From the IMG/VR virus record IMGVR_UViG_3300026484_000157, positions 32,001-96,000 of that record: DNA of 64,000 nt; one strand, given 5' to 3'. Every line of letters begins with the position of its first letter. Within the stretch, counting starts at the first letter, position 1. The translations under genes were made by a program, and so were the position numbers. This DNA is from a virus. Shown here one piece after another: positions 1-64,000 of the stretch. The notes beneath the pieces were generated by a model, which ran no database searches, had not been told where the DNA came from, and saw only the letters and a list, made by a program, of their open reading frames with translations.

Positions 1-424
1 GTCATCATTAGTGTCTGAAAAAACAGATGAAGTTTCAACAACATCAGTATCAGATACTGAAAATAAATCAACATGGATGGATACAATCAAAAATGTTGCA
101 ATGATGACTCCAGTTGGAATAGTCGGAAAAATGGCATATGATGCTATATCAACTCCATCAAATAATGAAGTAACTACTTCGATTGGTAATGGAGAATTAG
201 GGTCAGTTCCAAATACTTCAAAGATAAACAATAAAAGTGAGTCATTGTCAGAATCACTATCAACAACAATAAATAACATGGGTAATGTAATATCTAATAC
301 AGTTTCTCATATGATTGGTAGCAGTAGCCCAATGCCAGTGTCACAACCAACACCACCAATGAAGAAGCCATCAATAGATGACAATGGCATGGTATTAATA
401 ACAAGTAACTTTTTTGAAGGATAA
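1..424 (+). CDS. C-terminal part of a structural protein (possibly tape measure), truncated by window start
   Basis: Frame is open back to position 2; Ser/Thr-rich low-complexity tail; directly precedes baseplate genes. Confidence 0.4.
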   Translation, partial: SSLVSEKTDEVSTTSVSDTENKSTWMDTIKNVAMMTPVGIVGKMAYDAISTPSNNEVTTSIGNGELGSVPNTSKINNKSESLSESLSTTINNMGNVISNTVSHMIGSSSPMPVSQPTPPMKKPSIDDNGMVLITSNFFEG

Positions 425-427
425 TTA

Positions 428-1042
428 GTGTTTGCAAATAACTATATAGAAAAATTAACAAGTAACCCAAAATATAAACTAATGATAGCACTACCAACTG
501 GTGGGATTGTAACTGGATACATGAAAGATGATCTAGCACTATCAATAAATTCCGAGTATAATTCACCTTTTGAATTGTCACAAACAGGTGGGGTATCTGA
601 TATGTTAGAAAAAGCATCAGGTATGTTCGGTGCTTCAATGTCACTAAAAACAGTGGCAGAATCAAAATTATTATGGAAATCATCTTCGATGTCACCAATC
701 CAAGTAACTTTTTCAATAGTTGCTCTGAATCCAGGAGATGATGTAAGAGAAAAGGTCAGAACATTATCAAAAGCAGTATTTCCGACTTCAGATGGTGTGG
801 GTGGAACACTTAAAGCTCCAATGGGATATGCACCAGGTATGCCGACTTCAAAACCAGTTAATACTGTGTCAATGAAAATAGGATCTTGGTTTAATGCATC
901 TTATTTAGTAATTCGTGGGCTAAACCCAACTTTTAGTAAAGATGTGATAAAATCTGGATTGCCTTTATATGTCGATATATCACTAACTTTAGAACCATCA
1001 TTACAACTGACACAAGACGATTTTATCGCTTGGATTTCATAA
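428..1042 (+). CDS. Putative baseplate/tail tube initiator-type protein
   Basis: 204 aa, SD AAGGA; position before gp53-like gene; beta-rich C-terminus (GLPLYVDISLTL). Confidence 0.5.
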   Translation: MFANNYIEKLTSNPKYKLMIALPTGGIVTGYMKDDLALSINSEYNSPFELSQTGGVSDMLEKASGMFGASMSLKTVAESKLLWKSSSMSPIQVTFSIVALNPGDDVREKVRTLSKAVFPTSDGVGGTLKAPMGYAPGMPTSKPVNTVSMKIGSWFNASYLVIRGLNPTFSKDVIKSGLPLYVDISLTLEPSLQLTQDDFIAWIS

Positions 1043-1051
1043 GGATAATTC

Positions 1052-1414
1052 ATGTACTTTTTTAACAATAAATCAGATTCTTCTACAAAGTTCGCAATTG
1101 AAAATTTTGTAGAATTTAAAGAGGGCACTTTTGATCCTATTAACTCCGAGATAATGGATCAGATCAAAACCTTGAAAGAGGTTGGAGTAACTATTGTAAC
1201 AACAGAAGAAATGAGACCAGATCTAATATCATTTAAGATATACGGATCCACACAATATTGGTTTCTTTTATTACTATATAATGATATAATAGACTTCACC
1301 GATCTAAAGTTAGGGGACACAATAAGATATTTTAATATTGTGGATTTAGAAGGATTATTCTTTGATCTAAAAAGGAGATCCAAGAATAATCTAAGTGAAA
1401 GGGAAGAATTTTGA
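1052..1414 (+). CDS. Baseplate wedge protein, T4 gp53/LysM-like
   Basis: Motif RPDLISFKIYGSTQYWFLLLLYNDI typical of gp53-like proteins. Confidence 0.8.
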   Translation: MYFFNNKSDSSTKFAIENFVEFKEGTFDPINSEIMDQIKTLKEVGVTIVTTEEMRPDLISFKIYGSTQYWFLLLLYNDIIDFTDLKLGDTIRYFNIVDLEGLFFDLKRRSKNNLSEREEF

Positions 1415-2559
1415 TTGGAATTAAAGGACAATATACCGTATCGATATCAATCGGACCATTCGATAATTTCCTGAATGAGAAAGATTTAAAGCATTTAGCA
1501 ATCTATGAATATAGTGGGAACATTGCACCACAATTCGAAATCATATTTCAAACTGCACAAGATACAATTATGGAATATATAAATGAGGGGAACTTCTTCA
1601 ACATAGGACTAGGTAAGGATTCAACTGATGAAAAGATAATATATGGAGTTCCACAATCTGTTAAATCACAAAGACAAGGTAAGGATAATTATATAATCAA
1701 CTGTAAGGGAACTATACAAGAGTCAATTGAATATAACAATGTCCAAAAAATTAGATCATTTAGGTCAATGAATGTACCTGATCTAGTTTTTGACATTGTA
1801 GATGCTCATTCAATCGACACAATTGTCGATATCAAGCCAGATTCATCGACACAAGACTTATGGGTACAACACAATATTACTGATAAGATGTTTGTCGATG
1901 AGGTAATAAAAAGATACTATAGAAAAGGATCATTCCTTGCTCTTGCTATTGACAGTGAAGGAAATTTCATAATTAAAGATTTAGATTCCATAACTGATAA
2001 AGAGCCTGACTGGATAATAGTATATCCAGATAGTGGAATATCAGGAGAAAATATCATAATTTATGATTTGGACTCGGAATTCGTATCACAATCAGGAGTT
2101 ACAAATAAATGGGCAGGTATAACAAGAGAGCAATATCAATATGACTTACATAAAGATGAATTCATTAATATAACCGATCATGGAGTTGAGCCTTTATTCA
2201 CAGGTAATGACTTCAATAGAAATCAGAACTACGGAAAAAGAACATCAAATTTTGCTTTTATTGATGAATGTCAGCACAAAGATTTTGTAAAAGCTATTGG
2301 AACCTCATTTCAATCAATGGCATTATTTTCATCTCATCCCTTGAAGTTATCTTATACAAATCAATTCAAAAATGTTAGACCCTTAGATTTAGCTACTTTT
2401 CTAGATAATCCAATAGAATCACCTAACAACATCCCTGATTATTTCAGTGGAAATTATATAGTAGAGAGTGTAACAACTTTATATGCAGACTCTGCTTTCA
2501 GAATGTATGTAACATTAACTAGAGAATCATTGAATAAAATAACTGGGAGTTTCATGTGA
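1411..2559 (+). CDS. Baseplate hub protein (gp27/gpD-like)
   Basis: 382 aa between gp53-like and gp5-like genes; C-terminal SGNYIVESV typical of hub proteins. Confidence 0.6.
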   Translation: MIGIKGQYTVSISIGPFDNFLNEKDLKHLAIYEYSGNIAPQFEIIFQTAQDTIMEYINEGNFFNIGLGKDSTDEKIIYGVPQSVKSQRQGKDNYIINCKGTIQESIEYNNVQKIRSFRSMNVPDLVFDIVDAHSIDTIVDIKPDSSTQDLWVQHNITDKMFVDEVIKRYYRKGSFLALAIDSEGNFIIKDLDSITDKEPDWIIVYPDSGISGENIIIYDLDSEFVSQSGVTNKWAGITREQYQYDLHKDEFINITDHGVEPLFTGNDFNRNQNYGKRTSNFAFIDECQHKDFVKAIGTSFQSMALFSSHPLKLSYTNQFKNVRPLDLATFLDNPIESPNNIPDYFSGNYIVESVTTLYADSAFRMYVTLTRESLNKITGSFM

Positions 2560-3476
2560 TAGCAAATCCAATAGATAACATAAGTAAAATAAAACATCTA
2601 CAAGGAGTCCATATTGGTGAGGTTGTAGACAACGAGGATCCAGAACAGCTTGGAAGAATAAGAGTCATGATCTTGGATTTATTTGAGGGATTAGCACCTG
2701 ATGAACTGCCATGGATGTATGTAATGCATCCAGTTGGTATAGGTGGCTCTCCTTACTCATCATTTTCAGGAATTCCAGAAAATAAAACCCAAGTTGTTTG
2801 TTCATTTCCACAAAATGATATATATCATGGCACTGTAATTGGGATATTAGTGTCACAAAGAACAAGACATGACGATAGGCACTCAAAATCAGGTGGTAAA
2901 TGCCAAACTGGTAAAAGCCCAAATCCTGCTAATGAAAATGACTCAAATGAAGCAGGATTACTTCCTAACAAATGTGGATGTGATACTGAGATAAATGATA
3001 CCAAATATACATCTCCACTAGATGTATGTAATAATGTGGATTTTAATGAAGATTATCCAGAGTCTTATGGTTGGGTAGATCGACTAATGAACTTTCTAAA
3101 GATAAATAAAAAGAAGAAAGAAGTAACAATGCACCATTCATCTGGATCATTTCTCAAAATCGATGAAAAGGGTAATGTTAACATTAAAATAACTGGCAAT
3201 TTAAAGGTCGTAATTGAAAAAGACTCAACCACTCAAATTGAGGGGAACAAAGACGAAGTAGTATTTAAAGACTGGTATAGACATCTTAAAGGTAAAAAAG
3301 ATGAAATTGTGGATAAAAGAATTAAAATCCTTAATAAGGACACGATAGATACACTGACTCAAAAATGGGGAAAATATCACTATAATGGTAATATTGATAT
3401 AACTTCATCTAAACAAGGACTAATTTCAATGACGAGTACTCTCACATTGAAAGGGTCTACAATATTAGAAAATTAA
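2556..3476 (+). CDS. Baseplate central spike, gp5/GpV OB-fold plus beta-helix
   Basis: GEVVDNEDPEQLGRIRV...LPW OB-fold motif; HHSSGSFLKIDEKG and beta-helix-like repeats. Confidence 0.85.
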   Translation: MIANPIDNISKIKHLQGVHIGEVVDNEDPEQLGRIRVMILDLFEGLAPDELPWMYVMHPVGIGGSPYSSFSGIPENKTQVVCSFPQNDIYHGTVIGILVSQRTRHDDRHSKSGGKCQTGKSPNPANENDSNEAGLLPNKCGCDTEINDTKYTSPLDVCNNVDFNEDYPESYGWVDRLMNFLKINKKKKEVTMHHSSGSFLKIDEKGNVNIKITGNLKVVIEKDSTTQIEGNKDEVVFKDWYRHLKGKKDEIVDKRIKILNKDTIDTLTQKWGKYHYNGNIDITSSKQGLISMTSTLTLKGSTILEN

Positions 3477-3485
3477 GGATACAAC

Positions 3486-4436
3486 ATGTTTGAATCAGAA
3501 TATCACTCGTTGATTTCAACACTAAATCGATCTAAAGATTGTACATTTGCTTGTGAAGATTCTCCCACAATGTGGAGTCCTCTTACAAATTACGACATTA
3601 ATACTATTGTTATTCCACCTGATCCACTATACAATGGATATCAATACAAACTGATGGAATCAAACTCATCGTTATATAATATACAAAGAAAACCACTATC
3701 AGGTGTAAATTCTCCAAATTGGAATTCTGATATAATAAATGATGGGGAATTGGTATGGAAAAAAGATGGACTAACTCCAATGTGTAAACAACTATTTTCA
3801 ATACTAGGTGTTAATACTATTGAGGCAGTTCCAAATGCAGTCCAAGCATTAATTGATACACAAGAGTCAATTGAAGGATATTTATCTCAATCAATAGCAC
3901 ATTTAATTGAAAAGAGACAAAATTTATTAGGATCTCTTAATCAAATACAATTACCAAAAATGCAAATACCTGATTTCACTGATTGTGGTGTTGAGATAGA
4001 ATTACCAGATTTAGACTTTCTAAGTAATTTATCTCTTCCAGATTTTGGTGGAGATACTCCAATTGACCCCAATGAATTGACTTCAATGCTAGAATGTATG
4101 GCTGATGAAGATTCTGCAGGAATCTTAGAAGAATTAGTATCCGATGCAACCTCAAAATTAGATGTGATAAATGCATTATCACCTTCAAATGTTGTTAAAG
4201 GCATTTATAGTGTGTTAGATGATTCAATAGTAAATATGGATAACAATTTCCAAGTATCTAGTTCAGGCTCGGATTTAAATTGTAATCAAGAAGATTCTAA
4301 TGGCAATAAAGATTATTGTAAAACAGAATATGGAAGAAAATGTATATGTATGAAACTGTCATCGATAATGTCATACAATTCAAAATCAGCACTTAAATCT
4401 ATGAAAAAAGATTATGATATGTTCAAGGCAGTATAA
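3486..4436 (+). CDS. Hypothetical Cys-rich virion-module protein
   Basis: 316 aa ORF with SD AAGGA, between spike and PAAR genes. Confidence 0.5.
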   Translation: MFESEYHSLISTLNRSKDCTFACEDSPTMWSPLTNYDINTIVIPPDPLYNGYQYKLMESNSSLYNIQRKPLSGVNSPNWNSDIINDGELVWKKDGLTPMCKQLFSILGVNTIEAVPNAVQALIDTQESIEGYLSQSIAHLIEKRQNLLGSLNQIQLPKMQIPDFTDCGVEIELPDLDFLSNLSLPDFGGDTPIDPNELTSMLECMADEDSAGILEELVSDATSKLDVINALSPSNVVKGIYSVLDDSIVNMDNNFQVSSSGSDLNCNQEDSNGNKDYCKTEYGRKCICMKLSSIMSYNSKSALKSMKKDYDMFKAV

Positions 4437-5683
4437 TGGCAACAATTAAAGACCTAAAGTATATAGATGAAAACGGTGATTTAGTAGAATATGATTCCAA
4501 CATCATTATCACTTACGATGATGATACGACTGAAGACCTCCAAGATTTATTAATTCGAATAGACTCAAACACTGAATCGATAAAAAGTGATGTAACAACG
4601 ATAAAAGATGATGTCTCAACCTTAAAAAGCGATGCAACAGCTTTAAAAAGCGATGTATCAACGATAAAGGATGATGTTTCAACAACAAAAGATAATATAT
4701 TAACGATAAAAGATGGAACAAATGAAATCACTTTAACAGATTCTGATGGCAATGAAACGGCTATAAAAATTGCTGATGCCTTATCTAATATAACAAATAC
4801 AATTAATGAAATATCTAGTAATACGAATGGTACTGAAATAGAAAATATCTGGTCGGAGGTAGAAGGAATGACAAAAGCAATACAACAATTAGTTAATACA
4901 GTATCGGCAGTATTTGGTGGTGGGAAGCTTCATGGTACTGGTGCAATATATGAGACTTTAGGCACTGATGTAGACCCTAACACTAATACAGTATTCGAAT
5001 CTAATATAACAGAGGTGCTATCAATGTTATCTGATTCTTTTACATCAACAAATAAATATTATTACACAATTGAGGTAAAGACATTAGATAACAATGTAAC
5101 TTATTCTATTACCATCAACGGTGCAATTTATTCTATTAATTCTGATGATAATGCTACAAAACAAGAAATATACACTGCACTAGCAACATCAATAAATAAT
5201 GATGATGAGTCAATCGTAACTGCCACTAACAATGCAGTGTTATCATTATCAACTAAAAATCCATTACACAATATATCTGTGACAGTTTCTGAAAACCTAT
5301 CAATGTCGACACAATCAACAATCGATTTTGGGGATGCTATTAATTCTTTAAGAGACACACTTAAGGATCAAATGGAAGGATCAAGAGATTTAATTGCTAG
5401 AATTATGGTTGGACAAGATGAATCAAATATAATGATGGACAACGGTAAATATAGAAACATCTTGGATTCATTAACATCTTCAACTACAACTGGTATAAGT
5501 GATGCAATTAGGGAACTATCACTGAATCAAGAATATCAACAAGCTCTAATGCAAATTACACAAGGTAAAACTAGTCCAGAGATACTAGAACAAATGAATA
5601 TAATGTATCCAAACCTCAGCAAAGCTAAAAAGGTAATATTATCTGATTTCTTAGCCAAGCTTAAAAACAATGGGAGAATATAA
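4436..5683 (+). CDS. Hypothetical coiled-coil structural protein
   Basis: 415 aa, TAATG-coupled on both sides; heptad repeats (IKSDVTT/LKSDVST). Confidence 0.5.
   Translation: MATIKDLKYIDENGDLVEYDSNIIITYDDDTTEDLQDLLIRIDSNTESIKSDVTTIKDDVSTLKSDATALKSDVSTIKDDVSTTKDNILTIKDGTNEITLTDSDGNETAIKIADALSNITNTINEISSNTNGTEIENIWSEVEGMTKAIQQLVNTVSAVFGGGKLHGTGAIYETLGTDVDPNTNTVFESNITEVLSMLSDSFTSTNKYYYTIEVKTLDNNVTYSITINGAIYSINSDDNATKQEIYTALATSINNDDESIVTATNNAVLSLSTKNPLHNISVTVSENLSMSTQSTIDFGDAINSLRDTLKDQMEGSRDLIARIMVGQDESNIMMDNGKYRNILDSLTSSTTTGISDAIRELSLNQEYQQALMQITQGKTSPEILEQMNIMYPNLSKAKKVILSDFLAKLKNNGRI
4580..4705 (+). repeat. Six imperfect 21-nt tandem repeats encoding heptads
   Basis: ataaaaagtgatgtaacaacg / ataaaagatgatgtctcaacc / ttaaaaagcgatgcaacagct / ttaaaaagcgatgtatcaacg etc. 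Confidence 0.75.
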
Positions 5684-5967
5684 TGCCACCATCAGTAAGA
5701 TTAGGTGATGTTTGTACAGGTCATGGTTGTTACGGAAGCAGATCCAATGATCAAGGCTCTCCTGATGTAATAGTAAATGGTCTACCTAAACATAGAGTAG
5801 GAGACCACTGGGTTACCCACTGTTGTGGACCAGCATGTCATGATTCTACTCAAGCCAGTGGATCACCAGATGTAATAACAAATGGATCAGCAGCAGCACG
5901 AGTAGGTGACGATATAGCTTGTGGCTCAAGTAATCAACAAGGCTCTCCTGATGTTATAATAAATTAG
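5683..5967 (+). CDS. PAAR spike tip protein (gp5.4-like)
   Basis: VRLGDVCTGH, HRVGDHW, ARVGDDIAC repeats with GSPDV motifs. Confidence 0.92.
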   Translation: MPPSVRLGDVCTGHGCYGSRSNDQGSPDVIVNGLPKHRVGDHWVTHCCGPACHDSTQASGSPDVITNGSAAARVGDDIACGSSNQQGSPDVIIN

Positions 5968-5975
5968 GGGACTAG

Positions 5976-6359
5976 ATGAACAACATAAAACTTTATTCTG
6001 ATTTAGATCAAGACCTAAATGAAAGCATCATATCAGGTGTTGAACCAATTTTTCAATCAATATCAAATATCATAATGACAAGAATTGGAGAAAGACTATT
6101 TAATCCAGAATTCGGTTCAAGAGTTCCTGATTTATTATTCGAATTATTTTCTGAAGAACTTGCATTTGAGATATTTAATGAAGTAATAAATGCAATAGCA
6201 AGATGGGAACCGAGAGCAACTCTTATTTTAAATCAATCATATGTTACATTAGATCAGGACTATCATGTGTTTAGAATGAAATTAGTATTTCAGGTAAAAG
6301 GTTTGTCAGAAGATCAATTTGAGATATCTGGCGACTTAGAAAACCAAAAGTTAGGATAA
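5976..6359 (+). CDS. Baseplate wedge gp25/GpW-like protein
   Basis: TRIGERLFNPEFGS...LLFE...AIARWEPR. Confidence 0.92.
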   Translation: MNNIKLYSDLDQDLNESIISGVEPIFQSISNIIMTRIGERLFNPEFGSRVPDLLFELFSEELAFEIFNEVINAIARWEPRATLILNQSYVTLDQDYHVFRMKLVFQVKGLSEDQFEISGDLENQKLG

Positions 6360-6362
6360 ATA

Positions 6363-7721
6363 ATGACAAACAAAATTACGAATACTGATATAATTAAAGA
6401 TCTACAAGAGTTTATATCAACATTACCAGAAAGTCAAAAATTTGAAGATTTTTATAGTGGTGGTGCAGGTCAGACAATCTTAGAATTACTATCAGGTGTG
6501 GCTTCAATGACATCACATCAGAAGATGATGTTACAAAGAGAAGCATCAATCCAAAATGCACAGTTATTATCTTCTGTTGTTGAACACAGCATAAACAAAG
6601 GATTTTTTATTCCAACTGCTAAGTCAAGAATAGTTAGATATACAATTAAATTTTTTCAAAATGATACATTATCAGCAGGTGATATTATTGGTAAGTTTGC
6701 TGATGCAGATTATGATGCAATTTTCTTACAAGGGAAAGAATCATCAGCATCTGATTATGAAAAATCAATACACATCGATGCAGAAAAAACTTACATCATA
6801 GATGTGATTATTGGATATATGGAAACAACTCAGATCAAATTAACAAATTCTATTGATTTTGTGACTCATTTGATTAAAACTAAGAATAGATATTTAGATA
6901 ATCAATTTGAAAATCTCCAAATAAATAAAGTTAAAGCTAGAATTGTCGATTCAAATATGTCAGTACTAGATAAGGATTTGCCAAAATCAGTATTAAGACT
7001 TCCTTATGAAAACAATATAAAGTTAATATTTGGTAATGACATAACTGGAATAAAAGTAACTCACAAAGATGATATCCAATATACGACTCTGATGTTTAAT
7101 AATAATATTAATAATATTAATACAGAAACTTTTGAATCGACATTAAAATTACAGATAGAATCTTCAAAGACAATTAGAGTCGGTGTGCCTTATTTAGATA
7201 AAGAACAAATAAGATTTTCTGCTATAAGAAATTCAGTCGATGGTAGAATTATTGATACTAAAGATTATGAGAGATTCATAATGAAAGAGCTATATGGATA
7301 CATCAATGATGTATTCATTGATGAAACATTTCCATATAAATATATCTATATTTTGCCAAAAGAGACACTAACTCCAGAATATTTTGAGCAATTCAAATCA
7401 ACCTTAAAACTGAGAAGATTAATAGAAGATCGAGTATTTTGGAGAATGATTGAACCTGTCAGTATTAAAATATTATTCAATATCAATTATTCAGGGGATG
7501 CTTCAAAATTAACTATAGATAGTACAATAAAAGATTATAAGGATTCACTAACTTATAAAATATTTAAGGAAGACTCAGTAATCACCTCAACTGATGTATG
7601 CATAAATCTTACTGAGATGATTGGTAATGGTAAGTTCACACCAAACGAAGAAGCTTCATTTTCATTTAAGAAGCTAGAATATATAGATAGATTGTCTATC
7701 AGATATACAATGGGAGAATAA
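6363..7721 (+). CDS. Baseplate wedge gp6/baseplate J-like protein
   Basis: EASIQNAQLLSSV, LIFGNDITG, RIIDTKDYE motifs; follows gp25-like gene. Confidence 0.75.
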   Translation: MTNKITNTDIIKDLQEFISTLPESQKFEDFYSGGAGQTILELLSGVASMTSHQKMMLQREASIQNAQLLSSVVEHSINKGFFIPTAKSRIVRYTIKFFQNDTLSAGDIIGKFADADYDAIFLQGKESSASDYEKSIHIDAEKTYIIDVIIGYMETTQIKLTNSIDFVTHLIKTKNRYLDNQFENLQINKVKARIVDSNMSVLDKDLPKSVLRLPYENNIKLIFGNDITGIKVTHKDDIQYTTLMFNNNINNINTETFESTLKLQIESSKTIRVGVPYLDKEQIRFSAIRNSVDGRIIDTKDYERFIMKELYGYINDVFIDETFPYKYIYILPKETLTPEYFEQFKSTLKLRRLIEDRVFWRMIEPVSIKILFNINYSGDASKLTIDSTIKDYKDSLTYKIFKEDSVITSTDVCINLTEMIGNGKFTPNEEASFSFKKLEYIDRLSIRYTMGE

Positions 7722-7722
7722 A

Positions 7723-9780
7723 ATGGCACTTCCATCAGATTTCAACTATTTATTTACTGAGCCTAATCTGGTTAATTCATCTTCTACAATATCTGTTTTT
7801 TATAGGAAAATGTACGGGATTGCATCTGTCCAATCACTAGTGGAATTATACGATTTTGATTGGGGAGATGACTCGGATCCAGAAAGTACCAAGCTAACAA
7901 TATTAGTAGATAATTTAAATTTAATTGTTGAAATTCAGGAATATAGATCAATATTTTTGGACAAGCTTATACCAATATTTCAATCATCAAATATCGAATC
8001 TGATAACAAAAATGAATATATAAAAAATCTGCTTAAAATTGAAAACAGAACTGAACAACAAGATAAAAGACTTACAAGATATTTATTATCAATTTATTAT
8101 GATGCACTCGATCTTAAGCTTATTGATTCATCATTTATAAAAGGATTTATACCATCTAATATAAGAAATGATGAACTGTTTAAACAGGTATCAATATTAT
8201 ACGATTATATAATTCACAAATATGACTTAATTGATTATGATGCCCTTAAAACAGTAACACCTCAACTACTATTAGATATACATAAGTTTAAAGATAACAT
8301 AAATGAGGCAGGGTTATGGCACTGGCAGAATTTTCTAATGAGTCATTCTGCTACGACTAATTTATCTAATATACTTCTCAATACATTGGGGGGAGAAAGT
8401 TACATTTATGAGTCTGTAGATGGATACAATTTGAATGACTCATATATGACGGACTCAAATGGTCGATTCATACTAGATAGACAAAATAATAAGATTAATT
8501 ATCCAAATAGATTATCTGCAGATGGTACTGATGTCAAAATAGCAAGATATGACTTGAAAACTGGTGCTAAATTAGAAATAAACTATCATCAAGAGGTTAG
8601 GGGTGGAAGATCTTCTGCCTTTGATATTGAAACTCCTTTAGCAATAACGGATAAAGAAGAATTAAAATTAACTATTGATATAATGAAGACTTTTAAACCA
8701 TTTGAAGTATTAGGAACTTCAATTAGAAATCCAGAGTCTGCAAGACAAATGATATTATCAGGTGGTAAACAATATCGTACTTCAAAATCAATATTATCTG
8801 GTATACCAGGAGCCAAAGTTAACGGAGTATATGTTGATTTTCGAAGAGTATATTCTGATGTTACTGAACACCCACAACACAAAAGGGTCGAACACGATCA
8901 AAGAACAAGATTCAAATCGACAACAGGCTTAGCAGATAGAAAAGATAAAAACCTCGTTTCCAGAGAATTTATTTACGGCTTCAAATACACTGATGTGACT
9001 CCATCAAAATTTGGAAAACATAGGAATACTCAACACCAAAAATATTTAGAATTGTTCAGACAATTTTCCACTTTGATGTCGGAAAAACAGACAACAATTA
9101 ATGATATTGAAGATGAATCATTTGAGTCATTATCTCAATTAGATGAAATTAACAATTTTTGGTATGAGAAAATTGACAAATCTTTAATAAAATCAGGTTG
9201 GTTTGAAACTAAATTTGTAGATGTACTTAAGGTCAAACCCCACGAGAGAAATTTATATTCTTGGAAGGAATATCATGCATTTATGATGTCATCATATAAA
9301 AATGTGAATGGTGATATGACTCATTGGATTAAGGAGCATAAATGGACTTCTGAGATAATTCTGCCAGATATATTAAAATATCCAGAGTTAATGCCTTTTG
9401 CAGAACCTAAAAAATCAATCGGATCTTTATGGGATCAAAAAGCAGATGATGTGGAACTCGATTCTGATATATATTGGTCGGATTTAATTGATGATCCTAA
9501 GGTCTTAAGAGACAATACGATTCAAGGAGCATATTTTAATCGTATTGGAATGTTCATCCCAACATGGAAAGATTTAGCCGATGGGACATGGGTTGAGGAA
9601 ATTGTTTCATCAAAGATAGATAGTGTTTTCGATATCCCAGTAGTATCAATATCTAAAAAAGCTGATGATATATGGAATAAATCATTCGATGATTTTGCCG
9701 ATGAATTATTAGGTACAAAACTTTATTGGTCTAACCATAAAAGATATATAGATATAATTTACCCTATAAAGGAAAACTAA
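7723..9780 (+). CDS. Putative baseplate wedge protein (gp7-like position)
   Basis: 685 aa ORF between gp6-like and gp8-like genes; synteny only. Confidence 0.45.
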   Translation: MALPSDFNYLFTEPNLVNSSSTISVFYRKMYGIASVQSLVELYDFDWGDDSDPESTKLTILVDNLNLIVEIQEYRSIFLDKLIPIFQSSNIESDNKNEYIKNLLKIENRTEQQDKRLTRYLLSIYYDALDLKLIDSSFIKGFIPSNIRNDELFKQVSILYDYIIHKYDLIDYDALKTVTPQLLLDIHKFKDNINEAGLWHWQNFLMSHSATTNLSNILLNTLGGESYIYESVDGYNLNDSYMTDSNGRFILDRQNNKINYPNRLSADGTDVKIARYDLKTGAKLEINYHQEVRGGRSSAFDIETPLAITDKEELKLTIDIMKTFKPFEVLGTSIRNPESARQMILSGGKQYRTSKSILSGIPGAKVNGVYVDFRRVYSDVTEHPQHKRVEHDQRTRFKSTTGLADRKDKNLVSREFIYGFKYTDVTPSKFGKHRNTQHQKYLELFRQFSTLMSEKQTTINDIEDESFESLSQLDEINNFWYEKIDKSLIKSGWFETKFVDVLKVKPHERNLYSWKEYHAFMMSSYKNVNGDMTHWIKEHKWTSEIILPDILKYPELMPFAEPKKSIGSLWDQKADDVELDSDIYWSDLIDDPKVLRDNTIQGAYFNRIGMFIPTWKDLADGTWVEEIVSSKIDSVFDIPVVSISKKADDIWNKSFDDFADELLGTKLYWSNHKRYIDIIYPIKEN

Positions 9781-10388
9781 TGGTTTTTACAACAGACTAT
9801 GATAATATAATGAGAAAAGAGCTTTCGAAATCTTTTGTAGGTTGGTATAAAATACAATCTGGGGTACAAAGACGATTTTATCTTGGGATTGGTGGTAAGC
9901 CAACTGGTTCAAAATATAATTCAAATACAGTGACTCAATGGAAACTAGGAACAGTACCAACTGAACATTCTACTGATAAAATAGAAAATCTTATTGCAAT
10001 GAAATTAATAGACTCAAGAGGATTTGTAAATGCAATATCAGAAATGCAATATCAGCCAGAAAATCCTAGACATATTATAACAAATGATGGTAGATATTGG
10101 GAAATGACAGGATCATCAGATATAAACACTTTTAATGTTTCAGATGATGCAATTACAACAAATATTTATATGAGCTTTAGATTGCATTTGAAAGATCTAC
10201 CAACAAGTGATATTTACCAACTCGGATTATTCATAGACACTGTTCCAAAACCGTCACATCTAAATCAATCATTACTTCTTCCAAATGAAGTACAATCTTT
10301 AGGTAATATGATGACATTTGAAAATTTAAAAGTTATTCAAAGAGACTCATTAGTTAGAGAAGTTTTTGACTTCGTAATAGAATTTTAA
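9780..10388 (+). CDS. Putative baseplate protein (gp8-like)
   Basis: FYLGIG...W, LIAMK, YQLGLF, C-terminal REVFDFVIEF. Confidence 0.55.
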   Translation: MVFTTDYDNIMRKELSKSFVGWYKIQSGVQRRFYLGIGGKPTGSKYNSNTVTQWKLGTVPTEHSTDKIENLIAMKLIDSRGFVNAISEMQYQPENPRHIITNDGRYWEMTGSSDINTFNVSDDAITTNIYMSFRLHLKDLPTSDIYQLGLFIDTVPKPSHLNQSLLLPNEVQSLGNMMTFENLKVIQRDSLVREVFDFVIEF

Positions 10389-10397
10389 GGATAATTA

Positions 10398-13300
10398 ATG
10401 TCACTAATATCAGATAAAATATCGGAAATAGAATTCGACCAACAAATTTACAATAGAGCATTGCTATCGGATAACAGATCTACTTTAGACTCTGAAGGCA
10501 CAATAGATCAAAGAACTCATATAGAAAAGAGTTATAAAAGTATACTGTTTAAAGCAAATACTCCTTTACAATCTGCAGAACTAAATGAATTACAAACAAT
10601 TGTTCTAAATGAAATTAAACAACTATCGGATAAACTATATAAGGGATCTGGGGCATTAATTGATGGTGGAGATATTACAATTGTACAAAAACAATCATTT
10701 GAATTTCCTCATCAACTACCAGGACTAACTTTTAAATCTCCAAGTAACGAGAGTCAGCCTTATCATTTTAGAATTAAGAAACACTTATCAAAAAATAACA
10801 CTCACATTACTTATGATAAGTCTGCTGACAATTCAAATGTTTGGGAAATTAGTTTACCAATTGATGATAATGACAATGTGAGGTGTAAAACCTCGGATTT
10901 ATATGAATTCATATCAACATCAGCAATTGGTGATTATTTGCCACTAACCTCATTGTTAGGAACTGACGACAAGCCAATTAAAAATAGAATAGAGCTACAT
11001 GAACCTTTAGAATTTACCAACAATGTGATAGAAATCAACACTTTTGGCGAGAGCACTATTTACTACGATGGATTCTCAGTAAATGTTTCGCCATTAACTT
11101 CGCCATTATTACACAATGCATATACTCAGGGTGGAGAAGAAAATCAAATCACTGTCGGTATAACAGTAAAAGTTGTTGATATTGATTACAATGATGATCG
11201 ATCACTGTTAGATCCATCTGCAGGTTACAATTATGATAACGATGGTGCACATAGACTCAAAATTCATGGGGTATGGAATATATCACTAGATACTGAAAAT
11301 TCAGATTCATTTTTTGGAGTATGGCTTGTTAAAGGTAACAGAGTTATAAACTCAAACAGAATAGATCCAGAACTAAGAGGTGTAGTTGATGTAGTTGGTC
11401 GATATGACTTTAACTCAAACGGTAACTATGTAATATCAGGACAAGTTCCAGCTATTGATACAAGAAAAACTTATGCACAAGCAAATCTAGATATGAATGG
11501 GCAACCAAATAAAATATTCATGAACATAAGTAAGGGATCTGCTAATATTACAGGTTATAATATTGAATATTCTTATGATCAGCGATTTGATTACGACTCT
11601 GCTTTCAACGAGTCATATATCCTAAACAAGTCATCAAGATATGTAAAAGAAACATTTAAGGGTAACTTTGCAAACTACACTATTCCTGATAATGGATTAT
11701 ATGGAATAAAATCTGTAACTGGTTATAAATATGTAGCCAACAAAGTAATACAACGATCATCTGATCCTGAGATCGATGTTATAACAATTGTAGATAAAGA
11801 TCCAGAGGTATTCTACATTGACTTCATAAGTAATGTAGTAGTAAGTGGAGATACTACTTATACAAGAGGAATTCATTGGGAATTGGATTTTGATTCTAAC
11901 AATGGATATCATATAATAAGATGGATTTCATCTACTAAACCAGAGGAAAACTCATCTTATACTGTTGAAAAGATATTCCATAGATATAGATATAAGTCAG
12001 AAACATCTTATTTAACAATGGGAACATCAATAGATGAAGATGTTAAATTTGTAATATCTGAAGATAGAACCAATCTATTTGTTAATCAATCGTTATTTGG
12101 ATTTGATATAGAAGGAGAATTTAACTACAAGTTAGAATTCAACTATGACATTATCAAGCCAAGAATAGATAGATTAGTCCTTAAAAGATCAGAACTATTT
12201 TCATCTGTGACTGGAGAATATTCAATCATCTATGGTAATGCAGGATATGGTACTGCTCCGTTACCACCAGAAGTTGAAGATTCAGCAACATTATCGTTAG
12301 CAACAGTTTACCTTGAATATGGTAAGCCACCAGTAATAACACAAGATTACTTTAGAACATTTAAGATGTCTGATATTAATAAGCTTTATGAAAGAGTTAA
12401 TAAACTAGAATATGATATATCTAAGAATGCATTAGTTGATCAGGCAAGAGCAGACGGATCAACTTCAAATCTGCAAAACATATTTGTTGATAACTTCAAA
12501 AACACATCAATGATGGATTTAAATCTAATCAAATTGTCAAATGTTCCACAAGTTTCGATCGAGGATGGATCAATAGTACCTCATACAACATGGAGAACTG
12601 ATAACCTGCCAACATCATATAAACAAAGATTCATAAGATTAGATAAATATAAAAATTCTGACAATATAACAATAACAAGAAATGAAATATCACAAACATT
12701 TTATTCTGATACTGAAAGACTGAATTCACTGACTACCTCTGCAGGTAAATCGAGAGAAATAAGCCTTTCAATAACTCCAAAAGATTATAAATGGATATTC
12801 AGAACCGACTCAAGTACTGTTAACAATAGTTGGGCTAGAGATATAGATACAACAACGGATTATAATGAAGCACCTGTGCCTTTACCATCATTAAATGTGA
12901 CAATAACTGCACCAGCTAATTCATTCAGTCCAACAAATCAAATAGTTGGAAATGGTACACCTACTACAACCAAGCTTCAATTATTTATTGAAAATGAAGA
13001 ATATCAATTTTCAACACAGCCTACTGTTAATGCTGATGGATCAATGTCAATTACAATAAATCTTCAAGGATATAACAGTGGTATTAAATCAATACTAGTT
13101 CAAGAAGATATTACTCAGTTCACATCAAATGAAAATGGAGAATATTTAGGAGCATTTGGTATAACCTCATTCACATCACAGCCACAGGTAAGAACGATTA
13201 TTAATTATAATCCACCACCCCCACCACCAAGAAGATATAATCCAGATCCGACTGCACAATCTTTTTATGTGAAAGAGTCTTTCAATTTAGATTCTGTTCA

Positions 13301-14894
13301 GGTATGGTTGGATGCAGAGTCAACTTCAAATTGGAAAAATGGAAACCAACTTACTTTGATGTCATCAATACAAGTTGTATTATGTGAGCTTACAAATGGA
13401 TATCCTGATGTTAAGAAGACATTAACAACTCAAACTATTCCTTTTAATGATGATGGATCTGGGGAATCTTATTCAATAAATGAGGCACAATCGCCATCAT
13501 TTGATAGTAATGGAAGAAGACTAATAGACAGTTCATCTCCTTTTGTAATAAGATTCGATGAGAACATAAAGCTTCAAAATGATACTGATTATGCATTCAT
13601 TTTCGTAACATTACAAACTGAATTAACATTAAAAATTGCTAAGCTCGGTGCACAAGATATTAACACAAACAACTGGATTGTTAAACAACCATATCAACAA
13701 GGTCTTAAGTTCGTAAGTTCGAACTTCATAACATGGACTGCAGTACAAGACACAGATTTATGGTTCAATATAAGCTCATGTCTATTTAAACCTGCTAAAC
13801 AATTAGTATATAATTTAGAGTATACTAATCCAATTCAGATGTCAGATTTCCAATTATTATCAACTGAAAAGTTAGATGTTAATACATCGATCCATAAAAA
13901 GATAGAATTCACTGATAAAACAAATAATAAATTTGAATTTAACATCAATTCGTTTGATCCAATTCAAACTGAAATGATAGAAGTGAAATCAGCAAAAGTA
14001 ACTGTAGATCTTAATGGTACACAATTTCCAACTGGTTATTCTGATAGAGTTGTCAATACACCAATATTTACTAATTCTGTTCAATTATCAACAGCAAAAG
14101 TTGAAGATAAATCAATATATATAACTAAGTCAATAGATAACTGGACAATTCAGAACGATCTAAATTTATATATGAATATTAAGAATTTTAGAAAAGGGAC
14201 TCAATTATCTGGTCGTAATGTTCGAGCTTATTACTCATTAACTGGTGGAATGACATGGAATGAACTAATTAAAGTAGAAAATATATTAGGTAATGCAGAT
14301 GAGAACAAATTCTCAATTGACCATAAAAGAATTAGTACTAGATTGAGATTTCCAAATAAAGATAATATATCTGGATCGGAACTATTCCAAATAATAGCTT
14401 ATAATTATAACGATGGGAATGCTTATGTATTTCATATAACTACCTCAAACGAGAGTACATACAGTGATTCTAATAACTACATAAGGAACATTAAAGTTAA
14501 TGTGGCAGGTGCATCAAATTTATCAGAGATGACTAGCATTATAAATAATTCAATAACATCTTGTGGTTTCATAGTTACAAATAAGGCAGATGGAGACATT
14601 ACTTTTGAATCAGATATTGATGGACATCACATTTACAATTCTGCTCAAAACTCTAATATAACAACTGAAAATTTATATCACAACAGAATAATCAACACAG
14701 CATCCAATTCTGTTTCGGTTGATGTATCAATAATAGATACATCAACTAGTGTTAAAAACAATATAAATTTCCTGAATGGTTTCAGCCCACGATTGAAAAT
14801 TGAATTATATGTCCTTGACAATGAAAAATTGACAAGACCAGAGGTTTTAGACCTTAGAGCAATAACAAAAACAGCACATGAAAGTTACATATAG
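10398..14894 (+). CDS. Large baseplate/tail protein, DUF4815-like
   Basis: YKSILFKANTPLQSAELNELQ, GAHRLKI, IFVDNF, DPTAQSF motifs. Confidence 0.75.
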   Translation: MSLISDKISEIEFDQQIYNRALLSDNRSTLDSEGTIDQRTHIEKSYKSILFKANTPLQSAELNELQTIVLNEIKQLSDKLYKGSGALIDGGDITIVQKQSFEFPHQLPGLTFKSPSNESQPYHFRIKKHLSKNNTHITYDKSADNSNVWEISLPIDDNDNVRCKTSDLYEFISTSAIGDYLPLTSLLGTDDKPIKNRIELHEPLEFTNNVIEINTFGESTIYYDGFSVNVSPLTSPLLHNAYTQGGEENQITVGITVKVVDIDYNDDRSLLDPSAGYNYDNDGAHRLKIHGVWNISLDTENSDSFFGVWLVKGNRVINSNRIDPELRGVVDVVGRYDFNSNGNYVISGQVPAIDTRKTYAQANLDMNGQPNKIFMNISKGSANITGYNIEYSYDQRFDYDSAFNESYILNKSSRYVKETFKGNFANYTIPDNGLYGIKSVTGYKYVANKVIQRSSDPEIDVITIVDKDPEVFYIDFISNVVVSGDTTYTRGIHWELDFDSNNGYHIIRWISSTKPEENSSYTVEKIFHRYRYKSETSYLTMGTSIDEDVKFVISEDRTNLFVNQSLFGFDIEGEFNYKLEFNYDIIKPRIDRLVLKRSELFSSVTGEYSIIYGNAGYGTAPLPPEVEDSATLSLATVYLEYGKPPVITQDYFRTFKMSDINKLYERVNKLEYDISKNALVDQARADGSTSNLQNIFVDNFKNTSMMDLNLIKLSNVPQVSIEDGSIVPHTTWRTDNLPTSYKQRFIRLDKYKNSDNITITRNEISQTFYSDTERLNSLTTSAGKSREISLSITPKDYKWIFRTDSSTVNNSWARDIDTTTDYNEAPVPLPSLNVTITAPANSFSPTNQIVGNGTPTTTKLQLFIENEEYQFSTQPTVNADGSMSITINLQGYNSGIKSILVQEDITQFTSNENGEYLGAFGITSFTSQPQVRTIINYNPPPPPPRRYNPDPTAQSFYVKESFNLDSVQVWLDAESTSNWKNGNQLTLMSSIQVVLCELTNGYPDVKKTLTTQTIPFNDDGSGESYSINEAQSPSFDSNGRRLIDSSSPFVIRFDENIKLQNDTDYAFIFVTLQTELTLKIAKLGAQDINTNNWIVKQPYQQGLKFVSSNFITWTAVQDTDLWFNISSCLFKPAKQLVYNLEYTNPIQMSDFQLLSTEKLDVNTSIHKKIEFTDKTNNKFEFNINSFDPIQTEMIEVKSAKVTVDLNGTQFPTGYSDRVVNTPIFTNSVQLSTAKVEDKSIYITKSIDNWTIQNDLNLYMNIKNFRKGTQLSGRNVRAYYSLTGGMTWNELIKVENILGNADENKFSIDHKRISTRLRFPNKDNISGSELFQIIAYNYNDGNAYVFHITTSNESTYSDSNNYIRNIKVNVAGASNLSEMTSIINNSITSCGFIVTNKADGDITFESDIDGHHIYNSAQNSNITTENLYHNRIINTASNSVSVDVSIIDTSTSVKNNINFLNGFSPRLKIELYVLDNEKLTRPEVLDLRAITKTAHESYI

Positions 14895-14900
14895 GAGACA

Positions 14901-16388
14901 TTGATGGCAACAGCAACACATAACAACCCAGAAATGGGTTTGGCAATAGTACAAAAATCAGATACTGTCGGAACTATCATAACAACATACAATTCCGACA
15001 TAGAGATAGTTGCCAGTAGACTTGCTAATTATCTTGGAAGAATTCAATCTGTTGAACAATTTATAGATTCTGAAACTGATTTTATCACATTATATGGTAC
15101 AAATAAGAATGTATATACACTTAAGAAAGCATTATCTGAAATAGACAGTAGAATTTCTTCGGCAAATACAGACATAATTAAGGTTAACAATTTAATTACT
15201 GATGTTAAAGATTATATCGATAAAGAAGGATTCGGTAAACTATTAACTCAATATATGGAATATAAAGATTCATTGCTTGGTTACAAGAATCAACTTAAAT
15301 CTGATGTCTATGAAGAATTAGAAGAGAAATTTGTAAAAGAATTCACTCAAGCATTTGAAAGACTAGATGATAAGATGACATTTTTAAAATCATATGTAGT
15401 TATGGTTGAACAAATGAGAACAGATATCCTAGTAATGAGAGGGCAAGTCGAAATACAAAAGTCTGATTCACTGACTGCAATAGCTAGTGCAATGTCATCA
15501 ACTATCACAGAAATCAAAGAGGCTTCTGAGGAAGCTATAGACAATGTAGAAGACTTAGTAAGTGAAACTGCTACGATTTACAATTGGATAAAAGATACTG
15601 CTAAACCAGAGATTGATAAGATTAATGATGAAATTGGAGATTATAAAATTGCATACCATACAAATAACATGGTGGCTCAGGCAGCAGCAATTTCATCAAA
15701 CATTGCCAAGATGTATCTACAAGAAGGCACTGAGCAATATCTAAATGAAAAACAGGATTTAGTATTACTAGCAGAAAGTAAACAAGATCAACTTTCAGCT
15801 TTCACATCTACTAAAATCGATGAGATGATCGAAATCAAAAAAGATACAGAGTCATTAAAAAATTCAACAGAAGATACTTCTAATAGAATAAAATCTGATG
15901 TAGTAGTAGTTAAATCACATTCTGCCCAAATATTAGCAGAATTAGCATGGCAACAACAAGTTACTGAGAATTTTATCGACGGTAAATCAGATTTTGATAA
16001 TACAAGAGAATTTGTTCAAAATCAATTGGATTCAGATAGAGATTTTATGAAATTGGCTAAAATTCAATCTGCCCAAATGTTAGAAGATGCTAAGATAATG
16101 ACTATGGTATCTTTTCAAAATAGAATACTATGGGAAGTTAACAAAACACTTACAGATATAACAAGAAAAACTCTCAATGAAGAATTTGTTGCATTTGTGG
16201 ACTCTCAAAAGGCAGAATTGAAAGAATTTGAAACTACTCAGGCACAAGAGCAAAAAGAATTCATACAAGATGCAAAAATTGAAAATAAATATGCTAAATT
16301 ATTAGCCAACATAACACAAGCTGAAACTAAGATAACTAGACTTTATGCAATCGATTCTAGACTTATATCAATGGTTTATGCAAACTAG
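14901..16388 (+). CDS. Hypothetical long coiled-coil structural protein
   Basis: 495 aa helical ORF with SD AGGAG in tail module. Confidence 0.5.
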   Translation: MMATATHNNPEMGLAIVQKSDTVGTIITTYNSDIEIVASRLANYLGRIQSVEQFIDSETDFITLYGTNKNVYTLKKALSEIDSRISSANTDIIKVNNLITDVKDYIDKEGFGKLLTQYMEYKDSLLGYKNQLKSDVYEELEEKFVKEFTQAFERLDDKMTFLKSYVVMVEQMRTDILVMRGQVEIQKSDSLTAIASAMSSTITEIKEASEEAIDNVEDLVSETATIYNWIKDTAKPEIDKINDEIGDYKIAYHTNNMVAQAAAISSNIAKMYLQEGTEQYLNEKQDLVLLAESKQDQLSAFTSTKIDEMIEIKKDTESLKNSTEDTSNRIKSDVVVVKSHSAQILAELAWQQQVTENFIDGKSDFDNTREFVQNQLDSDRDFMKLAKIQSAQMLEDAKIMTMVSFQNRILWEVNKTLTDITRKTLNEEFVAFVDSQKAELKEFETTQAQEQKEFIQDAKIENKYAKLLANITQAETKITRLYAIDSRLISMVYAN

Positions 16389-16405
16389 ACAAAAAGGAAT
16401 CAATA

Positions 16406-16963
16406 ATGATAAATAGACATTCAATCAAAGGTGGTGGCAAATTTGCTTTTAGTCAATCATCTGCTAAAATAACTGATATCATAATGTTAAATGATAATGG
16501 ATCATCTGACATTACTGTTTCAATAAACATATTAGACAGTGAAGGTGAGGTAACATCTAAAATTGTTAAGGATCTAGTGGTTGAAGCAGGTAAGACTGTT
16601 GATGCTCTTAAAGATAAAGATGGCAAAGATCTGAATGTGACATTCAGACAAAACGAGCAAATCCAAATAGATACTTCAGCGACTGGTTTATTTACAAATA
16701 TATCATTCTTTGAAGAACTGGTTGCCCTTAACTATGGTATCATTAAGTCAAGAATTTCTTATATTGGTGATGGAGAAGAGACAGAATTTTGGACTCCAGA
16801 GGCTAATAGACCACTAAATGATCCATCTGAATGTCTTGTGTTTCTTGAAGGTATAGAGCAAACTAAAGGTGTAATTTGGGATCTAAATGACACAAGAGAA
16901 AAGGTTGTTTTTGGAACAGCACCATTAGATGGTCTTAGAATAGAAATTAGAACAATAAAATAA
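16406..16963 (+). CDS. Hypothetical tail-associated protein
   Basis: C-terminal YIGDGEETEF...VFLEGIEQ...FGTAP beta-sandwich repeat seen in tail fibre/baseplate proteins. Confidence 0.5.
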   Translation: MINRHSIKGGGKFAFSQSSAKITDIIMLNDNGSSDITVSINILDSEGEVTSKIVKDLVVEAGKTVDALKDKDGKDLNVTFRQNEQIQIDTSATGLFTNISFFEELVALNYGIIKSRISYIGDGEETEFWTPEANRPLNDPSECLVFLEGIEQTKGVIWDLNDTREKVVFGTAPLDGLRIEIRTIK

Positions 16964-16973
16964 AAAGGATCAT

Positions 16974-17189
16974 ATGATGGTAAGAAATGGAAGAGAAATA
17001 ATCCCAAATGAAATGATTGAAGAGCCTACACAATTTGTAGCAAACAGATCATCTAAAGTTGAAGGATGGAAGGGATTCTATGTTTATTGTGAAGACACTG
17101 AAGATTTATTCCTTTTTAAAGAAGATGTTGGAACAAAACAACAGGTAGAATCTCTTTATGTATCAAAAAAACTTATAAAAATCTCATAA
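16974..17189 (+). CDS. Hypothetical protein
   Basis: 71 aa, SD AAGGA. Confidence 0.5.
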   Translation: MMVRNGREIIPNEMIEEPTQFVANRSSKVEGWKGFYVYCEDTEDLFLFKEDVGTKQQVESLYVSKKLIKIS

Positions 17190-17202
17190 GTAGGTAACCA
17201 AA

Positions 17203-18993
17203 ATGGATAATAAATTAGAAAAGAGACTAGCAAATATCACTGATTTAATCACTCAGGTTAATCATAAAATTGGTGATGTTCAAGCAGCACAAGATGATCA
17301 ACTTAGAAGAGATATGCAAGGTCACCACAATGGAGAAGGATACAAAACTCCTTTCATTCAACAATCTGAATTTGCATGGTATAATCAAATGTCAATGTTT
17401 GAAATGCATGCAAATATATTCAGATCAATGGGATCATCAGGGATGATTAATGCTAGGGATTATTCTTATGCACAACCAGGCAATCCTGCAACTAGAAGAT
17501 TCTCAATGGGATATGGTGCACTTGGTATGCATAATCATCCAAATTATCACAATATGCCAGGATCAGCTGAGTGGAGTCTTATTGTCAATGGTTATGCATT
17601 TCAAACTAGACACAACGATTACAGAATGGCTTATCCACTTAATACAGGTAAGGGAACATCTGCTTATAGACATGTAGAACCACCTAAAAAAGAATATGGG
17701 TCATTATCTAAAGATTCTGATGGTAACATTATTGGTGGTGCAGGATTAGAGGGAATGCAAAAGGTATTCGAGGATCATCCAGAAGACTGTATATATCATA
17801 TGACTTATTTAAATGTTTGGTTTGAGGAATTTCATCAAGATAGAGTAGATGAGAATGCATCTTTCAGACATCAAATCTCAGGAGATAATACTAGAGAAAT
17901 TTTTGAAAGATCAATGAGATTCATATTCTCAGGTCAAAAGGCAAGACTAGAAAATATTCCTTTTGAACCTTTAGTTCTAAAAACTGTCGATGATAATGGA
18001 GTTCCAAGATTCACACAGCTTAAATATAGAATTTATTCTGTTCCAGTTGCTCATATGGGAACTGGTGATAAAGATTACACATTGCCTGATGGAACTGTAA
18101 CGACTTTGAAAGGTCTGCCTTTTGATGAAGATAAAGCTATTAAAGGCTTAATAGATTCTTCAAATAAATTCATAATGCTCTCAGACGAAATTTCCAAGAA
18201 TGGAATGCCAAGACCTAGATCATCTTTTAAAAGGTCAAGTCAGGCAAGATTTAGATTAGCAGATGGAATTTTAGAAGAACTTATGAATAAATGTCCATCA
18301 ATAGATGGTTATGGTGCAAATATCACAGAGCAATATTTTGATGATGATTCTGTTTATTTCGATAAAAATATGGCATACTTCAGCCATTTTTATGGAATGG
18401 GAAGTTCAGATGCATCCAATAGATCAAAGGCTTCAAGATCATTTAATGATCAGAATTTATTTGTTGCAATGTCAAATAATCCTAAAGTAGTTGGTGCATT
18501 CGATGCATCAGGTGTGAACAAAGGTGGATATATATTTGGAGTTCCAATGGAATTAGTACTTTTAACACCTAGACAATCATGGAATCCTTATGGAATAAAA
18601 GAGATAACATATTCTCAAAGAAATATCGAATATAACGATAAATCTTATGGTGTTAAAGATAAGCCATTCTCAGGATCACATATTAACGGTCTTAACTATA
18701 AGCTTCCTTATGCAACATATTTAGAAACGAGCAATGATGGGACAGATGCAGCAGATACATCAGCCTTGACTAATGGCAAGTATTTCATCAATGACTCATC
18801 AGGAATTCCGAGAAGATGTGCACCATCAGGTGTAAATATAATCACTCCTGATGGATATAGACAAAGATTTCCAATCTATTCAAGTTTTCATGATTTCACA
18901 AGAGGTATGACAGAAGCTGAGAAGATTAAAAAAGTGTTAGTAAAATTTGCTAAAGGCGAACTAACACCAGAAGAACTAGAGGATTTACTCTAG
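17203..18993 (+). CDS. Hypothetical His-motif protein in tail fibre region
   Basis: 596 aa; N-terminal coiled coil; HNHPNYH, TRHNDY, PMELVLLTPRQSWNPY motifs. Confidence 0.55.
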   Translation: MDNKLEKRLANITDLITQVNHKIGDVQAAQDDQLRRDMQGHHNGEGYKTPFIQQSEFAWYNQMSMFEMHANIFRSMGSSGMINARDYSYAQPGNPATRRFSMGYGALGMHNHPNYHNMPGSAEWSLIVNGYAFQTRHNDYRMAYPLNTGKGTSAYRHVEPPKKEYGSLSKDSDGNIIGGAGLEGMQKVFEDHPEDCIYHMTYLNVWFEEFHQDRVDENASFRHQISGDNTREIFERSMRFIFSGQKARLENIPFEPLVLKTVDDNGVPRFTQLKYRIYSVPVAHMGTGDKDYTLPDGTVTTLKGLPFDEDKAIKGLIDSSNKFIMLSDEISKNGMPRPRSSFKRSSQARFRLADGILEELMNKCPSIDGYGANITEQYFDDDSVYFDKNMAYFSHFYGMGSSDASNRSKASRSFNDQNLFVAMSNNPKVVGAFDASGVNKGGYIFGVPMELVLLTPRQSWNPYGIKEITYSQRNIEYNDKSYGVKDKPFSGSHINGLNYKLPYATYLETSNDGTDAADTSALTNGKYFINDSSGIPRRCAPSGVNIITPDGYRQRFPIYSSFHDFTRGMTEAEKIKKVLVKFAKGELTPEELEDLL

Positions 18994-19082
18994 AGGTTTT
19001 GGTTGTTATTAGTTCAGATGATTTGCAGGTCGGTGGTGGTTTAGAGCAAATCAAAAACAAATTAAAAACAAGGATATAAACT

Positions 19083-20060
19083 ATGGCAACAACTCAAGAT
19101 ACACTTGATCAACTGTCAGGTCAACTAGGAAACTTAGTTTCTGAAACACAAGACTTAAACAGTGAGTATAGTGATAAAATTAGTGCTATAAGAGGATTTA
19201 CTAATCCAACTGCAGGTACATTCAAGCTAAACGATGGAACAGAAGTTCCTAACTATGTTAAGGCAATGCAGAACTTTGAGAATGGTTATGATACTAGACT
19301 CAGTAACATTGAGAATATGGATATCATAGATGATACGAATGGCAAAATAAAATCTGTGACTCAAGGTGTCCCAAATAACTATAAGTATTCATTTATGGTA
19401 AATGGAGATTATGATACTTATTACCCAGTCTTAGTAGGAGTAGTTTCAGATGGTGCATCAAGAGATGTGGCTGGTACTTATACAATAAGTAGACACTACT
19501 CGAATACTGCACCTTACGAGTGGAATAATTCGAGTACCCACCATGCTACACTGAATTTCCAATGGGAAGCATCAGACCACAACTGGGATGCTGGTATTAA
19601 TATTGCTAGAGTTATCCATCATAGTACTGTTTATCAAAGAACAGTTGCAAACTTTTCAACTGGACCAAGTATGTCGGCTGGTGTACATGTGGTATGGCTT
19701 AGAGGTGGTGGTGCAGTTTACTATCTAACATGTCCTTATAAGATGACTATTCACAATGAGTCTGAATGGGATAAATATGATAATGATGAGAACAAGACTG
19801 TTCGAATGTGTGGTGTTGGTCAGGTAGTAATCTTAGATAGCATTCCAGATGATAAAACATCTTCTGATACATTTACAATAGAAAAATATGCTAGAGACGA
19901 TGGACCTCAGAGAGGTAATATAGTTTGTGCATATAAAAAAGATCAAGTTTACGACGGTGAGTGGAAACCATTTAATTTTCTATATAGCAATGAAGATAAT
20001 GAATATGCCCTTACAACAAGAAAAGCATACACTGGTGGTATGTATAAATTATTCTCATAA
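19083..20060 (+). CDS. Putative tail fibre/receptor-binding protein
   Basis: N-terminal coiled coil, then GDYDTYYPV...VVWLRGGGAVY head domain; followed by an assembly-chaperone-like gene. Confidence 0.6.
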   Translation: MATTQDTLDQLSGQLGNLVSETQDLNSEYSDKISAIRGFTNPTAGTFKLNDGTEVPNYVKAMQNFENGYDTRLSNIENMDIIDDTNGKIKSVTQGVPNNYKYSFMVNGDYDTYYPVLVGVVSDGASRDVAGTYTISRHYSNTAPYEWNNSSTHHATLNFQWEASDHNWDAGINIARVIHHSTVYQRTVANFSTGPSMSAGVHVVWLRGGGAVYYLTCPYKMTIHNESEWDKYDNDENKTVRMCGVGQVVILDSIPDDKTSSDTFTIEKYARDDGPQRGNIVCAYKKDQVYDGEWKPFNFLYSNEDNEYALTTRKAYTGGMYKLFS

Positions 20061-20071
20061 AGGAAAAACCA

Positions 20072-20479
20072 ATGATTATACCTAAAATAGAAAAAGATGG
20101 ATATATAGCATATAATGTGCCATATCAATATGCATTAGATAATGGACTGATTTCACAAGAGGAATTCTCAATTATCGAGAAGGGAATCAAAAAGAGTTCT
20201 GGTATTGCATCGTTGAATCAAAACAGAACAATAGAGACAAAACAAATTACTGTTGAACTTTCAAATGGTGCTATTTTAAATGGTGATGAAACATCACAAT
20301 CAAGAATCAGTAGAGCAGTACTGGGTTTACCTGATAATGAAACTGAAATCCCTTGGATTGATGCATCTGGTGAGGCAGTAATGCTTACAAAACCAGATTT
20401 ACAAGAAGCCTTAACTTTAGCAGGTGCAAAACAAACTGAAATTTTCACAAAATATGCACAGCTCAAGGCAGAGCTGTAA
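20072..20479 (+). CDS. DUF4376-like tail fibre assembly protein
   Basis: GDETSQSRI...WIDA...LTKPDL motif. Confidence 0.7.
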   Translation: MIIPKIEKDGYIAYNVPYQYALDNGLISQEEFSIIEKGIKKSSGIASLNQNRTIETKQITVELSNGAILNGDETSQSRISRAVLGLPDNETEIPWIDASGEAVMLTKPDLQEALTLAGAKQTEIFTKYAQLKAEL

Positions 20480-20480
20480 C

Positions 20481-20669
20481 ATGAAGAAGATACTGATCCT
20501 TTCACTATTGATAGCATCAGCTATCTTTAGTGGTTGTGCTAAAAACACATTAGAAATTTCTAAGTGTAGCAAATATGAAAATGGTATCTGTGTTACAAAA
20601 GATAAACACACTGTTATCAGATGTGAAGAACCTACAATAATAGGTAAAGAAACATACTGTAACAAATAA
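20481..20669 (+). CDS. Small lipoprotein
   Basis: Start at ATG 20481: MKKILILSLLIASAIFSGC signal with lipobox; four further Cys. Confidence 0.7.
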   Translation: MKKILILSLLIASAIFSGCAKNTLEISKCSKYENGICVTKDKHTVIRCEEPTIIGKETYCNK

Positions 20670-20673
20670 TTCT

Positions 20674-20713
20674 AATGTTCTCCAATTAACTATAAAAAGT
20701 TAAGGAGAACATT
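20674..20713 (+). promoter_or_regulatory. Hairpin occluding the SD of the 20717 gene, TATAAA at its apex
   Basis: AATGTTCTCC/GGAGAACATT and TTAACT/AGTTAA inverted repeats. Confidence 0.65.
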
Positions 20714-20716
20714 TCA

Positions 20717-21256
20717 ATGAATTTGCACTTCCCCAATTATAAAAATCAAGAATTAGTAGAGATTAAAGTTGCTCTATTTAAAGCACAAACACTAATACCA
20801 TCGAAAGCTATTACATTATGGACAAAAGCACATAAACCGCATAATTATTCACATACTGAGATTGTATTTTCTTCTGCAATATACTTTGGTCATGATGTTG
20901 AATCACAAACTATAAAATTCAAGGATAAACCAGATACGACTGAAGAAGTCGATTATTATATAATTAAGATACCTAAGGAATTAGAACAAACAGCATTCCA
21001 ATTTGCTCAGGATCATGATGGTGCAAAGTATGATTGGTTGGGTATAACTATGACACAGTTCATAAACTTAGGTATGAACTCGACTTATAAATGGTTTTGT
21101 TCTGAAATAGTAGTGAGATTATTACAAATTATGGGGTTTTATCCACTCTTTGAAGAACAAGCACACAAAATTTCACCATATGGATTACACAAAAGATTGG
21201 ATCTTTTAGCTCAAAAATTTCCACAATATGTCCGATTCCAAAAAGGAGACTATTAA
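20717..21256 (+). CDS. Permuted papain-like NlpC/P60 (YiiX-like) peptidase
   Basis: YSHTEIV (His), AKYDWLGI, KWFCSEIV (Cys) in permuted order. Confidence 0.75.
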   Translation: MNLHFPNYKNQELVEIKVALFKAQTLIPSKAITLWTKAHKPHNYSHTEIVFSSAIYFGHDVESQTIKFKDKPDTTEEVDYYIIKIPKELEQTAFQFAQDHDGAKYDWLGITMTQFINLGMNSTYKWFCSEIVVRLLQIMGFYPLFEEQAHKISPYGLHKRLDLLAQKFPQYVRFQKGDY

Positions 21257-22173
21257 TGGCAACATATGCAGAATTAGCCCAAATGCAACAAGCTATGGAA
21301 GATTTACAGAAATCTGGTGGATTCGCTACCATAAAGGAAATGATACAGGAAGAGCTTACTGCAAACCCATCATTAACTGTTAGTGACAAAAATCCAACAA
21401 TAACAAGTAATCCTACTTCAAAAGAGAAACCACGATATTGGGTTAACACTTCAACTGGAGAATACTTTGTACAAACTGATGATACGAAAGATTTGAATAA
21501 ATGGATTGGACAATTAGGAACAGTAATTGAGCCAACATTTACAATTCAAGATATAAATCCATCCAAATTGGAATTTCATTTTAACATGAATAAAGTTCCG
21601 AGCCAAAAAATATTAGATACAACTAGTAAATACTATGGTTATGTTAAGAATGGATATATAAGAAGAGGAATTGAGGGTAGAGCATTATTCTTCAAAAGAA
21701 ACGGATCAATGACAATTCAAGGATCTAATAATCTACCTCTAAATAAAGAATTAACAATATCTTATTGGGTACTTCCTTTAACATTCCATGGCAGACAAAA
21801 CCATTTACAAAAAGATTATGGATCAGAGTTCGCTATAACTCAAGAACAAAATGGATCAGTTTCGTTTTATCATGGTGACACACATTCGACATACAATGGG
21901 TTTCATACTGATCTAAAACTAGACAAAGTAAAATGGAATCATATACTGATAAAACGAAAGGATCTAAATGAGGTAGAAATCAAAATCAATGGAGTTGTGG
22001 CAAATATATCATTTGAAACTCATGATCCTAAAGAGATCGATTTGTCTAACGAAAATATCATAGTTGGTAATGGTTATGCAGGTGGATATTATGGTTACAT
22101 AGATGACCTATTTTTATTTTCAAGAATAACCACTGATCAAGAAGATCATATATTATATAATAGGAGAAAATAA
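21256..22173 (+). CDS. LamG/concanavalin A-like domain protein (putative adhesin)
   Basis: GRALFF, TISYWV, KWNHILI, GYIDDLFLFSR LamG signature. Confidence 0.75.
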   Translation: MATYAELAQMQQAMEDLQKSGGFATIKEMIQEELTANPSLTVSDKNPTITSNPTSKEKPRYWVNTSTGEYFVQTDDTKDLNKWIGQLGTVIEPTFTIQDINPSKLEFHFNMNKVPSQKILDTTSKYYGYVKNGYIRRGIEGRALFFKRNGSMTIQGSNNLPLNKELTISYWVLPLTFHGRQNHLQKDYGSEFAITQEQNGSVSFYHGDTHSTYNGFHTDLKLDKVKWNHILIKRKDLNEVEIKINGVVANISFETHDPKEIDLSNENIIVGNGYAGGYYGYIDDLFLFSRITTDQEDHILYNRRK

Positions 22174-22763
22174 TGCTTATAAGATATTTCCCAGAACTAT
22201 TAATGGTACAATATGAACCAAATAGAGAAGAAGACACAACTGCCAAACCATTTATTCCAACATTTACGGTTGAGGATATAGCAGTTGATGACGAACATGC
22301 CTATGCTAAAGTCTTTGGTAACATTGACGATTTTAAATCTATGAATGCAGATTATGAGGAAATTGACTCAATCCCAGACTCAACTACCTACCTGACTGAT
22401 CCAAAGTTTGGATTACCTTCTGATATGAACACATTCTTCAAACTAAGAACAAGAGAAAGAATAACATCAGAAGTAGGTGATGAATGGGATTTGATTGCAG
22501 ATATATCAAAAAGATTAACTATGTCTGAGAGATTAATCACTTTATTGGCTCTTGAACTTATAAATAACTTGCCTGATCAAGTACCAGAAACTAAGAATAA
22601 ATATCAAGCACTATTGGAACAATATAGAATGGTACTGCTTAATTCTCAAGAATTAGACATAGCCGATCTAGAAAACCCAATTCAACTGTTTTCGAAATTA
22701 CTAGATAGATCGATCAAGATTACTAATATAGTAAAAGAAGATTATTTAAAATTCAAGGAATAA
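22173..22763 (+). CDS. Hypothetical protein (possible fibre chaperone)
   Basis: 196 aa, TAATG-coupled to LamG gene; GDEWDLIADISKR. Confidence 0.45.
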   Translation: MLIRYFPELLMVQYEPNREEDTTAKPFIPTFTVEDIAVDDEHAYAKVFGNIDDFKSMNADYEEIDSIPDSTTYLTDPKFGLPSDMNTFFKLRTRERITSEVGDEWDLIADISKRLTMSERLITLLALELINNLPDQVPETKNKYQALLEQYRMVLLNSQELDIADLENPIQLFSKLLDRSIKITNIVKEDYLKFKE

Positions 22764-22767
22764 ACTC

Positions 22768-23226
22768 ATGTACACATTTGGAACAAGATCAAAAAAACAA
22801 TATAACACACTTCATCCTGATTTACAGCTAATTTTAGATGAATCAATCAAGATTTATGATTATTCTATTCTTCAAGGACTAAGAACAGAAGCTGAACAAA
22901 AAGAGATGTTTAAGACTGGTCGCTCAAAATTAGATGGTGTGACAAGAAAAAGTAAGCATCAAGGTGTGGAACACAATGGCAAGACTGTCTCAATGGCTGT
23001 AGATTTGATGCCTTATAAAAGAGGAACTAATGCTTTCAGTGGCAGAATAAAAGACAAGAATCGATTTTATTTCATGATGGGTATAATGAGATCGATTAGT
23101 GAGAGATTACTGGCAGAAGGTAAGATTACTCATAGATTAAGATTTGGTCTAGACTGGGACGGTGATGACATTTTTGAAGATCAATCATTTGATGATCTAC
23201 CACATATGGAATTAATAAAGGCATAA
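22768..23226 (+). CDS. Endolysin, M15 family L-Ala-D-Glu peptidase
   Basis: GLRTEAEQ, SKH...AVDL, DWD...DLPHME zinc-peptidase motifs. Confidence 0.9.
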   Translation: MYTFGTRSKKQYNTLHPDLQLILDESIKIYDYSILQGLRTEAEQKEMFKTGRSKLDGVTRKSKHQGVEHNGKTVSMAVDLMPYKRGTNAFSGRIKDKNRFYFMMGIMRSISERLLAEGKITHRLRFGLDWDGDDIFEDQSFDDLPHMELIKA

Positions 23227-23227
23227 T

Positions 23228-23758
23228 ATGTTAGATAAAGAAACACTTCCTGATACTATGACTCTACAAAAGCACAATGCACAATTTGTTGTGTTAGATA
23301 AAGATAGATTAATTGAATTATTAAAGGGTTCAAATAATGTTGCAGATGCTATCGATCGCATTGATAAGATATTAGTACCAGTTACAAAATTCAGAGATGG
23401 TCTTACTACAAAAGAAGATAAGACCAATTTAGATTATTTAGTTTCAAATGCATCAGATAAAATGTATGTATATAGTACTGAAGCTACAGGAATACAATAT
23501 CCAATCACTAAAATAAAGGTTAATACGAAAGAAGGTATTAAATTAGATATTAATGGAGATGAAGCAACTATATCAATAGAAGATTATCTAAGAAAAATAA
23601 TAACTGAAAATGGTGTGATAACTATAAACGATACTAATAAGGTAACTATTACTGATACAGATACTGTGAAGGCGATAGTTAGTGATGATGGATCATTAAG
23701 TTTTGATGCATCTGATTTAGAAAAGAGGGCATTTGAATACTCTCTCATTTTTAGTTAG
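23228..23758 (+). CDS. Hypothetical structural protein
   Basis: 176 aa ORF tiling the operon. Confidence 0.5.
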   Translation: MLDKETLPDTMTLQKHNAQFVVLDKDRLIELLKGSNNVADAIDRIDKILVPVTKFRDGLTTKEDKTNLDYLVSNASDKMYVYSTEATGIQYPITKIKVNTKEGIKLDINGDEATISIEDYLRKIITENGVITINDTNKVTITDTDTVKAIVSDDGSLSFDASDLEKRAFEYSLIFS

Positions 23759-23766
23759 GAAAAATT

Positions 23767-24078
23767 ATGGCATTGAAAAATTATACTAAAATAACAGAGT
23801 CACCAAATGAAGAATTTAAAATAATAGAGAATGCAAAATCTTGCATTGCAATCAATATGATAATTCATAATGGAAATACAACAGCAAATCCAATTATAAA
23901 AGTTGCTCTCACTGATGCAAAAGGAGATACTAAGTGTATTCTAATAAATCAGAATATTGATGCAAAAGAGACAATATTCCTAGAAAATTTCAAATTATTC
24001 TTGAATGATGGGGAAAATCTAACGGTTTCATCATCTATATCAAACATTCACTTCTTGGTTTCTTGCAAGGAAGAATAA
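23767..24078 (+). CDS. Hypothetical small beta-sandwich structural protein
   Basis: 103 aa; KLFLNDGENLTV resembles the N-domain of the 16406 protein. Confidence 0.5.
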   Translation: MALKNYTKITESPNEEFKIIENAKSCIAINMIIHNGNTTANPIIKVALTDAKGDTKCILINQNIDAKETIFLENFKLFLNDGENLTVSSSISNIHFLVSCKEE

Positions 24079-24284
24079 TGATAAAATTATCAACTAGAAC
24101 TAAATCAATATCACTAAAAAACATAGATAGTCAAAATATAACAGTAGTTTCATCAGGTGTAGCTCACTTTGATGAAACTATGGAGACTACAACTGAAAAT
24201 TTATCAAAACCTACAATCCAATTAAATAACAAAATACTTCAAATCTTAAACTTCCTACAAAAATCTGGTTTCAACTTAAAATAG
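24078..24284 (+). CDS. Hypothetical protein
   Basis: TAATG-coupled start at 24078 with SD AAGGA. Confidence 0.45.
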   Translation: MIKLSTRTKSISLKNIDSQNITVVSSGVAHFDETMETTTENLSKPTIQLNNKILQILNFLQKSGFNLK

Positions 24285-24374
24285 TGTTTTTATTGTAGCC
24301 AGACCACAGGATTATCCTAGTACGATGGCAACTAATAGAGTTGCAAAACCAAAAATTATATAAAGGAGCCACCC

Positions 24375-25493
24375 ATGGCAACAATCGAAGAATTAGAAAC
24401 AGTACACACTGAGGAGTTATCGCCAATAACAGTTGTTAGTGCAGGAGATATCGTAGCACCAGCACCGCTTGATATCAGTAATGTAGATGTTACAAGTAAA
24501 TTTACTGCAAAAACAGTTAATGCAGGAGCAATCTCAGCATTTAGTTTAGCTACTCCAGATGAAGTTACTTATGATAAAATTTCTACTGATGAAGAAGTTA
24601 CAAATGAAACACTTAACAGAACTGCTGAAACTTTGGCACAATCAGTTAATGAGAAACTTGGTGCATGGTCAGGTGTAGTATCTACATCAGTTAACGGTTT
24701 AAGAGATGAGACAGATTCTGCAATTACTACATTAGTTGGTAATATCAATGCACAATTAACTCAATTAAAAGCTGAAGGTGATTCACAAGTTGAAGATATT
24801 AATGTACAAATTGATGCATTAATTGACGACATGAACAGCCAAATGCAAGTCATCAGAGTTAAAAATGGTGAGCAATCAGCATTAACAGCAGCAAAACTGA
24901 ATGAAGTATCTGGTCAACTTTCTGTTAATATTGAAAAAGTTAAAAACATAGCAGATAATGCACAATTAAAAATTGCAGCACTAGATGATGTTTACAAAAC
25001 TGATGCTGAAGCAGCAGCAAGAATTCAAGCAGTAAATGATCTTATCACATCTCTTAATGGTGCAGATCTGGACTTCATCCAAGCGGTTGATGGTGCGATT
25101 GATGAGCTTAATGCAATCAGCAGAATACAAGCTAAATCAGTTGTTATGAATTCATCAACTGGTGTTTATAACTTCAACACAGCAAATGAAGGTTTCGGTG
25201 AGTTCTTAGCAGCAACTGATTATGAAGTTTCTGTAGAAGTTATTGACAATGACAGAGTTGAATCAACAGTTGTAAACAAAACTGAAAATGGATTTGACAT
25301 TAGTTGTATCTCAAAAGGTGTTCATTTTAGACCACAACCACATGATGGATCAGTTACTCCAGTAACATTATCAGTTACTTTAGTATACCACAAGAGAAAC
25401 CCATTAACATTTAATGTTGATACACTTAACACTTCTTTTGTAACAGATGGTGCAGGTACTGATGAAAATACAGTAGGTGCTGAAGAAGAATAG
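24375..25493 (+). CDS. Putative abundant virion fibre/decoration protein
   Basis: 372 aa, SD AAGGAG, acidic and Ala-rich, long coiled coil, flanked by structured intergenic regions. Confidence 0.5.
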   Translation: MATIEELETVHTEELSPITVVSAGDIVAPAPLDISNVDVTSKFTAKTVNAGAISAFSLATPDEVTYDKISTDEEVTNETLNRTAETLAQSVNEKLGAWSGVVSTSVNGLRDETDSAITTLVGNINAQLTQLKAEGDSQVEDINVQIDALIDDMNSQMQVIRVKNGEQSALTAAKLNEVSGQLSVNIEKVKNIADNAQLKIAALDDVYKTDAEAAARIQAVNDLITSLNGADLDFIQAVDGAIDELNAISRIQAKSVVMNSSTGVYNFNTANEGFGEFLAATDYEVSVEVIDNDRVESTVVNKTENGFDISCISKGVHFRPQPHDGSVTPVTLSVTLVYHKRNPLTFNVDTLNTSFVTDGAGTDENTVGAEEE

Positions 25494-25532
25494 CATAATT
25501 TAATATCTACCTCTTCGGTAGATATTATGCTA
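25491..25532 (+). terminator. Stem-loop (terminator or stabiliser)
   Basis: TAATATCTACC-tcttc-GGTAGATATTA 11-bp stem plus outer TAGCA/TGCTA; weak U-tract. Confidence 0.55.
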
Positions 25533-25560
25533 TTCAATTCAAATAAAAGGAGAAGTAAAC

Positions 25561-26997
25561 ATGGCAATTAAAAATTATGATCAAGCCGTATCAGATGGAG
25601 ATATCTGGGTATGGGAAGCTAATGATATTGCTTCGAATAGTAGATTCAATCAAAATGTAAAATTTGCGACTGATCAACTTAATGAATTTAAAGAATTAGC
25701 AACTACTCAATTTGGGCTAGTTAAAGCTGATGTTACTGCAAACTTAACTAAAATAGAAGGACTCATCAGTAATGTTACTGAGAATCTATCTAAAATAGAG
25801 ACTAAAGTTGCGATAGAAGACTTTAATAATACAATTACTGCTATTAATAACAGTGTTACGGAGATTGTTAAAACTATCAATAATTTAGATTCTGTTTATC
25901 AAACAGATTCGGAAGCAGCAGACACTATAAATTCAGTGAATGAAGCATGGTTAAATGCTGATGGGTCACTTAGTGAAACATTAACAGCATTAGTAAACGA
26001 CAGATATAATAAATCTGAAATTGATGATAAATTGGCTATAAAAGCTAACATCTCAAATGTTTATGATAAAACAACTATGGTTGGTAAACTTTCTGCAAAA
26101 TTAGATGTAGTTGGTGGAGAAATCAAAGGTAGCATAACACCTGATGAAACTAACAGTTATGACTTAGGTAATGACAGTAAAATGTTTAAATCGGTCAATG
26201 CTATTACAGTTAATACAACAACAGTTAATGCAACGACAGTTAATGCTGAAAATCTTTATGATAAGGATGCTACAGATGACATTGCTACTGCTCTTGATAA
26301 TAAAAAAGAAGATAAAGGTGTATCTTATAAAAAAGAAGACACTGATAGGTTAATTTCGGATCTAGATGATCGAAAAGCTAATAAATCTGATATTTATACA
26401 TCTGCAGAAATAGATTCTAAAATGGCAACATCAGCTTATGGTATCAAATACAAATGGGCAGATGCCGATGCAAGAGATAATCAAGCAGGTATGAAACAAG
26501 ATGAGCAAGGTGTTCAATCTGACACTAGAACAGTTTATAAATATAATGATGGTGCTTGGGAAGAATTCTATAAATTAGATGGTGTCCACAATCATGATGA
26601 TAAATATTATACTAAACCTCAATCTGATTCATTGTTAGATGGGAAAGCCGATAAATCAAAAACATTCACTAAAACTGAAGTTACTGATAAATTAGGTAGT
26701 AAAGTTGATAAAATATCTGGTAAAGGTCTTTCTACTAACGATTTTACTGATGAACACAAAACAGCATTAGATGACTGGATTAATGGTGATACAAATTTCG
26801 ATTTAACACCTGCAACAGTTGACAAACTCGGTGGTGTTAAGCCTGATGGTGCAGTTTCTACACAAGCAGATGAGAATGGTGTTATTAGTGTTACAGGTTA
26901 CAATGACTTAATTGACAATGTAGCTAAGTTAACAAGTATAGTAGCAACTCAAAATGCAACAATTTCAAAACTATGTACAAGTGTATTTAGTGACTAA
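25561..26997 (+). CDS. Tail fibre-like repeat protein
   Basis: Repeated Y-x-K-x-E-x-D...L..KA units, HNHDDKYYTK, KVDKISGKGLSTNDFT, PATVDKLGGVK fibre motifs. Confidence 0.7.
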   Translation: MAIKNYDQAVSDGDIWVWEANDIASNSRFNQNVKFATDQLNEFKELATTQFGLVKADVTANLTKIEGLISNVTENLSKIETKVAIEDFNNTITAINNSVTEIVKTINNLDSVYQTDSEAADTINSVNEAWLNADGSLSETLTALVNDRYNKSEIDDKLAIKANISNVYDKTTMVGKLSAKLDVVGGEIKGSITPDETNSYDLGNDSKMFKSVNAITVNTTTVNATTVNAENLYDKDATDDIATALDNKKEDKGVSYKKEDTDRLISDLDDRKANKSDIYTSAEIDSKMATSAYGIKYKWADADARDNQAGMKQDEQGVQSDTRTVYKYNDGAWEEFYKLDGVHNHDDKYYTKPQSDSLLDGKADKSKTFTKTEVTDKLGSKVDKISGKGLSTNDFTDEHKTALDDWINGDTNFDLTPATVDKLGGVKPDGAVSTQADENGVISVTGYNDLIDNVAKLTSIVATQNATISKLCTSVFSD

Positions 26998-27014
26998 TTA
27001 AGGATGGTAAGGTA

Positions 27015-27566
27015 ATGATATACGGTAAAGGTAGATATCAAAAGACTAGAAAAGATCTAATAAATCATAAAGTGGTTAATACTAAGGTAGAAACTAGAGC
27101 CGTAGAGTCATTATCTCCAACCCAATTAGATAGTTCAGGTAAATTATTATTAAGTATAAAATCAAACTGGGATGCTAAAAGAAGTCCTACTCCTTTTGAT
27201 AACTATTCGGATGGATATTCAGAAGGCTCTTTTTGGTTGAATAAGCTAGATGGATCACAATACACTTGTATTGAGACAAATAAGTTTCAAACAAAATGGG
27301 TGTTGATAAATTCTGCTTCAAGTGGAAGAGAAATTAGATCAGAAGCATTAGATGTTATACTTAATAATGAAGATATGATATTTGAAATTAATATTGACAA
27401 AATACCAAAAATTTCATCGGTATTAGAAATTAGAATAATAAACACAGTATCAATCATAAGAGGATGGCAATTAGATTTGGAACAAAGACTAATATATTTG
27501 CCATATAATAAAGAGGTTGAAAAATATATACTAGAAAACAAGGTGGAATTAATTTATGAAACATAA
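27015..27566 (+). CDS. Hypothetical structural protein
   Basis: PTPFDNYSDGYSEGSFWLN...YTC motif seen in fibre proteins. Confidence 0.5.
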   Translation: MIYGKGRYQKTRKDLINHKVVNTKVETRAVESLSPTQLDSSGKLLLSIKSNWDAKRSPTPFDNYSDGYSEGSFWLNKLDGSQYTCIETNKFQTKWVLINSASSGREIRSEALDVILNNEDMIFEINIDKIPKISSVLEIRIINTVSIIRGWQLDLEQRLIYLPYNKEVEKYILENKVELIYET

Positions 27567-27623
27567 TATAACAATTGAAATATTTGTAGATTTTGAAATC
27601 ACAATTGAATTGGTGGTATAATA

Positions 27624-28010
27624 ATGGCATCTTTTAACTATAAAATCAAGGGAAAGATTACAATTTCTCAAGGTGGTGGAATTAAAATTAATCTACCACT
27701 AAAAAACATGGATGGGACTCCATTATTGGCAGATGATCTATTTGGCAAATTCTCAATAAGAAATATAAAGGAGATGGGAAAATTAGATTCTGAAGCATTA
27801 ATATATGGTGCAACTCCAATTGAATATAATGATGACATTAATATGAACAAGGCAATCATTCATTTAGAGCCAGAGAAGACTAAAGATCTAGTACCTTCAA
27901 AGAAACCATATATTTTAACATTTCAAATTTCATCTAAAAATCAACAATTAAGTAGAGAGTTTTATTTTGAACTTTCAGTAACACCAAATGGAATATATTC
28001 CATATACTAA
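27624..28010 (+). CDS. Hypothetical Ig-like/BppU-like protein
   Basis: ISQG...IHLEPEKTKDL...Y pattern. Confidence 0.45.
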   Translation: MASFNYKIKGKITISQGGGIKINLPLKNMDGTPLLADDLFGKFSIRNIKEMGKLDSEALIYGATPIEYNDDINMNKAIIHLEPEKTKDLVPSKKPYILTFQISSKNQQLSREFYFELSVTPNGIYSIY

Positions 28011-28019
28011 GGAGAAAAA

Positions 28020-28613
28020 ATGTACTTACTAAACACAGCAGACTATGTTGAGATGGATACAAAATATCCAGTAGTTTTCAGATTATCTGAAGATGCACTA
28101 GGTCTTAAAAATTGGGGAGCTACTCTATACGATATAGATAGTGGGACAACAACAGTTGTTCAAGATGTTGAATCAGTTGAGGTTGCACCATATGTTGCAG
28201 TTGCTAAACTAGATGGATATCACCCAGCAGGAACTTCAAAATTTAAACTTGACGATGTAGGACAGATAGCAACTGGAAACACTATCAGAATTGCAAATTC
28301 TATATTCAATATATTATCAGTTGAGTCAGAAGATAACTTAATAACTGTAGATAGAAGACTATCAGCAGACTTAAACCCAACAGATGATGATCCAGTTACA
28401 ATTTTACATGCAACTATTCCATCACTAATCGGTGTATATAAAATTTCTGCTTTAGCAACTGAAATTGGTAGATTCATTTTAACTATTAACAATTCTGATA
28501 ATAGTGGTCTTGTTAATCCAATCGATAATGTTATTGAAGTTGTACCTACTCTTGATTCAACTGTTGGGCAAAATGGTAGATTGAATCCAATATCTAATGG
28601 ATCAATAACTTAA
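28020..28613 (+). CDS. Hypothetical structural protein
   Basis: 197 aa, SD AAGGAG, beta-rich. Confidence 0.5.
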   Translation: MYLLNTADYVEMDTKYPVVFRLSEDALGLKNWGATLYDIDSGTTTVVQDVESVEVAPYVAVAKLDGYHPAGTSKFKLDDVGQIATGNTIRIANSIFNILSVESEDNLITVDRRLSADLNPTDDDPVTILHATIPSLIGVYKISALATEIGRFILTINNSDNSGLVNPIDNVIEVVPTLDSTVGQNGRLNPISNGSIT

Positions 28614-28628
28614 TCTAAGGAAAAAATT

Positions 28629-28946
28629 ATGACTGAAGAAAAAATAGAAAAGGGAATCAAAGAATACAACGATTGGTGGGCAAAACACAATTTTGGCACA
28701 AGAGTTAGTTTGTTTACCTTTATACTACTTTTAATAATCGTAGTTTTATATCCATTTCTAGCACCAGCAAAAGAGGTGATAGTAGATGGAGTTACAACAT
28801 TAGTAACTAAAGATATAAAACATTATGACTTAATCCTATCGACTGTAACTAATACAGCATTCTGGGGATTTGCAGTAGTAACTGTTGGTGCAAATACATT
28901 AGTGAAATTAGCTGATGCATGGGCTAAAGTGAAATCGGTAAAATAA
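28629..28946 (+). CDS. Putative holin
   Basis: 105 aa, two hydrophobic segments, basic C-terminus, upstream of spanin pair. Confidence 0.6.
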   Translation: MTEEKIEKGIKEYNDWWAKHNFGTRVSLFTFILLLIIVVLYPFLAPAKEVIVDGVTTLVTKDIKHYDLILSTVTNTAFWGFAVVTVGANTLVKLADAWAKVKSVK

Positions 28947-28947
28947 G

Positions 28948-29256
28948 ATGCAAGTTTTTTCAAGCTTAAAAGCTCTTTTTTATGGATTAATAGCTATCGT
29001 TGGTGCATTTGGTATTTTCAAATACAAAAGAGCTGTAACAACTGCTGAAGAGTCTGAAAAAGAGACTCAAGCAGTAAAACAACAAATGCATGTTCAAGAA
29101 GAAGTGCATAAAGATGAAATAGCTACTGTTAAGATGAAAGAAGATATAGCAGTAACCTCAGCAAAAATTGAAAGAGAAATTGATAATGAAGTTAAGACTA
29201 CTATCGAAAAAATTCAATCAACACCCGATAATGAAGAATATGAGATAAAATTATGA
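28948..29256 (+). CDS. Putative i-spanin (Rz-like)
   Basis: N-terminal TM helix followed by coiled coil; ATGA overlap with lipoprotein gene. Confidence 0.7.
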   Translation: MQVFSSLKALFYGLIAIVGAFGIFKYKRAVTTAEESEKETQAVKQQMHVQEEVHKDEIATVKMKEDIAVTSAKIEREIDNEVKTTIEKIQSTPDNEEYEIKL

Positions 29257-29588
29257 TAAAAATACTACTATCAATACTACTAATACTATCAATATCAGGA
29301 TGTACAACTAAAGTTATTGAGCCAGTTTACATAAAAGCGGAATGCCCTAAACTTAAAATTTATGATAATAATGCAACATTTACTCTTGGTAAGGTTTACA
29401 ATTCTAATGGTAAAATTTGCATAAAAAGTTGGGGTACATGTGTTCCTAAGGACAAAATTATAGAATTAGTGAATTATACTTCTTCATTGAAAGAAACAAT
29501 CTTAAAATATGAAAATCAGATCACTAAGTACAATAATTACAAGGGAACACAGAATGGATTTAGGGAAAATATCAACTCATCTAAATGA
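29253..29588 (+). CDS. Putative o-spanin lipoprotein (Rz1-like)
   Basis: Signal peptide with lipobox ISGC; CP motif. Confidence 0.7.
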   Translation: MIKILLSILLILSISGCTTKVIEPVYIKAECPKLKIYDNNATFTLGKVYNSNGKICIKSWGTCVPKDKIIELVNYTSSLKETILKYENQITKYNNYKGTQNGFRENINSSK

Positions 29589-30033
29589 ACTAAAAGATAA
29601 CTTAATTTATACCGTTCAGTCATCGGAAAACACTAGCGATTTGTCTTCTCGATTGATTGAACTTACAAAAACTGATCCAGATAATGCTGACATTTACCAA
29701 TTAATAGTACTGGTCAACTCAAATCTAGAAACAGATCATAAATCTTTTAAAGCAATCACTATAAAAATCATAAATGACATGATCACTTCAAAATTAACAA
29801 TTTTACAAACATTAGGAACTATGGATACAAGAGTTAAAACATTAGAATCTAAGATAAAAGCCGAGACTAAAGGTGTTAAAGTTCCTTTTGTAGGAAACCT
29901 AAAGCTCAAAGATTTATGGTTATTTGTGGTTTCATTATTCACAATTTTGGTGCTTTCTTACAAAATTGTACCACAAGAGACTGCAAAAGTAATGGAAGGT
30001 ATAACAACCATATCAAAGAAAGGTGGGAAATAA
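29554..30033 (+). CDS. Coiled-coil membrane protein
   Basis: Likely start ATG 29554; helical body and C-terminal TM (LWLFVVSLFTILVLSY). Confidence 0.55.
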   Translation: MDLGKISTHLNELKDNLIYTVQSSENTSDLSSRLIELTKTDPDNADIYQLIVLVNSNLETDHKSFKAITIKIINDMITSKLTILQTLGTMDTRVKTLESKIKAETKGVKVPFVGNLKLKDLWLFVVSLFTILVLSYKIVPQETAKVMEGITTISKKGGK

Positions 30034-30767
30034 TGCTAAATAAACTATTTCGGCTATTTAAATCAAAAAATAAACCAGAAGATTCTATTGAGGAAACTTC
30101 AAGTATAAACTTTAGTAATTATATGTCACCCAAAGATCTTAGACAAAACTATGAGGTATTAGCAAAAATACCTGAATTGGTTATGCCAAAAAATTCAAAG
30201 CCAAATATATTGTTAATGGATGATAACATAGGTACTGTATCTTTTTTAAAAGATGACTTAGAATCATATCATTACCTCGCTCAAAGAATAAGAACTAATA
30301 ATCTATCAGATATGTCAGTTAGATTATATAATGTATATAAAGATCTAACTGATAAAGAGATTAATTTCTTAATGAATTTCGATTTATCAAAATATAATAT
30401 CATTGAGGCAACAGGAGATATGGCAGGTTTCTCTGTTGAAAATGCAATCAAAAATGGGGCACATTTTGATATTGCAGTATTGGATATTATTTTAGGTGGA
30501 TATAAAATATCTAAAAGTGAGAACATAATATATGATGGAATTGATATTTATAAAATGCTCATAGAATCTAACCCAAAAATAATAATCAAATTTTACACTG
30601 GTTGTGTTCTCTCAAAATATAGCTATGAATCAATTAAATTCGACAAAATTTTTGGTGATGATATTAATAATTATGCAATTATTAAAGATGAAGACTTCAA
30701 ATTCAGAAGAAAACAACTATTAAAAATACTAATTAAATCGGAAAAGCTGATAAATGAAAGCAATTAA
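30033..30767 (+). CDS. Response regulator receiver-domain protein without output domain
   Basis: NILLMDDN, FDIAVLDIILG (phospho-Asp), DGIDI, KFYTG, IIK; TAATG-coupled start at 30033. Confidence 0.8.
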   Translation: MLNKLFRLFKSKNKPEDSIEETSSINFSNYMSPKDLRQNYEVLAKIPELVMPKNSKPNILLMDDNIGTVSFLKDDLESYHYLAQRIRTNNLSDMSVRLYNVYKDLTDKEINFLMNFDLSKYNIIEATGDMAGFSVENAIKNGAHFDIAVLDIILGGYKISKSENIIYDGIDIYKMLIESNPKIIIKFYTGCVLSKYSYESIKFDKIFGDDINNYAIIKDEDFKFRRKQLLKILIKSEKLINESN

Positions 30768-32109
30768 ACTAGATGAATCAATAAGGTCAAGAATTAACAG
30801 AAGTTTGTTATCTTATCTAATATTAGTCATAACAAGTTATAACCTATTTACTTATTTTGTCACAACCAATTATGTGGATCAACAAAACCAACTAGTAACT
30901 GAAATAACTAAAGAGATGAACGATTTTGATCCTGAGGTTGTATGTAACATAACTGGGTGTGACTCAATAACAATATATACAAATACTAATAAAGAAATCA
31001 CATATAGAAGTATTAATGGCTCTTTAGAAAAGATAAACTATGAAGAGTTACCAAGTCACATAAGCATAGGATCACTACAAATATTCACTGATTTATCTTT
31101 GGGATTTAGCACTAAATATAATACGAATATTCGGATACCTCTTCCATCATTCTTAATAATATTATCTATCTCATATGTGGTATTCATAATTTTATCAGTA
31201 TCATTATTTAGAATGTTCCTTAATAATATTGCAGTCGAATCTAAATGGGCTGATATTATGAATTTTGCAGGTAAAGAAGCTCAATTATCAAACAAAAACA
31301 TGACCCTATTAACTGAGGATATACATCATGAGATGAAGACTCCACTAGCAATAATAGTAAACAAGGTTGACTATCTACGAGAATTCATATATGATCTTCA
31401 AAGAATTGTTAACAGTTCAACTGCAGATAGGGGATACCAACGGAAGTTAGACTTAAAAATTATGGGATGTAAGATGGAATGTGCATCTTGTTTGGCTTTT
31501 AAAAAAGGAACTGGATGCACGAGTTTAAACAAGAATGCTAAAATTGAAGAGGCTTTTGAATTAATCGACTTTTATACTAACTCAATATATAACATATTAG
31601 AGAGAATGAAAAACTTCAAGAATATTAAATATTCAAATGGTAACAAAACATTATATGACATTGTAAATGCATCGGTATCGACAATGAAGTTACATCATAA
31701 AGGATTATTTGAATATTTAATTGATGACAATCTAAAAAACCTAAAATTAGACCATGATGGGCTAAAAAATGAAGATCTACTGAATCTATTTCTTAATCAC
31801 ATAAAGAACTCACTTGAAGCTAACTCTACTTTCATATCAATAAACACAATCCAATATAAAGACAGATTTATTTACATTGATATTGTTGACAATGGAAATG
31901 GGATACCTAATGAAGCCTTAAACCAAGTATACGATCCTAATTTTTCAACTAAATCAGGTAATGGTGATGTAAGAGGTATTGGAATGTACCTAGCAAAATC
32001 AATACTGAAGATAGCAGGTGGAGATGAAGAGGTAAAAGAAACAAGTAAATCAGGAACAGTTCTTCGGCTTTGGTTTCCAGCGATATATAATAAGGAAGAT
32101 GTGAAATGA
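30754..32109 (+). CDS. Membrane sensor histidine kinase
   Basis: Two TMs; H-box DIHHEMKTPL; N-box LNHIKNSLEA; G1 DNGNGI; F-box NFSTK; G2 RGIGMY. Confidence 0.92.
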   Translation: MKAIKLDESIRSRINRSLLSYLILVITSYNLFTYFVTTNYVDQQNQLVTEITKEMNDFDPEVVCNITGCDSITIYTNTNKEITYRSINGSLEKINYEELPSHISIGSLQIFTDLSLGFSTKYNTNIRIPLPSFLIILSISYVVFIILSVSLFRMFLNNIAVESKWADIMNFAGKEAQLSNKNMTLLTEDIHHEMKTPLAIIVNKVDYLREFIYDLQRIVNSSTADRGYQRKLDLKIMGCKMECASCLAFKKGTGCTSLNKNAKIEEAFELIDFYTNSIYNILERMKNFKNIKYSNGNKTLYDIVNASVSTMKLHHKGLFEYLIDDNLKNLKLDHDGLKNEDLLNLFLNHIKNSLEANSTFISINTIQYKDRFIYIDIVDNGNGIPNEALNQVYDPNFSTKSGNGDVRGIGMYLAKSILKIAGGDEEVKETSKSGTVLRLWFPAIYNKEDVK

Positions 32110-32360
32110 GAAAACTACCATTAATAATAACATTATCTTTATCAATATCAGTATATGCAGCAGAGAATAATATTAATGATATAATATGCAGAAGATATTA
32201 TGAATCTCATAATATTGATCCAAATATCAGATCATATAACGGTTGGTTAAGATATTATAAAAATAATAATATAACTATTTCTTCTGAACTCAAATTATGT
32301 CTTAAGAAAGACTCTTTTAATTACAATAAATATATCAATTACATGGGGAAGAAACAATGA
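32106..32360 (+). CDS. Small exported protein
   Basis: Signal peptide ending VYA; two Cys; ATGA overlaps on both sides. Confidence 0.6.
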   Translation: MRKLPLIITLSLSISVYAAENNINDIICRRYYESHNIDPNIRSYNGWLRYYKNNNITISSELKLCLKKDSFNYNKYINYMGKKQ

Positions 32361-33478
32361 AAACTCTAATCATAACTTTAGCGGTATTATCGAGCTTATT
32401 AGCTACTGAAAATAATCCAATATTATTTGTAGATTATACATTTAACAATACAAATAATAACAGCCTAAGTTTTGCAAAAATTGATATATCAAACACCACT
32501 AAAATCGATGATGAAAACATCCTAAATTATAATTTGGTTTATTCAAGAATATCAACCAACAGTTTTATCGATCAAGGAACTGGGGATTATCCACCAAAAG
32601 ATTCATTATATACTACAACTGCATATTATACACACCATTTTGGAGATAACAGCATTAATATTGGTCTTATTCCTTTTAAAAATGGATCATATTCCGATGT
32701 TAATTATAACATAACACAAAGAGGTGATGGACTATATAACATTGTAAATGTATCTGCTTATTCAATTATGATGACAACAAAAATAAACAACACGATGTAT
32801 AAATATGGTGCGATGTTATACAACAACGAATTTTTGAACATTGAACACGATCAAGTAAAACAGAATAATAATTCAATATTTTTAACATTTCTAACAGATA
32901 CTAACATAGATTCAAAAAATAACATAACAACAAATGCATTCTACGGTAAGCCAAAATATAACGATGAAGAAGTAGCTGATATGTTTCTTACTGCAATAGG
33001 TTATAAATGGGATGATAAAGATGACACTGGATTAATAATATATACAATTATTTCTGCTTCATATATAAACGAGAATATTTCAAATCCAATAAGAGATGAT
33101 ATCATTACAAAATATAATATTCCAGAACAAATGGTAGCTAGTGGCAAATCATCGGGATTTGGATATTCAACATTGTTTGCCATCCAAAAGTCTTTTGAAA
33201 CTTATTATCCAACTTCAATAACTTATGAAACACAACACAATTCTGATGAATATTATAATTTAAGTGGATCAATGTTTAATTACGAGCGATTCGGTGGATG
33301 GGTTGGCGACTTCCAATCAATAAATTTTTCAATAAAGCCTAAGCCAAATTTGAAAATTTCTGCAAAACTAACAGAAATGACATCATCTAAAACAAAACAG
33401 CCAGGATCACTTATAAATACTATGGTAAATCCACAACATTCTAATTCTTTTTGTTTAACAATAAGATGGATGTATTAA
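32357..33478 (+). CDS. Putative outer-membrane beta-barrel/porin
   Basis: Signal peptide; alternating amphipathic strands; C-terminal aromatic BAM-type end LTIRWMY. Confidence 0.6.
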   Translation: MKTLIITLAVLSSLLATENNPILFVDYTFNNTNNNSLSFAKIDISNTTKIDDENILNYNLVYSRISTNSFIDQGTGDYPPKDSLYTTTAYYTHHFGDNSINIGLIPFKNGSYSDVNYNITQRGDGLYNIVNVSAYSIMMTTKINNTMYKYGAMLYNNEFLNIEHDQVKQNNNSIFLTFLTDTNIDSKNNITTNAFYGKPKYNDEEVADMFLTAIGYKWDDKDDTGLIIYTIISASYINENISNPIRDDIITKYNIPEQMVASGKSSGFGYSTLFAIQKSFETYYPTSITYETQHNSDEYYNLSGSMFNYERFGGWVGDFQSINFSIKPKPNLKISAKLTEMTSSKTKQPGSLINTMVNPQHSNSFCLTIRWMY

Positions 33479-33505
33479 ATTCTCAAATTCTATCGTTTAT
33501 AAATA
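33475..33505 (+). promoter_or_regulatory. Phage-conserved promoter
   Basis: TTAAAT-N17-TATAAA. Confidence 0.6.
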
Positions 33506-33529
33506 CCCAGTAAAAATCAAGGGTATAAA

Positions 33530-35050
33530 ATGTCAGATAAATTATATACAAAGTATCATCGTGGAGACATAAGATATTATAAGCATCAAGAAGAAGGATT
33601 AATGCACCTTATCAAGCAAAAAAAGTCAATGTTATTATTGCCAACAGGTTTAGGTAAGACTCTCACATCGCTTTCTCTGTATGCACTGTTAAAACACAAT
33701 AATAACGAGAACAAAAAATGCATCTTTGTTTCAACTAAGTCTGTTGTGGGGCAAGTCCATAATGATATTAATAAATTCTTCAATGGCATATCTTATGTTC
33801 ATTTATTTGAAGATCCAAAGCCAAAACGAATAAAGAAATATGATCAATTCGATAAAGAAACTGATATCCTGATCATATCATATGATAATATACGAAGTGA
33901 TTACCAACATATATTTAAATTGGCTAAAAAACATAACCCTTTCATAATCTGGGATGAGGGTACTGCATTTAAGAATGATCAAACCAAAGTATATAAATTA
34001 GTTAATGCAATATCCAGAGTTACAACTAGATCGACTGTATTAACAGCAACTGCTATTACAAATAAGCTTCAAGATATTGTTAATATTGCAAATGCCATTG
34101 GTATTGACATCATAACCACAACTAAGCTTCAAAGATATTATTGCAAATGGGAAACTAAACATTTTGGAAGAAGAAAAGTTAGAGAGGTAATTGGATATAA
34201 GAATATCTCAAAATTTTATGAAACAATGAAACCATTTATATTTTCAAGAAAGAAATCTGAAGTGAATGACATTCCACCGTTCACTTTAAATAAGACATTC
34301 ATCCAGAGGGATAAAAATGTAGATGAGGCACATGATGCATTAAAAGAGAGATTTAAGGCAGTCGATGAGAATGGGAATCCAGAATACGATGATAATGGAG
34401 AACAAAAATATAAACTTCCACCAGTTGGATTATATGCAATTGCTTCGGCTTGTCCATCGCTGGTTTTAGAAGATGAATCCAAATCTGTAAAATTCGACAC
34501 TATTCTGTCAAAAATAGAATATGATGTAGATGAGAATGAGAAAATAATATTGTTTTGTGAATACAAATCTGTGTTATTACAACTAGAAAGACTACTTCAA
34601 ATAACTTATGGGACACATACAACTGCATCAATTCATGGTGGGACAAAGAATAGACAGGCTGAAAAAGAGAGATTTATTGAAAAACCAGAATGTAGATTCT
34701 TTTTAGGTACATCGGCAATGAGTCATGGTGTTGATGGTCTTCAAGTTGCAAATAATATCTTCTTTGTGATCCCACCATCAACAAGCGACATACTACAACA
34801 AGTGGCAGGTAGAATTTCAAGACTAAACACAACTCATACAACATTAAGTTTATATTTCTTTTTCATGAAGAACAGTATTGATTACGAATTATATTCAATG
34901 ATACAAAATCAATTGGTGTTGATTAACTCAATTAACCCTGATGGCATAGACGAGGGATTGATCGATGAGGATGTAACATCTATCGGTTTCAAAACTATGG
35001 AAGAAGGTGATGAATGGATCAAATCAAGAATGAGAATGCACTTCGATTAA
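33530..35050 (+). CDS. SNF2-like SF2 helicase
   Basis: LPTGLGKT (I), WDEGT (II), TATAI (III), QVAGRISR (VI). Confidence 0.85.
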   Translation: MSDKLYTKYHRGDIRYYKHQEEGLMHLIKQKKSMLLLPTGLGKTLTSLSLYALLKHNNNENKKCIFVSTKSVVGQVHNDINKFFNGISYVHLFEDPKPKRIKKYDQFDKETDILIISYDNIRSDYQHIFKLAKKHNPFIIWDEGTAFKNDQTKVYKLVNAISRVTTRSTVLTATAITNKLQDIVNIANAIGIDIITTTKLQRYYCKWETKHFGRRKVREVIGYKNISKFYETMKPFIFSRKKSEVNDIPPFTLNKTFIQRDKNVDEAHDALKERFKAVDENGNPEYDDNGEQKYKLPPVGLYAIASACPSLVLEDESKSVKFDTILSKIEYDVDENEKIILFCEYKSVLLQLERLLQITYGTHTTASIHGGTKNRQAEKERFIEKPECRFFLGTSAMSHGVDGLQVANNIFFVIPPSTSDILQQVAGRISRLNTTHTTLSLYFFFMKNSIDYELYSMIQNQLVLINSINPDGIDEGLIDEDVTSIGFKTMEEGDEWIKSRMRMHFD

Positions 35051-35061
35051 TCGAAAGTGCA
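35037..35061 (+). terminator. Stem-loop over the SNF2 stop codon
   Basis: TGCACTTCGA-TTAA-TCGAAAGTGCA; no U-tract. Confidence 0.4.
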
Positions 35062-35103
35062 CTACAACCTATAAACAAACACAAATAAATAAAGGACTCG
35101 GAA

Positions 35104-35667
35104 ATGGCAATACAACATGATTGTAAATACTGTGGTGGCTCAGGAATAGTAATTAAGAATGGGCAAGAACGGAGATGTAAATGCATAATAGAAAATCAAC
35201 TTAAGTCTTATCTCGAACCAGCCCTTTTGAATGCAAAGATAAATAAAAAATTACTGGAGAGCCTTATTAATGAAGGTAAAATGTCAAGATTTAGCATACT
35301 TAAAGGCAATAATGCTAAATGTCTTGGCTTGGTTAAAACATTTGTAATAAGCAAGTTTCTTCAAACAAGTGGAGATTACACATATATCTTATCAAATGAC
35401 CAAGACATGCAGGATAGAATCTTTAAAGAAGATATGTTTGTATCAGACCTTATAAAGCCTGACTTCTTATTTTATAAACTACAAGGTTATAAACACAATT
35501 CAATCCCACCAACATTATTACAAGTACTTCAGGCAAGATTGGATGAAGGGAAAGAAACATGGATATGGGCAGGTACGGATAAACATTTCGGTGCTGATAC
35601 GGTATATGGATCAGAATTAGTAAGATTTTTGAGAGACGAATTTAAAATAATAGGGAAAAATAAATAA
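35104..35667 (+). CDS. Putative helicase loader (DnaC/DnaI-like, degenerate ATPase)
   Basis: N-terminal CxxC-GSG...CxC zinc motif; LQARLDEGKETWI; TAATG-coupled to DnaB. Confidence 0.55.
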   Translation: MAIQHDCKYCGGSGIVIKNGQERRCKCIIENQLKSYLEPALLNAKINKKLLESLINEGKMSRFSILKGNNAKCLGLVKTFVISKFLQTSGDYTYILSNDQDMQDRIFKEDMFVSDLIKPDFLFYKLQGYKHNSIPPTLLQVLQARLDEGKETWIWAGTDKHFGADTVYGSELVRFLRDEFKIIGKNK

Positions 35668-37076
35668 TGTATCAATTACCAATACTTAAAACTATAATAG
35701 AATCACCAGATTCGGTTTCACTAAATGTGATCAATGAAATAAACACTAGAAAAGATATGATATTTTTGAACTCATCAACATCTTGTTTATTTGATACTAT
35801 AAAAACATTCTACCAAAAGTATAAAAAACCACCTACAAAAGATTATCTAGAATCAATGTATGCAACCGAGAAGGATAATGAAGGTCATGAGGCATTTAAA
35901 GAGATTTATGCAGATGACATTGCCTTATCTGATAATCTTTTAGCAGTTTCAGATTTACAATTCCATTTTGGTCTGAAAACTATGATAATGAGAGTGCAAA
36001 AAGAATACAATGATAAGATAAAAATGACAAATCTTACTGACATTCAAGATGTTGCAAAAGAATTTGGGGCACAACTATCGGAGATTAATCGAAATGCATC
36101 AACATCTAATAAGGCTAAATATCGATTTGATAAAGAAACTGATGCAAGAAAAGAACTAGAAGAATATTATAATAAAATGGAAGAATCAGGTTATGTAATT
36201 TCAAAAACATCAATAGAAAAAATCGATGAGATCTGGGGTGGTATCCAAAGAGATGATATGATAACAATAGGTGGATATACAGGGCAAGGTAAATCAACAT
36301 TAGCAAGATATCTTGCATATTTACAAATTTTAGATGGTAAAAATACGGTATATATAACTACTGAAATGACAAAAGAGTCAATTAGAGCCTATTTTATTTC
36401 AATGCATGTTAATAATAGAAAAATATGGGGTTATGGTAGACCATCAGTTTCAACTAAATCAATATTAACAGGGGATATGACTGCAGAACAGAAAGAATTT
36501 GTTATAGAAGCATCTGAGGATTTACATAACAATCCAAAATATGGTATATTGGAGATTATTGAACCAGATACTTATAAGTATACCATATTGGATGCATTAG
36601 ATGAAATTCAATCTATCCATAATGATGATTTTCCTATTCATCTACTGATTTGGGATTACCTAACAAATATGAAACCAAGAGAGAAATACAGTCTTGGGAA
36701 CATGAGAGAAGAATATAACAAGTCAATCTCTGATGCAAGAAGAGTTCTGCTTAATTTAGAAATACCATGGGTTGCTTGTGCACAAGTATCAAGGGGTGGA
36801 TATAATGACTACATTAAGACTGGGAAGTATACCATCGATGCATTATCTGATTTCAACGAATATGATAGATCATCTACAAAGGTAACCTTTGTTGGTCAAA
36901 CTCCTGAAATGAAACAATCATCTACTTTTGAAATACAAAATGCTAAGAGTAGAAATACACCTCTATTTGAACCAATCAAAATGGTACAAGATCCAACATC
37001 AGGACTATTTCATTCTAACATATCTAATATTGATAAAGAAGATACTATGGTAATATTAGATGAACTAGAAATCTAG
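35667..37076 (+). CDS. dnaB: Replicative DnaB-like helicase
   Basis: GGYTGQGKS Walker A, TTEM, LIWDYL, AQVSR, KSRN. Confidence 0.88.
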   Translation: MYQLPILKTIIESPDSVSLNVINEINTRKDMIFLNSSTSCLFDTIKTFYQKYKKPPTKDYLESMYATEKDNEGHEAFKEIYADDIALSDNLLAVSDLQFHFGLKTMIMRVQKEYNDKIKMTNLTDIQDVAKEFGAQLSEINRNASTSNKAKYRFDKETDARKELEEYYNKMEESGYVISKTSIEKIDEIWGGIQRDDMITIGGYTGQGKSTLARYLAYLQILDGKNTVYITTEMTKESIRAYFISMHVNNRKIWGYGRPSVSTKSILTGDMTAEQKEFVIEASEDLHNNPKYGILEIIEPDTYKYTILDALDEIQSIHNDDFPIHLLIWDYLTNMKPREKYSLGNMREEYNKSISDARRVLLNLEIPWVACAQVSRGGYNDYIKTGKYTIDALSDFNEYDRSSTKVTFVGQTPEMKQSSTFEIQNAKSRNTPLFEPIKMVQDPTSGLFHSNISNIDKEDTMVILDELEI

Positions 37077-37078
37077 TA

Positions 37079-37129
37079 TTAAAACTTCCACATTTTGTTT
37101 TTATAAATCAGTATAAATAAAATGTGGAG
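37079..37129 (+). promoter_or_regulatory. Conserved promoter embedded in an SD-occluding hairpin
   Basis: TTAAAA-N17-TATAAA; TCCACATTTT(37087-96)/AAAATGTGGA(37119-28) stem covers SD GGAG. Confidence 0.7.
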
Positions 37130-37135
37130 TTAATT

Positions 37136-37684
37136 TTGGAACTAAAAACACGAATAAAAAGAAATGCCAACCTTGTATTGCTACTACTAGCACTTTCAAC
37201 ACAAGCAACTGCTAAAGAAGATCTATTAAAAGAACTTAATAATCTAACCCCAATTCAGAAGGCTATAATGCTAAAGACTTTCAATAAGGCTAGACAATTT
37301 AATTATGAATATACAATGACTGCAATTGCTTGGCAAGAGTCAAAATTCGGTAAATATAAAATCAACCTGAATGATCCATCATTTGGAGTATTTCACAATC
37401 TGATATCTACAGTTCAATTAAGACATGATTCAAGAGGATCATGGGCTAGATCAAGATTAGCTGAAAGACTTATGATAGACTACGATTTTAGTTTCACTGA
37501 AGCATTATCTGAGCTGAAATATTGGGAGAATTATTGGTCTAACAAAAGAGTACCAAAGAAATGGAGTCATACAATTGGTAGTTATAACGGTGGGTTTACT
37601 CCAAACATGAGTTATACTGAAAAGATTAAATCAAAAATTAGAGCACTCAAAACATACTTCAAAAACAAAGGAATAACATGGTAG
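37136..37684 (+). CDS. SLT/lysozyme-like lytic transglycosylase
   Basis: AIAWQES catalytic Glu, SFGVF, SYNGG; hydrophobic N-terminus; TTG start 6 nt after GGAG (alternative GTG 37124). Confidence 0.8.
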   Translation: MELKTRIKRNANLVLLLLALSTQATAKEDLLKELNNLTPIQKAIMLKTFNKARQFNYEYTMTAIAWQESKFGKYKINLNDPSFGVFHNLISTVQLRHDSRGSWARSRLAERLMIDYDFSFTEALSELKYWENYWSNKRVPKKWSHTIGSYNGGFTPNMSYTEKIKSKIRALKTYFKNKGITW

Positions 37685-37842
37685 ATACATCAAACTACAA
37701 TTCACTGTATGAAGAATATAACAAACTAAGGAGAAAGAATTATTTGAGTGAGGATGAAATTAAAAGAATGCATCAAATATTCACTCCTGATTTTAAGAAA
37801 TATTATATCAATAAATACACGAAGGAGAATAATAATGGTTGA
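37678..37842 (+). CDS. Hypothetical 54-aa protein not in ORF track
   Basis: SD AAGGA, MVDTSNYNSLYEEY...; fills the gap between neighbours with short overlaps. Confidence 0.5.
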   Translation: MVDTSNYNSLYEEYNKLRRKNYLSEDEIKRMHQIFTPDFKKYYINKYTKENNNG

Positions 37843-38194
37843 AACTATAAAAAGAAGAATAAAGAAAGAAGACAGATTTCTAGAGATACTAGACTCAATG
37901 AGGAACCCCCAAATTTCTATAATAAGATCTGATGTAGGTGTTCCATCAGTTAATATATGTGCGATTGCACAGGATGGAATATATGAGTACCAATATAATC
38001 ATTCAGGAGTAATAGGAATAGATTCTTTGTTGGAAAATTTATCACATAGAATGCAACCGACTGATTACATAGTTGAGGAAGATACTAGATCAAGAATAAT
38101 ATCACACATTGTTGATCTATCAAATAAACTAGATACTAACGATCTTCATGACTTAGTTCACACTATTAAGTCAAAATATCGATTTAAACTATAA
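37835..38194 (+). CDS. Hypothetical protein
   Basis: Start ATG 37835 with SD AAGGAG. Confidence 0.5.
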   Translation: MVETIKRRIKKEDRFLEILDSMRNPQISIIRSDVGVPSVNICAIAQDGIYEYQYNHSGVIGIDSLLENLSHRMQPTDYIVEEDTRSRIISHIVDLSNKLDTNDLHDLVHTIKSKYRFKL

Positions 38195-38222
38195 CATATT
38201 ACAACATAACAAAGGATTCGGA

Positions 38223-38897
38223 ATGGAAAAAATAATAGAACAAATGGCACATCTACAACATGCACTAAATTCTAAGATACACCCAGAATGGTATAAGCAA
38301 GGAAATGACTGGGATACTGCAATCATGGTTGAGTCAGCAGAGTTGTCAGATTCTCTGCAATGGAAATGGTGGAAAAATATGGATGACGATTGGTCAAATG
38401 TAGAAGTGGAATTGGTAGATTTATTTCACTTCATACTATCTAAAATGATAGAAAAGAATAAGATGAATATTGTGAACAAAGTGATAACTAGAGCACTTAC
38501 AACATTCCAATTATCAAAGCCAATTGATGACAATGATATGAAAAGAGAACTAGTGCTTATGTTCAACAAATCACTTGTACAAGCTACATTGGAAGATAAA
38601 ATGCATGATGCAATTATGTATTGGTATAAAATGTGGCTTACTATTGGTAAAACAAAAGAAGATATCTTGAAACAATATTTTGTCAAGAACATTCTAAACA
38701 CATTTAGACAAGACAATGGTTATAAAGATGGAAGTTATATCAAAGAATGGGTAGGTAAAGATGGGAGAAAATATGAGGACAATGTAATTGCATTTTACAT
38801 TGCAGATGATTTAAAATTAGATGACACATTTCCAGATGAATTTGCTAAGGCATTGGATGAAGTTTATGCAGATACCAAAATTCATCATCTCAATTAA
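38223..38897 (+). CDS. dut: Dimeric all-alpha dUTPase (Campylobacter/trypanosomatid type)
   Basis: ESAELSDS, WKWWK, VELVDLFHF, KNILNTFRQDNGYKDGSYIKEW, EDN. Confidence 0.9.
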   Translation: MEKIIEQMAHLQHALNSKIHPEWYKQGNDWDTAIMVESAELSDSLQWKWWKNMDDDWSNVEVELVDLFHFILSKMIEKNKMNIVNKVITRALTTFQLSKPIDDNDMKRELVLMFNKSLVQATLEDKMHDAIMYWYKMWLTIGKTKEDILKQYFVKNILNTFRQDNGYKDGSYIKEWVGKDGRKYEDNVIAFYIADDLKLDDTFPDEFAKALDEVYADTKIHHLN

Positions 38898-39110
38898 AAC
38901 ATATATCTCAGGTCTTATCCTGAGATATAAACCCCACTCTAAATATCTTCATTGTATGGATGGATCAATAATAGAAATTAAACATACAATCACCAATAAG
39001 TGGATTTTCAGGAAATTTTATAATAACATATTGATTGCTGAAAAGTCATACAAGACGGAGAAAGAATTATATAAAGATTCAGGAGTCTTATGAAACCCAA
39101 GGATAACAAA

Positions 39111-39368
39111 ATGTCAATATTAACAATTGAAAAAAATGCAATGATACAAATCACGAGTGACGAGCTAGATACATACATTAAACATATAAAAAATCTAAAA
39201 ATCGAACATGATCAATATGCAGTAGGATCAATTGATAATCCAAGACATATTGTGGTTGCTCAAAATCAAAAGATAATAGATTACTTAACTGAAACATTCC
39301 CACTTTCTAAGAAAGAAATTAAGAAAATTGCTTCATGTAACATGATCACATTAAAAGAAGGATACTGA
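39111..39368 (+). CDS. Hypothetical protein
   Basis: Leader AAGGATAACAA before ATG 39111. Confidence 0.5.
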   Translation: MSILTIEKNAMIQITSDELDTYIKHIKNLKIEHDQYAVGSIDNPRHIVVAQNQKIIDYLTETFPLSKKEIKKIASCNMITLKEGY

Positions 39369-39370
39369 TA

Positions 39371-40195
39371 ATGGCAAACCATAAGATTAAGAAAGAATTT
39401 GAAGATTTAGAGATCTTTATCGAGGGTAACAACCCAATTGTTGAATATAAGGGTAAGTTCTATTGGATTGGAGAGGACAAATGTCCTTTTGATCATATAG
39501 ACAATGTCAAAATTGAAAATCAAATAATTCCAGCATTTAGAAAATCTATTGGGATTCAACCACCAATATCTGAGCCATATAACACTCACATGTCACAACA
39601 CACTGAGTTCAAAGATGGAATTATATTAGATAAAGAATTCGGTTATCTTCCAAGTAATAGAAATCGAATTTACAAGAAAATGCTCAATGACAACATAGAT
39701 GAGGAATTCATTGTAACCAAATATGACGATGATAACAACCCAACTAGATATTGTATCAAGAATTCTTGTAACAAATGTGAATACAATGAGATCTGTAAAC
39801 CAGAATTAGAAGAGATTCAATATGAAGGTCACAACCAATCAATAGTTGTATTTGATATTTCTGCCCAAGAACCAGTAATTGCAGCAGCAATAGTACATAG
39901 GGAGCCACGATGGTTGGAAACATTTAGAAACAGATCACAAAGAGAAGAATTAATTGATGTATTTCTAAACATAGTAATTCAAGAAGAATTTGGTCTAGAT
40001 ATTAACCACCATACTGCTTATCAATATTGGGAATTCTTGGAATATATCGTACTAAATGAGGAACTGCTTAGTAGTTTAATCGATATGAATAATTCCTTTT
40101 ATAGAATCAGAGCTAATGAGGAAGTTCCAGAATTAGAAGAGCAGATTAACTTCATGATAGACAAATATAAAGAATTTCTTAAAAGGTATAAATAA
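39371..40195 (+). CDS. polA: Family A DNA polymerase fragment carrying motif A
   Basis: IVVFDISAQEPVIAA...REPRWLETF matches PolA motif A (DxSQxE); upstream PAFRKSI; downstream DINHHTA. Confidence 0.7.
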   Translation: MANHKIKKEFEDLEIFIEGNNPIVEYKGKFYWIGEDKCPFDHIDNVKIENQIIPAFRKSIGIQPPISEPYNTHMSQHTEFKDGIILDKEFGYLPSNRNRIYKKMLNDNIDEEFIVTKYDDDNNPTRYCIKNSCNKCEYNEICKPELEEIQYEGHNQSIVVFDISAQEPVIAAAIVHREPRWLETFRNRSQREELIDVFLNIVIQEEFGLDINHHTAYQYWEFLEYIVLNEELLSSLIDMNNSFYRIRANEEVPELEEQINFMIDKYKEFLKRYK

Positions 40196-40842
40196 TGAGT
40201 AAAGAACAAATCATCCAGAAAATAAAAGAGTCTTCTGAATATAAGGCTATTGAAGATGGACTGAAACTACAAGTTGAAAACAATATAATTTCAGATTACA
40301 GAATTAATATAAGCGATGATTATATTAATTCGTTCAATGAAGATAGAACGACTGAGGTTAAGCTCATATTAAACATTGATGTGATGCCAACTAACCCATT
40401 AAAGACAACAACTATTCAAGTGAATCCGAGACATGAGACATTGGATATGAAACCAAAATGGGGGAAAAATGACATAGTCATACACAAGAAAACTGGATCA
40501 TTAGGAGTTGTAGATAAAGATGTAAGTTACGAGAAATTCCCAGACTTCAATTGTTGGTGTGCTACTATTAACGGATTCATATATGACTGTAGAGATTGGG
40601 AATCAGCCCCATCTATTAACGGTAGAATTTGTTTGTTTAAAGATGGATCCATAACACTAGTGAATAATATGAAAACTAGAAGATTAGTGACTGAAATCTC
40701 AAGTGGAACACACCCATATGATGCAATAATTAGAATATACAAAGATTTCGACCTATTTTATTCATCAGGGGATGCTCACATTGATTTCAGTAAAATATTT
40801 AGCAATAATGCATTCAACACTAAGGTAGGAAGACATGAATAA
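40195..40842 (+). CDS. Hypothetical protein
   Basis: 215 aa, TAATG-coupled. Confidence 0.5.
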   Translation: MSKEQIIQKIKESSEYKAIEDGLKLQVENNIISDYRINISDDYINSFNEDRTTEVKLILNIDVMPTNPLKTTTIQVNPRHETLDMKPKWGKNDIVIHKKTGSLGVVDKDVSYEKFPDFNCWCATINGFIYDCRDWESAPSINGRICLFKDGSITLVNNMKTRRLVTEISSGTHPYDAIIRIYKDFDLFYSSGDAHIDFSKIFSNNAFNTKVGRHE

Positions 40843-41176
40843 TCAAATGACATCAACTGCACAATTCACTATTGATGAATTATTTGCAATGAATGAATGC
40901 ACGAATGGGACACCAATCAGAAATGAAGATGGATATTTAAAGAAATTTCTGCCTGATGACTGGTCTGATTTTAAACATGATATTTTGATTAATGGACTTC
41001 GAGATCCAATTAAAATTGAGCTTAAAGATTCACTATATACAATAAGTGATGGAGTCCATCGGATAATAGCACTTAAGGAACTTCAAAACGAAGGGCTTTA
41101 TGATAAGGATATTAAGTTAACTGTTTCAGTTACTGTATATAAGATCACAAACAAATTAAAATTCAAGGATAACTAA
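40835..41176 (+). CDS. Stand-alone ParB/Srx N-terminal domain protein
   Basis: DILINGLRDPI...ISDGVHRIIALKEL. Confidence 0.75.
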   Translation: MNNQMTSTAQFTIDELFAMNECTNGTPIRNEDGYLKKFLPDDWSDFKHDILINGLRDPIKIELKDSLYTISDGVHRIIALKELQNEGLYDKDIKLTVSVTVYKITNKLKFKDN

Positions 41177-41177
41177 G

Positions 41178-41915
41178 ATGAAAACAACAAACATCATAAT
41201 CGCACATGTTACAAACAAAGACATAACAACCCTATTAATCAATGGTGGATACAATGTACACCCATCGGTTGTGATTGGAACAATCATGGCAGGTAAAGGA
41301 GGAGATGACTCTTTCACTATCCATATTAATAAGGATAAAATAATCACTAAGCCAACTGCACAAGAGTTAGAAACACTTATGACTGCAGGTGTCGAAACTG
41401 TAGAGTTCGATGAACTAGTTAAACAATTCAAGCCAGAAGATGAAAGTCCATTTAAGTCATTATTTGATATCATGGATAATATCATGAAAGAGCGATGTGA
41501 ACAAGATCAGGCTGGATCTGGACTTACTCAAGGGAAGCCAGAGGAAGATACAACATCTAAACCGATAGAAAAACCAACAACATCTGAGGTTGCAGAAGAT
41601 ATCAACGAAAGCTTCTTTAAAAACAAACACAGAACACATTATCTAAAATGGGAAATTGGAAATGGTACATCTATAAGATATTTCTTTTTATATGAGGACA
41701 AGCCAAAGTTAGAAGGCAAATGGGTAATTAAAAATCATGATGACAAGAAATTTCAAATATTTGAAAACAAACAAATTGCAATGTCGATGATTAGATCTCT
41801 TTGTCCATCAACGAAAGCATTGGAGATCACTGGCATTAGAAAACATGATATGTATATCAAGACAATCATGGACGAGAACGGAGTTCTTATTAAAAAAGAA
41901 GAGCAAAAATGTTAA
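41178..41915 (+). CDS. Hypothetical protein
   Basis: 245 aa, SD AAGGA. Confidence 0.5.
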   Translation: MKTTNIIIAHVTNKDITTLLINGGYNVHPSVVIGTIMAGKGGDDSFTIHINKDKIITKPTAQELETLMTAGVETVEFDELVKQFKPEDESPFKSLFDIMDNIMKERCEQDQAGSGLTQGKPEEDTTSKPIEKPTTSEVAEDINESFFKNKHRTHYLKWEIGNGTSIRYFFLYEDKPKLEGKWVIKNHDDKKFQIFENKQIAMSMIRSLCPSTKALEITGIRKHDMYIKTIMDENGVLIKKEEQKC

Positions 41916-42250
41916 AGGTCGGAACAAAATTCAACCCTAGAACAGAATCAATAGCTTCATCTGAAGTTATTGGTGGATACACAGTCTACTCAAATGGTGA
42001 TGGAGTATTTATTTCAAACTCAGATGGTGATCATAAGGTGGTCTTAGATGATCACAATGCATTCTGTGTACAACAAATACTATCAACAATAATGAAGCCT
42101 AATTTTGGACCTTATGTACTAGAAAATGGTAAAGTTTACTATATTGTTAATGCTCTCAAAACTTCATTTATTTTTGAATCTTTTGAAGATGTAGTTAGAT
42201 TCACTTCAATCATAATGGACATCAGAACAATACTGTTAAAAGAAATCTAG
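41909..42250 (+). CDS. Hypothetical protein
   Basis: 113 aa overlapping upstream stop. Confidence 0.45.
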   Translation: MLKVGTKFNPRTESIASSEVIGGYTVYSNGDGVFISNSDGDHKVVLDDHNAFCVQQILSTIMKPNFGPYVLENGKVYYIVNALKTSFIFESFEDVVRFTSIIMDIRTILLKEI

Positions 42251-42300
42251 ATGTTTCAACAATTCCCATTATAAATTAACCTGTTTAATTCAAGAGGAAA

Positions 42301-42335
42301 ACCTCAGCACAATTTCAGCTGAGGTGTGGTATAAT
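42301..42335 (+). promoter_or_regulatory. Inverted repeat plus extended -10 promoter
   Basis: ACCTCAGC-N9-GCTGAGGT followed by TGGTATAAT (42327-42335). Confidence 0.55.
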
Positions 42336-42374
42336 TTTTATAGAAATTTGAGAAGAAAATCGTTTAATCTAGTA

Positions 42375-42436
42375 TTAAAACTTTTGAAATTCAATTTTAT
42401 AGGAATATAAGAATTAAACAAATCAAGGATAACAAC
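42375..42436 (+). promoter_or_regulatory. Conserved promoter plus AAGGATAACAAC leader
   Basis: TTAAAA-N17-TATAGG; near-identical to 50670-50728. Confidence 0.75.
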
Positions 42437-43441
42437 ATGGCAACAAGAAGAGACTTAGACAGAACAATTTCGGCAATCGCATCAGGTATTTTACAAGTTA
42501 TTGATACATATAATTTAACAGGTGATCTTCCATCAGGAAAAGATACAAACATTGAACCAAACATTGCTAAAATTTTCAACAAAGAATTTGGTTGGGCAAT
42601 TGGTAGAGGCGATTATGAAACTGCAATCGATATGATCTCTGAATGGTACCAAATTTTGTTCCTTGAAAGAGCAGATAAATTGCTTGGGGAATATACACCA
42701 TCTTGGGAAGAAGGACATATATCACCATTATTGGGATATTTAAAGCTTTCAATGATAAGAGCAGCACAACAAGTATCAATTAAATTTACTAAAATTAGAC
42801 AAAGAGAACAACAAGTCAACCCAATTGATGATGAATCTTACGATGATGCACTTAACAGAATAATGAACACTCCAAAAAGTGGAAAGATCATTCATGAAAA
42901 TGACCCTATGATATTAGAGTTGGAAGAAATTATCGAGTATTATGAAGCTAACCCATCTGAGAACAATGATAAGAAACTTAAAAAAGCAAAAGAAAAACTA
43001 GATCTAATATTCAACCCAAAGAAAGTACTTCATGATGTAGATGTATTCTTAAATAAAGAGTTTGATGTTATTGATGAAATTGCTTATGAGAGAATTCTTG
43101 CTGACCTTAAAAAGATAATCAAAGGTAGACAAAATTATGAAATCCAAATTAAAATTCTAGATTTATTGTTAGCAGACTTCGCTCCATCTGAAATTGCAAG
43201 ATTATTAAATGTATCAGCAGCAAAAATATCACAAAGAAAGAAAACATTACTTGATGATATCACAAAACTAGCAAAAAAATATAGTGAAGAGGGTGATTCA
43301 ACATTAGATGAGTTCCTTGAGGACAGACTAAGTAAGAAAAATTCTACTAAATCAAAATCTGGTGTTACTGGTAATAGAAAACAAGAGACTAATGTTGAGT
43401 GTCTTCTAACAACAGCAGCACTAATGGGAATTAAATTATAA
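42437..43441 (+). CDS. Sigma factor-like transcription protein
   Basis: Region-4-like HTH KILDLLLADFAPSEIARLLNVSAAKISQRKK; region-2-like segment upstream. Confidence 0.6.
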   Translation: MATRRDLDRTISAIASGILQVIDTYNLTGDLPSGKDTNIEPNIAKIFNKEFGWAIGRGDYETAIDMISEWYQILFLERADKLLGEYTPSWEEGHISPLLGYLKLSMIRAAQQVSIKFTKIRQREQQVNPIDDESYDDALNRIMNTPKSGKIIHENDPMILELEEIIEYYEANPSENNDKKLKKAKEKLDLIFNPKKVLHDVDVFLNKEFDVIDEIAYERILADLKKIIKGRQNYEIQIKILDLLLADFAPSEIARLLNVSAAKISQRKKTLLDDITKLAKKYSEEGDSTLDEFLEDRLSKKNSTKSKSGVTGNRKQETNVECLLTTAALMGIKL

Positions 43442-43490
43442 TCCAAACCAATTTATAAGAGCATAACCCAACAAAGGAGTTGCTCTTATG
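43431..43490 (+). promoter_or_regulatory. Conserved promoter overlapping a start-codon-occluding hairpin
   Basis: TTAAAT-N17-TATAAG; ATAAGAGCA(43455-63)/TGCTCTTAT(43481-89). Confidence 0.65.
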
Positions 43491-43949
43491 CTACTAATAC
43501 ATGAAGTTCTTGAAAAAGAATGTAATATTCAAGTCGACCAAGACACCCCAAGATTAATATCTTCTCCTTTACGATCAGACTCATCACCATCATTTAGAGT
43601 ATTCCCACCAGAATTCGATGATAATGGTGGTCTTGTATGCAACGGTGCATATGATTATGGTAAAGGTAAATCATATTCTTGTTATTCATTTATTAAAGAA
43701 TATCACCAGTATGAAACCAAGAGAGAAGTCCTTGATCACATTAAAGAAGTTTATGGGATAACAATGGATGTAACATTCGAGGAATCTAAAAAGGACAAGG
43801 ATCTACATGATAAAATTCAGATTATTGCCAATTCCAGATTCATTAACAATAATAAGAAGATTAAGGCTCTTGAAAAATCAGTAGTTACATATTATAGAGG
43901 TAACTCTGCCCAGATGGATTTAATAATTGAGAAGTCGTTAATTTTCTAA
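43488..43949 (+). CDS. Stand-alone primase zinc-binding-domain-like protein
   Basis: SSPLRSDSSPSFRVF...AYDYGKG...SFIKEY resembles the CHC2 domain but lacks canonical Cys; no TOPRIM domain. Confidence 0.6.
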   Translation: MLLIHEVLEKECNIQVDQDTPRLISSPLRSDSSPSFRVFPPEFDDNGGLVCNGAYDYGKGKSYSCYSFIKEYHQYETKREVLDHIKEVYGITMDVTFEESKKDKDLHDKIQIIANSRFINNNKKIKALEKSVVTYYRGNSAQMDLIIEKSLIF

Positions 43950-43952
43950 TTA

Positions 43953-43981
43953 TTAAAAAGACCCAATTCAACTTTTATATA
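43953..43981 (+). promoter_or_regulatory. Conserved promoter
   Basis: TTAAAA-N17-TATATA. Confidence 0.6.
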
Positions 43982-44015
43982 AAAATATAAACAAATCAAA
44001 AAAGGATAAGACAAA

Positions 44016-44414
44016 ATGGAAAATAATACAGCAATCCAACTTTCAGAACTACACAAACTAATGGAGATAAAAGATCAGCTTTCTAAAATGAAAGTATCAG
44101 AGCTAAATAACATTCTCATAGATAAAACTGCTGATTTAATGGTTAATGCAGATCTTAGTCAAATGGAATATGCAAAACATATTCAAAATGAAATTAATTC
44201 GCTTGTAACTGTAACTGCTCCACTTTCTGCTAAGCAAATATCAGAGTTGCCTATTAAAACTATAGTATCATATGTAAAGGCATATTATGTAGTTACTAAA
44301 ATTGACTGGAATAAAAATTATAGTGATGATGATGCAATGATTGATGTTGATTTCGCTTTTTATTCAGGATTTACTGCAGAATTCTCAGAATTTGTAACTG
44401 GTATAATGGACTAA
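44016..44414 (+). CDS. Hypothetical protein
   Basis: 132 aa, SD AAGGA. Confidence 0.5.
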   Translation: MENNTAIQLSELHKLMEIKDQLSKMKVSELNNILIDKTADLMVNADLSQMEYAKHIQNEINSLVTVTAPLSAKQISELPIKTIVSYVKAYYVVTKIDWNKNYSDDDAMIDVDFAFYSGFTAEFSEFVTGIMD

Positions 44415-44418
44415 CATT

Positions 44419-46287
44419 ATGGCTGATGTTTATTCTCTTGAAAAAGGTCTGGATCATCTTTATCCAGAATATCAACTACAATATAAAGATAATATTGATG
44501 GGTTTAACAAGACATTTAATCCATCAATGATTGATGTGAATAAAACTATGTTCAAGAAATCTATGGAAATGATAGAGCATCATAAATGGATGAAAGAATG
44601 TAAATTCACACTAGCAACATATACTGATCCAAAAGAGGATTATGAATTAGATATTGAAAAGTTTGACAACATTGATCAGCTAATTGCTCTAATAGACGAC
44701 CGATGTGAAATGCAAGACCCAGAGGATAACCCAGTCCTAAAAGAGCCAAAGAAAATTGTCGCATTCGATTTAGAAACAACTGGTCTTAGAAACAGACATC
44801 AGAGAATTGGTGGTAAAAAAGAGTCACAAGTAGGTATTGTTGGAATATGTGTTGCATATTCTGAAACTGAGGGTTATTATATACCAATTAAACATAATGA
44901 GTTAGATGGCATTAAGAATTGGACTATTCAAGATGCAGTTAAGCTTATCAATTATTTCCAACAAGATAACCATCTGGTAATATGGCACAATGCAATATAC
45001 GATTTATTTGTAAGTATATCATCAGGTGTAACTTTGAATAAATCAATGAACCATGATACCTATTTATTATGGAAGATGACATTTGAGGAAGAATTTAGCA
45101 ATCTATTTCAATACGGACTAAAGCTCTTATCAGAAAGATTCCTTAAAAGAAAAATGCAGACAATTAACGATCTGCTTGGTGTTGATGCGAAAGCACACAT
45201 AGAATTTCAGAGATTACCATCTGTAAATGCAGTAACCTATGCAGTGTCTGATGCAACTAACACTTATGCACTTTGGAAATATCTATTTAGCAAAAAATTC
45301 AGAAGAAACCCATATACTAAACAGCCAATAGCAACTAGACTGGAAATGCGATCTATCTATGATTCATTATCAATGCTAAGTACTGGGATTCCAATAAACA
45401 CAAGTCATGCAATCCCAATGCTGAAAACAATTTACAGAAGACAAATATTATTACAGAGTAAATTTGACCAATTGGTAGGTGATGGATTCACAGTAATAAC
45501 TAGTGATGAAAAATGTGGAATGTATATTGGTAAAACAATAATGGGTGCTTGGGAAGAGTCAGGAAAAGACAAAGATCAGGGATATAAATTTTTGGAAGAA
45601 AAATTTGGAATGAAGATGACTGTTAGAAATGGTGCAGGTGGAGTGAAAAAAGAGACATTCTCAAATGCTGATTCAGTTCTTGAAGCATTACTTAAATCTC
45701 TCCCAAATATGGATTTCATTAAAGATGAACAGAAGAAATCTTTAACATCAATCATTAAATATATACAAGCATATCGATCATTAGACCATGAAAGATCTGG
45801 ATATCTTGGAATAATAAGATCAGTAACATTGGATGATAGAGGATATCCTTTTGTTCACAACTCGCTGAACCTTAATGGTACCGACTGTGTAATAAAAGAT
45901 ACACCAATAAACATAAGAGTTAACAAATCTAATAAGCCAATATCCACGACGATGGACAAGCTAGATAGATATTGTGATTATGATGATCTTGAGGGCGAAT
46001 ATGAGTTTAATGAATACATAGAAATTGAAACTATTGATGGCTGGGTACATATAACTCATTTTGTTACTAAACATAAAGACACAATTGAAATATCAACTAA
46101 ATCAAGATCTATTGGTGTAGCAACTAGACATAGATTCATGAATGAAAATGACAGATGGATATATGCTAATGAATTGAAAATTGGGGATTTTGTCAAAACA
46201 ATAGATGGTTATGAAGAGGTTACAAAGATAATCAATTTAAAAGGACAAATGACATATGATATTGTCACCAACCACAAACAATTATAA
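44419..46287 (+). CDS. polA: Family A DNA polymerase N-terminal part (3'-5' exonuclease, thumb) fused to split intein N-fragment
   Basis: ExoI AFDLETTGL, ExoII WHNAIYDL, GLKLLS, ExoIII YAVSDA; HNSLNLNGTD then intein CVIKDT. Confidence 0.88.
   Translation: MADVYSLEKGLDHLYPEYQLQYKDNIDGFNKTFNPSMIDVNKTMFKKSMEMIEHHKWMKECKFTLATYTDPKEDYELDIEKFDNIDQLIALIDDRCEMQDPEDNPVLKEPKKIVAFDLETTGLRNRHQRIGGKKESQVGIVGICVAYSETEGYYIPIKHNELDGIKNWTIQDAVKLINYFQQDNHLVIWHNAIYDLFVSISSGVTLNKSMNHDTYLLWKMTFEEEFSNLFQYGLKLLSERFLKRKMQTINDLLGVDAKAHIEFQRLPSVNAVTYAVSDATNTYALWKYLFSKKFRRNPYTKQPIATRLEMRSIYDSLSMLSTGIPINTSHAIPMLKTIYRRQILLQSKFDQLVGDGFTVITSDEKCGMYIGKTIMGAWEESGKDKDQGYKFLEEKFGMKMTVRNGAGGVKKETFSNADSVLEALLKSLPNMDFIKDEQKKSLTSIIKYIQAYRSLDHERSGYLGIIRSVTLDDRGYPFVHNSLNLNGTDCVIKDTPINIRVNKSNKPISTTMDKLDRYCDYDDLEGEYEFNEYIEIETIDGWVHITHFVTKHKDTIEISTKSRSIGVATRHRFMNENDRWIYANELKIGDFVKTIDGYEEVTKIINLKGQMTYDIVTNHKQL
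45886..46284 (+). mobile_element. Split intein N-fragment (133 aa)
   Basis: Cys1 CVIKDTPI, ETIDGW, block B VATRHRF, ELKIGDFVKTIDG, start of block F TYDIVT, then stop. Confidence 0.85.
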
Positions 46288-47104
46288 GACAATAAAATCA
46301 TATACAAATGGCTTCACAAATATAAAGAAATTTGTGAAGCTACTACACACTAATAAAGGTTACAACTTTAAGAGATACAACTTCATGTATCCAATCAGAT
46401 TCAAGATAGTTCTGTTCTTATTCATAATGAGGGAGCAGAACTCAATATATAAGTATAAAATTCCAGAAAACTGTAAAATGAGATATGATACTGATAAAAT
46501 CATAATAACATGTCCATTTCATGGAGACTTCAGTCAAAGAATAATAAAACACATAAGTGGTAATGGTTGCCCAAAATGTGCATCAAATATACGGCTGACA
46601 AATGAAGAATTCGACTCGAGATTGAAGTTAATAGATAAAAGTTTGATAAGATTAGATGAATATATTTCAATGGAACATGGACTAGATATAAAATGTATGA
46701 GATGTGGAGATATATTTAATAAAACTCCAAATATATTATTATATGGTAATAGTGGATGTAGTGTATGCAGATCTAAAGAATCTAAAGGTTCATTAGAAAT
46801 TTCACATCAACTAAATCTATTCAAAGTAAGGTATATTAAAGAATATAGATTCAAGGATATAGCAAGAATGCCATTTGATTTTTATTTGCCAGATTATAAT
46901 ATATGCATCGAATATGATGGGGAACAACACTTCACATATAATAATCCATTTAGTTCGTTAGTAGGAAATACTATTAAAAATGACCAAATCAAGAACAATT
47001 TCTGTGCTAAGAACAATATCAAATTAATCAGGATACCCTATACAAGTTATAAGGATATAAGATTAATAATAGTAACAATAAAGGACAACAATGAAAAGAT
47101 ATGA
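46256..47104 (+). CDS. Free-standing homing endonuclease (zinc-finger repeats plus Vsr/DUF559-like nuclease)
   Basis: CPFHGDF...GCPKC, CMRC...GCSVC; FDFYLPDYNICIEYDGEQHF...DQIKNNFC...LIRIPY. Confidence 0.85.
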   Translation: MILSPTTNNYKTIKSYTNGFTNIKKFVKLLHTNKGYNFKRYNFMYPIRFKIVLFLFIMREQNSIYKYKIPENCKMRYDTDKIIITCPFHGDFSQRIIKHISGNGCPKCASNIRLTNEEFDSRLKLIDKSLIRLDEYISMEHGLDIKCMRCGDIFNKTPNILLYGNSGCSVCRSKESKGSLEISHQLNLFKVRYIKEYRFKDIARMPFDFYLPDYNICIEYDGEQHFTYNNPFSSLVGNTIKNDQIKNNFCAKNNIKLIRIPYTSYKDIRLIIVTIKDNNEKI

Positions 47105-47384
47105 TTATATTGCAAATGGGTTTGTTTGCCATAACACTGGACGGTATTCCAATGCTAAAACAAGATTTAATAGATTAACTATCAATGTCACAAAAACTGG
47201 TAAAGTCAATATAAAATTTAAAGATTCATCTATCCTACCAAATATGCAAGGACTATCAGGTAGACCATATATTACGAAACCTGCTAAACAACTTAAGTCT
47301 ATTCCAATATCTATCGAGCAAGACATAACAAGTTTAAATGATAAGGTTGAAGAGTTATTCAGAGAAGAAATACTAAAATTATAA
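47091..47384 (+). CDS. polA: Split intein C-fragment (15 aa) plus PolA C-extein segment
   Basis: SD AAGGA; MKRYDYIANGFVCHN then TGRYS...PNMQG (PolA TGRxS...PNLQ motif). Confidence 0.85.
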   Translation: MKRYDYIANGFVCHNTGRYSNAKTRFNRLTINVTKTGKVNIKFKDSSILPNMQGLSGRPYITKPAKQLKSIPISIEQDITSLNDKVEELFREEILKL

Positions 47385-47405
47385 TAATCAAGAAGGATAA
47401 CAACA

Positions 47406-49709
47406 ATGAAATTAGATGAGTTTCAACAAAAGATAGTTGATAGCAACCAAGATCAATCAACTCTAGTTACTATTACGGCAGGTGCAGGATGTGTAGCATA
47501 TGACACCCCAATTGTAGTAAAAATAAAAGATAACATACCACAAGATGTTTATTATAAGCTTTCCAAAATATTAAATGATAAAATGATAACCACAATAGAA
47601 ATTTCGAAGTTATTCGAAATCAAGGATCTTCTTGAATATATAGAAATAGACACACCTGATGGTTGGCAACCGATAGATGATGTGTTTGAAACTGGTGATA
47701 AAAAGTCATATAACATAACGACTGAGACTGGTGATATAACTGTTTCTGAAGATCATTGGTTATTAGACAACAACAATAACTGGTCTTCTGTCGCTTCGCT
47801 TCATGTTGATGATATAATACAAACCAGAGATGGGAACGAGAAGATTATATCGAAGAAATCAATTGGTACAATAAAAACTATGGACATTACTGTTGGACAT
47901 GAGAATCATAGATATTACACTCAAAATATAATATCACACAACAGTGGTAAAAGCACTGTTTTCGCAAATAAAATAGCTAGGTTAATTTTAGAAGGTCATG
48001 CAAAACCTGATGAGATAATAACACTAACCTTCACAAATAAAGCAGCACGGGATATTAAAAGTAAAATAAAAGCACTACTTCCAAAGGGTGCTGAACTTCC
48101 ACATGTATCAACAATTCATAGCTTATTTATCAAACTACTAAGAGATTTCAAAGTCAATCCTATTGTAATGAATGAATGGGGCAATATTTTAACTTTGAGA
48201 TCAATTATTGAACAACATTACCAATTTGATACAAAAGGTGAGCTTACTGCATTTACTAGAGATATTCTTGCTTATGTAGATCAATATCAATTATCTGCTC
48301 CTGATATCAACATTGATGACTGGAAATTATCTGATTATGTTGAAGATTGTACAATCACAAGTAAAAAATTTAACAAAATTTACAAAGAATATGATAAGTT
48401 TAAGAGGGAGAAGAATTTATGGTCGTATAACGATTTAATTTCATCTAGAGTAAAAGAAGTAATCGATTTTAATAAAATTAATAGTTCAACCAAATATTTA
48501 TTCAATGATGAGGCTCATGATGAGACATTGGCAGAATTACTTCTAATAAGAGATATAGCAAGTCAAAATATCTTATATAACATACAAGATAACTGCCAAG
48601 AAATTTATGGGTGGAGATTTAGTCGTGCTGATCTATTAGCAGATAAATCCTTTTGGGCAGATCACTTCAATAAATATGAAGAGTACAAACTTCTGAAAAA
48701 TTATAGATCAACTGAAAATATATTGAAAGTGTCGAATTTATATAGATCACATCTGGATGATATCCAATTAATACCCACTAAAGAAAACTTGAAGGGATCA
48801 GTTAAAATATCTCAGGTGGAAATGGAAACTCATGAAGGTAAATATATCGCAGTTGAGATAAAGAAATTACTGGAAGAGGGTACTGCTCCAAAAGACATAA
48901 CAATATTGGTAAGATCAAATATGTTCATTAAATCAATACTTGAGCCACACTTAATAGAATCAAATATACCTTACACAATTGATACTCCAAAATCAAAAAA
49001 GAAGATGTTTGAATCTCCAATAAACAAGATATTCCTATCATTTATGGAAATATATTCGAATAACGAGAATTTACTAAGCATAATCTCAATATGTGATTAT
49101 TATATTGGTGTTGGTGCAGGATCTAAAAAGACTCTAATGGATTCATTTATTAACACTTCAATGTTAACACCAGATAAGAAATTCGATAACATAAGATACA
49201 CTTTTAATAACATATGTGAGTTTTCAACTCAATATTCATCTGCTTCAAAATTGCCAGTAATACTAGATTACTTTGAATCTTTAATAAGACAATTCATAAA
49301 AACTTCTGAATACAATGAAAATAAGATCAATCTCATAAGAAAAACTATCACAAATTATGTGTATACAATCTATGAAGATTATCCATCTTACACAATCCAT
49401 GAGATTTTTGCTGAAATTATAACACAAATTGACTCATTTGAAGATGATGCTATGAATAAGGTTAAAATCATGACATATTATGGTGCAAAAGGATTATCAC
49501 TTCCATATGTATTTGTATCAGATATGTCATTAAAAGCACCTAAATCGAATAGTGATAGTGACAATTCATTATATGTAGCATTATCTAGGGCTGAAACAAG
49601 AATGTATATTGTTTCATCAAGTATAAAAATTAACAGAAGTTTTGGCAAAATGAAACAAAATATCCCATCAATATGGACTAAAACATATAACAAGCTTGTT
49701 GGTGGTTAA
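47406..49709 (+). CDS. uvrD: UvrD/Rep/PcrA-like SF1 helicase with intein
   Basis: AGAG/SGKST after intein removal, LTFTNKAA, STIHS, DEAHD, QEIYGWR, NYRST, ILVRSN, LYVALSRA. Confidence 0.9.
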   Translation: MKLDEFQQKIVDSNQDQSTLVTITAGAGCVAYDTPIVVKIKDNIPQDVYYKLSKILNDKMITTIEISKLFEIKDLLEYIEIDTPDGWQPIDDVFETGDKKSYNITTETGDITVSEDHWLLDNNNNWSSVASLHVDDIIQTRDGNEKIISKKSIGTIKTMDITVGHENHRYYTQNIISHNSGKSTVFANKIARLILEGHAKPDEIITLTFTNKAARDIKSKIKALLPKGAELPHVSTIHSLFIKLLRDFKVNPIVMNEWGNILTLRSIIEQHYQFDTKGELTAFTRDILAYVDQYQLSAPDINIDDWKLSDYVEDCTITSKKFNKIYKEYDKFKREKNLWSYNDLISSRVKEVIDFNKINSSTKYLFNDEAHDETLAELLLIRDIASQNILYNIQDNCQEIYGWRFSRADLLADKSFWADHFNKYEEYKLLKNYRSTENILKVSNLYRSHLDDIQLIPTKENLKGSVKISQVEMETHEGKYIAVEIKKLLEEGTAPKDITILVRSNMFIKSILEPHLIESNIPYTIDTPKSKKKMFESPINKIFLSFMEIYSNNENLLSIISICDYYIGVGAGSKKTLMDSFINTSMLTPDKKFDNIRYTFNNICEFSTQYSSASKLPVILDYFESLIRQFIKTSEYNENKINLIRKTITNYVYTIYEDYPSYTIHEIFAEIITQIDSFEDDAMNKVKIMTYYGAKGLSLPYVFVSDMSLKAPKSNSDSDNSLYVALSRAETRMYIVSSSIKINRSFGKMKQNIPSIWTKTYNKLVGG
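47490..47942 (+). mobile_element. Mini-intein (151 aa) in UvrD Walker A
   Basis: CVAYDT start, VSEDHWL block B, TMDITV...IISHN end followed by Ser. Confidence 0.92.
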
Positions 49710-49716
49710 TTTATAG

Positions 49717-49776
49717 TTAAAACTTCTAAATCCTGATTTTATAAGAACATAACAAATTAAAACTCAGGATAACAAC
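49717..49776 (+). promoter_or_regulatory. Conserved promoter plus leader
   Basis: TTAAAA-N17-TATAAG; CAGGATAACAAC before ATG. Confidence 0.75.
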
Positions 49777-50667
49777 ATGTCAGAATTTAAAAAACTAACA
49801 CTTAGACAACTAGGCTTCATGGATCTATGGATGGAGACGATCAGAGAAAATAATAGAGTGAACCATAAAATTGCACAAAGTTCAATATATTGGGGAACTC
49901 ATATAGATACAACGACTGATTTCTTGTCGTTATTATCAATGTCAGAGGAGCTACCAACATTCGATTACAATAGAATGACATTATCACACATAATAGACTC
50001 ATTAGTAGAAGTCAATGCAATCATAGTATTAGATCCAATCAAGATGATATATAAAGTAACTAACGATATGATAATACATATGTCAACAAAGAAAACAAGA
50101 TTCGAGAGAGGGCAAGATAAAATATTCACAGCTGTCAATCTTAAAATATTTAGAGATTGGGTTAACAGCACAAGAATAACTGGAGATACTATAGTTAGTT
50201 ACAACTCATTCATGGACTCAACATCTGATGAAACATTTAGAGAAATTAAGGAATCTCTTAAAGGCTGTAAAGAACATAAGAAATTCCTCAAAGGTAAAAG
50301 CCAAGAGTTCTTAGACAAATATGAAGATGGATTTTTAGCAAAAATGTCCTATAGCCATCTGAGATACCTTGTAACCAGATTAAGCGATGCTAAGCTACTG
50401 ACTAAATATAAACCAAAAGGAACAAGAAACATTTATACAGTTACCCCAGAATTTGTTGATGTATTAGGAAGACATAAAATCGCTTTTGCTGAAACTCCAG
50501 TTTATACTTATATAAAACCAAAAAAGAAGAGAGTAAAAGAGATCGAGCTAAAAACTGAGGATCTAGATACATTAATAGAAGAACTGATGAATATGAGAAG
50601 TGGTAATTCTAACAAATGTAGAATAGATGCTGATAATACCATCATTGAGTTAAGTTTCAAACAATAG
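49777..50667 (+). CDS. Hypothetical protein, possibly tandem winged-HTH
   Basis: Two similar units ending IIDSLVEVNAI...YKVT and LVTRLSDAKLL...YTVT. Confidence 0.45.
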   Translation: MSEFKKLTLRQLGFMDLWMETIRENNRVNHKIAQSSIYWGTHIDTTTDFLSLLSMSEELPTFDYNRMTLSHIIDSLVEVNAIIVLDPIKMIYKVTNDMIIHMSTKKTRFERGQDKIFTAVNLKIFRDWVNSTRITGDTIVSYNSFMDSTSDETFREIKESLKGCKEHKKFLKGKSQEFLDKYEDGFLAKMSYSHLRYLVTRLSDAKLLTKYKPKGTRNIYTVTPEFVDVLGRHKIAFAETPVYTYIKPKKKRVKEIELKTEDLDTLIEELMNMRSGNSNKCRIDADNTIIELSFKQ

Positions 50668-50669
50668 TA

Positions 50670-50728
50670 TTAAAATTTTTGAAATTCAATTTTATAAGAA
50701 CATAAGATAAAAATCAAAGGATAACAAC
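50670..50728 (+). promoter_or_regulatory. Conserved promoter plus AAGGATAACAAC leader
   Basis: TTAAAA-N17-TATAAG. Confidence 0.75.
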
Positions 50729-51121
50729 ATGAAATTAACAAAAAAACAATCGGACATTTTAAACAACTGGCTTCAAATAACTCAGGGTAGTTGTGGTGCA
50801 GATACATGGGACAAGCTTGGACAAGATAATCACAGCTTCGCAGACATAAATGATATAACTGAAGTTTCAAAAGATTACAGTAAACCTCAAATTATTGGAA
50901 TTGTAGCATCATTGGTAGACAAAGGTCTTATAATGCTAGATCCAGATGCTACAAAAAACAATAAGAGCAAAGTATGGTGGATTTGTGATGAAACGATTGA
51001 TATGATGATCAAACTGGAATCTGATGAGTCATCAGAACCAAAGAAAGAAACCGCAGAACCAGAATTTGATGACTTCACTGATGATGGCTCATTAGAAACA
51101 CTAATGGAATTGGTGGGTTAA
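50729..51121 (+). CDS. Putative winged-HTH protein with acidic tail
   Basis: LTKKQSDIL...IIGIVASLVDKGLI. Confidence 0.5.
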   Translation: MKLTKKQSDILNNWLQITQGSCGADTWDKLGQDNHSFADINDITEVSKDYSKPQIIGIVASLVDKGLIMLDPDATKNNKSKVWWICDETIDMMIKLESDESSEPKKETAEPEFDDFTDDGSLETLMELVG

Positions 51122-51123
51122 TT

Positions 51124-51483
51124 ATGGCAAAGCAAATATTAAGAAAAGAATTATACAAAATCGTTTCTGCTGAAATAACAGAGGAACGATTAGCAAAGTT
51201 ACCAGTTTGGGCACAGCGAGAAATTATGGCACTATCATCAAAAATTGAGAGACTTAACAATATGTTAGATAATACAGATCCAACTGATTTATGGATAGAC
51301 CCACCAGTAGGAGATAAGAAAAGATATTTAGATCCACATTCGAGATTAGTGTTCAGAACAGATCATAAAACTGAAATATCAATCCATATGCCACATGGAT
51401 CAAACAGAGTAAGAATCAGTAAGGATACATGTGGAGAAATTTTCATGATTCCAACTGGTGGTAATACTATGGAGGTATTATAA
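51124..51483 (+). CDS. Hypothetical phage protein
   Basis: RLAKLPVWAQREI motif; 119 aa. Confidence 0.5.
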   Translation: MAKQILRKELYKIVSAEITEERLAKLPVWAQREIMALSSKIERLNNMLDNTDPTDLWIDPPVGDKKRYLDPHSRLVFRTDHKTEISIHMPHGSNRVRISKDTCGEIFMIPTGGNTMEVL

Positions 51484-52196
51484 TGAGCAGATATCATTAT
51501 AAAGATTTTGATGATTACATTAAATCAAATAAGAACCTATTTAAGGATCATAAATTAACTGCCACAAAACTGAATAACACCGATCTAATTATTGATTGGT
51601 CTAAGCCATCTAGTGGAGAAGGATCAATGAGGATAACTTATATAGGTGGATATCTATCTATCAATGGTGACTATGGATCTGCTTCATTCACATGGCATAA
51701 TCCAAATAACACAATAGAATGGATGTCTAAGTGTAACATTGGATATTTTATGTCAAAATGCATATCATCAGAGAAACAGGAAAATGGAATTCATATGATG
51801 GAATGGGATCAAGATGAATGCATTGAGACTGTAGAATCATATATATCTGAAAAAGATGACTGCGATATAAAACCAAATGACGATAGCTGGAAAATGCATA
51901 CAGAATCGGCTTGTGATTGGAATTCATATTTATCAAAATATGGAGAGAATGAATTCGGAGACTCATGGTATGAGACATATCCAAATGCAGGTCTAGTTCT
52001 CCATTCAAGAGTATACATTTGGATACATGCATTACAAGAAATTTCGAAACATCTAGATGAAGATGCTGAATATATATCTGCACAAGTAAAATTCAATGAT
52101 TTGGATTCGGAACTTCTTAAACAGGATGGCGAATTGGATTGGACTATTAATTCAAATAACGGATATATAAAACTTAAAATAATAAAAGAGGACTAA
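51483..52196 (+). CDS. Hypothetical phage protein
   Basis: 237 aa; LSINGDYG...F.W, YFMSK. Confidence 0.5.
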   Translation: MSRYHYKDFDDYIKSNKNLFKDHKLTATKLNNTDLIIDWSKPSSGEGSMRITYIGGYLSINGDYGSASFTWHNPNNTIEWMSKCNIGYFMSKCISSEKQENGIHMMEWDQDECIETVESYISEKDDCDIKPNDDSWKMHTESACDWNSYLSKYGENEFGDSWYETYPNAGLVLHSRVYIWIHALQEISKHLDEDAEYISAQVKFNDLDSELLKQDGELDWTINSNNGYIKLKIIKED

Positions 52197-52199
52197 ATT

Positions 52200-52772
52200 A
52201 TGAGTACCTTATTCAGAGCAAAACATATAAATAGCAATCAGATGGTTATTGGCACAGGCACTACTAATTTCTTGAATATGAAACAATACGATCAATTCAA
52301 AGGATCGGGCAGAACATGGTTGTGGTCGAACTATTCATGGATTGAAGTCGATCCAGATACATTATCTGTTCACCATGAAGGTATGGATGATTCTAATGGC
52401 AAACCAATTTTTGCATCACTAGATAAAGTGAACCATATAGGTGGAGATATACTAATCCCAATAAAGCAGACAACTTCCAATGAGCCAATTGTCTGCTTTA
52501 TTGAAAACGGTCTTTGGAATTATACTGATAGCGACTGGATGATTTCAGGAATACATGGAATCAACAATACTCCATGTGAATATTGTAACATTGTTGAATA
52601 TACAGGCAAACTGTTTGAATTATCAAGTGTAATAGACGGTAAGGATCAAAACATAGAAGTCTGTCTGCAATCTAATGTTGATGAAGAAACAGTTGGATTA
52701 TCAATCGATGGGACACACTATGAAGCATTTATTGATATTAACTTCTGCCCAAAATGTGGTAAGTCATTATGA
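52200..52772 (+). CDS. YopX-like protein with C-terminal zinc ribbon
   Basis: FRAK...VDPDTL...DSNGKPIF...GDIL; CEYC...INFCPKCG. Confidence 0.6.
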   Translation: MSTLFRAKHINSNQMVIGTGTTNFLNMKQYDQFKGSGRTWLWSNYSWIEVDPDTLSVHHEGMDDSNGKPIFASLDKVNHIGGDILIPIKQTTSNEPIVCFIENGLWNYTDSDWMISGIHGINNTPCEYCNIVEYTGKLFELSSVIDGKDQNIEVCLQSNVDEETVGLSIDGTHYEAFIDINFCPKCGKSL

Positions 52773-52966
52773 TTGAAGTTGGGACTCTAGTAACATCACC
52801 GATTTATGGTGATGGCGAGGTCATAAGGTTGTATTCGGACTGCATGATATCGATCAAATTTGTTGAAAACACATTACCAATAATGTGTAGTTCTAGATCT
52901 ATGGAGACAATACATAGTGGTAAAAAATCAAAATTCAAGGTAGTAAATAATGTTAATAAAAGCTAA
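52769..52966 (+). CDS. Small SH3/Tudor-like hypothetical protein
   Basis: VGTLVTSPIYGDGEV; ATGA overlap. Confidence 0.45.
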   Translation: MIEVGTLVTSPIYGDGEVIRLYSDCMISIKFVENTLPIMCSSRSMETIHSGKKSKFKVVNNVNKS

Positions 52967-53222
52967 ATTCAATAGAATAAGATTTAAAATCGAAGAAAGA
53001 GAACGATTAGAGTTAGAAGCAGATAGAATAACTGCTGAATATAATAATTCTATCACAGAAATCACATCACAAATTGCAGATCTGGATATAGATCACAAAT
53101 ATGAAGTCGCATATAATATTGGAGTTTATGCTAAAGAAAACTACAAAAAGTGTGAAAATATGACGATCTATGAAGCATATAAATATGTGGATATGCTAAT
53201 GGAAAAATATGAAGATGAATAG
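52950..53222 (+). CDS. Hypothetical protein
   Basis: 90 aa tiling ORF. Confidence 0.45.
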   Translation: MLIKAKFNRIRFKIEERERLELEADRITAEYNNSITEITSQIADLDIDHKYEVAYNIGVYAKENYKKCENMTIYEAYKYVDMLMEKYEDE

Positions 53223-53225
53223 GTA

Positions 53226-53284
53226 TTAAAACTTCGGCTACCTAATTTTATACAAACATAAGATAAAAATTAAAGGATAACAAC
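53226..53284 (+). promoter_or_regulatory. Conserved promoter plus AAGGATAACAAC leader
   Basis: TTAAAA-N17-TATACA. Confidence 0.75.
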
Positions 53285-53632
53285 ATGAGAAAATCAATCG
53301 CTTCAAACAACGAGATTAAAGAGCTAATAGCAGAAATGGAAAAGCTACAAGCACAAAAATCGGTTATTGAAAAACAATATAATTCAATCAAAAAGACTAT
53401 TACTGACAGACTAATCGCTCCAGATTTAAATGATAAAGACACTGTTTATGAATATGAATTAGGTCTTGACTCAAATAAAATTTTAAGATACGAATTAGTA
53501 CCAACAACTAGATTTGATACTAAAAGATTTACTGCAGAATGCCCTGAGCTTAAAGCAAAATATACAAATGCAACAGTAAATAAAGTCTTCAAAATTATTG
53601 AGGAGAAATCAGAAGAGAAGGTGGAAAAGTAA
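53285..53632 (+). CDS. Hypothetical protein
   Basis: Coiled coil, then RFDTKRFTAECPELKAKY. Confidence 0.5.
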   Translation: MRKSIASNNEIKELIAEMEKLQAQKSVIEKQYNSIKKTITDRLIAPDLNDKDTVYEYELGLDSNKILRYELVPTTRFDTKRFTAECPELKAKYTNATVNKVFKIIEEKSEEKVEK

Positions 53633-54144
53633 TGGCACAGTCAACAACTGAAATAAAACAAGCCATTGCAGATCAAGTGAATTATAAATTGCCATTAACT
53701 GTCAGCAATCAATTTCTTGCAGTTAATGTAAAGGATTTTCTTGGTAAAATACTACAGGAAGACTCTTACATTCTGCCTTATGGTTATTTGGAAGAATATT
53801 CTGAATACAACTACATAAGATTGGACGATCTGATTGCAAAACTTATTAAAGATGACAACACTAGATTCATCAATACTGCAATCAAACTGGCAATAGCAGT
53901 TAATTCTGAGGAATTTAACATTCATTTTAATGAGTTTAATTTATTAGCAAAATTCTGCTATAATAGAATTGATCAAGACAAATTTGTACAACTTATGATG
54001 CCAAGATATAATGATCGCAACTATATCATAACAAAATGGGATGAATTCAGAAATGACCCATTAAGATTCATTATTAGTCGATCTGAGAGAGAATTATTTG
54101 ATGAGATTTCGAGAGAGATTATAATGACAAAATATAAAGGATAA
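53632..54144 (+). CDS. Hypothetical protein
   Basis: 170 aa, TAATG-coupled. Confidence 0.5.
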   Translation: MAQSTTEIKQAIADQVNYKLPLTVSNQFLAVNVKDFLGKILQEDSYILPYGYLEEYSEYNYIRLDDLIAKLIKDDNTRFINTAIKLAIAVNSEEFNIHFNEFNLLAKFCYNRIDQDKFVQLMMPRYNDRNYIITKWDEFRNDPLRFIISRSERELFDEISREIIMTKYKG

Positions 54145-54147
54145 TTA

Positions 54148-54441
54148 ATGCCAAAAATTTACAAGCAGTTACAAGATATTAAAATTGGCAATCACTTAGA
54201 AACATTGGATTTTGATGGTCACACACCAGAGTTATATATAATATTAGATTTGAAAAAAGATCAAGAATCAATTAAATTAGATGACAAAAGAGTATTATAT
54301 ACTGATAATAAAAACATAATTGTTGTTGCTAAAAGAATGGCAAATCAATCAATATTGGTGGAAACTGTCATTAATTCAATCAATATTGAGGTATACAAAA
54401 ATCAAATTATTAGCCATTACTTACCAGAGGGAGAAGAATAA
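54148..54441 (+). CDS. Hypothetical protein
   Basis: 97 aa, SD AAGGA. Confidence 0.45.
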   Translation: MPKIYKQLQDIKIGNHLETLDFDGHTPELYIILDLKKDQESIKLDDKRVLYTDNKNIIVVAKRMANQSILVETVINSINIEVYKNQIISHYLPEGEE

Positions 54442-54650
54442 TGGCTAATATGAGCTACTGCAGATTTGAAAATACCACTGCAGATTTTGAAGATTGTTAT
54501 GATGCACTAACTGAGGCAGGATCGATTGAGAATTATATTAAGACTAAAGATCCATCAACTGAAGAGATAATGGCAATTCAAGAATTGATAAACCTTGCTA
54601 AGGCTATGGTATCAAATTTTGGAAACATTGAAGGATCAAATAATGGCTAA
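54441..54650 (+). CDS. Conserved small phage protein
   Basis: MANMSYCRFENT..D..DC N-terminal motif recurrent in phages. Confidence 0.55.
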   Translation: MANMSYCRFENTTADFEDCYDALTEAGSIENYIKTKDPSTEEIMAIQELINLAKAMVSNFGNIEGSNNG

Positions 54651-54918
54651 GCACTTACAACTAGCAAAGAATATTGCTCTCGGCAAATTATTCTCTGAGC
54701 TTCCAACGGACTTAGTGGAACCAAAATGCACACCAGAAGAACAATGGGAATTATTCGAAAAGGTATACAGACATGAATCAATAAAAGATGATAGATTTGT
54801 CTTGATTGATCAGTTGTCTTATTTGTCATATAGAACCATATGGGAATTAGCAGATGACATTGTTAAAGCCCAAATTGAATTTCTTGAAATTTGCATTGAC
54901 ACTGGTGTAACAGACTAA
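54643..54918 (+). CDS. Hypothetical protein
   Basis: Start ATG 54643 with SD AAGGA. Confidence 0.45.
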   Translation: MAKHLQLAKNIALGKLFSELPTDLVEPKCTPEEQWELFEKVYRHESIKDDRFVLIDQLSYLSYRTIWELADDIVKAQIEFLEICIDTGVTD

Positions 54919-54963
54919 AAACACTGTTAAAAACAAACATATAATGCTATGTAAGGATTAGTA

Positions 54964-55182
54964 ATGAATAAGAAGACCCACAGAGTGTCATCTCTCTTCT
55001 CGGCAGAGAAATGGCTACTGGAAAATGGATTTAATGAGAAAGAAGTAATAATAAATCAAGATTCTCTAACAGTTCATCCAAATGAGAATGATACAGTAAT
55101 GGTATCAATAGGAGAAACTATGCATCTAGAAGGTAAATTCAAAGATGGAACATATGATTTCTGGGTTACTGACAATGACTAG
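54964..55182 (+). CDS. Hypothetical protein
   Basis: 72 aa, SD AAGGA. Confidence 0.45.
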   Translation: MNKKTHRVSSLFSAEKWLLENGFNEKEVIINQDSLTVHPNENDTVMVSIGETMHLEGKFKDGTYDFWVTDND

Positions 55183-55537
55183 AATAAAATGTAATCTATG
55201 TAATGTGAACAAAGTCTACAGAAACGATGAAAATAGTGAAATACTGCACTTTACAGGGTATATTAACAATGAATGGCATCACCATTGGCACATTTGTATT
55301 GAATGTTCGGATTTCAACAACTTAAATATATCAAGAAGATTAGATAAAAAACTGTTGAATATAAAGATTGGTCAGCAGTTCATGAAGAGTAATTCGTGTA
55401 ACATACCCTATGAAGTTTCAAAAATCAATGGGAACACAATTTATATGATACAATTCAATGGATCGGCAACTGATGTTATAACAATATCAAGAAAGATCTC
55501 AAAAGAAGATTTTCATAAACAATTTACTAAGGTATAA
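55175..55537 (+). CDS. Hypothetical zinc-finger protein
   Basis: CNLC...CIEC. Confidence 0.45.
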   Translation: MTRIKCNLCNVNKVYRNDENSEILHFTGYINNEWHHHWHICIECSDFNNLNISRRLDKKLLNIKIGQQFMKSNSCNIPYEVSKINGNTIYMIQFNGSATDVITISRKISKEDFHKQFTKV

Positions 55538-55539
55538 AA

Positions 55540-56523
55540 ATGACAAATACACTACATGACCCAAGATTAACCGATGAACAGAAAAAATTATACGATGAAT
55601 TTTCTGTTAATGAAATGTTACCAGTAGAAGAACATGAAACTCCAATTGGTAACATACTGTTCAAAAGAATAGATAAATATAAACCAGTTGATAACATCCA
55701 TGTTGGTGGTGGAAAAACTTTACAGTCTGTAACATTGATGATAAATAACATCAATCAAATCAGAGACCATTTTGATTCAAATGTTTCAACAGCAGCAGCA
55801 CTGACATCACCTCAACATCATTTGGTATCTGGTGTTGCCAAGAAACTAGGATTGAATTCATTTGTGGGTATACAAGGGACTCCTGAGAGACTACCAATCA
55901 TTTTAGAAAAATACTCAATGATAAAAGCAGCACAATATTATGATGCGACGATATTACCAGTTACTAAAGCAGCATACCAAGTTGTAATAGAATCTAGAAT
56001 GAATAAACAATTAGCAAAAGATGGTATAAAGCATTTCTTTATCAAATTCGGTATTAACATTGATAAAGACAGGGATGCAATTCTAGGATCAATAGCTAAC
56101 CAAGTTGAAAACATTCCTGATGAATTAGATCACCTAATCATCCCAAGTGGATCATGTCTATCTGCAGCAGCAATTATTAATGGCATTCATAAATTTAAAA
56201 AGAAAATCAAAAATATTCATGTAATTCAAATAGCAGGTGGCTCTCATGCCAAAAATATAGATGTAAATATGCCAGTATTGGCTCACTATAAATATCAATT
56301 CCACTTAATAACTGATATCCCATATAAAGAACATAGATATTATACTATTGGTAAAGATGATCAAGAATTTCAAATCGATCCAGTATATGAGGGTAAGGCT
56401 TATGAATATCTTCTGAACAATCATAAAGAGATGGGAATAAAACCAGATGACAAGACACTATTTTGGGTTGTCGGATCGACTGTATCAACTAGAAAACACT
56501 TTGGTGATTCATTAGGATACTAA
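55540..56523 (+). CDS. PLP-dependent fold-type II enzyme (ACC deaminase/D-cysteine desulfhydrase-like)
   Basis: LFKRIDK...GGGKT (PLP Lys), SPQ, IIPSGSCLS, IDPVYEGKAY, LFWVVG. Confidence 0.75.
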   Translation: MTNTLHDPRLTDEQKKLYDEFSVNEMLPVEEHETPIGNILFKRIDKYKPVDNIHVGGGKTLQSVTLMINNINQIRDHFDSNVSTAAALTSPQHHLVSGVAKKLGLNSFVGIQGTPERLPIILEKYSMIKAAQYYDATILPVTKAAYQVVIESRMNKQLAKDGIKHFFIKFGINIDKDRDAILGSIANQVENIPDELDHLIIPSGSCLSAAAIINGIHKFKKKIKNIHVIQIAGGSHAKNIDVNMPVLAHYKYQFHLITDIPYKEHRYYTIGKDDQEFQIDPVYEGKAYEYLLNNHKEMGIKPDDKTLFWVVGSTVSTRKHFGDSLGY

Positions 56524-56546
56524 ATATAAATTGAGAAGAGGGAAAG

Positions 56547-56654
56547 ATGCCAAAACAAAACATAAAACTAAGAGATAAATTATTGTTAATAATAGCTCTA
56601 GTCGGTGGAATTACTGATTTAATTTTGATAGTTAATGTTTGTCATCATTGGTAA
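56547..56654 (+). CDS. Small single-TM protein (35 aa), not in ORF track
   Basis: MPKQNIKLRDKLLLIIALVGGITDLILIVNVCHHW; purine-rich SD. Confidence 0.4.
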   Translation: MPKQNIKLRDKLLLIIALVGGITDLILIVNVCHHW

Positions 56655-56659
56655 TTAGT

Positions 56660-57031
56660 ATGAAATTAGGAATCATTGGTAGTAGGAATATTACCAATTT
56701 CAAAACTTTTGAGCCATACATCACCAAAATTGTACAAGATGAGAACATAACAACTTTGGTATCTGGTGGTGCAACAGGTGTTGACAGTTTTGCTGAAAAA
56801 TATTCAGTTAAACATCAACTCAAATTAATTCTATATAAACCAAACTGGCAAAAACATGGAATGAATGCAGGATTTATAAGAAACCATGACATAATTAAAT
56901 CTTCTGATATTATATTGGCAATTTGGGATGGATCTTCAAAAGGCACAAAACACTCGATTAATTTAGCAAACAACTATGGGAAGCCTATAAAGATTATAAC
57001 AGTAAGGAGAAAAAATGGCAACAAAACATGA
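56660..57031 (+). CDS. SLOG family (YspA/DUF2493-like) protein
   Basis: IIGSRN, VSGGATGVD, AGFIRNHDI, AIWDGSSKGT. Confidence 0.85.
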   Translation: MKLGIIGSRNITNFKTFEPYITKIVQDENITTLVSGGATGVDSFAEKYSVKHQLKLILYKPNWQKHGMNAGFIRNHDIIKSSDIILAIWDGSSKGTKHSINLANNYGKPIKIITVRRKNGNKT

Positions 57032-57092
57032 ATTCTGTGAGTTGGCAACATTCGAACAACTATTAACTACAAAAGATATGAAAAGGATATAA
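57015..57092 (+). CDS. 25-aa peptide, not in ORF track
   Basis: Strong SD AAGGAG; MATKHEFCELATFEQLLTTKDMKRI. Confidence 0.35.
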   Translation: MATKHEFCELATFEQLLTTKDMKRI

Positions 57093-57094
57093 AA

Positions 57095-57934
57095 ATGACG
57101 ATCGAAGAGACTATGGCTATCATAGATGCTAATGGCATTTGTTATGATACAATAAATAGGAACCATTTAAAAATTGATACTGCCAATGGCACCATAAATT
57201 TCTACCCATCTTCAGGGACATTCCATTATAACAATGAAAAATCAATAGGTAAATCTGTTTACCAACTGATGGAACATTTAGGAATAAACGAGCCTAGATC
57301 ATTTGTTGCTTCATCTGATGAAGAGGAAGATGACACATTCGATTGGCTAGATGAAAATGTTCCATCTATTGAGAAATCACCGATTGAAAATAAAACTATT
57401 AAGCCACCACCTCCACAGAAATCAAATAATAACATTCTGCGAAATATCTCAATGGCTGATAGTAGAAATATTATGAAGCTTAAATATAAGCGACTGGATA
57501 AAGATGCATTTCCACCAAGAAAAACCAGACTAACTGATGCAGGTGTAGATTTATATGCAGTAAAAGATGCAGTATGGCAACAACATGGATCTCAATGGTT
57601 CTGCATTGTTGAAACAGGAATTGCTCTTGAAATTCCCCCATATCATTATCTAGCAACTGCACCTAGATCATCTGCATTATTTGGTGATGATCATGTGTCA
57701 ACATTCCATTCTGTATTAGATACTGGATATAAGGGAGAGATCACATTTTTGTGTAATTCATTTAGTGAAGAAATGCCACAGATTATAAAAAGAGGTGATA
57801 GAATGTCGCAGGTGGTTTTAGTTCCTATCCCAATGATAGATACTTCTTTTGAAGAGGTTGAAGAATTACCAAGCCATTCAGATCGTGATAAATTAGGATT
57901 CGGAAGTTCAGGAGACACACCATGGGAAAAATAA
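57095..57934 (+). CDS. dut: Trimeric dUTPase with extra N-terminal domain
   Basis: DAGVDL, TGIALEIP, APRSS, VLDTGYKGE, RMSQ, RDKLGFGSSG. Confidence 0.88.
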   Translation: MTIEETMAIIDANGICYDTINRNHLKIDTANGTINFYPSSGTFHYNNEKSIGKSVYQLMEHLGINEPRSFVASSDEEEDDTFDWLDENVPSIEKSPIENKTIKPPPPQKSNNNILRNISMADSRNIMKLKYKRLDKDAFPPRKTRLTDAGVDLYAVKDAVWQQHGSQWFCIVETGIALEIPPYHYLATAPRSSALFGDDHVSTFHSVLDTGYKGEITFLCNSFSEEMPQIIKRGDRMSQVVLVPIPMIDTSFEEVEELPSHSDRDKLGFGSSGDTPWEK

Positions 57935-58665
57935 AAACAATATATCTAGTAACTGGCAAAAAGAGATCAGGTAAAGATTACTTATCGGATTTAATGCTAG
58001 ATGAACTGAATAACTCTGTAACTGCAAAGTTTTCAGGACTGATGAAGTCAATTACTCAATCATTATTTTCTATTGATTCTGATCAACTAGAAGAATATAA
58101 AAATGATGAAACAATACTTATTGGTGATGTGACTAAAGTTAGAATGGACTCTCAAAGTTTGGCAACTCATTTAGTTGAGTTATATGACATTTTCAATAAT
58201 TCATTCATATTTGGAGAACATGACAAGATAAACATTAATTATGATATTGTCTATCAAGTAGTGAAAAAAGTGATGAAAGATACGAAAGTTGAAGATATTA
58301 CTTTCAGAAAATGGCTTCAAATATTTGGGACAGATATTACATATCCATTATTTGGTGATGATATCTGGGCTAGATACACATCTTATGAAATCAACCAGCT
58401 ACTTAAAAAACATGACTCTGTTATAGTTTCTGATTTCAGATTTCCTCATGAATATGAAGTAGTTAATTCAATGGCGAATAATCTCTATAAACTAGTAACC
58501 ATTAAGGTAATAGATCACAATCTTGAAGATTCATCTGATTCTCATATTAGTGAGAATGCCTTGAGTGGGTTTCACTTCGATAAACTGTTAGATAATTCAG
58601 TAAAAAACGGAGAAGAACCTATAAGAAAGTGGATAAATGAAATCATAATAAAAGGAGTCGATTAA
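57922..58665 (+). CDS. Deoxynucleoside monophosphate kinase
   Basis: TGKKRSGKD, RKWLQIFGTD, IW, VIVSDFRFPHE, HISE. Confidence 0.88.
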   Translation: MGKIKTIYLVTGKKRSGKDYLSDLMLDELNNSVTAKFSGLMKSITQSLFSIDSDQLEEYKNDETILIGDVTKVRMDSQSLATHLVELYDIFNNSFIFGEHDKININYDIVYQVVKKVMKDTKVEDITFRKWLQIFGTDITYPLFGDDIWARYTSYEINQLLKKHDSVIVSDFRFPHEYEVVNSMANNLYKLVTIKVIDHNLEDSSDSHISENALSGFHFDKLLDNSVKNGEEPIRKWINEIIIKGVD

Positions 58666-58725
58666 TGAAAATATCAGCTTAAACAGGCATCACAATCAAA
58701 GAAACAAGCAAGCATTAAGTTGGAT

Positions 58726-58741
58726 TTGCGATATATCGCAA
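58726..58741. repeat. Perfect 16-bp palindrome upstream of SSB-like gene
   Basis: TTGCGATATATCGCAA. Confidence 0.7.
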
Positions 58742-58774
58742 CCGTAAAAGCAAATAAAAAACAAGGAAAATAAA

Positions 58775-59485
58775 ATGGCATATCAAGCTGAAGAACTAGA
58801 ATTAGACGACATCGAGATCAAAGAAGAGGATCTTTCAAAACTAAAGTTAAAATTTGATCAAGACAAACAAAAAGTTAGAATTGGTTTCCCACTATTAGGA
58901 AAAACAGGTAAAGTAGCAATTAAGAGAATCAGATATTTTCCATTCTCTGAAAAATACAGAAAGCAATTTCTTGTAACAGGTGATGAGGAATTTGATAAAG
59001 AAATTGAAAAGTATATGGGTGCACCAAAAGACAAATATGTTACTGCAGTGGTACATTACCAAACTGACATGAATGGAAAACTTATTAAGAATGGTGGTCT
59101 TAGTTACATAATCAGACCTTTTGTAATTCCACAAAATAAACTGCCAGTTTTACAAGCAAGTTCAGCTGAGTTTCCATTGAATGAGCATGATTACATTCTT
59201 ACTTGTACAAATAAACAGTTCCAAAATTTTGATCTTAGCCCAACTAAAGATGCAATTTGGTTAAAAAATGACAAGATTAAATCTCAAATCATGTCAGAAA
59301 TTCAAGAAATGAATGAGGCAGGTCTTCATCAAGCAGTTGCGATCGAAGCATCTAAAGAGAAGATCAAAGAGTGGTTAGAAATTGGCAAAGAACCAGATCC
59401 TGAGCCAGAAGATGTTCCAGAACCATCAGGTGGATCAATCGATCTAGATGATGACGATGATATATCGGATCTTCTAGAAGATTAA
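58775..59485 (+). CDS. Putative single-stranded DNA-binding protein
   Basis: OB-like beta pattern and strongly acidic C-tail (DLDDDDDISDLLED) in replication cluster. Confidence 0.6.
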   Translation: MAYQAEELELDDIEIKEEDLSKLKLKFDQDKQKVRIGFPLLGKTGKVAIKRIRYFPFSEKYRKQFLVTGDEEFDKEIEKYMGAPKDKYVTAVVHYQTDMNGKLIKNGGLSYIIRPFVIPQNKLPVLQASSAEFPLNEHDYILTCTNKQFQNFDLSPTKDAIWLKNDKIKSQIMSEIQEMNEAGLHQAVAIEASKEKIKEWLEIGKEPDPEPEDVPEPSGGSIDLDDDDDISDLLED

Positions 59486-59489
59486 CTCC

Positions 59490-59520
59490 AAACAAGTCGG
59501 CATTTGCCGACTTAGTTTTA
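59490..59520 (+). terminator. Rho-independent terminator-like hairpin
   Basis: AAGTCGGC-ATTT-GCCGACTT followed by AGTTTTA. Confidence 0.65.
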
Positions 59521-59649
59521 TTAGAGTTGGACATCGGATAGAGCAAAACAATCTACAATAGTGAAGTTGTTATCCTTAGTAGAACTTGCAAAAATCGTAT
59601 AAGACATAAAATCCTATGACTCTATCAGGTGTTCAACTCTAATAAAACT
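59514..59649 (+). ncRNA. Candidate structured RNA with anti-leader seed
   Basis: 30-nt arms pairing with 27 WC, 2 G-U and 1 mismatch; loop contains GTTGTTATCCTT. Confidence 0.55.
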
Positions 59650-59676
59650 CAAATTTCAACAAAGGATTCGGAAACC

Positions 59677-61089
59677 ATGGCAAAGAAAAATAAAGAAAAA
59701 CCATTTGATTATGAAACATACAGGGATCTACTTACTAGAGTTCCAACTCATGAAGAAGCTAAAGCAATTCATAAAACATTAGCACCTAAAATCAGATCAT
59801 TAGCACCAGAAGAATATTATAATATGGATTCTGAAAAATTATGGGAATATGCAGTTGCTTATTCTTGGGATGCACATATAAGCCCTTTTAATTATGGGGA
59901 TAATACTCCAAATATCAAAGATCTAAATAACCTACTTAAAGTTAATACAAGAGCAAATATCAATGCTCAACTTGAAATAGGAAGAGGTACAAATGGTCTT
60001 AAATTCCTTAATTATTATGTTAAGGAATATTTATACAACACAGAAATTGGTGGCAGAAGTAAAACTATGATTGAAGCTAAAGATGATATTTCTTTTGTTT
60101 ATAAAGTTGTAATCAAATTAATGTACCACTCTTGTACTAATATAACAAGAAACAACATATATTCATTTTTCAAAATTGCATCTATCCAAGTTCCATCAAA
60201 CTTCAAACCTGCAGTTGCTTCAGTACTATGGGATAAGCTTGGAATTCAAAAGTTAGATAAAGATGCTACCCAATTAAATATTCTATGCCCATCAGAGGGT
60301 TGGGTATCAAGATGTTTATCGTCATATAAAATTGCACATGATAATCCACATATAAAGATAAGATATCATACAATAGATCCTAATCCACAAGTAAAAGTTG
60401 CATATAATACAATGACTAAATTTCTTAAAAATTTTGGTGGTTTCAATCGAGTTAAAAATTGGGAGACTACCTACCATTTCGGTGGATCTCAAGACATAGA
60501 ATCAATCCCAACCGACTTAATAGGTAGTATGGATGTAGTTGGAACATCTCCACCTTATTTTGGAATAACTGAGTTATACGGCTTTAACATTGCATTAATA
60601 GGGGACAATGAATTTGATCCAACTAAAGGATTCCAAACTGATCATGGCAATATGATGGTTGAAGATCTACCAGAGTTCCTAGTAACAAACCCAACTGCAG
60701 ACTCGGTTACTCAATTTGATAAAGAATTTAAAATAATAAAAACTAATGATCTTGAGAAAGATTTCACATCAGCAAACCCAAATTGTGTTTATTTTTGGGA
60801 GGCATCACAAGCATCTAACATTGACTCATACACTGGTTGGCAAGAAGAATATTTAAGACCGACAATTACAAATGCACATATAGCACTTAAAGAAAATGGA
60901 TATTTATGGATAAATGTTGCAAATTCTAAGGGTATGCCTACATTTGAGGACGATGTAACCAAAATTGTTGAAGAATGTGGATTTGAACATGTCGAAACAT
61001 ATAAAATGCTAATATCAAGATCACCTGCTCTTAAAGACAAAACTAAAAATAAACCATTTGAACCAATTTTCATATTTAAGAAGAGATAA
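59677..61089 (+). CDS. Amino-type DNA methyltransferase-like protein (N4C/N6A)
   Basis: SNFKPAVA, CPSEGWVSR (divergent motif I), IDPN, TSPPYF (motif IV), LKENGYLWINV; start ATG 59677 after SD AAGGA. Confidence 0.75.
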   Translation: MAKKNKEKPFDYETYRDLLTRVPTHEEAKAIHKTLAPKIRSLAPEEYYNMDSEKLWEYAVAYSWDAHISPFNYGDNTPNIKDLNNLLKVNTRANINAQLEIGRGTNGLKFLNYYVKEYLYNTEIGGRSKTMIEAKDDISFVYKVVIKLMYHSCTNITRNNIYSFFKIASIQVPSNFKPAVASVLWDKLGIQKLDKDATQLNILCPSEGWVSRCLSSYKIAHDNPHIKIRYHTIDPNPQVKVAYNTMTKFLKNFGGFNRVKNWETTYHFGGSQDIESIPTDLIGSMDVVGTSPPYFGITELYGFNIALIGDNEFDPTKGFQTDHGNMMVEDLPEFLVTNPTADSVTQFDKEFKIIKTNDLEKDFTSANPNCVYFWEASQASNIDSYTGWQEEYLRPTITNAHIALKENGYLWINVANSKGMPTFEDDVTKIVEECGFEHVETYKMLISRSPALKDKTKNKPFEPIFIFKKR

Positions 61090-61132
61090 CCTCTTCTTAT
61101 AAATTCCATATAAACATAAAAAGGATAACAAC
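61075..61132 (+). promoter_or_regulatory. Promoter plus AAGGATAACAAC leader
   Basis: TTTAAG-N17-TATAAA; overlapping AAGAAGAG/CTCTTCTT hairpin. Confidence 0.6.
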
Positions 61133-61756
61133 ATGGCAGTAGTACTTAATCAATTACTATCTTTAAGAAAAGAACTGATGGAGATAGTGGTAAAACCAGC
61201 AGAAACATTTACAACATTTGAACAAGATATTTCTGAAATATTCAAAGAAATTAAGGGATTAGTATCAGATTGGTCTAAATCAGATTACCCATCATATAAA
61301 GTTGCAAAATCGTTTCTTGAAAAAGACGAGGATGGTGGTTATACAATTTCTAAAGGAGAATCTCTTTGGGTAATACACACTGCAATTTACAACATCCAAG
61401 AGATCAACACTAAAATATCAATAGATTTATATGATAAAGCAGTGGAAATCCATTCTCTTGCAAAGTCATTACACAATTCATTAAAAGTTGAATTACAAAA
61501 CAATGAGAAATTATTAATGCTAATTTCTACAAAGACCGATCAAGCTAGAGAAGTAGACTTCATTATGAATAATACTAATCTACATTGGTCAACTATAGAC
61601 ATGAGATTCAAACAGATTAAAAACCTTGTAAATTATATGGAAGATCAAAGTAGTGCTTTAAATAGATTAGATTCTGCACTTAGATTGAAGCAATCAATTG
61701 ATTCTACGGCAGCATTTGAAGCAATATCTACGAGTAATACGATTGAAATTGAATAA
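61133..61756 (+). CDS. Hypothetical helical protein
   Basis: 207 aa with conserved leader. Confidence 0.5.
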   Translation: MAVVLNQLLSLRKELMEIVVKPAETFTTFEQDISEIFKEIKGLVSDWSKSDYPSYKVAKSFLEKDEDGGYTISKGESLWVIHTAIYNIQEINTKISIDLYDKAVEIHSLAKSLHNSLKVELQNNEKLLMLISTKTDQAREVDFIMNNTNLHWSTIDMRFKQIKNLVNYMEDQSSALNRLDSALRLKQSIDSTAAFEAISTSNTIEIE

Positions 61757-61768
61757 AAGGAATATATT

Positions 61769-61975
61769 ATGAATGATGACAAAATAGAACAACCAGATAC
61801 AGGATTTATTGAAGCATATGGTCAAGTTTCTATGGATGACAATACACAATACCCTAGAGGTGAGAGACCAGAATTTATTCATGTTGATGAAGTTCCAACT
61901 ACAAGAGTGAACCTTACTGAACTGACTCGAACTAAGAACTATACAGTGGAAGATGATGATGGTTACATTGACTAA
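61769..61975 (+). CDS. Hypothetical acidic protein
   Basis: 68 aa, SD AAGGA. Confidence 0.45.
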   Translation: MNDDKIEQPDTGFIEAYGQVSMDDNTQYPRGERPEFIHVDEVPTTRVNLTELTRTKNYTVEDDDGYID

Positions 61976-62447
61976 GAAGTCAGTACTCAGTTATGAATGT
62001 GAGATAAAAAGGTTAAATGAGTTAGTGAGAGTTTATAGATATGATTTTCTCACTAACCTTAAGATGAGGAGAGATTATTTTAATGATCTCAAAGAAAACA
62101 ATAATAAATGGTTAACTATCATTGATATTAATGATCTTCATACATTGAATCGGCATCCTGATGGTGGATATGAAGCAGGTGATCGATTAATAATCGACAC
62201 AGTAAATGCTCTGAAAGAAATATCTGAAACAGCAAATTTTAACAAAGATAATATCTACAGAATTGGTGGTGATGAATTTGCTATAATCAGTGACCACAAA
62301 ATAGAACAGTATCTAACATCAATAGATAGAATAACTTTTGCTTCTGAAAAAATAATCCATAATACAGACTACTTTAATTTAATAGATATGAAAATTAAAA
62401 CTAAAAAGCGACTCCTTTATAAAAATGCAGAGAAAAGATCAAATTAA
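61953..62447 (+). CDS. Stand-alone GGDEF (diguanylate cyclase) domain protein
   Basis: YDFLTNL, IIDINDLHTLN, GYEAGDRLI, YRIGGDEFAII. Confidence 0.88.
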   Translation: MMMVTLTKKSVLSYECEIKRLNELVRVYRYDFLTNLKMRRDYFNDLKENNNKWLTIIDINDLHTLNRHPDGGYEAGDRLIIDTVNALKEISETANFNKDNIYRIGGDEFAIISDHKIEQYLTSIDRITFASEKIIHNTDYFNLIDMKIKTKKRLLYKNAEKRSN

Positions 62448-62457
62448 AGGATAACAA

Positions 62458-62814
62458 ATGGTTTCACACCTACTCTCAAATTTAGAGAATGAAGAAATAA
62501 TTGCTAGAGTTCAAAAGATAATAGATGCAATATCTTTCAAAACAATCACATCATCAATGAATGGAGTTAATCCATTAAGTGGTAGTTATGAATCTGCAAG
62601 TGCATCTGTAACTATCGATGCTGACATTTCAGATATCAATCATGACGATATAATGATTGCTAATGTCTGTCTGTCTTATTTAAACAGAAGAGCAGTTTTA
62701 TTATCGTGGTATCAAACTGGACTAATTAAGTCTACTCAATATAAGGAACAATCTACACTTATCTTGGATAGATCAACCAAATTATTAAATCAAATGGCAA
62801 AATCAAATGGTTAA
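62458..62814 (+). CDS. Hypothetical protein
   Basis: 118 aa, leader AAGGATAACAA. Confidence 0.5.
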   Translation: MVSHLLSNLENEEIIARVQKIIDAISFKTITSSMNGVNPLSGSYESASASVTIDADISDINHDDIMIANVCLSYLNRRAVLLSWYQTGLIKSTQYKEQSTLILDRSTKLLNQMAKSNG

Positions 62815-64000
62815 TTATGAATTAGACCTTATTGGTCGGTTTGTTTCTGAAATGAAAGCCACAACAAAGGCAAAAGAAAAAGCACTTATTTTGGAACATT
62901 ATCTACTTAATTACACTCATACTATTAGTAGAATTTACAAGATTGCTTTTGATAGTAATTATCAAACATTCATAACTAGTGTTCCAAAAGCTAAAGAATT
63001 CTCTTATGATAAAGATGCATATGATTATTTTGTTGAACTTACTAATAGAATAATCAATGACAACGAACGAATCAAGCGAGATGAATGGGCACAATTGGTA
63101 TTCCTTTTGCAACAGTCTGTTTCTGAAAAAATTCAAGCTATTCTTGGTGACATAATGATCAAAAAATTAACTGTCGGTGCAGGTGTATCAAGTTATAATA
63201 AAATTGCTAAAAGGCTAGGATTGGATCTATTATTTGAGCATAAAGAGATGAAGGTTTCAAATTTGTCTGATGCAGAAATAAACTGGGAATCTGGGGTTAT
63301 GGTAGGCACAAAATATGATGGCTCAAATGGATCATATAAAAAAGGTATAATCTATAGCAGAAACGGAAGTCCAATTTTTACCAAACCAATGGAAGATGCA
63401 TTAGAACCATTAATAGATAGTGGATATGTTATCTGTGGAGAACTTTATAATAAAGAAAGTAGACAATCTGCTAATGGTATTATAAATTCGTGTATAAAAA
63501 TGGGATATGACACTAAATTACCAGTCGAGCAATTATCATTTGCAGTATTCGATGTAGTTCCAATTGAAGATTATGAAAATGGACATTGTGCAATTCCCTA
63601 TGAGGATAGAATTGCTAAGGCTGATGAGCTTATTGCTGAAATAAATCATCCAAAGATTCATGTAGTCGAACAAACGATAGTCCATTCTATGTCTGAAGCA
63701 TACAAGATGTATAGAGACATTAGATCAGACATCACTAAAATTGGCTATGAAGAAGGTATAATCATAAATAACAGAGATGCAATTTATGAAGCCAAAAGAT
63801 CTAAGTATCGTGCAAGAATTAAGGACAAACATACTGCAGACTTATATGTGAGAGGATGGAAACAACATAGAACTAATCCATCAATGGTTGGAAGTCTTCT
63901 TGTTGAAACTTCTGATAAAAGAATATCAGTTTGGGTTGGCTCAGGTCTAAAAGATTCACATATGATAGATTTCTTTGAGAGAAGAGATAATCTAGATGGA
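62807..64000 (+). CDS. ATP-dependent DNA ligase (runs off window end; not in ORF track)
   Basis: My translation from ATG 62807: TKYDG (motif I), SRNG, ICGEL, FAVFD, EEGIII, KRS...IK. Confidence 0.88.
   Translation, partial: MVNYELDLIGRFVSEMKATTKAKEKALILEHYLLNYTHTISRIYKIAFDSNYQTFITSVPKAKEFSYDKDAYDYFVELTNRIINDNERIKRDEWAQLVFLLQQSVSEKIQAILGDIMIKKLTVGAGVSSYNKIAKRLGLDLLFEHKEMKVSNLSDAEINWESGVMVGTKYDGSNGSYKKGIIYSRNGSPIFTKPMEDALEPLIDSGYVICGELYNKESRQSANGIINSCIKMGYDTKLPVEQLSFAVFDVVPIEDYENGHCAIPYEDRIAKADELIAEINHPKIHVVEQTIVHSMSEAYKMYRDIRSDITKIGYEEGIIINNRDAIYEAKRSKYRARIKDKHTADLYVRGWKQHRTNPSMVGSLLVETSDKRISVWVGSGLKDSHMIDFFERRDNLDG

Follow-up and report, generated by a model that had tools for sequence, protein, structure and literature searches.

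A phage PolA gene with a probable naturally split intein whose C-terminal piece is only 15 residues long

In a 64,000-nucleotide stretch of viral DNA (the window; positions 32,001 to 96,000 of IMG/VR record IMGVR_UViG_3300026484_000157), the gene for the N-terminal subunit of a PolA DNA polymerase is interrupted by what is probably a class-1 intein, naturally split in the manner of "fractured genes" and with its break in an unusual position. We put the probability of this reading at roughly 70%. The structure is most likely a natural split intein that splices in trans, with an N-terminal piece (IntN) of 133 amino acids, a C-terminal piece (IntC) of only 15 amino acids and an endonuclease gene between them; splicing itself was inferred.

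Gene layout and insertion site

The features of the locus are, in order:

44419..45885 (+): N-extein, PolA N-subunit residues 1-489, 3'-5' exonuclease and thumb region, C-end NSLNLNGTD
45886..46287 (+): IntN, 133 aa from Cys1 to TYDIVTNHKQL, and TAA stop
46309..46342 (+): RNA hairpin of 13 bp in the endonuclease leader, downstream of the IntN stop; loop region TATAAAGA
46408..46442 (+): second hairpin, enclosing the candidate endonuclease start ATG 46427 (from the minimum free energy, MFE, pair list)
46427..47104 (+): free-standing endonuclease gene; start uncertain, 46427 or 46478
47080..47090 (+): ribosome-binding site of ORF3, aaaggacaaca before the ATG, within the 3' end of the endonuclease gene
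47091..47135 (+): IntC, 15 aa, MKRYDYIANGFVCHN; 14-nt overlap with the endonuclease ORF
47136..47384 (+): C-extein, 82 aa, TGRYSNAKT ... PNMQGLSG ... EEILKL, and stop

ORF1 (44419..46287, 622 aa) consists of 489 aa of the PolA N-part followed by the 133-aa intein piece, which begins at Cys490 (45886), occupies codons 45886-46284 and ends with TAA at 46285-46287. ORF3 (47091..47384, 97 aa) starts with MKRYDYIANGFVCHN and continues as TGRYS from 47136. Together with the endonuclease ORF, whose open stretch in frame 2 spans 46256-47104 and shows endonuclease homology from near 46490, they lie on the same strand in three different frames. An in-frame stop is found three codons upstream of the ORF3 ATG, and the IntC can therefore not be longer than 15 aa. 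The ribosome site of ORF3 matches the aaggataacaac-ATG that recurs in this phage, where 46 of the 58 ORF starts examined have a Shine-Dalgarno-like motif. A first-pass annotation had described a polymerase ORF ending in a 133-aa intein piece with TYDIVTNHKQL-stop, then an endonuclease ORF and an ORF with its own Shine-Dalgarno sequence. All of these elements were found at the positions given for them.

The N-part of ORF1 matched the Pfam family DNA_pol_A_exo1 (E 3.1e-07), and residues 31-488 matched the DNA polymerase family phrog_17 of PHROG (E 5.6e-25). The C-extein is just the C-terminal tail of the PolA N-subunit; the palm and fingers of the polymerase are a separate protein of 260 aa, the gene of which is located about 60 kb away. 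At the place that matches the C-extein, a named bacterial Pol I (P0006) reads ...NTGRLSSTDPNLQNIP.... The earlier idea that trans-splicing would restore NGTD-TGRYS, the PolA T-x-TGRxS motif, stands, but with an 82-aa C-extein and distant palm and fingers it is a stand-alone N-subunit and not a whole PolA that would be completed.

Homologues with and without an intein define the insertion site. Across the junction, the intein-less protein P0002 (41% identity) reads ...NISGTD/TGRYSNAKT..., and the intein-less P0003 reads ...NGTL/TKRYSNSG.... The C-ends of both coincide with the end of ORF3, and ORF1(1-489) joined to ORF3(16-97) is colinear with both, so that removal of the insert restores the host sequence and the NGTD-TGRYS product expected from trans-splicing has an exact junction. 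P0141 carries a contiguous intein at the identical site (NGTD/CVIKG...VYDITVDHENHRYYSNGICSHN/TRRYK). Alignment to this intein and to the neighbouring UvrD intein places the break between ...YDIxVxH and RYYxNGxxxHN, inside block F; the break in the middle of block F, previously proposed from the UvrD intein, is upheld. Judged from these alignments, the observed arrangement is more than chance.

Fold, docking and recurrence of the break

AlphaFold2 modelling of IntN gave a confident HINT fold (36-row alignment, pLDDT 94.1). The last strand of the model comprises residues 114-128 and is followed by coil (residues 129-133); IntN is almost a whole HINT domain, with the last two strands absent. A single-sequence model of the UvrD intein was poor (pLDDT 46.8) and was left out. 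In a Foldseek search of the PDB, the best fold match of IntN was the VidaL intein (E 6.3e-08, TM 0.77), followed by RadA, gp41-1, DnaB and other inteins. There were 47 fold matches at E<=0.001, and the 46 listed were all inteins or other HINT domains. At the sequence level, VidaL was matched with an E of 0.004; Pfam and NCBIfam, intein models included, yielded no match for IntN or ORF3.

The catalytic set comprises Cys1, the block-B His (H82) and the block-F Asp (D125) in IntN and a CHN at the end of IntC, which is followed by Thr+1. H82 and D125 are invariant in the 36-row family alignment. The block-B Thr is replaced by Ala, as it is in VidaL and in relatives. All three split forms considered here lack the second His of the family's H-x-N-H turn; at its place the window IntN has L133, and K2 of IntC lies at about that place.

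The predicted complex of IntN and IntC scored 0.85, a mark attained by 51 of 78 solved complexes and by 2 of 108 mismatched pairs, and the best of three controls scored 0.00. The docking runs agree in at least 71% of contacts, with a partner pLDDT of at least 51. In the model, IntN strands and the last two N-extein residues (-2 and -1) contact the ORF3 piece at its residues 2-3 and 5-18. The score may have been helped by the many solved inteins, and the model supports association only, not chemistry.

The break is not confined to the window. A phmmer search with IntN against 1.84 billion representatives gave 46 matches at E<=1e-3, five of which cover the whole intein piece; two of these five are the window's own proteins. 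Among the other three, P0139 ends ...TYDVVTNHGI, two residues beyond the match, and P0140 ends ...TFDVVTNHSV, one residue beyond it, both at the same stop place as the window. Their identity to the window is 48% (P0139) and 40% (P0140) in the intein piece and 35% and 33% in the whole protein; by this measure IntN is conserved at least as well as its host protein. The end is identical in all five members of the P0139 cluster. Since 13 contigs (longest 23,464 nt) encode P0139 and two (longest 81,435 nt) encode P0140, these protein ends are not contig ends. Two diverged relatives thus share the block-F stop, and the break must be inherited or recurrent rather than an assembly slip, which makes the case stronger than the earlier reading could show. 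The complete arrangement with a 15-aa IntC was found in one genome only (P0139 and P0140 were compared as proteins), and a word search for other short ORF3-like proteins returned just the window's own (1 of 1 candidate).

P0139 also has another, N-terminal intein piece of the canonical 35-aa form, and relatives carry two split inteins within one PolA gene. Relatives within the clade, P0144 and P0141, have their start close to the N end, at an S1-like place, and a protein of 112 aa, P0157, combines this start with an end at the block-F break. In the boldest version of our interpretation, natural three-piece inteins would for this reason exist in the PolA-intein clade.

Related loci were also sought in nucleotide data. 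In viral contigs, the queries ORF1, ORF3, P0140 and P0139 led to no confirmed relative; a degenerate DNA pattern for the IntN end gave four matches, none of them an intein, and one for the IntC/extein junction gave a single match that is not an intein. A two-sequence alignment query against metagenome contigs returned 528 pattern matches and no relative. A metagenome scan with P0144 found 80 loci with related inteins, with a nearby stop in 0 of the 4 HSPs that reach the IntN end. As its patterns span the break, this set is biased to forms unbroken at block F, and its counts carry no information on how frequent the break is.

The endonuclease gene, a proposed mechanism and alternatives

The endonuclease has two treble-clef Zn-finger modules, assigned from weak matches to Pfam DUF4379 and DUF723 and from invariant Cys pairs, and a C-terminal nuclease domain (FDFYLPDYNICIEYDGEQHF...); the Zn-finger modules make up its N-part, in place of a DNA-binding region of the NUMOD type. 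It matched PHROG families phrog_559 (E 6.6e-46) and phrog_9084, "homing endonuclease" (E 2.8e-23). Of 5517 candidate homologues, 5269 passed E<=1e-5; most are 295-385 aa long, and the family is present in 638 of 50,697 phage records. Family-invariant residues are D134, E145, D147, H151, D169 and K172 (numbering from 46478), and the Asp-to-His spacing of 17 residues equals that of D196 and H213 in I-Bth0305I. Against the PDB, the single sequence gave nothing significant and a profile only AbaSI (E 0.41). The earlier label, a Vsr-like free-standing endonuclease, is borne out insofar as the gene is a member of a large, free-standing family of phage nucleases; a Vsr-like nature is plausible, with relatives termed "very-short-patch-repair endonuclease" in one source, but the PDB search yielded no significant match to support it. 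In the 282-aa frame, the median start of homology is residue 81; the C-end is intact. With fewer Zn-finger modules than in its relatives, the protein looks shortened at its N end, and by its sequence it may be decaying.

The leader of this gene is structured. The hairpin at 46309-46342 (dG -16.3 kcal/mol, z -7.2) was equalled by 0 of 200 shuffles and was also found as a palindrome, and the MFE fold of 46285-46500 has -46.1 kcal/mol (z -4.96). A direct repeat, ATGA.ATATGATA.TG, has one copy at the end of IntN and another at the putative start of the endonuclease, with a similar motif before IntC; it was treated as chance because six other two-copy families in 1.7 kb are equally good.

Expression, association of the pieces and splicing are what we infer from the observed anatomy, insertion site and recurrent break, the computed fold and the supportive docking. 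The origin would be a contiguous mini-intein of a VidaL-like clade in the PolA N-subunit at GTD/T. A free-standing homing-endonuclease cassette would have entered the codons of the block-F turn, giving the upstream piece its stop codon and, with its 3' end, the downstream piece a ribosome site and an ATG. The ORF1 product would then be N-extein(489)-IntN(133), and the ORF3 product, made from its own consensus ribosome-binding site and possibly by translation coupled to termination of the endonuclease ORF, would be IntC(15)-C-extein(82). IntN would fold into an almost complete HINT horseshoe, to which the 15-mer would contribute the last two strands, bringing His-Asn and Thr+1 beside Cys1. Splicing would proceed by an N-S shift at Cys1, transfer to Thr+1, Asn cyclisation and an O-N shift, and would yield a 571-aa N-subunit (...NGTD-TGRYS...) that acts with the separately encoded 260-aa palm/fingers protein. 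The endonuclease, with its start buried in hairpins, would be a selfish passenger, responsible for the break and perhaps for its spread. We lean slightly towards the wider proposal that a phage PolA-intein clade evolved and long kept a natural split at the block-F turn, with an IntC of about 15 residues docking onto an almost complete IntN.

An alternative that we regard as unlikely is that the pieces bind each other but no longer splice, and the N-subunit works as a non-covalent pair like the NrdA fragments of phage Aeh1. Fragmented NrdA is described as assembling without splicing (PMC3045599), the docking model covers association and not chemistry, and none of the three split forms retains the second His of the block-F turn. 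However, the pieces retain Cys1, the His of block B, the Asp of block F, the terminal His-Asn and Thr+1; Cys1 and the His are kept even in relatives that are only 40-48% identical, and binding alone would require none of these residues. An unspliced intein of 148 residues would moreover interrupt the TGR-PNxQ region of the polymerase midway.

It is very unlikely that the endonuclease insertion is recent and crippling, without splicing, and has left a dead PolA N-subunit in a defective or host-dependent variant. The restriction of the full arrangement to one genome would fit this explanation, as would the shortened N end of the endonuclease and the motif-A Asp of the polymerase, which we looked for and could not locate. 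Yet two relatives share the stop position at 40-48% identity with IntN intact, and such a pattern therefore indicates long persistence under selection; ORF3 has a consensus ribosome-binding site and an intact tail colinear with P0002, and CheckV rates the record as 100% complete.

Least probable, to the point that we give it little credence, is a break that does not exist at the protein level, with 46288-47090 being an RNA intron or with frameshifts hiding a contiguous intein that contains a nuclease domain. The strong structure of the leader (46285-46500, z -4.96) could be taken to favour it, frame 2 (46256-47104) overlaps both neighbours so that two +1 shifts would fuse all three ORFs, and the IntN stop is covered by the contig of the probable source run only. 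But an Rfam scan of 45500-47700 at E<=10 detected no intron family (the four matches were unrelated and well short of the gathering scores); an intron core would have no space 3' of the endonuclease ORF, because ORF3 starts inside that ORF; ORF3 has its own consensus ribosome site and ATG; the nuclease homologues are free-standing proteins of 295-385 aa and not intein domains; both shifts would have to fall within windows of about 30 and 20 nt; and independently assembled relatives share the stop residue. Two further studies yielded contigs with the same endonuclease/IntC junction, one with 2 differences and one with 0. Sequencing runs, among which no RNA run was listed for this DNA, were compared as contigs; coverage by independent runs is limited to this junction and to parts of the endonuclease, and uncovered parts in X2-X4 were given no weight. 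The reading as a split intein is thus maintained on the basis of the site, the HINT fold, the catalytic residues, the endonuclease family and the lack of an intron signal in the scan.

Significance and comparison with known split inteins

If the interpretation is correct, this would be the first natural split intein in which the C-piece is the short one. It would also provide a C-intein of peptide size, optimised by nature, for the C-terminal semisynthesis of proteins. Inteins with synthesisable C-pieces have so far been split by hand, with C-pieces of 15-16 residues in DnaE inteins and 6 residues in S11 designs in the sources available, and artificially split inteins are usually less efficient at splicing than natural ones (PMC13014065). 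A selected natural split with a 15-residue C-piece would be the missing counterpart to the splits with a short N-piece. For intein biology, it would mean that a homing endonuclease can break an intein away from the canonical insertion site and that the outcome can persist. The replication genes of this phage clade appear heavily cut up, with two split inteins in one PolA gene of relatives and a polymerase encoded in two distant genes.

The nearest known arrangement is that of the fractured genes of Dassa et al. 2009 (PMC2677866), e.g. gp41-1, NrdJ-1 and IMPDH-1, in which split inteins are parted by a free-standing homing endonuclease gene. The window shares with these loci, as described in the available text, the order of host N-part with IntN, endonuclease and IntC with host C-part on one strand, the hairpins in the endonuclease leader (reported for 15 of 16 leaders) and a host enzyme of DNA metabolism encoded in a phage-like genome. 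The overlap between the endonuclease 3' end and the start of IntC is 14 nt here, compared to 6-69 bp in their set, where it is found in 15 loci. Their IntN pieces have 88-105 aa and their IntC pieces 33-54 aa, with the break at the canonical endonuclease-domain site and a single exception, a terminase intein with a 122-aa IntC. This agrees with the rule given in the first-pass annotation, a split before block F with an IntC of about 35 aa. The window, in contrast, has an IntN of 133 aa and an IntC of 15 aa, and its break is inside block F and not at the canonical site. Its spacer before the endonuclease is 139-190 nt long, as opposed to 27-51 nt, and PolA is absent from the hosts listed in that part of the paper. 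The nuclease also differs from I-Bth0305I, which has NUMOD regions in place of Zn-finger modules.

VidaL is the closest solved structure to the window IntN. With VidaL, AceL-TerL, GOS-TerL and PolB16 OarG the window shares a natural non-canonical split that leaves one very short piece. In those inteins, however, the short piece is the IntN (15-37 aa, S1/S2; PMC13014065, PMC11766414), whereas here it is the IntC. In the text available of these two sources, natural atypical splits known up to March 2026 have a short N-piece only, and a search of the available full texts of main articles found no natural split with a short IntC. Engineered S11 splits (Ssp GyrB S11, Ssp DnaX S11, TerDnaE3 S11) likewise have a short C-fragment suited to peptide synthesis, but they are artificial and leave 6 aa with the last strand only, as compared to 15 aa and two strands here.

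As far as the literature covered goes, the layout with a 15-aa C-piece exists as an engineered design only. Aranko et al. 2009 (PMC2664965) described engineered NpuDnaE IntN123/IntC15 and SspDnaE C16 splits; the NpuDnaE N123/C15 break is in the loop that precedes the final two beta-strands, and splicing was robust. Both this design and the window have a C-intein of 15 residues, and the window IntN ends just after strand 114-128; the positional equivalence is drawn from that description and from the IntN model. The NpuDnaE split is man-made, the natural break of that intein leaving a 36-aa IntC, whereas the split in the window is natural and affects a VidaL-like PolA intein. The window is thus most likely a natural counterpart of the engineered NpuDnaE N123/C15 split.

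Anatomy and genomic setting of the interrupted polA gene

The three ORFs of the locus lie in three different reading frames:

44419..46287, + strand: ORF1, 622 aa, with a Pfam 3'-5' exonuclease domain and PHROG DNA polymerase phrog_17 over residues 31-488
from 45886 (Cys490), + strand: IntN, the N-terminal intein piece, 133 residues, then a stop after TYDIVTNHKQL
ending at 47104, + strand: endonuclease, a frame-2 ORF
47091..47384, + strand: ORF3, 97 aa, starting MKRYDYIANGFVCHN, then TGRYSNAKT...

The endonuclease ORF overlaps ORF3 by 14 nt. Three codons upstream of the ORF3 ATG is a stop codon in the same frame, and the C-terminal intein piece (IntC) is therefore limited to at most 15 residues. 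The start reads aaaggacaaca-ATG, almost identical to the phage's recurrent aaggataacaac-ATG, and an SD-like motif was seen at 46 of 58 ORF starts examined. This bears out the anatomy claimed in the first-pass annotation: its coordinates, a 133-aa IntN stopping in block F, a 15-aa IntC and an SD of ORF3's own.

A search of 5.8 billion protein clusters with ORF1 returned two intein-less homologues, P0002 (606 aa, 41% identical) and P0003 (576 aa, 31%). Both read across the junction (...NISGTD/TGRYSNAKT... and ...NGTL/TKRYSNSG..., respectively) and their C-terminal ends coincide with that of ORF3; residues 1-489 of ORF1 and 16-97 of ORF3 are therefore one 571-aa protein in relatives. The junction had been assigned to the PolA T-x-TGRxS motif, which is sound, since P0006, a named bacterial Pol I from the same search, carries NTGRLSSTDPNLQNIP at the corresponding position, followed by DYSQIELR. 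By comparison with P0006, the remainder of the polymerase is absent from ORF3. Across the whole record PF00476 matches only once, in an ORF of 260 aa (G000:C1:17268-18050; L001 1360..2142) that lies outside the window, about 60 kb away; the PolA of this clade is therefore a two-gene enzyme. This ORF aligns with residues 394-528 of the Bst Pol I large fragment, from the O-helix through the QG..AD region. It is the N-subunit of this enzyme that the intein interrupts. The N-subunit ends about 45 residues past PNMQGLS, as it does in P0002 and P0003. The conserved motif-A Asp was looked for in both PolA subunits and not located, and a candidate motif C reads HLDE, not HDE.

The source virus record (126,269 bp), of which the window covers bases 32001-96000, is rated complete by CheckV; the window has a G+C content of about 31% and nearly all genes on the + strand. 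The split gene lies in a replication module with an SNF2-like helicase, a DnaB-like helicase, a primase-like ORF, a UvrD-like helicase, a dUTPase, a dNMP kinase and a ligase. Many genes of the module share the near-identical translation start aaggataacaac-ATG (window 42437, 47406, 49777, 50729, 53285, 61133, 62458). When ORF1 was compared by tblastn with 50,697 phage records, no close isolated phage was found: all 51 records matched were below 60% identity, none covered 80% of the query, and among the 25 listed the exonuclease part alone was matched.

Identity of the intein and position of the break

IntN was not detected by the Pfam and NCBIfam intein models. Its closest solved sequence is the VidaL intein (E 0.004), which was also the top Foldseek match (E 6.3e-08, TM 0.77) of an AlphaFold2 model of the 133 residues (36-row alignment, pLDDT 94.1); the other matches listed at E<=0.001 were likewise inteins or other HINT domains. 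In the model the final strand spans residues 114-128, and residues 129-133 (NHKQL) are coil. The two pieces were aligned to two contiguous relatives, the adjoining UvrD intein (...TMDITVGHENHRYYTQNIISHN/S) and P0141, from the same PolA site (...VYDITVDHENHRYYSNGICSHN/T). The H-x-N-H turn forms the IntN end, and RY.Y..NG...HN comes from IntC. The PolA insert is an intein, and on these alignments its break falls inside block F. Its catalytic set is kept (Cys1, block-B His, block-F Asp, His-Asn, Thr+1). The block-B Thr is replaced by Ala, as in VidaL, and the second His of the H-x-N-H turn is absent from the split intein. A conventional 35-aa IntC, found at the N end of the PolA relative P0139, begins 20 residues ahead of the block-F YD.

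At window 47490-47942, the UvrD-like helicase (47406..49709) harbours a mini-intein that is contiguous (151 aa) and belongs to the same VidaL-like clade; it is inserted in the P-loop (...TAGAG/C...IISHN/SGKST) and is about 31% identical to the PolA IntN. In a genome-only search, residues 28-109 of this mini-intein gave a weak tblastn match at window 55537-55803 (27% identity, E 0.004), at the start of ORF 55540..56523 (phrog_3650, function unknown).

Association of the pieces was modelled with two chains, IntN preceded by 10 residues of the N-extein, and residues 1-40 of ORF3. The model scored 0.85 (best of three controls, 0.00); 51 of 78 solved complexes attain that mark, and so do 2 of 108 mismatched pairs. 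As many inteins have already been solved, the score speaks for likeness to a working intein rather than being proof of binding. At least 71% of contacts agreed between runs, with a partner pLDDT of at least 51; the modelled interface involves IntC residues 2-3 and 5-18, which contact IntN strands together with the final two residues of the N-extein.

Recurrence of the break and alternative explanations

A phmmer search of 1.84 billion representatives with IntN gave 46 hits at E<=1e-3, five of which span the whole piece, two of these being the window's own ORF1 and UvrD. Of the remaining three, P0141 is contiguous, and P0139 (352 aa, 48% identical, ending ...TYDVVTNHGI) and P0140 (616 aa, 40%, ...TFDVVTNHSV) stop at block F. 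There are 13 contigs with P0139, the longest of 23,464 nt, and two with P0140, the longer of 81,435 nt; all five members of the P0139 cluster have the identical end, including two that are N-terminally cut and one with a different N-terminal intein. These ends are not contig ends. Overall identity to ORF1 is only 35% (P0139) and 33% (P0140), which means that the split has either been kept over a long period of divergence or been carried around by homing. In both cases the recurrence, as seen at the IntN end, argues that the split state is tolerated and functional.

One alternative is that assembly frameshifts hide a contiguous frame, and the IntN stop is covered by a contig of the probable source run only. 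However, two frameshifts would be required, within windows of about 30 and 20 nt, independently assembled relatives end at the same residue, and contigs of two further studies contain the endonuclease/IntC junction, one with 2 differences and the other with 0. That the pieces bind but do not splice, or that the allele is dead, is less likely, since neither reading accords well with the catalytic residues that are kept or with the conservation of the break. An RNA intron carrying the endonuclease ORF is unlikely, given no intron family at E<=10, no space for a core 3' of that ORF, and ORF3's own start signals. The split-intein interpretation is supported by the exact insertion site, the HINT fold, the catalytic residues and the recurrent break; we put the probability of a functional trans-splicing intein with a 15-residue IntC at roughly 0.7.

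The clade of this intein is very often split near the N end (46 of 80 metagenome loci, L006-L085, examined): in 38 of the 46, a stop lies at most 40 codons upstream of the intein match. Many of these 38 have an ORF starting M-W-I-E-K-E..., which would be the long IntC of an S1-type (VidaL-like) naturally split helicase intein with C-extein TGVGKS; four loci (L049, L050, L062, L072) have a contiguous form, ...LAG/CVHP.T.... In P0144 (222 aa), a long IntC that begins at the S1-like place, again at the PolA site interrupted in the window, leads into the PolA tail; P0141 opens with a similar long IntC, which belongs to a second intein. P0157, a protein of 112 aa from an 871-nt contig, runs from the S1-like place to the block-F break and may be either the central part of an intein in three pieces or just a fragment. 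The close relatives P0139 and P0187 each carry a conventional 35-aa IntC, at different PolA sites 31 residues apart, and both also have the atypical IntN at the C-terminus, so that a single PolA N-subunit is divided among at least three genes.

The intervening endonuclease and comparison with known split inteins

PHROG matches of the nuclease are annotated as HNH endonuclease, homing endonuclease or intron-encoded nuclease. Its homologues (5269 at E<=1e-5 among 5517 candidates) are mostly free-standing proteins of 295-385 aa, and members of the family occur in 638 of the 50,697 phage records. Within the 282-aa frame, similarity to these homologues begins at residue 81 (median) and extends to the C-end; relatives are longer at the N-terminus by 97-166 residues, so the window copy has fewer Zn-finger modules. 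It is probably Vsr-like: its invariant residues (Asp, Glu-x-Asp, His and Asp) and the distance of 17 residues from Asp to His recall those of the Vsr-like I-Bth0305I. No significant match to solved structures was found, and the label 'Vsr-like' therefore stays probable.

The leader from the IntN stop to the endonuclease homology (window 46297-46489) gives one closed fold (z -4.96), in which 46297-46303 pair with 46483-46489 around four internal hairpins. It contains a hairpin of 13 bp (z -7.2) and another that buries the candidate start ATG 46427. No Rfam family matched the fold, which we read as putative translational control of the nuclease. A leader hairpin and a nuclease/IntC overlap, both present here, are described for fractured genes by Dassa et al.

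In those fractured genes, IntN pieces are reported to be 88-105 aa long and IntC pieces 33-54 aa, the one unusual case being a terminase intein with a 122-aa IntC (PMC2677866). The natural atypical splits described up to March 2026, VidaL, PolB16, AceL-TerL and GOS-TerL, are all broken at site S1 or S2, which leaves a short IntN (15-37 aa) (PMC13014065, PMC11766414). A full-text literature search of limited coverage found no natural split intein with a short IntC. Short C-pieces have been engineered: NpuDnaE N123/C15 and SspDnaE C16 have their break in the loop that joins strands 10 and 11 (PMC2664965), and S11 designs have a 6-residue C-piece (PMC11766414). The split intein of the window thus differs from the natural atypical splits, whose short IntN it lacks; it would work like a fractured-gene split intein, but without the canonical break, and like the engineered C15 design.

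Follow-up and report, generated by a model that had tools for sequence, protein, structure and literature searches.

A long intergenic hairpin of this phage holds in its loop a single exact antisense copy of the leader that directly precedes the start codons of a whole set of the phage's genes. The element spans positions 59514-59649 of the window (the 64,000-nt stretch of DNA analysed here, part of a 126-kb genome), and the antisense segment, GTTGTTATCCTT, lies at 59566-59577 on the + strand, where it is the exact reverse complement of the class-1 leader AAGGATAACAAC. We tentatively interpret the element as a candidate RNA-level anti-leader carried by the + (mRNA-sense) strand, a reading that we regard as quite possible rather than probable.

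The antisense 12-mer and its hairpin

Over the whole 126-kb genome, AAGGATAACAAC is found exactly nine times on the + strand and once on the - strand, the latter being the loop site. Each of the nine copies adjoins the ATG of a gene, and about 3-6 further genes show the same leader with one change. Exact targets in the window start at 42425 (42425-42436), 47393, 50717, 53273 and 61121, and the 12-mer scan adds one-mismatch copies at 39099, 49765 and 62447, all on the + strand. With up to one mismatch allowed, the window contains nine matches against 0.70 expected (nine or more in none of 100 shuffles); eight are on the + strand and the sole minus-strand match is again the loop site. The complementarity had been noticed in an earlier, sequence-only reading of this DNA, which judged it to be beyond chance. 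Both statements stand, the eight + strand positions agreeing with those given there: a Markov-1 model predicts 0.0034 copies of the 12-mer per genome strand and 1.8e-6 in the loop, where the sole minus-sense copy resides. For the second leader class, AAGGAYTCGGAAA, no antisense copy exists at up to one mismatch.

The match of 12/12 nucleotides to nine leaders provides the seed complementarity to translation-initiation regions that is expected of a trans-acting sRNA, and 12 of the 174 start regions can pair with the anti-leader over at least 12 contiguous bp. Predicted pairing energetics are favourable, with a computed anti-leader/leader duplex of -14.8 kcal/mol against an opening cost of 3.0 kcal/mol. 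Accessibility is uneven in the predicted + strand ensemble, the mean unpaired probability being 0.44 for the whole anti-leader, 0.73-0.91 for AUC and 0.22-0.32 for the GUUGUU half. Half of the seed is thus modelled as paired inside the loop, which counts against an anti-leader RNA.

The two arms (59514-59543 and 59620-59649) form 27 of 30 possible pairs, as previously claimed, and enclose a loop of 76 nt (59544-59619). Among the 36 inverted repeats reported in the window none is as long, and no other local one attains this size; the same listing includes no second intergenic hairpin of comparable kind. The stem deviates from perfect pairing at 59530 G/59633 T, 59534 T/59629 G and 59536 G/59627 A, so that the + strand helix comprises 27 Watson-Crick pairs, two G-U pairs and one mismatch, while the same two G-U deviations read as A-C on the minus strand. 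The G-U pairs had been taken to favour an RNA stem; they do occur on the + strand, but as an argument for that strand they are weak, since two transitions out of two fall on one strand with a chance of 1 in 4. Nor does folding energy tell the strands apart: the 136-nt element folded alone gives -44.5 kcal/mol on + and -42.4 on -, and the 195-nt intergenic region gives -59.1 (z -7.4) on + and -61.0 (z -6.6) on -. Around the anti-leader, the sub-stem formed by TCTAC (59552-59556) and GTAGA (59579-59583) is present in the sequence as described before, but this helix is absent from the + strand minimum-energy fold. Both arms and the loop also bear some likeness to promoter parts. The outer 11-12 nt of the left arm are similar to the promoters' -35 element when reverse-complemented, and the outer 11-mers of this arm have near-matches (up to 18) mainly on the minus strand. 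At the outer end of the right arm, TAATAAAACT (59640-59649) differs from the -35 element ATTAAAAC by one mismatch, at an invariant T. In the loop, TATAAGACATAA (59598-59609) is similar to TATAAGAACATAA, the -10/+1 core of the promoter cassette (p ~0.03-0.05 for the local similarity); it does not score as a promoter and is possibly a cassette remnant. The element is single-copy: a search of the 126-kb genome with it gave no match beyond the element and its two arms, which excludes, within this genome, the multicopy MITE that had been considered as an alternative.

Upstream of the hairpin lies a 236-aa ORF (58775-59485, + strand) which had been labelled SSB. Its acidic C-terminal tail does suggest an SSB, but the gene has no Pfam, PHROG or PDB match, and a protein search found two homologues only, with 96% identity (P0014, on an 881-bp contig) and 51% identity (P0015, on a 971-bp contig). 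The terminator reported after this gene is indeed present: an intrinsic + strand hairpin at 59494-59513, with eight pairs (five of them G-C), a 4-nt loop and a tail, AGTTTTATTA, that is the start of the left arm. On the other side, the second-class leader AAGGATTCGGAAACC and an ATG (59662-59679, + strand) open a gene at 59677-61089. Its methyltransferase label rests on a sub-threshold match to Pfam N6_N4_Mtase (E 0.009, 16.4 bits for a cut-off of 26.7), an SPPY motif and the occurrence of PF01555 in five of 12 distant homologues, so that we refer to the product as methyltransferase-like; the protein search also returned a relative of 54% identity on a 5.5-kb contig (P0002). Pairing of the element with the SD of this adjacent gene is limited to 6 bp (AUCCUU with AAGGAU), and that SD is masked only in folds without the left arm. 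The nearest downstream class-1 leader with its ATG (61121-61135, + strand) belongs to the same transcription unit and is 1.5 kb from the anti-leader.

The transcribed strand is the + strand: all 16 phage-class promoter hits lie on it (PWM scores of +8 to +52), the 174 crude genes were called on it by construction, and a monotonic skew agrees. Compared with these 16 real sites, the best PWM scores in the element are -22.8 on + and -28.2 on -, so that it contains no phage-class promoter; a sigma-70-like site is likewise absent inside or just before it. No terminator lies 3' of the right arm, as the sole + strand terminator in 58600-61300 precedes the left arm. A -10-only promoter class based on TATAAG/ACATAA finds no support, since these motifs occur, besides full promoters, only here, before 61133 and inside genes. 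Rfam gave no match at gathering scores in the window, and the five matches obtained up to E = 10 in 59300-59900 all fall far below gathering scores, none of them being C4; ARAGORN detected no tRNA or tmRNA in the window. Judged by these sequence signals, the element lacks the usual build of an sRNA gene, and we saw no sign of the discrete RNA gene of ~130 nt that had been suggested, with neither a promoter inside or before it nor a terminator after the right arm. Because the left arm begins in the terminator T-tract, RNA of the element would be made only in read-through mRNA or after processing. With 30 positions, the stem is longer than the ~20 bp or more that an RNase III site takes in a transcript. 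The phage genome encodes no RNase III of its own, so the host enzyme would be needed to cleave it.

Anti-SD segments in promoter spacers

Pairing between leaders and upstream antisense segments is not confined to this hairpin, as the -35/-10 spacers of the phage's own promoters hold anti-SD segments complementary to their own leaders. Among the 15 promoters tested, four have in the spacer a 10-16-nt exact complement of their own leader, and another three a 7-nt complement of their own SD. Five SD variants (AAGGAT, CAGGAT, AAGGAAG, AAGGAGA and GTGGAG) are matched by their own spacer. For example, the spacer segment ATCCTGA (49730-49736) faces its own variant SD, TCAGGAT (49764-49770), and at 37087-37128 the spacer segment TCCACATTTT is complementary to AAAATGTGGA in the leader of the same promoter (both examples on the + strand). 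Cognate spacer/leader pairs exceed non-cognate ones both in longest complement (8.4 vs 6.4 nt) and in pairing energy (-9.6 vs -6.7 kcal/mol), and none of 20,000 permutations reached either observed value. Similarly, an upstream complement of at least 12 nt is found for four of 172 genes, against none of 2,984 non-cognate pairs, and five of the eight + strand occurrences of TTATCCT are intergenic (0.4 expected). The five spacer-matched variants, together with the permutation result, make leader/anti-leader pairing part of the regulatory grammar of this phage. The cis pairs come from paralogous promoters, and common descent, not selection, may account for some of the cognate signal. This result holds whatever the element at 59514-59649 proves to be.

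Hairpins that sequester the RBS are known from the T4 genes e, soc, 49 and I-TevI, in which a promoter inside the hairpin frees the RBS (PMC3014915). The promoter spacers described here are alike in that an upstream anti-SD would pair with the SD only in transcripts begun further upstream, and the five matched variants amount to the T4 lysozyme/soc trick deployed as a systematic design. The element at 59514-59649 differs from the T4 hairpins on three counts: its nearest class-1 SD is 1.5 kb away, no promoter separates anti-SD from SD, and it can pair with the SD of the adjacent gene over 6 bp only.

Parallels in other phages

The closest parallel to the arrangement described here comes from Cluster K mycobacteriophages. 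The start-associated sequences (SAS/ESAS) of these phages include a leader of 12-13 nt that directly adjoins the start codons of some non-structural genes (PMC3203893, PMC11373665), and part of the SAS genes also have an upstream promoter cassette holding an inverted repeat (PMC3203893). Exactly one SAS copy is reported in the opposite orientation, away from gene starts, and was published without explanation (PMC3203893, PMC11373665). Where they discuss it, the Cluster K papers assign no function to this opposite-orientation site and mention no hairpin there; Figs S3/S4 of PMC3203893 may show such sites. The role of the leader itself is described as still ill-defined in the 2024 paper, which also reports that late transcription starts in the gap holding what we find to be an anti-SAS hairpin (PMC11373665).

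When phage Adephagia was scanned for SAS with up to two mismatches, we found 16 copies on + and one on - (after removal of one doubly counted site in overlapping loci). The opposite copy, which belongs to the transcribed strand, falls into a long gap between genes; a terminator precedes it, and the gene that follows has another SD. This copy forms the 10-nt apical loop, CCUCCUAUCC, of a + strand hairpin. This loop is identical in 10 of 11 diverse Cluster K relatives, and the stem is kept by G-U and compensatory changes (none of 110 cells broken in the outer helix). The exception, Ekdilam, keeps the canonical leader at 13 of 62 listed gene starts, and its deviant loop is not matched by a changed leader; the leader is identical among the Cluster K phages examined for seed/leader co-variation. 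In four of the 10 Cluster K records fetched, a CDS is annotated over the hairpin. The Ekdilam loop and these annotations count against an anti-leader RNA.

Cluster K SAS thus resembles the class-1 leader in being a start-adjacent leader of one orientation with a single opposite copy off gene starts (nine copies against one here). In both systems, moreover, some of the leader-bearing genes have an upstream promoter cassette with an inverted repeat, and the placement of the opposite copy seen in Adephagia is shared as well. The two share no sequence homology (GGGATAGGAGCCC/ESAS against AAGGATAACAAC), so the resemblance is one of analogy only, and the phages differ in host phylum and base composition. 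The hairpins also differ in build, Cluster K having a 10-nt apical loop on a 13+6-bp stem whereas the seed here sits inside a 76-nt loop on a 30-bp stem. By this analogy, we regard the Cluster K hairpin as an independent parallel of the anti-leader anatomy. The link to Cluster K is the most important one in practice, as these phages grow on Mycobacterium smegmatis, have published RNA-seq data and can be engineered, and the conserved anti-SAS hairpin offers a direct experimental handle on the role of SAS.

C4 of phages P1 and P7 is an antisense RNA with its own promoter and processing, which acts within one operon as an immunity switch. It resembles the RNA proposed here in being a phage antisense RNA that is carried on the same transcript as its downstream targets and blocks their expression. 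The element differs in having no promoter of its own, in that its targets would be a dozen or so dispersed leaders instead of one operon, and in matching no Rfam family, C4 being listed there as RF01695 (mentioned in PMC8198154). PeSL cassettes of T4-type phages, which are repeated intergenic cassettes of promoter and terminator and serve as recombination points (PMC2839356; see also PMC4122927), would be a plausible origin for a scrambled cassette fragment such as the element might be. The abstract of PMC2839356 describes no antisense leader, and the element, unlike these repeated cassettes, is single-copy. Our literature search, mostly of titles and abstract openings, found no antisense copy of a shared leader described as an RNA regulator.

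Proposed mechanism, alternatives and related sequences

Under the anti-leader reading, we infer that transcripts of the upstream operon, begun at a class-1 promoter near 53220, would in part read through the terminator at 59494-59513 and fold into the 30-bp stem, the loop exposing AUCCUU and, more weakly, GUUGUU. These segments are complementary to the SD-plus-spacer leader AAGGAUAACAAC directly 5' of the AUG, and their pairing would hide the SD and keep 30S subunits off leader-bearing messages. Targets of the RNA could be separate messages (action in trans) or distant sites of the read-through molecule itself, on which the next class-1 leader is that at 61121; the class-1 genes would thereby come under negative feedback with a delay. 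As a plausible RNase III substrate, the helix might moreover be cut to release the loop as an RNA of ~80-100 nt. The sequence-only reading had proposed one RNA switching all genes that share the leader. In favour of this proposal, the antisense 12-mer is real and unique and lies on the transcribed strand, leader/anti-leader pairing recurs in cis in promoter spacers, and the anatomy has a parallel in a published phage group; the part left without support is the dedicated RNA gene. Besides the partial pairing of the seed, the anti-leader reading has against it that the RNA is made only if termination leaks.

A broader two-tier scheme, which we find rather unlikely in its entirety, would unite these observations. 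In a first tier, most class-1 promoters would carry a private SD complement in the untranscribed -35/-10 spacer, such that only RNA begun at that promoter is translated and read-through RNA stays silent. In a second tier, the free-standing anti-leader, located behind the SSB-like gene in sequence reached by terminator read-through, would be excised from its 30-bp stem by RNase III and would titrate the leader common to the class, shutting the class down as its own transcripts build up. The anti-SAS hairpin of Cluster K would then be a convergent version of the same switch. Temporal shut-off of gene classes in lytic phages is known to be exerted by proteins, such as RegA and RegB of T4; switching a dozen genes through one RNA that recognises their standardised leader would be another, highly compact solution. 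If the two-tier scheme is true, the SAS leader would gain a function, which the 2011 and 2024 papers, where they discuss it, still call unknown.

The main rival to the anti-leader reading, unlikely in our view but deserving attention, is that the intergenic region consists of recombination debris of promoter-leader cassettes. The 12-mer might, for instance, descend from a promoter with an anti-leader in its spacer, like those in cis at genome positions 15172 and 118204; the methyltransferase-like gene with its other leader class would then have taken the place of the -10, the leader and the gene of this promoter, leaving the 12-mer idle and with no partner nearby. Such an origin would fit the cis anti-leaders with the same core (TTATCCTT) in promoter spacers elsewhere, the -10/+1-like TATAAGACATAA in the loop, the -35-like TAATAAAACT that ends the right arm and is followed by the spacer-like CAAATTTCAA, and the different leader class of the downstream gene. 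It would also fit the variant-strain contig whose match ends at 59498 (a weak hint) and the fact that in T4-type phages cassettes of promoter and stem-loop are known as hot spots of recombination (PMC2839356). When the loop was locally aligned to the 14 cassettes, the score was 25 (p ~0.03-0.04 for the 42-nt right part); gap-tolerant alignment to these cassettes gave p ~0.05 on + and ~0.26 on -. These weak, collinear, cassette-like parts suggest debris and count to that extent against an anti-leader RNA, but similarities beyond the 12-mer become insignificant once the number of cassettes tried is allowed for. An orphaned fragment would also leave the 30-bp stem unexplained, and its promoter parts would have decayed past scoring (PWM -22.8) while the 12-mer kept 12/12 and the arms 27/30; for ~20% neutral divergence, we estimate the probability of an intact 12-mer at ~0.07. 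That the 12-mer is intact while its flanks are past recognition suggests maintenance of the 12-mer as such. The same 12/12 match, with 1.8e-6 expected in the loop, goes unaccounted for if the hairpin served only for processing or stability, as an RNase III-type site or as protection of a 5' or 3' end, with an incidental loop sequence. Such a role, which we consider improbable, would suit a near-perfect 30-bp helix in mRNA sense, intergenic and directly after a terminator. Long intergenic helices of this kind separate genes in T7 early mRNA as RNase III sites, and in lambda sib retroregulation the helix is completed only by terminator read-through; those sites, however, have no seed complementary to the leaders of other genes. 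Against processing also stand the lack of a comparable intergenic hairpin elsewhere in the window and of an RNase III encoded by the phage.

Quite improbable, too, is a DNA-level element, be it a protein-binding palindrome, a cruciform or a single-stranded hairpin for replication or recombination, in which GGATAAC would be an operator half-site shared in either orientation. The two strands fold equally well, and the spacer/leader inverted repeats that flank the -10 of several promoters could in principle be operators. These repeats, however, vary between promoters and yet remain complementary, which fits nucleic-acid pairing and not a common protein site; the genome has no tyrosine or serine recombinase, and the cumulative skew, monotonic throughout, has no inflection at the element that would mark a replication origin. 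We give slightly less credence to a cis anti-SD for the methyltransferase-like gene, in which AUCCUU (59572-59577) or AAUCCU (59610-59615) would pair with AAGGAUU in RNAs without the left arm. The fold of 59544-59710 does pair this SD (unpaired probability 0.01-0.2, against 0.3-0.9 with the left arm), at a distance similar to that of the phage's other cis pairs. But only 6 bp are possible, the whole fold amounts to -13.1 kcal/mol, no internal promoter would make an RNA without the left arm, and the element is complementary to the other leader class over twice that length. A minus-strand product, either a leftward transcript with an ORF-less copy of the leader as decoy or a decayed minus-strand cassette, seems very improbable. 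The 12-mer does read as a leader on that strand, in a small hairpin loop and with ATTTTATG 27 nt upstream; no ATG follows it, however, the best PWM is -28.2, sigma-70-like sites are missing from the element, and every gene call, like each of the 16 promoter hits, belongs to the + strand. The decayed minus-strand promoter-leader cassette, raised by the sequence-only reading as a possible refutation, finds no significant backing, as alignment to cassettes adds nothing past the 12-mer (p ~0.26). Least probable of all, finally, is an invertible switch in which the 30-bp inverted repeats act as recombination sites to flip the 76-bp segment. The repeats do flank a short segment with promoter-like fragments, but this segment contains no scoring promoter in either orientation, and the genome lacks PF00239 and PF00589 (positive controls in 12 and 14 of 14 genomes). 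Two run X3 contigs that enter the loop from both sides have the reference orientation, a result from contigs only, which a minority form could escape.

Related loci are scarce. A blastn search of 58700-61200 (2.5 kb, including a leader) against a phage collection returned no match, and tblastn with two other phage proteins gave either none or only ~28% identity to Enterococcus phage polymerases. Searches of viral, metagenome and genome contigs with the methyltransferase-like protein and its 2-sequence alignment, or with the SSB-like protein and its 3-sequence alignment, found no related loci. Exact scans of viral contigs found the 15-mer of leader plus ATG in at least 117 stretches and the 16-mer promoter core in 90; among the stretches listed (83 and 80, respectively), hits are single and chance-like except at one locus (L055) with two. 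Contigs from independent runs had no reported joints, and run X1, possibly the source, provided no usable cover of this DNA. In run X3, 59264-59552 and 59561-59711 are identical to the reference; the intervening 59553-59560 is uncovered, and both pieces stop short of the 12-mer. Runs X2 and X4 contain a variant with scattered transitions in the flanking genes and almost no cover of 59498-59604. One contig of the variant strain stops matching at 59498, where nine unlike letters follow, a weak hint that the spacer may vary between strains.

An antisense copy of a shared leader

In the virus record (126,269 bp, 31.5% G+C, rated complete), the 76-nt loop of an inverted repeat carries on the + strand, at 59566-59577, the 12-mer GTTGTTATCCTT, which is the complement of the class-1 leader AAGGATAACAAC. 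Positions are those of the window (bases 32001-96000 of the record), except where genome coordinates, which run along the whole record, are specified. Nine exact copies of AAGGATAACAAC occur on the + strand of the genome, all abutting an ATG (one with an extra A), and the only minus-strand copy is the loop site itself. Under a first-order Markov model, the expected number of copies is 0.0034 for one strand of the genome and 1.8e-6 for the loop. When up to one mismatch is allowed, the window contains 9 matches versus 0.70 expected, a number reached in 0 of 100 shuffles. The sequence-only reading had considered a chance match very unlikely, and these counts bear it out: the antisense relationship is confirmed and is not due to chance.

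The element lies in a 191-base non-coding stretch separating the stop of a 236-aa gene (58775-59485, + strand) from the ATG, at 59677, of a 470-aa gene on the same strand. This stretch opens with an intrinsic terminator (+ strand, stem 59494-59513, 8 pairs), the tail of which, AGTTTTATTA, doubles as the beginning of the element's left arm. The upstream gene had been labelled SSB, a name that finds no match in Pfam, PHROG or PDB. The methyltransferase label of the downstream gene is softer than claimed, with a sub-threshold N6_N4_Mtase match, an SPPY motif and distant homologues carrying PF01555. Three proteins homologous to the products of these two genes were found on short contigs, and neither sequence nor protein-based searches detected a related locus in the phage collection or in viral, metagenome and genome contigs. 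A crude gene call, limited to the + strand, gives 174 genes covering 94% of the genome, and the cumulative skew is monotonic. The protein encoded at 24375-25490 matches PHROG 20948 (E 2e-91) and has no tblastn match in the phage collection.

Pairing with the loop 12-mer (the seed) over at least 12 contiguous bp is found for 12 of the 174 start regions, the closest class-1 leader on the transcription unit of the element being at 61121. The seed/leader duplex of 12 bp has a predicted energy of -14.8 kcal/mol, for a seed opening cost of 3.0 kcal/mol, and the seed is half exposed in the predicted fold (mean unpaired probability 0.44; 0.73-0.91 for AUC and 0.22-0.32 for GUUGUU). The gene at 61133 has an exact class-1 leader without a scoring promoter; upstream of it, 61090-61132 contains a hairpin, AAGAAGAG/CTCTTCTT, and a -10-like TATAAACATAA.

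The class-1 12-mer is the 3' end of a promoter-leader cassette of about 70 nt. This cassette consists of an invariant TTAAAA (mostly as TATTAAAAC or AGTTAAAAC), a spacer, TTTTATA(A/G)GAACATAAGA, about 10 nt and finally AAGGATAACAAC-ATG. TTAAAA is 17 nt upstream of TATAAG in one measured copy, and all but one of the 14 listed copies share this register. A weight matrix built from 13 copies identifies 16 sites above the threshold of 8 bits (8.2 to 52.1), every one on the + strand, at genome 69-124 kb plus one at 15 kb, corresponding to the replication/nucleotide-metabolism part. Outside the window, genome 119967-120092 contains a tandem of two class-1 promoters at a distance of 59 nt, with a 16-bp hairpin between them; the spacer of the first complements the leader that follows the second. 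A second standardised leader, AAGGAYTCGGAAA (AAGGA(C/T)TCGGAAA), sits just 5' of the ATG in six genes (window 35093, 38213 and 59662; genome 7010, 17256 and 29269), including the gene directly downstream of the element; no antisense copy of it was found in the genome. Most of these genes are inside operons, with no intergenic gap.

Strand, expression and origin of the element

The arms of the element (59514-59543 with 59620-59649, + strand) form a 30-nt inverted repeat, the longest of 36 in the window and the sole local one of its size. Three arm positions deviate from Watson-Crick pairing, reading G-T, T-G and G-A on the + strand and A-C, C-A and T-C on the minus strand. The two G-U pairs invoked in favour of an RNA stem are thus present, but they favour a + strand RNA only weakly, as both transitions would fall on one strand by chance in 1 of 4 cases. 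Predicted folding energies leave the strand undecided, both for the element alone (-44.5 kcal/mol on the + strand versus -42.4 on the minus strand) and for the 195-nt region (-59.1 kcal/mol, z -7.4, versus -61.0, z -6.6). The element is single-copy in its 126,269-bp genome and has no match in the phage collection, in Rfam or with ARAGORN (tRNA/tmRNA); it is no member of any curated RNA family and its build is unlike that of a classical sRNA gene.

We tentatively regard a + strand anti-leader RNA element as the most likely reading. The anti-leader would mask the SD and spacer of class-1 messages. As the matrix scan found no scoring promoter between the terminator and the promoter at 62389, the element and the genes from 59677 on are most simply expressed by read-through, which we infer to come from the class-1 promoter at 53220. 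The candidate RNA would then arise by read-through of the terminator, perhaps freed by RNase III, of which the phage genome has no gene of its own.

The main rival, in which the element is an orphaned piece of the cassette system of this phage, is less likely. Several observations hint that the region may have been built from cassette pieces, none being significant alone: a marginal collinear match of the loop to the 14 cassettes on the + strand (p about 0.05), a 15/16 match of ATAAGACATAAAATCC to the initial transcribed region of one cassette (p about 0.03-0.04), and a resemblance of the outer ends of both arms to a -35 element. On the minus strand, alignment to the same cassettes adds nothing beyond the 12-mer (p about 0.26) and no ATG follows the leader copy. 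The best matrix scores inside the element are -22.8 (+) and -28.2 (-), far from a scoring promoter, and a sigma-70 consensus scan placed no site in it; promoter parts are much more decayed than the seed, which is intact at 12/12 positions. In five further readings, together only slightly more probable than this rival, the hairpin would serve in processing alone, act at the DNA level, act in cis as an anti-SD on the following gene, yield a product of the minus strand or be an inverton. Pairing of the adjacent gene's SD with AUCCUU spans 6 bp only, and only in folds without the left arm. As for inversion, contigs of the independent run X3 have the reference sequence and orientation on either side of the loop, with no joints reported, and the genome has no recombinase gene. 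In its mode of action, the anti-leader RNA element would most resemble a cis anti-SD segment of the phage that has been displaced.

The intergenic spacer may differ between strains, judging from runs X2 and X4. A contig of a variant strain in run X2 (59357-59498) matches up to 59498, inside the terminator, and continues with 9 unlike letters; it shows scattered transitions in the flanking genes. Runs X2 and X4 give almost no cover across 59498-59604.

Leader/anti-leader pairing in cis

We folded a 122-nt stretch around each of the 16 starts led by GGATAAC; in four of them, the SD is predicted to be sequestered in a helix of 11 bp or more, formed with part of the -35/-10 spacer of that promoter. 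Spacers and leaders were compared for 15 promoters; the sixteenth (genome 119967) was excluded, as what would be its "leader" is a second promoter. In four of the 15 promoters, 10-16 nt of the spacer are exactly complementary to the promoter's own leader, three more have a 7-nt complement of their own SD, and in the other eight matches are A/T-rich only and miss the SD. The promoters with a spacer anti-SD (exact complement 7-16 nt, all + strand) are located at 37073-37130, 49711-49776 and 62389-62460 in the window, and at genome 15172-15240, 99145-99210, 105631-105698 and 118204-118271. Longest complements (8.4 nt in cognate versus 6.4 nt in non-cognate pairs) and pairing energies (-9.6 versus -6.7 kcal/mol) were each reached in 0 of 20,000 permutations. 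Across the genome, 4 of 172 genes have an exact upstream complement of 12 nt or more, versus 0 of 2,984 non-cognate pairs, and five of the eight + strand occurrences of TTATCCT are intergenic (0.4 expected).

Some of the cognate signal may be inherited, because cassettes are paralogues. Five differing SD variants are matched by their own spacer (TTATCCTT/AAGGATAA, ATCCTG/CAGGAT, CTTCCTT/AAGGAAG, TCTCCTT/AAGGAGA and TCCAC/GTGGA), which speaks in favour of selection acting on the pairing and against a protein site common to the promoters. These complementarities indicate that the phage employs leader/anti-leader pairing in cis outside the element. As the spacer is upstream of the start site, the pair can form as RNA only in transcripts from upstream; the SD would thus be masked in read-through RNA and free in RNA started at the promoter. 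PMC3014915 describes the same arrangement, with pairing only in transcripts arriving from upstream, for the T4 genes e, soc, 49 and I-TevI.

SD-masking hairpins are also present without a recognisable promoter between their arms (window 20674-20713 and 43457-43487; genome 110704-110750 and 117117-117173); in these, sequence further upstream pairs with the SD or start codon of the gene that follows (AATGTTCTCC/GGAGAACATT, TTTGGATATCCT/AGGATATCCAAA).

A possible parallel in Cluster K mycobacteriophages

According to PMC3203893 and PMC11373665, 11-19 genes of Cluster K mycobacteriophages are preceded by a start-associated sequence (SAS) of 13 nt, and about half of these genes have, further upstream, an ESAS, which was subsequently interpreted as a promoter containing an inverted repeat. 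A single SAS copy is reported in the opposite orientation, away from gene starts. In Adephagia, a member of this cluster, we found 16 SAS sites on the + strand and one on the minus strand (at most two mismatches). A 432-bp gap separates gp92 from gp93, and in it the minus site (record 58682-58694) makes up the 10-nt apical loop, CCUCCUAUCC, of a + strand hairpin with a stem of 13+6 bp (record 58661-58712; 12662-12713 in our Adephagia locus, L212), and the 181-nt fold there is predicted at -94.9 kcal/mol (z-score -6.7). By analogy, our element would work like this anti-SAS hairpin.

Matches to the 66-nt hairpin occur in 120 Mycobacterium phage records; ten of these, chosen across the identity range, were aligned with Adephagia. 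Among these 11 sequences, the loop 12-mer is identical in 10, compensatory changes affect 2 of the 16 pairs, several pairs switch between Watson-Crick and G-U on the + strand, and broken pair cells number 0/110 in the outer helix and 3/66 in the inner one. Two observations count against the anti-SAS reading: in Ekdilam the loop differs, yet 13 of 62 listed starts retain GGGATAGGAGCC, and a hypothetical CDS is annotated across the hairpin in 4 of the 10 fetched records. The hairpin is not mentioned in the searched passages of the Adephagia paper (PMC11373665) or of PMC12699233. As the former places the apparent start of late transcription between genes 92 and 93, the hairpin would sit in the late leader. 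Directly 3' of the gp92 terminator and upstream of two hairpins, Adephagia also carries short tandem repeats of the CGCCGA(C/A)GCC type (L212:12500-12545).
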